DNA of 20,000 nucleotides from an uncultured virus (IMG/VR IMGVR_UViG_3300015608_004663) (lineage: Duplodnaviria; Heunggongvirae; Uroviricota; Caudoviricetes), in the IMG/VR virus record IMGVR_UViG_3300015608_004663, one strand, 5' to 3'. The notes beneath the pieces were generated by a model that did not search any database, had not been told where the DNA came from, and saw only the letters and a list, made by a program, of their open reading frames with translations. The position numbers and the translations under genes were made by a program. Below are positions 1-20,000 of this stretch, piece after piece (the stretch's first letter is position 1; every line of letters begins with the position of its first letter).

Positions 1-554
1 TCTTTAGATCCGTCATTGTTAACTGAAGATGTTACAGTTGGCATGCCGACAGCGCCAAGAAACATTATGATAAAGGGCGCTAGCAACGCTAGCATGATCA
101 GCGTCGATCCGCGGCCGACGAATTTGATTCCAAACATGCACGCGACCGCGCAGACAGCGATCATGATCGATCCAGCAAACCACGCAGGAGAGAAAAGATT
201 CATGTCTGCACTCAGCGCTGGAAATATCTTGGCAAGATATGTCACGAACAGCGTTGGGTAGATCGCCATGTCAAAGAAGCTCATAGCCAGCGCAGACCAA
301 GCTAGCATTGAAGCCATGAAAGTTCCATTAGATCTTTTGATCCAATCGTAATATCCGCGGCTGGCAGGGTGGGCTGCTGCCATCTCACCAACAAGCATCG
401 CTATTGGTAGCGCCCACACAAAAGGCACGATCAGTATGACGATCAGAGATAACTTCCAACCAAGAGCTGCGATTGTTTCTTCAAGAGCGTACGGTCCACC
501 AGAAACAATGAAGAATGTAGTTGCTGCTAGTGATAGCGGTGTTAACTTGTTCAT
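1..554 (-). CDS. APC-superfamily amino acid/polyamine permease, 3'-partial (runs off the left edge; absent from ORF track)
   Basis: Manual translation from ATG at 554: MNKLTPLSLAATTFFIVSGGPYALEETIAALGWKLSLIVILIVPFVWALPIAMLVGEMAAAHPASRGYYDWIKRSNGTFMASMLAWSALAMSFFDMAIYPTLFVTYLAKIFP... It is open to position 1 with multiple TM segments. The SGGP, 'E..P...GYY.W' and 'D.A.YP.LF..YL' motifs match PUT/RMV1-like APC transporters. GGAG upstream. Confidence 0.88.
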   Translation of the reverse strand, partial: MNKLTPLSLAATTFFIVSGGPYALEETIAALGWKLSLIVILIVPFVWALPIAMLVGEMAAAHPASRGYYDWIKRSNGTFMASMLAWSALAMSFFDMAIYPTLFVTYLAKIFPALSADMNLFSPAWFAGSIMIAVCAVACMFGIKFVGRGSTLIMLALLAPFIIMFLGAVGMPTVTSSVNNDGSK

Positions 555-710
555 CGCGCGACGCTCCAGTAGATCTAGTGATCTGAGTGATTCACATCTT
601 AGATTGATCGAGATGAGTGCTAAGAATCATCTGCAGCTAAGATCGCTAGCTAGCTTAGAGCCGCAGGTGTCTGCGCGGGCAAGCTTTAGCGGTGCAAGAT
701 CTGCAAATAT

Positions 711-1391
711 TTAAGCGTATCGCAAGAAGAAATCATTTGTTTCTGAAGCAGAAACTTGCTCAAGAACGCACAAAACATCTTCAAACGAATCAAGATCAAC
801 TGATTCATTGTGAATCATACCTGACTCAAAATCAGGCTCTTTCGCAGTCAACCTCCATAGCAGCGTTGGTGAATCGCGAGTCTGACCGATCTGCTCAACG
901 ATAACGCAAGTATCACCAATTGATACGTGAGATTCGTGCTGCAAGCACATGTTCAGATCACCAACTCTAACTGCTTTGCCAGCGTCAGCGCTCTCTTCTG
1001 GCACGCGCACCGTGTACATCTCTAATCGAGATCTTGTCATGCTATCAATGATAGCATTTGGGCGCCACTCAACAAGATCTCGCACGATCTGCATCGCTGC
1101 AGACGTTCCCACCATCTCAACTGAGAGAAGCGGCCGATCACAAAAAGATGCAGCGATTGAAAATCCTCGCACAAACTCACCGCGATCATTCTTGCCCAGA
1201 ACAGAAAAAATGTAAATCAAGTCAAGCGCTGATTGCTGCTTTGGCTTCAGAACAACAACGGGTACTGATCCGCTCTCTAAAGATAGAAGCTCCACATCAA
1301 GATCTGAGCGAAGATTTCTTGCACACGTAGCAATGATTGACAGAGTTTCTTGTGGGTCAGCCACTGGCATGCGTAATTCTAGCGTTTGCAT
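711..1391 (-). CDS. hypothetical protein (226 aa)
   Basis: Long ORF with GAGG RBS, co-oriented with neighbours; no motif recognised. Confidence 0.7.
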   Translation of the reverse strand: MQTLELRMPVADPQETLSIIATCARNLRSDLDVELLSLESGSVPVVVLKPKQQSALDLIYIFSVLGKNDRGEFVRGFSIAASFCDRPLLSVEMVGTSAAMQIVRDLVEWRPNAIIDSMTRSRLEMYTVRVPEESADAGKAVRVGDLNMCLQHESHVSIGDTCVIVEQIGQTRDSPTLLWRLTAKEPDFESGMIHNESVDLDSFEDVLCVLEQVSASETNDFFLRYA

Positions 1392-1431
1392 CTATTTCCT
1401 CTAACACTCACGATGAGTGATTTCATCGTGT

Positions 1432-2376
1432 TCAGCACTTGCAAATCTGCACTTCATCACAGAGCGATCTGATCGCTTTCTCTACTGCGCTCTCATACAC
1501 GTCAAACTCAGCAGATCTTGGCAAATCTCCAGTTTCTACTAGCTGCTCGATCTGATTCTTGACGGTTCCAATATCTCGACCAGATAGATTCCATTTATCT
1601 ATCAACCAATTACCGAATCCTTTCTTGAGGAGAGGTGGCATCGCGTCTTCTGCAATGACGCGCTCCATCTTCGCAAGAAGAGCGTCTGCATTTTTGTGCG
1701 CAGCGCGAATCTTAGCTGGATTTCTTGTAGTGAGATCTGATCTTGATAGAATCATCAGATCTGATGCGCGAGGACCACATTCTTTAACGAATCGTCTCAC
1801 AGCGCTGTCTGACCACTCACTGGAGTGCTCTGCTGGGCGCAAGTGGTGAGCAACTAGCCAAGAGACATCATCAATGAGACTCTGCGAGACCTTTGCATCG
1901 CGCAAGACAGCCTCAGTTATGCGAGCTCCGACTATTGGATGATTGTAAAACGTTGGTCCTTTTCCCTCAATGAGCTTGAAGGTGTCTGGCTTGCCAATAT
2001 CGTGAAGCAGTGCTGCTAGACGCAAATTAAGTGAATTTGGCACGCCTGCGATAACAGCAAGCGTGTGCTCCCACACGTCTTTGTGGCGCCTGTTTGGTTC
2101 TTGCGATAGCTTGATCAGACTATCTATTGTGGGAATGATCAGCGATAGTCCTCCGCAAGCATAGAAGACGCGCAAACCAAGCGCTGGGTTTTTCTCTGTT
2201 AGAAGAACGCAGAGAGCGTCGAGCGCTTCTTTTGTCGTTAGCGACCGCTCGTTTCTGAACGCTGAGCAAGCTCTGATCGATTCAGGCACGCCCGCGCTTG
2301 TTAGCGTCAGTGACGTAGATGCAACCCAGAGCGCTGCAGCGACAGCGTCTTTTTGATTTGATAGTGTGTGCGTCAT
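1432..2376 (-). CDS. HD-domain (HDIG) phosphohydrolase resembling the C-terminal part of CCA-adding enzyme/tRNA nucleotidyltransferase, with no nucleotidyltransferase head
   Basis: Motifs HKDVWEHTL, LRLAALLHDIGKP, FYNHPIVGA, HHLRP, WSDSAVRRF, SRSDLTT, and a C-terminal G..IG tail. No GGxVRD/DxD motif in the N-terminus. Confidence 0.88.
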   Translation of the reverse strand: MTHTLSNQKDAVAAALWVASTSLTLTSAGVPESIRACSAFRNERSLTTKEALDALCVLLTEKNPALGLRVFYACGGLSLIIPTIDSLIKLSQEPNRRHKDVWEHTLAVIAGVPNSLNLRLAALLHDIGKPDTFKLIEGKGPTFYNHPIVGARITEAVLRDAKVSQSLIDDVSWLVAHHLRPAEHSSEWSDSAVRRFVKECGPRASDLMILSRSDLTTRNPAKIRAAHKNADALLAKMERVIAEDAMPPLLKKGFGNWLIDKWNLSGRDIGTVKNQIEQLVETGDLPRSAEFDVYESAVEKAIRSLCDEVQICKC

Positions 2377-2633
2377 GTCTGTTCGCGCAAAACGGCCCAG
2401 TCTTCTTTAAGAATTTTTGTTTTTTCTTGCAATAGCTTTGCAGTGCCGTCACTGAACATGACAAGCAACAGCATGTTATCGCCTAAGTAGCGCTCACACA
2501 AAGGCGAAATAACAAAAGCTAGCGTGATCACTACGAGTCTTTTCTTTCGCTTGCTAGCTTCAGCTTCTTTTTGCTTACGCCTAGATGGAATGTGACACAA
2601 GCAAGATCCCGGTAATACATCACCTTCTATCAT
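2373..2633 (-). CDS. small hypothetical protein, possible divergent PGDL-family member (MIEGDVLPGSCL...)
   Basis: Stop overlaps the HD gene start (ATGA). Start re-assigned to ATG 2633, 6 nt after a TACAAT -10 box. Confidence 0.6.
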   Translation of the reverse strand: MIEGDVLPGSCLCHIPSRRKQKEAEASKRKKRLVVITLAFVISPLCERYLGDNMLLLVMFSDGTAKLLQEKTKILKEDWAVLREQT

Positions 2634-2639
2634 AGAAGT

Positions 2640-2669
2640 ATTGTACCTTGTGAAGGTGTCGCGTTGCAC
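2640..2669 (-). promoter_or_regulatory. putative promoter GTGCAA-N18-TACAAT, leaderless start
   Basis: Minus strand reads GTGCAA cgcgacaccttcacaagg TACAAT acttct ATG. Same architecture at 7572 and 8073. Confidence 0.55.
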
Positions 2670-3045
2670 TGTTTCGATTTAAAAAATGTTGATCTTGCAA
2701 AAGATTCAAGCGTGAATTTGTGCCTTTGACGCAAACAAAACTGTGCAAAATACGTTAGAATCATGTTTGCGCACAAAGACCAGTGCCGAGTCTGCAGCGT
2801 CAGCGCTCTACAAGATTGTGAGCGCAGCAATTCAAAGTAGGGTCAGCGCGTCAGATTTAATAACACACTGCATGATCGCAGTGCACAGATTTGTGCACTG
2901 GGTTGAACGGTGTAATAATATGAACCATGAAAATCAAACACTTGATTGAAATTATTGATGACGTGTTAACGCTGAAGCGCTTAGTGAAACAATCTACGAT
3001 CTGTGCTTGCTGTTTTCTTGCAGCGCTGTGTATCATTAAAAACAA

Positions 3046-3531
3046 ATGAACATCTTTATTTTAGATGAAGATCCCGCGATCGCAGCGCAATCGCTAGCAG
3101 ATCAGCACATCAACAAAATGATAGTTGAGCACTGCCAGCTGCTTGCAACAGCTCATGACAAAAGCATCTCACCGTACAAGCACACTCACATCAATCATCC
3201 GTGTGCAAAATGGGTAAGAAAATCTTTCGCAAACTATGTTTGGCTCGTTGAGTGCACGGGTGAGCTGCTGTGCGAGCGATCGCACAGGTGGCCAGATCGA
3301 AAAATTCATAAAACTGATGCTGTCTGGAGATGGTATGCTGAAAATGCGCATCTAGCCAACTGTGAAATCATCTACCCGATGACACCGTTCGCTCAGGCGA
3401 TGCCTGACATGTTCAAGGGAGATGATGCAGTCGCTGCTTACAGAGCGTACTACAAAGCAAGAAAGATGCTGCTTAGAAACAAACCAGCTGCTTGGACCAA
3501 CAGAGACAAGCCAGCTTGGTTGCTTACGTGA
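3046..3531 (+). CDS. pyrimidine dimer DNA glycosylase / T4 endonuclease V superfamily protein
   Basis: MNIFILDEDP..AAQSLADQHINKMIVEHCQLL, YKHTHINHPCAKWVR, FAQAMPD, AVAAYRAYY..K and W..R.KPAW are signatures of this family. TTGCTG-N18-TATCAT upstream (3007-3036). Confidence 0.88.
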   Translation: MNIFILDEDPAIAAQSLADQHINKMIVEHCQLLATAHDKSISPYKHTHINHPCAKWVRKSFANYVWLVECTGELLCERSHRWPDRKIHKTDAVWRWYAENAHLANCEIIYPMTPFAQAMPDMFKGDDAVAAYRAYYKARKMLLRNKPAAWTNRDKPAWLLT

Positions 3532-3538
3532 GCTCGCA

Positions 3539-3790
3539 TCACTGAGCGTGCGCCCAGCGCTCGCGCTTCTTTGGCAGATCACCAAAACACATCTTCACAA
3601 GCTTGATTCTAGCGTGAAGAATATCGTACCTGATATCGCGCGTTTCTACGCGACCGTCATAACGCAGCAGCGTTAGCGTTAACGCTTCACAGCGAGCGCT
3701 CTTTCTTGTAACTGCAAGAATCATTGACAAGCAGATGTTGCTAAAATTTGCGTCTATCACGACGCCTGGCATTGTGTATTCAGTTTGCAT
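3539..3790 (-). CDS. hypothetical protein
   Basis: 83-aa ORF convergent with the glycosylase; no motif. Confidence 0.5.
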   Translation of the reverse strand: MQTEYTMPGVVIDANFSNICLSMILAVTRKSARCEALTLTLLRYDGRVETRDIRYDILHARIKLVKMCFGDLPKKRERWAHAQ

Positions 3791-3809
3791 TTTCAGCTTT
3801 CGATAGAAA

Positions 3810-3986
3810 TCACAAAGAGAAGTGAAGCAAGCTTAAAGAGCTTGCTGCTTGATGATCGCTGCAAGCTTTCGACATCTCTATGAGATTTGAGATCTGGTGC
3901 TTGATATCGCTGATAGGCACGCCGCTTCTGACGCTCCATTTTAGCAGCGCGTGTTTAATATCAACAATTGCTTCAACGTCTAGCAT
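3810..3986 (-). CDS. hypothetical protein (MLDVEAIV...)
   Basis: AAGGAG RBS 6 nt before ATG 3986; divergent from rnpB. Confidence 0.55.
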   Translation of the reverse strand: MLDVEAIVDIKHALLKWSVRSGVPISDIKHQISNLIEMSKACSDHQAASSLSLLHFSL

Positions 3987-4021
3987 GAAACGCTCCTTTT
4001 GTTTTAGATCTAAACTTTCTT

Positions 4022-4059
4022 GCAAAAAAGTGCACTTTTTTGCGCGGGCACATTAGATT
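4022..4059 (+). promoter_or_regulatory. putative rnpB promoter within a perfect 22-bp palindrome
   Basis: GCAAAAAAGTGCACTTTTTTGC (4022-4043). GTGCAC(4030-4035)-N18-TAGATT(4054-4059) ends about 7 nt before the P1 helix. Confidence 0.55.
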
Positions 4060-4066
4060 CAATGTA

Positions 4067-4436
4067 ATCGAGCTGCTCAGTCAATCGAGAGTCGCAGAGC
4101 TTGTGCAAAAAAGCAATCAGCTCTGAGGAAAGTCCGAGCTTCACAGAGCGTAGCGCTAGCTAACAGCTAGTCAGAGCAATCTGAAGAACGTGCAACAGAA
4201 AGCAAACAGCCGAAGTCTTCAAGACTGGCAATGGTGAAACGGTGCGGTAAGAGCGCACCATGTCACTGGTGACAGTGACAGTTTGGTAACTCCGCTAGAA
4301 GCAAGATCGCGCAGAGAGTGATGATGCTGCTCGCGTAGCTCTCGGGTAGATCGCTAGAGCGATGCAGTGATGCATCGCCAAGACAAATGACTCTCTAACA
4401 ACAGAACTCGGCTTATGATTGACTGAGCAGCTCGAT
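4067..4436 (+). ncRNA. rnpB: RNase P RNA, bacterial type A
   Basis: Conserved GAGGAAAGTCCGAGC (4125-4139) and ACAGAACTCGGCTTA (4401-4415) form P4 with CCGAG/CTCGG pairing. Perfect 20-bp P1 (4067-4086/4417-4436). P2 GAGAGTC/GACTCTC. Also AACAGAAAGCAAACAGCC, GGTGAAACGGTGCGGTAAGAGCGCACC (P13), P14, the GGTA L15 motif and P18 GCGATGCA-GTGA-TGCATCGC. Confidence 0.97.
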
Positions 4437-4440
4437 CAGA

Positions 4441-5184
4441 TCAGCGAGCAAATGAATTTTTCATGATAGATCTTGAATCCCACCGCGATCCTGGCTGGAA
4501 GCTCTTTGAAACGATCTTGTATCGTGCGATAAGAGCATTTTCTCTGCAGAGCTTGATGTAAGCTCCCTCTCTCTGATCTATTGCAGAGTAAGCTGATTTT
4601 CCCTCTCGGTGTGAGATGACAATAGATTTAAACTGCTCTAAATTTGGGATCGTTTTCGTGCAGAGCAAGCCATGAACCACTGAAAACCCTGATTTTTGCA
4701 GGGCTTCTCTAGCAGAGATAGAATCAATGAAGTGGCGCTCAGACGGGATCCAAACATCATACGCTAAAAACACATCTGGCAGCGCATTGTACTTGATAGA
4801 GTGACAAGCGAACAACCACTCTCCGTACACAACGACTCTTTCTCCTAAAAGCTGAGCGAGTGATTCAAACAGCGCTTTGCGCTGGTACATCCACGTCCAT
4901 AAAGAAGAGAATTGCATCTTTGCAGGCGTCTTAGCGCTGAAGCTCTTTCTCAAGAAGTGATTTCTGTTTCTTGCGATCGGTTGATCTTGCTCATCAAAAG
5001 CTACGCCAAGATTTGCACCGTCAACTTTCTCTTCGATCTGGAGAGAGTCGCAGCTAGAGAGCGCTTGCTTGATCTCATCTTCACTAGCGATCAGATCATC
5101 ACGACTGGTGTTTGCTTCCCATGGAAGGTGCTTAGTGCGCGGGAAATCAAAGATCTCTACTTTTGTCACAGCAGACATGATCAA
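4441..5184 (-). CDS. ATP-dependent RNA ligase (Rnl2/RNA_ligase family, adenylation domain only)
   Basis: FPRTKHLPW, motif I EEKVDGAN, RNRNH, motif III YGEWLFACHSIKY, IIIa FLAYDVW, IV REGAYIK, V RYKIV. Confidence 0.88.
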   Translation of the reverse strand: MIMSAVTKVEIFDFPRTKHLPWEANTSRDDLIASEDEIKQALSSCDSLQIEEKVDGANLGVAFDEQDQPIARNRNHFLRKSFSAKTPAKMQFSSLWTWMYQRKALFESLAQLLGERVVVYGEWLFACHSIKYNALPDVFLAYDVWIPSERHFIDSISAREALQKSGFSVVHGLLCTKTIPNLEQFKSIVISHREGKSAYSAIDQREGAYIKLCRENALIARYKIVSKSFQPGSRWDSRSIMKNSFAR

Positions 5185-5187
5185 ACC

Positions 5188-5277
5188 TCATTTCACACAA
5201 GCTCTCTTGATCATCAGCGCGAGAGCTCGATCGATCGCTTCTTTTATCAGATCTTTCAGATGTTTCGCGCTCAGCAC
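5188..5277 (-). CDS. 29-aa peptide made almost only of the LKxLIKE motif (MLSAKHLKDLIKEAIDRALALMIKRACVK)
   Basis: AAGGAG RBS and GTG start at 5277, TGA at 5188-5190; motif shared with four neighbouring ORFs. Confidence 0.5.
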   Translation of the reverse strand: MLSAKHLKDLIKEAIDRALALMIKRACVK

Positions 5278-5305
5278 AGTGACTCCTTTTTGGCGCTCGC
5301 TCAGA

Positions 5306-5899
5306 TCACTTGAGTCGAATGACTAGCTCTCTGCTCGAAGACGGCGCCCAACCGCTTGTTGACGCTGCCCAGCCTGCGGTCAGCAGCCTTGATGCAAGCT
5401 GAGATGCATCTATAGCGCTCTTCGCTGCTTGAGCGTCTCTACTTGTCCATCTGGTCTTGTCGCGAGCGCTGACGAAGTTGCCAGGGCCGATCTTGATCTC
5501 GCTGCGCCGCCTGCGCAGAAGATCTGCGATCTGCTCGATCGCTCGCTCAGTCGCGCCAGAAGATCTTAACTCAGATTCAACAGTGCTTATCACGCTCTCA
5601 TCTGCGCTGTCGCTCACAACTCTTGATCTGACGCTTGGCAACACGACGCTGTCGCTGGTCGCGATCCACGCCGCGCTCGCTGGATCGAACTTCAGCTCAG
5701 CGGGTGAACCAGGTTCACCCGCGTAGTGCTTACCGCCCTTATCAACTGCGATCACGAAATTTGGGTGCTGCTGCAGCAGCTTCATAGCTGATTTTCTAAG
5801 TGGCGTCACAAGCTTCCCGCTTCTTGGATCCCACAGCTCCAACCGAGACTCGCTGATCACCGTCTCTTTGATCAATTCTCTGATCATTCTTAAGCTCAT
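5306..5899 (-). CDS. hypothetical protein with N-terminal IRELIKE motif; paralogue of 6152-6823
   Basis: SESRLELWDP...P.FVIAVDKGGKHYAGEPGSPAELKFDP aligns with the neighbour; ATACTTA upstream. Confidence 0.75.
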   Translation of the reverse strand: MSLRMIRELIKETVISESRLELWDPRSGKLVTPLRKSAMKLLQQHPNFVIAVDKGGKHYAGEPGSPAELKFDPASAAWIATSDSVVLPSVRSRVVSDSADESVISTVESELRSSGATERAIEQIADLLRRRRSEIKIGPGNFVSARDKTRWTSRDAQAAKSAIDASQLASRLLTAGWAASTSGWAPSSSRELVIRLK

Positions 5900-6151
5900 G
5901 CAAGTTAAGTATAGGCTTCAGATCAAGCGACGCTCTCGACATTTTTGCAGGGCGCTCGCGATCAAAAAGCGCGGCGCCGACCAGTGAAATCATCATTATG
6001 AAAAATCAGAGCAAGCAAAAACATCTAAGTGATCTGTGGGAGCGATCTCGCAATCAAGATCGCAAAGATCTAGAAAAGAGCTGATCGAGCACGGTGCACT
6101 CTGATTCAGATCTTCTCAAATTTATAAGATTCTTATCTGTTACGCGCTAGC

Positions 6152-6823
6152 TCAAGCGAGCCTTAACATAGCAGCTTTCACAGCTGCTCGCTCAGCGCGA
6201 GTGCCGTGATCGATCACGTCTTCTACGCAGCCATTAGCGATCAGATCGTCTGCAGACTGCTCACCTGGATTCAGCTCTGGGATCGAAGCGATCGCTCTCG
6301 CTGCTAGCTGCTTACACTTATAAAAGATCTCAAGTCGCGCGTCTTCTGCTGCTTCTGTCTTCGGTTTTGGACCAAAGAGAGCGATGATGTCAGCTCTTGT
6401 CGGTCGCTCATCGAGCTCCGTCTTATCTGATTCAAGCTGCAGCAGGTGATCGCGAGCTGCCGCAGCTTGCAGCGCTTGCAACTTAGCGCCAGTGATAGCT
6501 CCACGCGGGATGCGCACGTCACTGTATGTGCCATCGATCCACTGTGGTTCTGTGTATCTGCCAGTCGGCCGGCCACCGCCACCAAAGATCGGCTTCGGTC
6601 CCCATTTCAAACAAGCTGGCATGCCAGGGTGCCCAGCGAACCATGCGCCAGAGCTGTCTCTGACAACTGCGAGATCTGGCTCTCTTGTCAGAAGCAACCG
6701 AGCGTGAGCTTCTGACGCGGGACGCTCCTCACTCAGAGTTGGATCAAACACTGTCACGCTCTCTGAGAAGAGGGCTTCAGAGATCAGCTGTCTCAGCAGT
6801 GATGTACTATCTTTTCTTCGCAT
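6152..6823 (-). CDS. hypothetical protein with N-terminal LRQLISE motif; paralogue of 5306-5899
   Basis: SESVTVFDP...PDLAVVRDSSGAWFAGHPGMPACLKWGP; GAGG RBS. Confidence 0.75.
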   Translation of the reverse strand: MRRKDSTSLLRQLISEALFSESVTVFDPTLSEERPASEAHARLLLTREPDLAVVRDSSGAWFAGHPGMPACLKWGPKPIFGGGGRPTGRYTEPQWIDGTYSDVRIPRGAITGAKLQALQAAAARDHLLQLESDKTELDERPTRADIIALFGPKPKTEAAEDARLEIFYKCKQLAARAIASIPELNPGEQSADDLIANGCVEDVIDHGTRAERAAVKAAMLRLA

Positions 6824-6835
6824 CTTTTAACCTCT

Positions 6836-7063
6836 CTATCGCTTCGCTAGCCAGCGAGCGGAGTATCTCGCTGCATCAAGCGCAGCTTTTAAACCTTCAA
6901 CGCCAACTTTGTGAAAATCAAGTGAGTCGCTGTTCTGTGAGCGAAGACTCTTGATACGCAAGTGATGTTTTGCGATCTTTTCAAGAACGTTCAGCGGCGC
7001 GACACTAGTGTCTACTGCTTCTCTGATGATCGTCTTAAGCGAATTTAACGTGTCTGTCTTCAT
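6836..7063 (-). CDS. DUF6900-like protein with N-terminal LKTIIRE extension
   Basis: LEKIAKHHLRIKSLRSQNSDSLDFHKVGVEGLKAALDAA matches my recollection of the DUF6900 consensus (IA..HL.IETLETRNSDSLDFHDV.V...K.AL.AA). Confidence 0.75.
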   Translation of the reverse strand: MKTDTLNSLKTIIREAVDTSVAPLNVLEKIAKHHLRIKSLRSQNSDSLDFHKVGVEGLKAALDAARYSARWLAKR

Positions 7064-7108
7064 ACCGTCTACCGTGCAGAGTAACTATCAGATCTGTTCA
7101 GATCTAGA

Positions 7109-7501
7109 TCACAGATCTAAAACAACGGCTCTCTCACGCCAGTCTCTCGCGCCTGGCATCTCGTGCTCAAACCCAATGCGCTTCAAGACAGAGAACTGCT
7201 CAGCAGTGAGCAGATCAGCGCGCTTGATCTTGATCTGCTCAGCACTGTGCTCTATCGCCCACTGCGTCAGCAGATCGACTGCTTCACTGATGTCAGCTTG
7301 TTCACCGATCATCTCAAGTCGAACGACGATAGAATCATCAGCGCTCTTGTGAAATGCGCACTGAAACGATCTCGCAGCGCCCCACTTGATCTTTGGATAG
7401 TTTGTGCAAGACAGCGCATTGCGACCGTGAATGACAATCTCTGGCGCGCTGTCAATCTCTTCTTGTGCGATCTCTGTGATCAGTCTGTATAAAAGCGTCA
7501 T
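7109..7501 (-). CDS. hypothetical protein with N-terminal LYRLITE motif (weak GNAT-like C-terminus)
   Basis: 130-aa ORF with ATATTTA upstream. 'W A.E.....I.I......VLKRIGF' is loosely GNAT-like. Confidence 0.65.
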   Translation of the reverse strand: MTLLYRLITEIAQEEIDSAPEIVIHGRNALSCTNYPKIKWGAARSFQCAFHKSADDSIVVRLEMIGEQADISEAVDLLTQWAIEHSAEQIKIKRADLLTAEQFSVLKRIGFEHEMPGARDWRERAVVLDL

Positions 7502-7571
7502 GTTTTCAGTTCGCTATCGCGTCTCTCTGACACTCATAAATATCTGTTCGCAGCAGATCTTTGTCTTGACT

Positions 7572-7601
7572 GTGCATCTTATTTCACTGTCGTGATATGA
7601 T
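7572..7601 (+). promoter_or_regulatory. putative promoter GTGCAT-N18-TATGAT (extended -10), ATG 6 nt downstream
   Basis: Lies at a divergent strand switch; same architecture as 2640-2669 and 8073-8101. Confidence 0.55.
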
Positions 7602-7607
7602 CATCAC

Positions 7608-7682
7608 ATGATTGAAGAGCTGCCTGGCGATCTTTGGGTTAGTGACTGAAGACTGATCACCATAAAAGATGGAAACTCTTGA
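7608..7682 (+). pseudogene. PGDL-family remnant (MIEELPGDLWVSD*RLITIKDGNS*)
   Basis: PGDL motif followed by TGA at 7647-7649. Confidence 0.5.
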
Positions 7683-7903
7683 ATAAGATTAAACAAACAA
7701 AGCCTGGTGATCTCTACGCATTCACTGACCAAGATCGCCATGGTTATTGTGGATACGCAGACGCTGTGCTGATCGTGTTTGTTGAAGATAATGATAAGCT
7801 TGCTCTCACCGCCTGCCGTGTTTCTGCCACTCTGACAAACAGTGATATTTACGCGCGAACTTCTTATGGCCTCATTCTCAGAGATCGTGTTAAGCTGATA
7901 TGA
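7679..7903 (+). CDS. small PGDL-motif protein
   Basis: KPGDLYAF followed by hydrophobic beta-strand-like segments. Confidence 0.65.
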   Translation: MNKIKQTKPGDLYAFTDQDRHGYCGYADAVLIVFVEDNDKLALTACRVSATLTNSDIYARTSYGLILRDRVKLI

Positions 7904-8072
7904 CACAGAAGCGACTAGATTCTTAAACTTGTTAAGTTGCAGAGAAATCGCATGCGTCTCTCTGAGAAGAGCGCAACTTTGAAAGAAGCGCACTGTTTTG
8001 AGACTCTTCTGCTCTCTAAGATCTATGATGACATAGGCGCGTTTAAGAACGCGAGCTCTGTCTTCTGATGTT

Positions 8073-8101
8073 GTGCAATCTTTCACAAATAGAGATATGA
8101 T
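8073..8101 (+). promoter_or_regulatory. putative promoter GTGCAA-N17-TATGAT, ATG 6 nt downstream
   Basis: Directly precedes ATG 8108. Confidence 0.55.
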
Positions 8102-8107
8102 CTGATC

Positions 8108-8302
8108 ATGTCGACAAGACACAACTTCGAAGCCAATCTGCGGGCAGGAGATGTTTTTTATGGATCTTGGAGTCGCGCCATCGACTTGATATTGATCATC
8201 TCAACTGGACGCCATAGCGCGCTCGTTGTGAAAGCAAACGCCGCGCAGTGTGACATCAAAGATGTCTACTATTCAGCTATTTACGTTAGAAAGAGACTGT
8301 AA
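8108..8302 (+). CDS. small PGDL-like protein (RAGDVF)
   Basis: Motif variant; TAATG coupling to the next ORF. Confidence 0.6.
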   Translation: MSTRHNFEANLRAGDVFYGSWSRAIDLILIISTGRHSALVVKANAAQCDIKDVYYSAIYVRKRL

Positions 8303-8523
8303 TGTCAGATTCACAAGGCGCAGAAGAGAGCGATCAGACAGTCTTCGCTGGTGATTTGATGTCGCGCGGTTCTGATCTGGGCTTCGCGATCTCGTGTGAC
8401 TGCAGCATCATCTTGTACGCTGAGAGCAATCTGACTGACGCTTTTCACTTAGCAGTGTTCAGCTTTCACTGCTGGAGCTTTTTTTCAGATCATTTTGATC
8501 TCATAGAGCGAGCTAGCTCATGA
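8302..8523 (+). CDS. small PGDL-like protein (FAGDLM)
   Basis: Motif variant; translational coupling. Confidence 0.55.
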   Translation: MSDSQGAEESDQTVFAGDLMSRGSDLGFAISCDCSIILYAESNLTDAFHLAVFSFHCWSFFSDHFDLIERASS

Positions 8524-8637
8524 CAGGCTAGCGGAGACTTGCTACCTGACTGTTACGCATCAGCGACAGATCTCTTGATAACTGCTGATCTCAGCGACGA
8601 TTCACTTGCATCGCAAGGTCAATTCTGACGCAAGAAT

Positions 8638-8740
8638 TCTCGGGAATCTCGTGAGACAGAGTGACCGAATCAGGCGACGAAAAATCTCGGGAAATTTTTT
8701 GTGAACAGCGGCTTGAACTGAACGGCGAGAATCTCGGGAA
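8638..8740. repeat. three TCTCGGGAA direct repeats at exact 47-bp period
   Basis: Copies start at 8638, 8685 and 8732, with A/T-rich flanks. Confidence 0.8.
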
Positions 8741-8812
8741 TTTGTGCGCAGCCCAGGGCACACCCGACCGCCCTCGAGAGCCCTATACATGTTGGCCAGC
8801 CCCAGCCCCCCG

Positions 8813-8850
8813 TTTTATGGGGCCTTTTATGGCCCTTGTTATGGGGCCCC
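8813..8850. repeat. three TTATGG(GG)CC repeats at 12-bp period
   Basis: ATGG at 8817, 8829 and 8841: TTTTATGGGGCC TTTTATGGCCC TTGTTATGGGGCCCC. Confidence 0.75.
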
Positions 8851-9037
8851 TCTGTGGGCTTGCTGGGAAAGACAAAGGGGGGGCCTGCAACTAGCAGTGT
8901 CGAAGCAACTTCAGCGTTGCGCTCGCGTCGCAAGTCCTCTTGATACTGGGTCTGAAAGTCAGCGATGAAGCGCAGCGGGTCTTCAGTGCGGCGCAGGATG
9001 CTCTTGCAAATCGGCGAGGATAGCTCAGCAGAGACGA

Positions 9038-9232
9038 TCAGGAATTAGCATTAGATGATCTCTTCTCAGCATTCCACTGTCGCTGCGCGATCGCTGTGTT
9101 GAGTTGCTGCTGACGCAGGTGCACATCCCAGCAATATGTGCAGTAGCCCGGTTTTGGCTTAGCTGCACCCACAGGGCCGTAGGGTGTATTACATGAGCTG
9201 CAGATGTAGCGAGGTCGCTGTGGTGTAGTCAT
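9038..9232 (-). CDS. small zinc-finger-like protein
   Basis: CSSC...CTYC pairs. Confidence 0.6.
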   Translation of the reverse strand: MTTPQRPRYICSSCNTPYGPVGAAKPKPGYCTYCWDVHLRQQQLNTAIAQRQWNAEKRSSNANS

Positions 9233-9272
9233 TGGATCACTTTGTGTTTCTTCAGAACGGCGAACATCACCG

Positions 9273-9488
9273 TCACAGCGACAGCAGATGCGCTAAGAGC
9301 GGATTGACTGCGTTAAGCGCACAGCTACCCTCGATCACGAGCTTGCCATCGCGCTCAATCACGCCTGTTACATCACCGATAAGTGGATCCGTGTCGTCAT
9401 CAGCGGCTGAGGTGCTCTCAAGTTGCACGGTCGCTGAGCCAGGTATCTTTGACTGCTGCAAGAGCGAAATCAGTTGATCTTTGGTCAT
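9273..9488 (-). CDS. hypothetical phage-like protein
   Basis: MTKDQLISLLQ start typical of phage ORFans; AAGGA RBS. Confidence 0.65.
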   Translation of the reverse strand: MTKDQLISLLQQSKIPGSATVQLESTSAADDDTDPLIGDVTGVIERDGKLVIEGSCALNAVNPLLAHLLSL

Positions 9489-9512
9489 CGTGTCATCCTT
9501 TCAGCGCAGAGA

Positions 9513-9725
9513 TCACCTCTTTACCCTAGAGATCAGCCTCATGTTGAAGAACGGTTTGTAGCAGTGAATTGTCGCCGATGCGCTTGCGTCTCTATCATCT
9601 GATCGAGCGCAAATGTACAAGACGTCTGCTCCATCACCAGAATCGTGAGTGATGCACAAGACAAGTCCTCAGCTTGGCCGCGGCGATCGCAGCAAGTCAC
9701 CTGGGTTTGTCGGCTCTTCTCTCAT
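9513..9725 (-). pseudogene. PGDL-family gene with one in-frame TGA
   Basis: MREEPTNPGDLLRSPRPS*GLVLCITHDSGDGADVLYICARSDDRDASASATIHCYKPFFNMRLISRVKR*; internal TGA at 9669-9671. Confidence 0.65.
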
Positions 9726-9834
9726 TGTTTCGCTCTGTCCCAAGCATCTGCTAAAGATCTAGCCTCGATGAGGCGTTGCTTTGACGCAATGAGCTGCTGC
9801 GACAAGCAGATGATCGCTGGTCAGAAAATCTGAC

Positions 9835-9996
9835 TCACTCCAGCTCACTCATTTGAGTCTCGATCTTGCTCACGACAGTCAACGTTAGCAAGATCGCTAG
9901 CGGCAGCAGACACCAGACAGCTGCGACTCCACTAAGATACATCATCAGACCAAGAGTAATAGCTAGAGCACAGGCTACGTAGAAAACTGGTTGCAT
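9835..9996 (-). CDS. 53-aa membrane protein with two TM helices (not in ORF track)
   Basis: GAGGTG RBS; MQPVFYVACALAITLGLMMYLSGVAAVWCLLPLAILLTLTVVSKIETQMSELE. Confidence 0.6.
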   Translation of the reverse strand: MQPVFYVACALAITLGLMMYLSGVAAVWCLLPLAILLTLTVVSKIETQMSELE

Positions 9997-10235
9997 CTGT
10001 TCACCTCACTGTCATCATCACGCCAGGTTGCTTCTCAAAGTCAAGACGCATGCGCGCCGTGAGCTGTTGCAGCGCTCATAACGTGCTAGACCGGTCTAGA
10101 CGTCGTATACGAGGTGCTACGAGGCCTCCCGCGCCGTTGCGGCCAGGCGGTTGTCCGGCGCCTTGGGCTCGAAGATCATCAGGTAGCCATCAACCGGCGT
10201 GTTGTTGGCCATCACCGTGTTCCACGTGTGCGAGA

Positions 10236-10442
10236 TCACCAGCGGCAGGTTCGATGTGAACTGCTCGATGCAACCAAGCCGTATCCTCGTATGCAACGAG
10301 GACATTTCACGCGCTCGACAGTGAACGTACCAATGCGGTCAGCCCACTGACAGCGCTCAATTTCTCCTGATTGGAAGCCAATCCAAGCGTGACACGTATC
10401 ACACTGCACACGTCTGTATTCAGGTTCAAGTATTACTGGCAT
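10236..10442 (-). CDS. zinc-ribbon protein
   Basis: CDTC...CPRC; GGAGGG RBS. Confidence 0.65.
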   Translation of the reverse strand: MPVILEPEYRRVQCDTCHAWIGFQSGEIERCQWADRIGTFTVERVKCPRCIRGYGLVASSSSHRTCRW

Positions 10443-10626
10443 TGTTCCCTCCTCTCTGTCCTCGACTGTACTTGGTAGTCAAGATCTTCAAGCAACAAAA
10501 GCTGCTCTGGCGCCTGCGCGTTGCTCAGTCGTAGCTGTTTGGTACTTCTTCATGATCTTGCCTCACAGTGTTTGTTGCGCGCATCTCAGTCAAGCGCGCT
10601 TCACAGTCCACGCGCTGCAAATTGCG

Positions 10627-10839
10627 TCACTCTAGACAAGTTAGATTCACGATGCCAGCTTCACTCATGATCTCGCTCTTGATGCTGAGTGTGTTAGCTC
10701 GCTCAGAGAAAAAATCAGCGACGATGATCTGAACTGCCTGCTTGGCGACGGCGGCGCAGATGAACATGTCAATCGTTTTGATCGTTGTGTGTCTGAGCAG
10801 CAGATCACCTGGTGCTGCGATCGATCGGTCACTGCGCAC
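10627..10839 (-). CDS. small PGDL-motif protein
   Basis: AAPGDLLLR. Confidence 0.65.
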   Translation of the reverse strand: MRSDRSIAAPGDLLLRHTTIKTIDMFICAAVAKQAVQIIVADFFSERANTLSIKSEIMSEAGIVNLTCLE

Positions 10840-11065
10840 TGGAGATCCTCCCTAGCCACTCTGTGGCTGTGTCGATCTGCACGATCTTTGTGCTGATCAT
10901 GATTGGGTTGCGATCTGCTTTCAGCAGATCTTGAGGCTTCGTTTTAAGAAACAGGTAAAACATACCTGAGTGACCGATAGCAAAGTACAAGCTGATGGTT
11001 CCGTCTTTCCAAGATCGCCAGAAAAGCTCGCCAGGTTTAGAGACGCTTGCACATTGATCGCGCAT
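10829..11065 (-). CDS. small PGDL-motif protein (PGEL)
   Basis: SKPGELFWR. Confidence 0.65.
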   Translation of the reverse strand: MRDQCASVSKPGELFWRSWKDGTISLYFAIGHSGMFYLFLKTKPQDLLKADRNPIMISTKIVQIDTATEWLGRISSAQ

Positions 11066-11066
11066 T

Positions 11067-11282
11067 TCACTCTGCCCACAGTCTAGTCATCACCTGCCGC
11101 TGAAGCATGTGGTTGATCTGCTGCAGCGAGATCTGCGAGATGCTGAGCAAGATCGTGTCGTCTTCGTAAGACATCATCAAAGTTTTTGCAGTAGCATCAT
11201 CGCAGTGCACGACAATGTGCAAGATCTTCGTACTTGGAAACCACGCGCGAGAAAAAAGAGCACCTGGAGCGTTCTTGTGCAT
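11067..11282 (-). CDS. small PGDL-motif protein (PGAL)
   Basis: NAPGALFSR. Confidence 0.65.
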   Translation of the reverse strand: MHKNAPGALFSRAWFPSTKILHIVVHCDDATAKTLMMSYEDDTILLSISQISLQQINHMLQRQVMTRLWAE

Positions 11283-11285
11283 TTG

Positions 11286-11494
11286 CTATTCTCTGCAAGC
11301 TGATTGTACTGCAGCTCGCTGTGACATTTCACTGAGCTTGATGAAAAAGTCTGGGTGATTCAGCTGCGAGATAACTGTCGATCCATCAATATCTGTGAAG
11401 ATGCCCAGCGCTGCTCGATCTGAGCAGTCAGCAAGAATCAAGCAAAACGTCGCTGCGCCGAACAGCAACAGAGTGCGCTTCTGCAGCAGATCAC
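11286..11494 (-). CDS. probable PGDL-family protein, 5' end in N gap
   Basis: GTGATCTG (DL) at the gap edge, then FCLILADC. Confidence 0.5.
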
Positions 11495-11524
11495 NNNNNN
11501 NNNNNNNNNNNNNNNNNNNNNNNN

Positions 11525-11737
11525 ACTCCATAGCAAGCCATGATCTGGTGGGTCGTACACTGCGCTAAAGATCGCGCACCGAACATCACTCTAGATCATG
11601 ATCGATGACATGATTTTGTCTTCACCAGTCACAGAGTGCAAGCAGAGTGTCATTATCGAAATGTTGCAATCATACTTGAAATAATACAAATCGCCCGGCG
11701 ACATCCGCCGCGCTTGCTTGGTGTCATCCGCGCTCAT
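11525..11737 (-). pseudogene. PGDL-family gene, probably interrupted by TAG at 11591-11593
   Basis: MSADDTKQARRMSPGDLYYF...SIMI*SDVRCAIFSAVYDPPDHGLLWS; the frame stays open to the gap, giving a family-typical length. Confidence 0.45.
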
Positions 11738-11933
11738 TGCACCACCACAGAAAACTGTGACGTGATTTTGAGGCTGATGCGTGCACAGCACCAAAAGAGA
11801 TCACATCATCGCTATAAACAGTCATCGAGCGAAGCGTGTCAGAAGTTTCACTCCACAAGCAAACTGTGATAGCGCAAAGTCCAAGGCTGCGGTGAACTAG
11901 CAGATCACCCGGTGATGCCCTGCGATCAATCAT
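11724..11933 (-). CDS. small PGDL-motif protein
   Basis: ASPGDLLVH; GGAGG RBS. Confidence 0.65.
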   Translation of the reverse strand: MIDRRASPGDLLVHRSLGLCAITVCLWSETSDTLRSMTVYSDDVISFGAVHASASKSRHSFLWWCNERG

Positions 11934-12148
11934 TCAAACCTCCAGTTAGCGTCAGCGTGCTGCGCTTTTCGCTCGCTCCATTCTGGAGCATTCTGATCTT
12001 CACATCTTGAGCATCNNNNNNNNNNNNNNNNNNNNNNNNNNNNNNNNNNNNNNNNNNNNNNNNNNNNNNNNNNNNNNNNNNNNNNNNNNNNNNNNNATCT
12101 GAACAGCAGATCACCAGGCTTTGCGCTCAAATCACTCACGACTGGCAT
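11930..12148 (-). CDS. small PGDL-motif protein spanning an N gap
   Basis: AKPGDLLFR; 3' frame uncertain. Confidence 0.5.
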   Translation of the reverse strand: MPVVSDLSAKPGDLLFRXXXXXXXXXXXXXXXXXXXXXXXXXXXXCSRCEDQNAPEWSERKAQHADANWRFE

Positions 12149-12329
12149 CTTTCGCAGCAGTTAGTCGCAGAAACCCGCGCTGGAGCCACTCTTCGCGCAG
12201 CACCATGATTTCTGGAAAGTTTGCAGAGCAAGCAATCACATGGAACTCAGACGTGAAGCAGAGAGCGATCCGCGCATTGCTGCTTGCGTCTACAAACAGA
12301 TCACCGGGTGTGTACTTCTGCGATTTCAT
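12132..12329 (-). CDS. small PGDL-motif protein
   Basis: YTPGDLFVD. Confidence 0.65.
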   Translation of the reverse strand: MKSQKYTPGDLFVDASSNARIALCFTSEFHVIACSANFPEIMVLREEWLQRGFLRLTAAKDASRE

Positions 12330-12350
12330 GACATCACTTTGCCTTGCTCT

Positions 12351-12548
12351 TCAAAACGATGCACTTTTGCAAGAGATCGTGCGTGGCAAGTACTGCGCGT
12401 TTAGGTTTATCAGCTCGTACTTTTCAAGGTCATCTGTCATCAGCTTTAGATCGCCGTCTTTGCTAGCAGAGATGATAATGTACAGTTCGATGCTTTGAGC
12501 TGGATAGATCAAGAGATCACCCGGGTTATAGCTTCTAGCTTTTCTCAT
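12351..12548 (-). CDS. small PGDL-motif protein
   Basis: YNPGDLLIY. Confidence 0.65.
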   Translation of the reverse strand: MRKARSYNPGDLLIYPAQSIELYIIISASKDGDLKLMTDDLEKYELINLNAQYLPRTISCKSASF

Positions 12549-12765
12549 GCTGCTGCTTTTTAAGCTTGAGCAAAAATGTCATATCGAACTTTCGCGCGTA
12601 GATTTTCGCTTCATCCAATGACAGGCCAGCGTAAAACCACAAGCACAGCTGCTTGTCGTCGTCTGCATCAGCGCACTCGACAACGCAAAACAAGAAGTTA
12701 TCAACAAAGAAAAGGTGACCTGGCTCTCGTGAGCTGCTCACTGCTCTTCTCCGTTGAAGGGCCAA
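12535..12765 (-). CDS. small PGDL-like protein (PGHL); true start may be GTG near 12741
   Basis: REPGHLFFVDNFLFCVV. Confidence 0.55.
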   Translation of the reverse strand: MALQRRRAVSSSREPGHLFFVDNFLFCVVECADADDDKQLCLWFYAGLSLDEAKIYARKFDMTFLLKLKKQQHEKS

Positions 12766-13241
12766 GAATCGGGAGAGCTTGAGTACGCACCCGCAGATCC
12801 ACCCACAAGTTTCAAAGCAGCTACGATAAGATCGACGTCTTCTTGCGCAATAGATTTCAGCCGCTCAAGCGCAGGTCTTTTCAGACAGGGTGATCTGCGA
12901 TAGTTTATATCGTCCACGCTGTTGAGCGGCCTCTGCACACCAGCGCGGCCGTACAGCTCGTCTTCTATCCAACCGCACATCTTCTCTTGATTGTCTTGCT
13001 GCTTGATGCGCTTACGAGACAGATGCGCTTCATCTTCAAGACCGTAATCATCGGTATCGCGCTTGCTGGGATCTGCAGCAAGCCAGTGACAGAACTCGTG
13101 CAGCAAGCCCTCAACGTCATTCAGAGGCACGCAGATCTTGCCAGAGGGTGATGTCCACGTGTAGAACGAAGCGGTCTTGACTGAGCGACAAGTCAGTCTT
13201 TCTACAATGTTTGATAGCGCTTCAAAAGCTGGTGTCCACAT
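12738..13241 (-). CDS. HExxH metalloprotein, EpmC/YfcM-like (alternatively ImmA/IrrE-like peptidase)
   Basis: LLHEFCHWLAADPSKRDTDDYGL resembles the EpmC pattern ALHE.SHWCIAG..RR...DFG, with a downstream E. Confidence 0.55.
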   Translation of the reverse strand: MWTPAFEALSNIVERLTCRSVKTASFYTWTSPSGKICVPLNDVEGLLHEFCHWLAADPSKRDTDDYGLEDEAHLSRKRIKQQDNQEKMCGWIEDELYGRAGVQRPLNSVDDINYRRSPCLKRPALERLKSIAQEDVDLIVAALKLVGGSAGAYSSSPDSWPFNGEEQ

Positions 13242-13248
13242 GTTACGC

Positions 13249-13449
13249 TCACGCTAGCTTTTCCCCATAGCAGCCAATAAGCTTTGAGTTGAGCACTATC
13301 TTGCCAGAGCCGTCCCGTTGAAGCCCAAAGCACACATCTGCTGTAGTTAAGCTGCACGCAATGATCAAAATCATTCTGTTACCTAACCCAACAACGCAAA
13401 GATCGCCGGGTGCAAGATCAGTCAATAAGCTGCGCCAATGTGCTTTCAT
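13249..13449 (-). CDS. small PGDL-motif protein
   Basis: LAPGDLCVV; ATGA overlap with the upstream gene. Confidence 0.65.
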   Translation of the reverse strand: MKAHWRSLLTDLAPGDLCVVGLGNRMILIIACSLTTADVCFGLQRDGSGKIVLNSKLIGCYGEKLA

Positions 13450-13793
13450 ATTCGATCTCGCTCAGCAGCTTCTGCAGATCTTTTTGCGTTGATCTGCTCT
13501 GATATGATTGCTTGACGAGCAGCAAGCTTGTCAAGCAGCTCTTTGGTCGCATCAATCACAGCGTGACCGCGACTTGTGTCAAGTTCAAAGTTTGCGTTCA
13601 CAAGAGCGGTCAGGAGCGTTCCGTCATCATTGATGATAGAAGCGAAAGTTGCGTTTGTATAAACATCGCTCAGCGCTTGGTACGAGCTCGTGAACACATC
13701 ACAAACTCGACCCACATAAGAGATCTCTAGCACTTCTTCATCAACGCACTGCAGCGCGCTGTTCCACTGTCTGACGTACCTGAAGATTGGCAT
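13446..13793 (-). CDS. hypothetical phage-like protein (MPIFRYVRQW...)
   Basis: AAGGA RBS before ATG 13793; C-terminal helical tail after VIDATKE. Confidence 0.65.
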   Translation of the reverse strand: MPIFRYVRQWNSALQCVDEEVLEISYVGRVCDVFTSSYQALSDVYTNATFASIINDDGTLLTALVNANFELDTSRGHAVIDATKELLDKLAARQAIISEQINAKRSAEAAERDRI

Positions 13794-13819
13794 AGTTGAT
13801 CCTTGACTTAGATAGAATC

Positions 13820-13934
13820 GTATCAAATCTGGTGCAAGATTNNNNNNNNNNNNNNNNNNNNNNNNNNNNNNNNNNNNNNNNNNNNNNNNNNNNNNNNNNN
13901 NNNNNNNNNNNNAATCTTGCACCAGATTTGATAC
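13820..13934. repeat. 22-bp perfect inverted repeat flanking an N gap
   Basis: GTATCAAATCTGGTGCAAGATT (13820-13841) and AATCTTGCACCAGATTTGATAC (13913-13934). Confidence 0.8.
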
Positions 13935-13996
13935 TGTTCTACCAAGCTATCAGGTGATAGCAAGCTGTTACCTGCACTATTGCTTGCACAGAGGCA

Positions 13997-14185
13997 ATGA
14001 TGACGATGAGCAACCGAGTAGTTGACGCAGGTAACAACGAGACTTGGACAATTGGTTGCTTTCCTCAAGCTGATGGCACGTTTCTAGCGATGACTTTCAC
14101 GGACTCGCGCATCTTCAAGACTCAGAAAGGCGCCGAGAAGTGGCTAGCCAAGCGCGGCTACAGTCTGCGCGGTGAGGTGCTCTGA
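13997..14185 (+). CDS. DUF1391 family protein (YdaF-like prophage protein)
   Basis: DAGNNET..IGCFPQADGTFLAMTFTDSRIFKTQKGAEKWL matches my recollection of DUF1391 (DLGNNES...GVFPNQDGTFTAMTYTKSKTFKTE.GA.RWL). Confidence 0.8.
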   Translation: MMTMSNRVVDAGNNETWTIGCFPQADGTFLAMTFTDSRIFKTQKGAEKWLAKRGYSLRGEVL

Positions 14186-14475
14186 TGCCCAAGCGATCAA
14201 GCAGCAACAAAGCAAAAAAATCTAGCGCGCTTCAAGCAAAGCTTGNNNNNNNNNNNNNNNNNNNNNNNNNNNNNNNNNNNNNNNNNNNNNNNNNNNNNNN
14301 NNNNNNNNNNNNNNNNNNNNNNNNNNNNNNNNNNNNNNNNNNNNNNNNNNNNNNNNNNNNNNNNNNNNNNNATAGATCCTAACACTGGTCTTTGTCGGTA
14401 CGGTTATGTTTGGAACCCGCAGCCGCGAGCAAACATCATTGTATCACACTTGTCTGACTAACGGTGAATCTTAAA

Positions 14476-14666
14476 ATGAAGCACATTACGTCAACAAAAC
14501 CGGGAGATCTGCTGCTAAAAGCGGGCACTTGCTCATAGCTGTCGATGGCGATCCAATAACAAAGCACGCAGTCGTGGCAGAGCATGATGTGAAGATCGCT
14601 TGTGTCAAGATGATCTACAGCGAGCAGATGAAATCAGAAATCATCAGCTCTGCGAGCAGAGATTGA
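14476..14666 (+). pseudogene. PGDL-family gene with 1-nt frameshift near 14517-14520
   Basis: MKHITSTKPGDLLLK, then in a shifted frame SGHLLIAVDGDPITKHAVVAEHDVKIACVKMIYSEQMKSEIISSASRD*. Adding one A to CTAAAAGC restores a 63-aa ORF. Confidence 0.6.
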
Positions 14667-14669
14667 ATC

Positions 14670-15026
14670 ATGCGCAAAGACGAGATTCACTTGGGTCCGT
14701 GGCATCGCGGCTTAAGATGGACTGGTGAGCTTTGCTTCGTAGATGATTGCTCAACGCACGATTTTTCGTACGATGATGTGACAGACGTCATAGCGTGCAG
14801 TCAGTCACAAGCCTATGATTTGTACGGGAGCATCGTTGCTGTTGTGAAGCTTAAAGACGGGCGATACGCCGCGTGGGAGACATCTTGGGGACCGAGCGGC
14901 CATGGCTTCTCTGAGAGCAGGTACGGCGGAAATGCAGATGTCATCGTTGCAAACTCTCTTAGAAAGCTGTTCTTCGCTCTTTCAGAACACAGCAGATACA
15001 AGCTTATTCAGGAGCTAGGGCTGTGA
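14670..15026 (+). CDS. hypothetical protein
   Basis: 118-aa ORF, GTGA-coupled to the next gene. Confidence 0.7.
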   Translation: MRKDEIHLGPWHRGLRWTGELCFVDDCSTHDFSYDDVTDVIACSQSQAYDLYGSIVAVVKLKDGRYAAWETSWGPSGHGFSESRYGGNADVIVANSLRKLFFALSEHSRYKLIQELGL

Positions 15027-15229
15027 TCGAACCCGGTGCGCTGCTGCTGCTGAATGAAAAGATGTTCTCATCGCGAGAGCTGCTGACATGGTTTGTGATT
15101 TGCGTCTCTGATGCAAAGACTGCTAGCGATGCGCGCAGAATGAAAGTTATCACTGCTGGCTGCGACACTCCCGCATCGCTAGCATCAATCGCGATCACAC
15201 CTCAAGATCTGATCAAGTTAATTCGATGA
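15023..15229 (+). CDS. small PGDL-like protein (EPGAL)
   Basis: MIEPGALLLL...WFVICVS. Confidence 0.6.
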   Translation: MIEPGALLLLNEKMFSSRELLTWFVICVSDAKTASDARRMKVITAGCDTPASLASIAITPQDLIKLIR

Positions 15230-15474
15230 ATCATCAAAAACAGAGCAACACTCCAGGTGAAATCTTCGCAGTGCAACACAACTGGCAGACCGAGCAAGCC
15301 TCGCCGCGGTGGTTTAACATATCGATCTGCATCAGCTTAAGCAAGACGTCAGATTGCTGGCTGCGATTGTTTGGTGATGGAACGCTCGAGTTCGAGCAGG
15401 TGCACCAAACCTCGAGAAGCGCAGAGATCACTTCAATCAAGCTTGCAAGCATCAGAGCAGAAGAAAATTCTTAG
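15226..15474 (+). CDS. small PGDL-like protein (PGEI)
   Basis: NTPGEIFAV...ISICIS; ATGA overlap. Confidence 0.6.
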   Translation: MNHQKQSNTPGEIFAVQHNWQTEQASPRWFNISICISLSKTSDCWLRLFGDGTLEFEQVHQTSRSAEITSIKLASIRAEENS

Positions 15475-15786
15475 CAAGAAGATCTTCTGTTTTGCGATCC
15501 TTTGTTGAAGATCATCATTGATGGCGAAGATGATGGATCTCTGTTCCTGCTCGCTGCTGCAATCCTGAAGCGAGGTTAAGAAACACGATTGGTTATCGCG
15601 ACAGATCGCAGATAATCTTCTCAAGTTACTTCTTAGTCTAAGAAGAGCTCACCGCGATTGTTGAGAGCAGACACGCTGTCACTGCTCGCTCATCTTCTAA
15701 TAGCAACACAGCTCACGCTTCATTCAGCCTTGTCGTTATCACAACAGCTACAAATTCAGTGTTCTACGAAGAGAGCGTGATTGATA

Positions 15787-15996
15787 TCATGCTAAGATCG
15801 TTTCGTGCATTGTGAACACGCAAGCGAACGTTCGCGCAAACTGCGCTGCGCCTGCTGCTGAGATCTCAAGAACAAGACTCTGATTAGAAGCTGTTTCAAC
15901 AAACATCTGTATGCAGCGTGCTTCACGATTGTTGTGAGTGATCAGCATGCCAGGCACTGCCGTGACTCTTGAATCATCGCGCTGCGTTTTGAGCAT
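15787..15996 (-). CDS. small PGDL-like protein (PGML)
   Basis: AVPGMLITH; GAGG RBS. Confidence 0.55.
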   Translation of the reverse strand: MLKTQRDDSRVTAVPGMLITHNNREARCIQMFVETASNQSLVLEISAAGAAQFARTFACVFTMHETILA

Positions 15997-16035
15997 CTTC
16001 GCGCCTCAGTAACTTTCATCTGTGAACAGTTTAGA

Positions 16036-16242
16036 TCAAGACAACACTAGCTCTAGCTCATCTGGGATGTCAGCTGTGCGAAATTGTCTGTCTTGCGCAT
16101 GAAACACAAGCTTTGTCTGAGTTTCTTGATTGACTGAAATGCATATGATCGGTGCGATGATCGAGCGCCGGCCAGCGCTGCCATCACGTCTCATGCGCTC
16201 AACGAAGTAACGATAGCGCGTCAGTTCACCAGGGATGCACAC
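16036..16242 (-). CDS. small PGDL-like protein (PGEL)
   Basis: CIPGELTRY...IICISV. Confidence 0.6.
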   Translation of the reverse strand: MCIPGELTRYRYFVERMRRDGSAGRRSIIAPIICISVNQETQTKLVFHAQDRQFRTADIPDELELVLS

Positions 16243-16257
16243 CGTGACACTCTGAAC

Positions 16258-16608
16258 CTAGGATAGGTATCCTATCTGCCACTCTTGCAAGATGCCCTTA
16301 GAGTCAAACGAGCACACTCTAAGACCGTCAGAATCAGCTGTCTCAATGGTGACTGCGTTGTGATCAAGCTCGCCGAGCTCGATCATCTCACCAACTTTGG
16401 CGATGATTGGTTCTGAGTTTGTTGCGACGATCAAGTGAGTTGCAGTCACGTCTCGCTGGGCGCCAGACAGAATGTGATTGAAGAAGTGCACCTGTTCTGA
16501 CGCTCTGCGCTGAGCAGCTGGGTGAAGCGCTAGCGTGACATCTTGTCGATCTACCAAAGAAACATCTAGAAGATGTGACACTCTTGCATCAATAGCGCTC
16601 AGATCACC
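16258..16608 (-). CDS. DUF3696-like protein: degenerate C-terminal fragment of an AAA_21/ABC-type ATPase; 5' end uncertain (gap)
   Basis: LHPAAQ (D-loop-like), LIVATNSEPII (H-loop THS changed to TNS), and GELDHNAV...FDSKGILQEWQIGY, resembling the DUF3696 tail. Confidence 0.65.
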   Translation of the reverse strand, partial: GDLSAIDARVSHLLDVSLVDRQDVTLALHPAAQRRASEQVHFFNHILSGAQRDVTATHLIVATNSEPIIAKVGEMIELGELDHNAVTIETADSDGLRVCSFDSKGILQEWQIGYLS

Positions 16609-16688
16609 NNNNNNNNNNNNNNNNNNNNNNNNNNNNNNNNNNNNNNNNNNNNNNNNNNNNNNNNNNNNNNNNNNNNNNNNNNNNNNNN

Positions 16689-16751
16689 CGCGAAGGGCTG
16701 GATGATGATCAGATCACCAGGAAGCACGCTGTGCTCTTCGTTAGCTTTCAT
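16689..16751 (-). CDS. PGDL-family protein, 5' part only (runs into gap)
   Basis: MKANEEHSVLPGDLIIIQPFA. Confidence 0.55.
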
Positions 16752-16760
16752 CTGATTTGC

Positions 16761-16988
16761 TCATTTAGCGCGCACAATCACATCGCAGCTCTCGCGCTTA
16801 GATAGAGTCTGGCGCATTTTGAGATTAAAGTTAGTTGGGCTGTCTCGGCACGAGAGTGATAATGTGCACACGATATCAGCTGATATCGTGTGCACGACTA
16901 TGTTGCACGAGGCGTAATAATGGTCAATGATCAGATCGCCAGGATGAACAACAGAAAGCTCTAGGCGTTGATCGTTTTCATTTTTCAT
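16761..16988 (-). CDS. small PGDL-motif protein
   Basis: MKNENDQRLELSVVHPGDLIID; start re-assigned to ATG 16988. Confidence 0.6.
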   Translation of the reverse strand: MKNENDQRLELSVVHPGDLIIDHYYASCNIVVHTISADIVCTLSLSCRDSPTNFNLKMRQTLSKRESCDVIVRAK

Positions 16989-16998
16989 CTGAAATCTT

Positions 16999-17256
16999 TC
17001 ACGCAAGATCGTCAACTCCAAAGCAGAGCTCGTCACACGGATGATCAGCGGGTCTGATGTAGTCTACTTCAACTGCGCCAGTTCTAACAAAGCGCGGCGA
17101 GATCGCGACTGTTCGCGCAAAATCATCATGCTCACAAGCTACATGATAAAAAAATCTGAAATACGGAATGTCGACGCGCCCGTGATCGTTTACGCCATGA
17201 TCAGTTACAATTATCAGATCACCAGGAACTGCGCTGCGCCAGCTGACCGTTGACAA
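16999..17256 (-). CDS. small PGDL-motif protein, RFFY subfamily
   Basis: AVPGDLIIV...RFFY...AIS...Y.RPA...LCF; AGGAG RBS with TTG start. Confidence 0.7.
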   Translation of the reverse strand: MSTVSWRSAVPGDLIIVTDHGVNDHGRVDIPYFRFFYHVACEHDDFARTVAISPRFVRTGAVEVDYIRPADHPCDELCFGVDDLA

Positions 17257-17301
17257 GCGATCTCCTGTTAAAAGATAAGTTAAGTGCGCGCTTGATGCAA
17301 G

Positions 17302-17513
17302 CTACTTCTCACAGCTGAAGCAAAGCCAGTCACCATAGAACAGCTGCGCGGGTCTTGTGTACGCGAGATCAACGACACCTTTGCTGATTGCTATCGCAAC
17401 TGCTTCGTCGCCGCGCCAGGGCACGTTGTAAAAGAACCGCAGATTTACTTGCCCATCAAGCGCTAGATTCACGATCAGATCACCAGGATGCACGTGTTTG
17501 TCGGGCGACTTTT
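17302..17513 (-). CDS. small PGDL-motif protein, RFFY subfamily; start in gap
   Basis: VHPGDLIVN...RFFY...AIS...YTRPA...LCF. Confidence 0.7.
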
Positions 17514-17662
17514 NNNNNNNNNNNNNNNNNNNNNNNNNNNNNNNNNNNNNNNNNNNNNNNNNNNNNNNNNNNNNNNNNNNNNNNNNNNNNNNNNNNNNNN
17601 NNNNNNNNNNNNNNNNNNNNNNNNNTGATCTGTGATACACTGAGATCTACACGGAGAAACGC

Positions 17663-17899
17663 TTGAACAAACCGATCAAAGATCTAAGCGATCTTAAGCT
17701 GTGGTTGGTCACTGGCGAGATCGAGAAGCAGCTTTACATGAGCTCTAGATCTGAACGTTTGAGCGAGATTAGGTTAGTAGCTGCTGGAAGTGAAGCTGAA
17801 GCCGCCGAAAAATTCAGCGAGCACTTTGAATCACTCAGCTCAGAGTACGCTGTGCACTACACGGTCACTGTGAAATGCGTCAGTGGTGTCATTACCTGA
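17663..17899 (+). CDS. hypothetical phage-like protein
   Basis: GGAG RBS, TTG start, TGnTACACT -10 upstream; 'V.A.SE.EA.E' pattern common in phage ORFans. Confidence 0.65.
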   Translation: MNKPIKDLSDLKLWLVTGEIEKQLYMSSRSERLSEIRLVAAGSEAEAAEKFSEHFESLSSEYAVHYTVTVKCVSGVIT

Positions 17900-17917
17900 T
17901 CGCGAAAGAGATCAAAG

Positions 17918-18439
17918 ATGAACGGTAAAGCGCTCATTGCTGAGCTAGATCAGAAGATCTCTCATGCATCAGCGCAGCTTGAAGCTGCGCGACAAGCTAA
18001 CCAGCAGCGCCGATCACGCTTAGAAGCCGAGCTGCGCGAGATCGACAGCGTTGAGAATCCGCTGAAGCAGCGTTTGACAGACGCTCAAAAAGCTTTGAAA
18101 GAGACTAAGCGAGCTATGCTAGGTCCCTGGATTCTGAGTCAGCGAACTGCAGATGGACTAGCTACTTCTGGCAATCGTTTAGTTTACGTTGAGAGCGCGA
18201 TATCTGCATGGAACTCGCGAGTCTGGCTGCGCAAAGTTGGGCGTGATGCACCTTCCCGATACCCGCGGGACACAGTGTGGGAGTGGGAAGCTGCTTGCAG
18301 TGCGCTTGATGAATCATCAAACGGTGTGATTTTTAAATTCGGCCCAGGCACAGGTGATGATCCAGCTGACTTCTTGCGCTTGAGCAAGATTGTAGACAAG
18401 TACATGTCTGATATGGGATGGATACTGTGCGATGAGTGA
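17918..18439 (+). CDS. hypothetical protein with N-terminal coiled coil
   Basis: Heptad-like E/Q/R/L-rich first ~65 aa. Confidence 0.7.
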   Translation: MNGKALIAELDQKISHASAQLEAARQANQQRRSRLEAELREIDSVENPLKQRLTDAQKALKETKRAMLGPWILSQRTADGLATSGNRLVYVESAISAWNSRVWLRKVGRDAPSRYPRDTVWEWEAACSALDESSNGVIFKFGPGTGDDPADFLRLSKIVDKYMSDMGWILCDE

Positions 18440-18641
18440 AAGATCTTGCGCTAGTGCACTCAACACTCCAGACGACCTCGCGTCGTTCTTTGGTGGACTC
18501 TGGGTTTGCATGACAATATCGTCTGACGGAAGCGTTTACTTCAGTTTGAATGTTCACTGCGATCCAGTTGCGTCGAAAAGCGTCATGCACTTCAACGCGG
18601 GTCGAACAGCAACTGGCGAGATTCTATCTAAAGCAGAGTGA
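18432..18641 (+). CDS. hypothetical small protein
   Basis: Overlaps both neighbours; TPDDL may be a degenerate PGDL. Confidence 0.5.
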   Translation: MSERSCASALNTPDDLASFFGGLWVCMTISSDGSVYFSLNVHCDPVASKSVMHFNAGRTATGEILSKAE

Positions 18642-18898
18642 ATCAGATGTTCTCAAGAGACACGTGTCCCGGTGATCTAAAGCAAGAGTTTGTGACATCA
18701 AAGCGTCTAATTGATTTAGCTGTCGTTATCATTATTTACTCACCCCAGCGCAATCTCGCAAAACCGCTGCACAGCGAGCAAAACACTGAACCGTGTCTGA
18801 TATTGAAAGTGAATGCTGCTGCAAAAGCAGCTGAAGTGTTGAAGACGTTTGGAAGAAACGTGCTTGATTATGAATCAAGCTTGTTTGAAGCTGAGTGA
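18638..18898 (+). CDS. small PGDL-motif protein
   Basis: TCPGDLKQE...AVVIII. Confidence 0.6.
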   Translation: MNQMFSRDTCPGDLKQEFVTSKRLIDLAVVIIIYSPQRNLAKPLHSEQNTEPCLILKVNAAAKAAEVLKTFGRNVLDYESSLFEAE

Positions 18899-18900
18899 TC

Positions 18901-19113
18901 TCACTCAGAGCACAGATCTGATGCTTCGTCTTGAAGCATGTATTGAAGCATGTACGCGCGCTGACACTCGTACTGATTGTTGACGATCACGCACACAAGC
19001 CCAAGCGGGCAGCCCATAGGCCAGTCTGGTCCACACCTGACACCAGATCCTCCGCACGAGATCGACAAGAAAGCAATCAGCACGATCAAAAACGCTCGAA
19101 TCTTTCGCAACAT
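18901..19113 (-). CDS. small Cys-rich lipoprotein
   Basis: MLRKIRAFLIVLIAFLSIS-C signal peptide II, then C-x7-CPLGLVC-x8-C; AGGAG RBS. Confidence 0.65.
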   Translation of the reverse strand: MLRKIRAFLIVLIAFLSISCGGSGVRCGPDWPMGCPLGLVCVIVNNQYECQRAYMLQYMLQDEASDLCSE

Positions 19114-19135
19114 TACTGCTCTCCTTTCTGAGAGA

Positions 19136-19378
19136 TTAGTGACTCCACAGCGAGTGCACATCATCTTTAGCTTCTTTCAGACTGCACGCAAACTGCCTGT
19201 TCACAGCTATCTTACCAAAAGCAAAGATAGCTTTGATAGCTCGAATCATAGATTCGCCATGATCGCGCGTGACCAGAGCGACATGACCGCTTGGACACGC
19301 AATCAAGCCGTGTGATTCTGAGATGATAATCGCGACTCGCAAGCGCGTGATAGACAGTTCACCAGGTTGCATCATCAT
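19136..19378 (-). CDS. small PGDL-like protein (MMMQPGEL)
   Basis: GGAG before ATG 19378; the longer 165-aa call is probably spurious upstream. Confidence 0.55.
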   Translation of the reverse strand: MMMQPGELSITRLRVAIIISESHGLIACPSGHVALVTRDHGESMIRAIKAIFAFGKIAVNRQFACSLKEAKDDVHSLWSH

Positions 19379-19565
19379 CGCTCCGTTGAACCTTTCACCT
19401 GACGCAGTTTGACACACTAAGCTGCGCAGCGAGTTCACGATCTCAGCAAGCGCTAGCTGGGCGGCGCTTTGATCGTTAGCACGTAGAGCACGCCAGCATC
19501 TTGCTTGGGCCCGCCGAGGTCCGCGCTGCGGTTGCTCTTGCTGGGGCGGCGGTAGCGGTTGTGGT

Positions 19566-19908
19566 TCATGGGGCGTCCGGCACCGTAATTGCGCGCCGCA
19601 CATCCTCGGGCAGCAACGCGATGCGCTGTTCATTGATGGCGCGGTAGTCCTGCTGATTTGTTCGCGACTCGGCGTAGTTCAGCAGCCACAGCAGGTCATG
19701 CAAGGTCCACCAACTGCGCTGCGGCGTCGCGCGACATCGGAATGGTCTGCTGAAGTTCGACCGCCTCGCCGCGAAACTGATACGCCACGCGGAGCCCATT
19801 TGCCGTCGCCCAGAAGTCGATAACGCGCAGATCAGTCACCTGGGTATCCAGCATATCGGCGAGCGCCCGCGCCACCGTTAACCACGCGCCAAGTCGTTCG
19901 ATGGTCAT
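19566..19908 (-). pseudogene. GC-rich hypothetical gene, possibly one gene split by a frameshift near 19700
   Basis: MTIERLGAW...AAAQLVD continues as LHDLLWLLNYAESR...VPDAP if one base is removed from GGACCTTGCATGAC. Confidence 0.4.
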
Positions 19909-20000
19909 AGTTTACCCCCAAAGAGTTGGTTGAGCGACCTCGGAACCCGATTGGTGTTGCACTAAGTGCTCGGCTGCGAGTTCGCTTTGTAGTCGAGAAA

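Follow-up and report, generated by a model that had tools for sequence, protein, structure and literature searches.

The 20,000-nucleotide stretch of DNA analyzed here (the window) contains a complete bacterial class A RNase P RNA at positions 4067-4436. We consider it probable that this is a functional RNase P RNA gene of a large, uncultured, rII-bearing tailed phage from wastewater, and that its product would use the RnpA protein of the host on tRNA precursors. RNase P RNA is regarded as a universal, single-copy, vertically inherited housekeeping ribozyme, and it trims the 5' ends of tRNAs. If a canonical viral copy is indeed maintained by selection, the ribozyme joins the translation-related genes carried by phages (tRNAs, tmRNA, and tRNA-modifying or tRNA-repair enzymes), and the question is raised of how a foreign RNA subunit pairs with a host protein subunit. 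The 370-nt RNA is also a simple test system that can be transcribed and assayed on pre-tRNA. In genomics, rnpB serves as a marker gene and as a check on genome completeness, and viral copies would confound both uses.

The RNase P RNA gene and its neighborhood

Rfam search (cmscan) of the 20-kb window returned a single match, RF00010 (RNaseP_bact_a), at 4077-4430 on the + strand. It scored 277.3 bits against a gathering score of 100 (E = 5.5e-90) and covered model positions 1-367 of 367 without truncation. The first-pass annotation had described a full type A RNase P RNA with both P4 halves and the L15 GGU motif, and the full-model match bears this out. The terminal helix P1 extends past the Rfam match, with 4067-4086 matching the reverse complement of 4417-4436 exactly and thereby giving 20 Watson-Crick pairs, just as had been claimed. 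Because this perfect helix continues beyond the match, the gene was placed at 4067-4436. The span originally proposed, 4022-4436, has the exact end, but its start takes in the upstream promoter-like region, and the RNA itself begins at 4067. P1 had also been called unusually long. It is long relative to bacterial rnpB, in which the longest perfect terminal run has a median of 9 pairs (77 loci), but it is not unique, as two of the 77 loci reach 20 or more. None of 34 RNase P RNA copies on viral contigs has a perfect terminal run of 15 or more.

The Rfam alignment places both P4 strands, J11/12, P12-P14, the L15 GGU, and GNRA-type L14 and L18 loops in the window RNA. For the catalytic core (P4 strands, J3/4, and J18/2), GAGGAAAGUCCG and ACAGAACUCGGCUUA fit the consensus with high posterior probability. 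Both are invariant in one Acinetobacter rnpB and in L030 and L031, two metagenome contigs that carry related loci (described below). The specificity domain (P7-P14 with J11/12, P13, and P14) and the L15 GGU are present in the same alignment without large deletions. In RNase P RNA, the GGU of L15 pairs with the 3'-CCA of tRNA. The predicted fold of the window RNA has an energy of -153.8 kcal/mol (z = -6.0 against 100 shuffled sequences), and no ORF of 50 or more amino acids lies inside 4067-4436 in any frame.

The features of the window discussed in this report are as follows.

3-554, - strand: amino-acid permease, N-terminal part, running off the window (PF13520, E = 1.5e-10); left edge of the conserved block
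711-1391, - strand: acidic 226-aa protein of no known family, 51% identical in L030 and L031
1432-2376, - strand: HD-domain protein, 314 aa (PF01966 HD, E = 1.6e-11), 73% identical in L030 and L031
3046-3531, + strand: DenV-like pyrimidine-dimer glycosylase / phrog_624 protein, 161 aa (PF03013, E = 3.5e-5; phrog_624, E = 1.6e-49)
3539-3790, - strand: conserved 83-aa ORF of no known family, with a 44% identical counterpart in the same position in L030 and L031
3810-4025, - strand: conserved 71-aa ORF of no known family, divergent from the RNA gene, with a 51% identical ORF in L030 and L031
4031-4059, + strand: promoter-like element, from alignment with L030 and L031 (putative function)
4067-4436, + strand: class A RNase P RNA gene (rnpB-like), 370 nt, from RF00010, the inverted repeat, fold, and covariation
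4441-5184, - strand: RNA ligase, 247 aa (PF09414 RNA_ligase, E = 1.5e-21; phrog_24030 and phrog_548, "RNA ligase")
6836-7063, - strand: DUF6900 ORF (Pfam)
13997-14185, + strand: DUF1391 ORF (Pfam, E = 1e-21)

Sixty-two ORFs of the window were scanned against Pfam and PHROG. Six reached the Pfam cut-off and eight had PHROG matches at E ≤ 0.001 (a ninth had E = 0.0095); most ORFs belong to no known family. The neighbors named by the first-pass annotation are real, including the Pyr_excise/DenV-like gene (3046-3531), the RNA_ligase gene (4441-5184), the DUF1391 ORF (13997-14185), and many small ORFs of no known family. The DenV-like protein is 74% identical in L030 and L031 and is matched by 581 phage records (tblastn). 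The 226-aa protein at 711-1391 has no Pfam or PHROG match and no usable Atlas match.

Two neighbors have potential roles in RNA metabolism. The HD protein matches phrog_2244 ("tRNA nucleotidyltransferase") over profile positions 184-344 of 392 and PDB entries 3wfo-3wfs over chain residues 318-456 (E = 3e-13); it resembles the C-terminal part of class II tRNA nucleotidyltransferases. Its AlphaFold2 model, built on a three-sequence alignment, had a mean pLDDT of 53 and was too poor to use. The KxDG motif of the ligase is invariant across 12 homologues, and the protein resembles the solved Rnl3 and Rnl5 ligases only remotely (E = 0.003-0.01). The ligase gene is convergent with the RNA gene, with 5 nt between its stop codon and the end of P1. 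No polynucleotide kinase family was detected in the 62 ORFs. The RNA gene is on the strand opposite to every neighbor between 3539 and 8122.

A protein partner for the RNA was looked for in the same DNA. No rnpA (PF00825) was found in the 62 window ORFs or in the 20 scanned ORFs of L030, so a cognate RnpA was not seen in the same genome within these ORFs. Pfam identified no RnpA-like protein among the small neighbors of the RNA gene, which have unremarkable isoelectric points (6.4 to 9.5). No tRNA gene is present in the 20-kb window, and L030 and L031 (31 kb) likewise have none. The first-pass annotation had suggested that the ribozyme could mature the element's own tRNAs, and these stretches provide no such tRNA.

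Upstream of the gene, a TGCACTT block (4031-4037) is followed by a 16-nt spacer and a -10-like TAGATT hexamer (4054-4059), which ends 7 nt ahead of the first base of P1 (7-9 nt across the window, L030, and L031). In the alignment, TGCACTT is invariant in the window, L030, and L031, and the -10 position is a perfect TATAAT in both L030 and L031. A scan for the sigma-70 consensus called no promoter at 4031-4059. The promoter-like element claimed earlier is supported only in part, by the conservation of TGCACTT and the -10 hexamer in relatives but not by the consensus scan, and the element at 4031-4059 may act as a promoter. No terminator was found after the RNA gene.

No RNA dataset is among the listed sources of window positions 3000-6000. 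One run that is labeled metatranscriptomic but is probably DNA (X14) yielded a 209-nt contig corresponding exactly to 4106-4314, with the flanks absent; it counts neither for nor against expression. In another run (X5), one contig joins 4429 to 5295 and omits the ligase gene; its depth is 2.2 and its short side has 25 letters, which is too weak to build on.

Phage setting, conservation, and origin

Syntenic relatives of the locus were found through the ligase. The ligase protein of the window is known from 14 contigs, the longest of 190,941 bases, and its nearest relatives are 61-63% identical. Scanning with a ligase alignment gave 80 loci on metagenome contigs and 28 loci in IMG/VR. The P4 5' motif was present in four of the 109 loci searched (L001, L030, L031, and L036), and its 3' partner in three of them (L001, L030, and L031). 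Rfam, run on seven of the 80 metagenome loci, identified full RNase P RNAs in two, L030 (303 bits) and L031 (299 bits), but not in the remaining five. The RNase P RNA of L001 was rejected as a phage-borne copy, since it belongs to a host flank. The ligases closest to that of the window are those of L030 and L031 (62%), and in both contigs the RNA gene comes directly after the ligase gene, again convergent with it. Gene order across the block is the same in the window, L030, and L031, namely permease, 226/238-aa ORF, HD protein, small ORF, DenV-like protein, two small ORFs, RNA, and ligase, with protein identities of 38-74% between the window and L030/L031. More distant ligase relatives (L032, L036, and L038) sit among phage tRNA genes.

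L030 extends the picture beyond the block. It carries rIIA (phrog_612, E = 2e-92) and rIIB (phrog_609, E = 7e-63) directly upstream of the ligase. Its permease orthologue is full length (445 aa) and occupies the corresponding position; beyond it come a second RNA ligase, an NTP transferase, and an MFS transporter. Its rIIA is just 28-33% identical to those of cultured phages, which marks an undescribed lineage of large phages. Whole-window megablast found no relatives in 50,697 phage records or in E. coli genomes, and neither the ligase sequence alone nor an alignment of the HD protein found an IMG/VR relative.

Taken as a comparison of sequences, this evidence supports a phage, and not a cell, as the setting of the RNase P RNA. 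The first-pass annotation had inferred an element- or virus-encoded ribozyme, and ORF content, the synteny and RNA of L030 and L031, rIIA and rIIB in L030, and bridging contigs all support that inference. The phage families recognized in this 20 kb of the contig are accessory ones only (phrog_624, 2244, 548, 2555, 751, and 11654), and no capsid, portal, or terminase gene was seen in the 20-kb stretch, which is part of the contig. Ribosomal, rRNA-operon, integrase, and other core cellular families are likewise missing from the 20-kb window (62 ORFs and Rfam). An attachment site derived from rnpB, in the form of a 3' fragment with an integrase, was considered and rejected, as the gene is full length and no integrase is among the 62 ORFs.

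It is highly improbable that the contig is cellular, with an ordinary chromosomal rnpB beside a genomic island or prophage. Such a reading could point to the amino-acid permease gene at the left edge of the window, and the phage collection does include rnpB within the host flank of prophage records (Acinetobacter) and on one record containing cellular genes. However, the permease belongs to the L030/L031 phage block with its second RNA ligase, NTP transferase, and rIIA/rIIB, and the 62 window ORFs include no integrase or housekeeping family. Nor does any bacterial rnpB in the sampled genomes exceed about 71% identity when most of the length is compared.

Integrity of the assembly was assessed with other metagenomes. 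Positions 3000-6000 are matched by wastewater metagenome runs from two studies, one of which may be the source of the window while the other is independent. Contigs from the independent study cover 3604-4583 (one difference), 3215-4434 (none), and 4405-4931 (none), and together they span the two junctions of the RNA gene. A chimeric join at 4.0-4.4 kb had been raised at the outset as a way in which a viral reading could fail; with both junctions bridged by independent contigs, the result was negative. That bacterial rnpB reads were joined artificially into a phage contig is hardly credible, even though rnpB has conserved stretches common to many organisms and short pieces of other organisms accumulate at 4226-4260 in two runs. 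Against it stand the contigs of the second study, which cross both junctions with 0-1 differences, and the two diverged relatives, in which the position and orientation of the RNA match those in the window.

Within the block, DNA conservation is highest in the RNA, which is 86.8% identical between the window and L030 over 318 nt. Identity to L030 is lower in the flanking DNA, at 68% for the HD gene region, 70% for the permease, 74% for the DenV-like gene, and 76% for part of the ligase gene. RNAalifold on the three RNAs gave 110 pairs, of which 14 have changed on both sides and still pair. These compensatory pairs fall in P1, P3, P12, P14, P18, and other helices, with three each in P12 and P14. 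Four of the 110 pairs are broken, three of them in the length-variable P3. Comparison of the three RNAs shows purifying selection on the predicted RNase P RNA structure, with covariation drawn from two independent lineages only.

Bacterial RNase P RNAs were compared with the window RNA to trace its origin. A 19-mer from the P4 region matched at least 120 bacterial genome loci from many phyla, the best of which are about 70% identical to the window RNA, and had no match in IMG/VR. Among 401 sampled genomes of one phylum, 308 had a match, and the best reach 70-71% identity across most of the RNA and as much as 77% across roughly one third. Two further phyla gave no better match (0 of 381 genomes in each; E up to 1e-28), and E. 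coli rnpB aligned to 41% of the query at 70% identity. The bacterial sample comprised 1,163 genomes and 120 pattern-selected loci in total, and a closer bacterium may exist outside it. With a best bacterial identity of about 70-71% over most of the length, recent capture from a host or contamination is unlikely. Phylogenetic analysis of 159 rnpB cores grouped the window RNA with those of L030 and L031 (100% SH-aLRT), and a path distance of 0.86 separates this clade from the nearest bacterial sequences. The DUF1391 and DenV-like proteins match phages of many Gammaproteobacteria and cyanobacteria (40-57% identity), which is not decisive for the host, and neither the tree nor the protein matches name a donor or host for the window RNA.

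These comparisons also bear on whether the RNA is simply a passenger, i.e., a cellular rnpB acquired by the phage lineage, not yet lost, and playing no part in infection. Many accessory genes of phages are of unclear use, and the same block has an amino-acid permease gene, with an MFS transporter gene as well in L030. We nevertheless regard a passenger as very unlikely. The RNA has been kept, as the best conserved stretch, by two lineages whose proteins are 38-74% identical, and its 14 compensatory pairs stand against four broken ones, three of which are in the length-variable P3. The promoter-like element is conserved with it, and no close bacterial donor was found in the sampled loci and genomes.

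Possible roles during infection

If the gene is functional, as we favor, its own promoter would drive transcription of the strand opposite to that used by the surrounding genes, and the transcript would fold into a canonical class A ribozyme. The ribozyme would then bind RnpA of the host, which is proposed as the partner because no phage rnpA was found. In the infected cell, the holoenzyme would cleave the 5' leaders of tRNA precursors and possibly further RNase P substrates, and tRNA-maturation capacity would be kept or raised during phage takeover. We infer all of these elements, namely expression, use of host RnpA, catalytic activity, and substrates. The RNA adjoins an RNA ligase and a CCA-enzyme-like HD protein, and for this reason the block may be read as a neighborhood for tRNA maintenance or repair.

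Two counter-points concern the phage itself. No phage substrate is visible nearby in the window, L030, or L031, and the RNA would depend on a host protein with which it has no shared evolution.

A different role for a maintained RNA, mainly outside tRNA maturation, is unlikely in our judgment. As a decoy, it would soak up host RnpA and so shut down or redirect host RNA processing. As a replacement, it would stand in for host RNase P RNA destroyed during infection or by a defense system, and a third possibility is that it processes phage transcripts. In favor of such roles, no phage rnpA was found, which means competition with the host RNA for RnpA, and the surroundings in all three loci offer no tRNA genes. 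The extended 20-bp P1 could serve stability rather than catalysis, and a decoy role has been discussed for a poxvirus RNase P-like RNA (PMC3001073). The gene also lies among genes of RNA-repair type. In known phages such genes counter host attack on tRNA, as T4 Pnkp and Rnl1 do against PrrC.

The features of the RNA argue against a decoy. Only the protein-binding part would be needed, yet the whole RNA is conserved and covarying, including the tRNA-recognizing S-domain (P10-P14) and the CCA-pairing GGU of L15. Other viral copies occur inside tRNA arrays (see below), which likewise points to tRNA processing.

As a speculative extension, which we hold to be doubtful, the ligase, the CCA-enzyme-like HD protein, and the ribozyme may form a module for RNA repair and counter-defense and not a helper of a tRNA array, following repeated capture of RNase P RNA by phages. 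When the host attacks its own tRNA pool, the ribozyme of such a module would take host RnpA, re-mature repaired or new tRNAs, and at the same time deprive the host RNA of its partner.

Comparison with other RNase P RNAs and phage RNA systems

Other RNase P RNAs on viral records provide a context for maturation of tRNA precursors as the favored role. A 15-base P4 pattern was found in at least 114 IMG/VR stretches, and 24 among the matches listed, chosen for large contigs, were tested with Rfam. Full class A RNase P RNAs, scoring 149-308 bits, were identified in 12 of these 24 large loci. Among these listed matches, tRNA genes lie within 6 kb on either side in nine of the 12 loci (1-34 per 12 kb) and are missing in three, and in most of the nine the RNase P RNA is located inside a tRNA array. 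Five of the rnpB-bearing IMG/VR records among the matches listed were searched whole. Three of the five are estimated to be complete and one has terminal repeats; Terminase_6N was found in two and Terminase_6C in none, and rnpA was absent from all five. Of these viral copies, one lies on a 369-kb record that has terminal repeats and matches a terminase.

The IMG/VR copies among the matches listed resemble the window copy in being class A RNase P RNAs on virus-classed records, with no rnpA in five of five. They differ in that the window copy has no tRNA gene in the window and is linked to an RNA ligase instead. They are also, among the matches listed, at most about 70% identical to the window RNA and share no neighboring protein with it.

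Several further matches, including those in GenBank phage records, were rejected as phage-borne copies. In Acinetobacter phage MD-2021a records, rnpB lies in host flank (coaD-fdx-rnpB-tRNA-Met) beyond the integrase. A match in Microcystis phage MaAM05 (E = 4) lies among fabI, engB, mtgA, and glyS, a cellular-looking region. Matches in plasmid collections were megabase replicons of Acinetobacter or Neisseria (68-69% identity).

The open full-text literature, to which the search was confined, gave no description of a phage-encoded RNase P RNA; the one viral case it yielded is an inactive RNase P-like RNA of a poxvirus. A term search of the text of the P finder paper found no mention of phage, virus, or plasmid. 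The RNase P-like RNA of camelpox virus (an orthopoxvirus) is similar to the window RNA in being a virus-encoded RNA that has been compared with RNase P RNA. According to a review (PMC3001073), the resemblance of the camelpox RNA to RNase P RNA is limited to part of the secondary structure, no cleavage of pre-tRNA was seen, and a decoy role is discussed. The window RNA differs in being a full, high-scoring member of the bacterial family.

The window RNA is like bacterial class A RNase P RNA (E. coli M1 RNA/rnpB; RF00010) in its full-length match, P4 halves, S-domain helices, L15 GGU, and GNRA-type loops. It differs from this class in being phage-borne, with no rnpA in the 62 window ORFs and 20 L030 ORFs. 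Its P1 reaches 20 perfect pairs, and its identity to the sampled bacterial RNAs is at most about 70-71% over most of its length. Unlike bacterial rnpB, the window gene is antisense to the surrounding genes and lies 5 nt from a convergent ligase gene.

Among phages, T4 with Pnkp and Rnl1 and the phages that encode tRNAs or tmRNAs are comparable, in that a phage carries translation-RNA machinery and an RNA ligase to keep up the tRNA supply. With respect to the healing-and-sealing system of T4, the window has an RNA ligase and an HD phosphohydrolase-type protein but no kinase family in the 62 ORFs. T4 relies on the RNase P of its host for its own tRNA precursors, whereas in the lineage of the window the ribozyme itself is phage-borne.

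Transporters, a GC-rich stretch and a DUF1391 protein

Three elements of the window are considered here:
3-554, amino-acid permease
8732-8850, GC-rich stretch
13997-14185, DUF1391 protein (E 1e-21)

The permease belongs to a phage gene block that is also present in the closest relatives, the metagenome contigs L030 and L031. There the block further encodes a PHA02142-like protein as its second RNA ligase, together with an NTP transferase and a transporter of the MFS/POT type; in L030, the permease and these genes occupy 14814-20118. Genes for membrane transporters are uncommon among those that phages carry. One low-depth contig from the wastewater metagenome run X5 connects window position 4429 with 5295 and would thereby leave out the RNA ligase gene. 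This join has a depth of 2.2 and a short side of 25 letters, and could reflect either a deletion variant or an artefact.

The GC-rich stretch aligns with L030 979-1096 over approximately 120 nt at 85% nucleotide identity, whereas the proteins of the overlapping ORFs share only 51% identity with those of L030. It folds into nested GGGGCC-type stems, and it has no match in Rfam at E values up to 1. Such a stretch may encode a small structured RNA or act as a regulatory element in this phage lineage.

The closest phage relatives of the DUF1391 protein (48-57% identity) come from phages of Escherichia, Serratia, Pantoea, and Salicola, which hints weakly at a gammaproteobacterial host.

Host and cellular-looking DNA in GenBank phage records

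The Microcystis phage MaAM05 record (MW495066.1 110321-120471, L354) contains a weak rnpB-like match. Its annotated neighbours are the cellular genes fabI, engB, mtgA, and glyS, and this portion of the record looks like bacterial DNA. The Acinetobacter phage MD-2021a record (CAKLQF020000022.1 39360-55648, L001) continues beyond an integrase into host chromosome with coaD, fdx, rnpB, tRNA-Met, and metabolic genes. This rnpB, which carries no annotation in the record, was rejected as a phage-borne copy because it belongs to the host chromosome past the integrase.

RNase P RNA genes on other viral contigs

Complete genes for class A RNase P RNA were found in or beside tRNA gene clusters at the IMG/VR loci L273, L319, L258, L253, L254, L257/L278, L268, and L251. 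Surrounding tRNA genes number 1-34 in the 12 kb covered at each locus, mostly in arrays of 14-34, and the viral contigs range from about 40 to 463 kb. The record containing L319 is 369 kb and has terminal repeats and a terminase match.

Locus L298, on an IMG/VR contig of 202,737 bases, has dozens of tRNA genes as well as a tmRNA gene within 12 kb. A 15-base P4-like pattern matches there, but these 12 kb contain no RNase P RNA that scores above the Rfam threshold; L298 may hold a diverged copy.

RNase P RNA was also detected at three further IMG/VR loci on viral contigs:
L291, 308 bits
L245, 247 bits
L293, 173 bits

At L293, a group I intron lies approximately 3 kb from the RNase P RNA. All three loci have no tRNA genes within 6 kb on either side of the RNase P RNA, and they are like the window in carrying this RNA apart from neighbouring tRNA genes.
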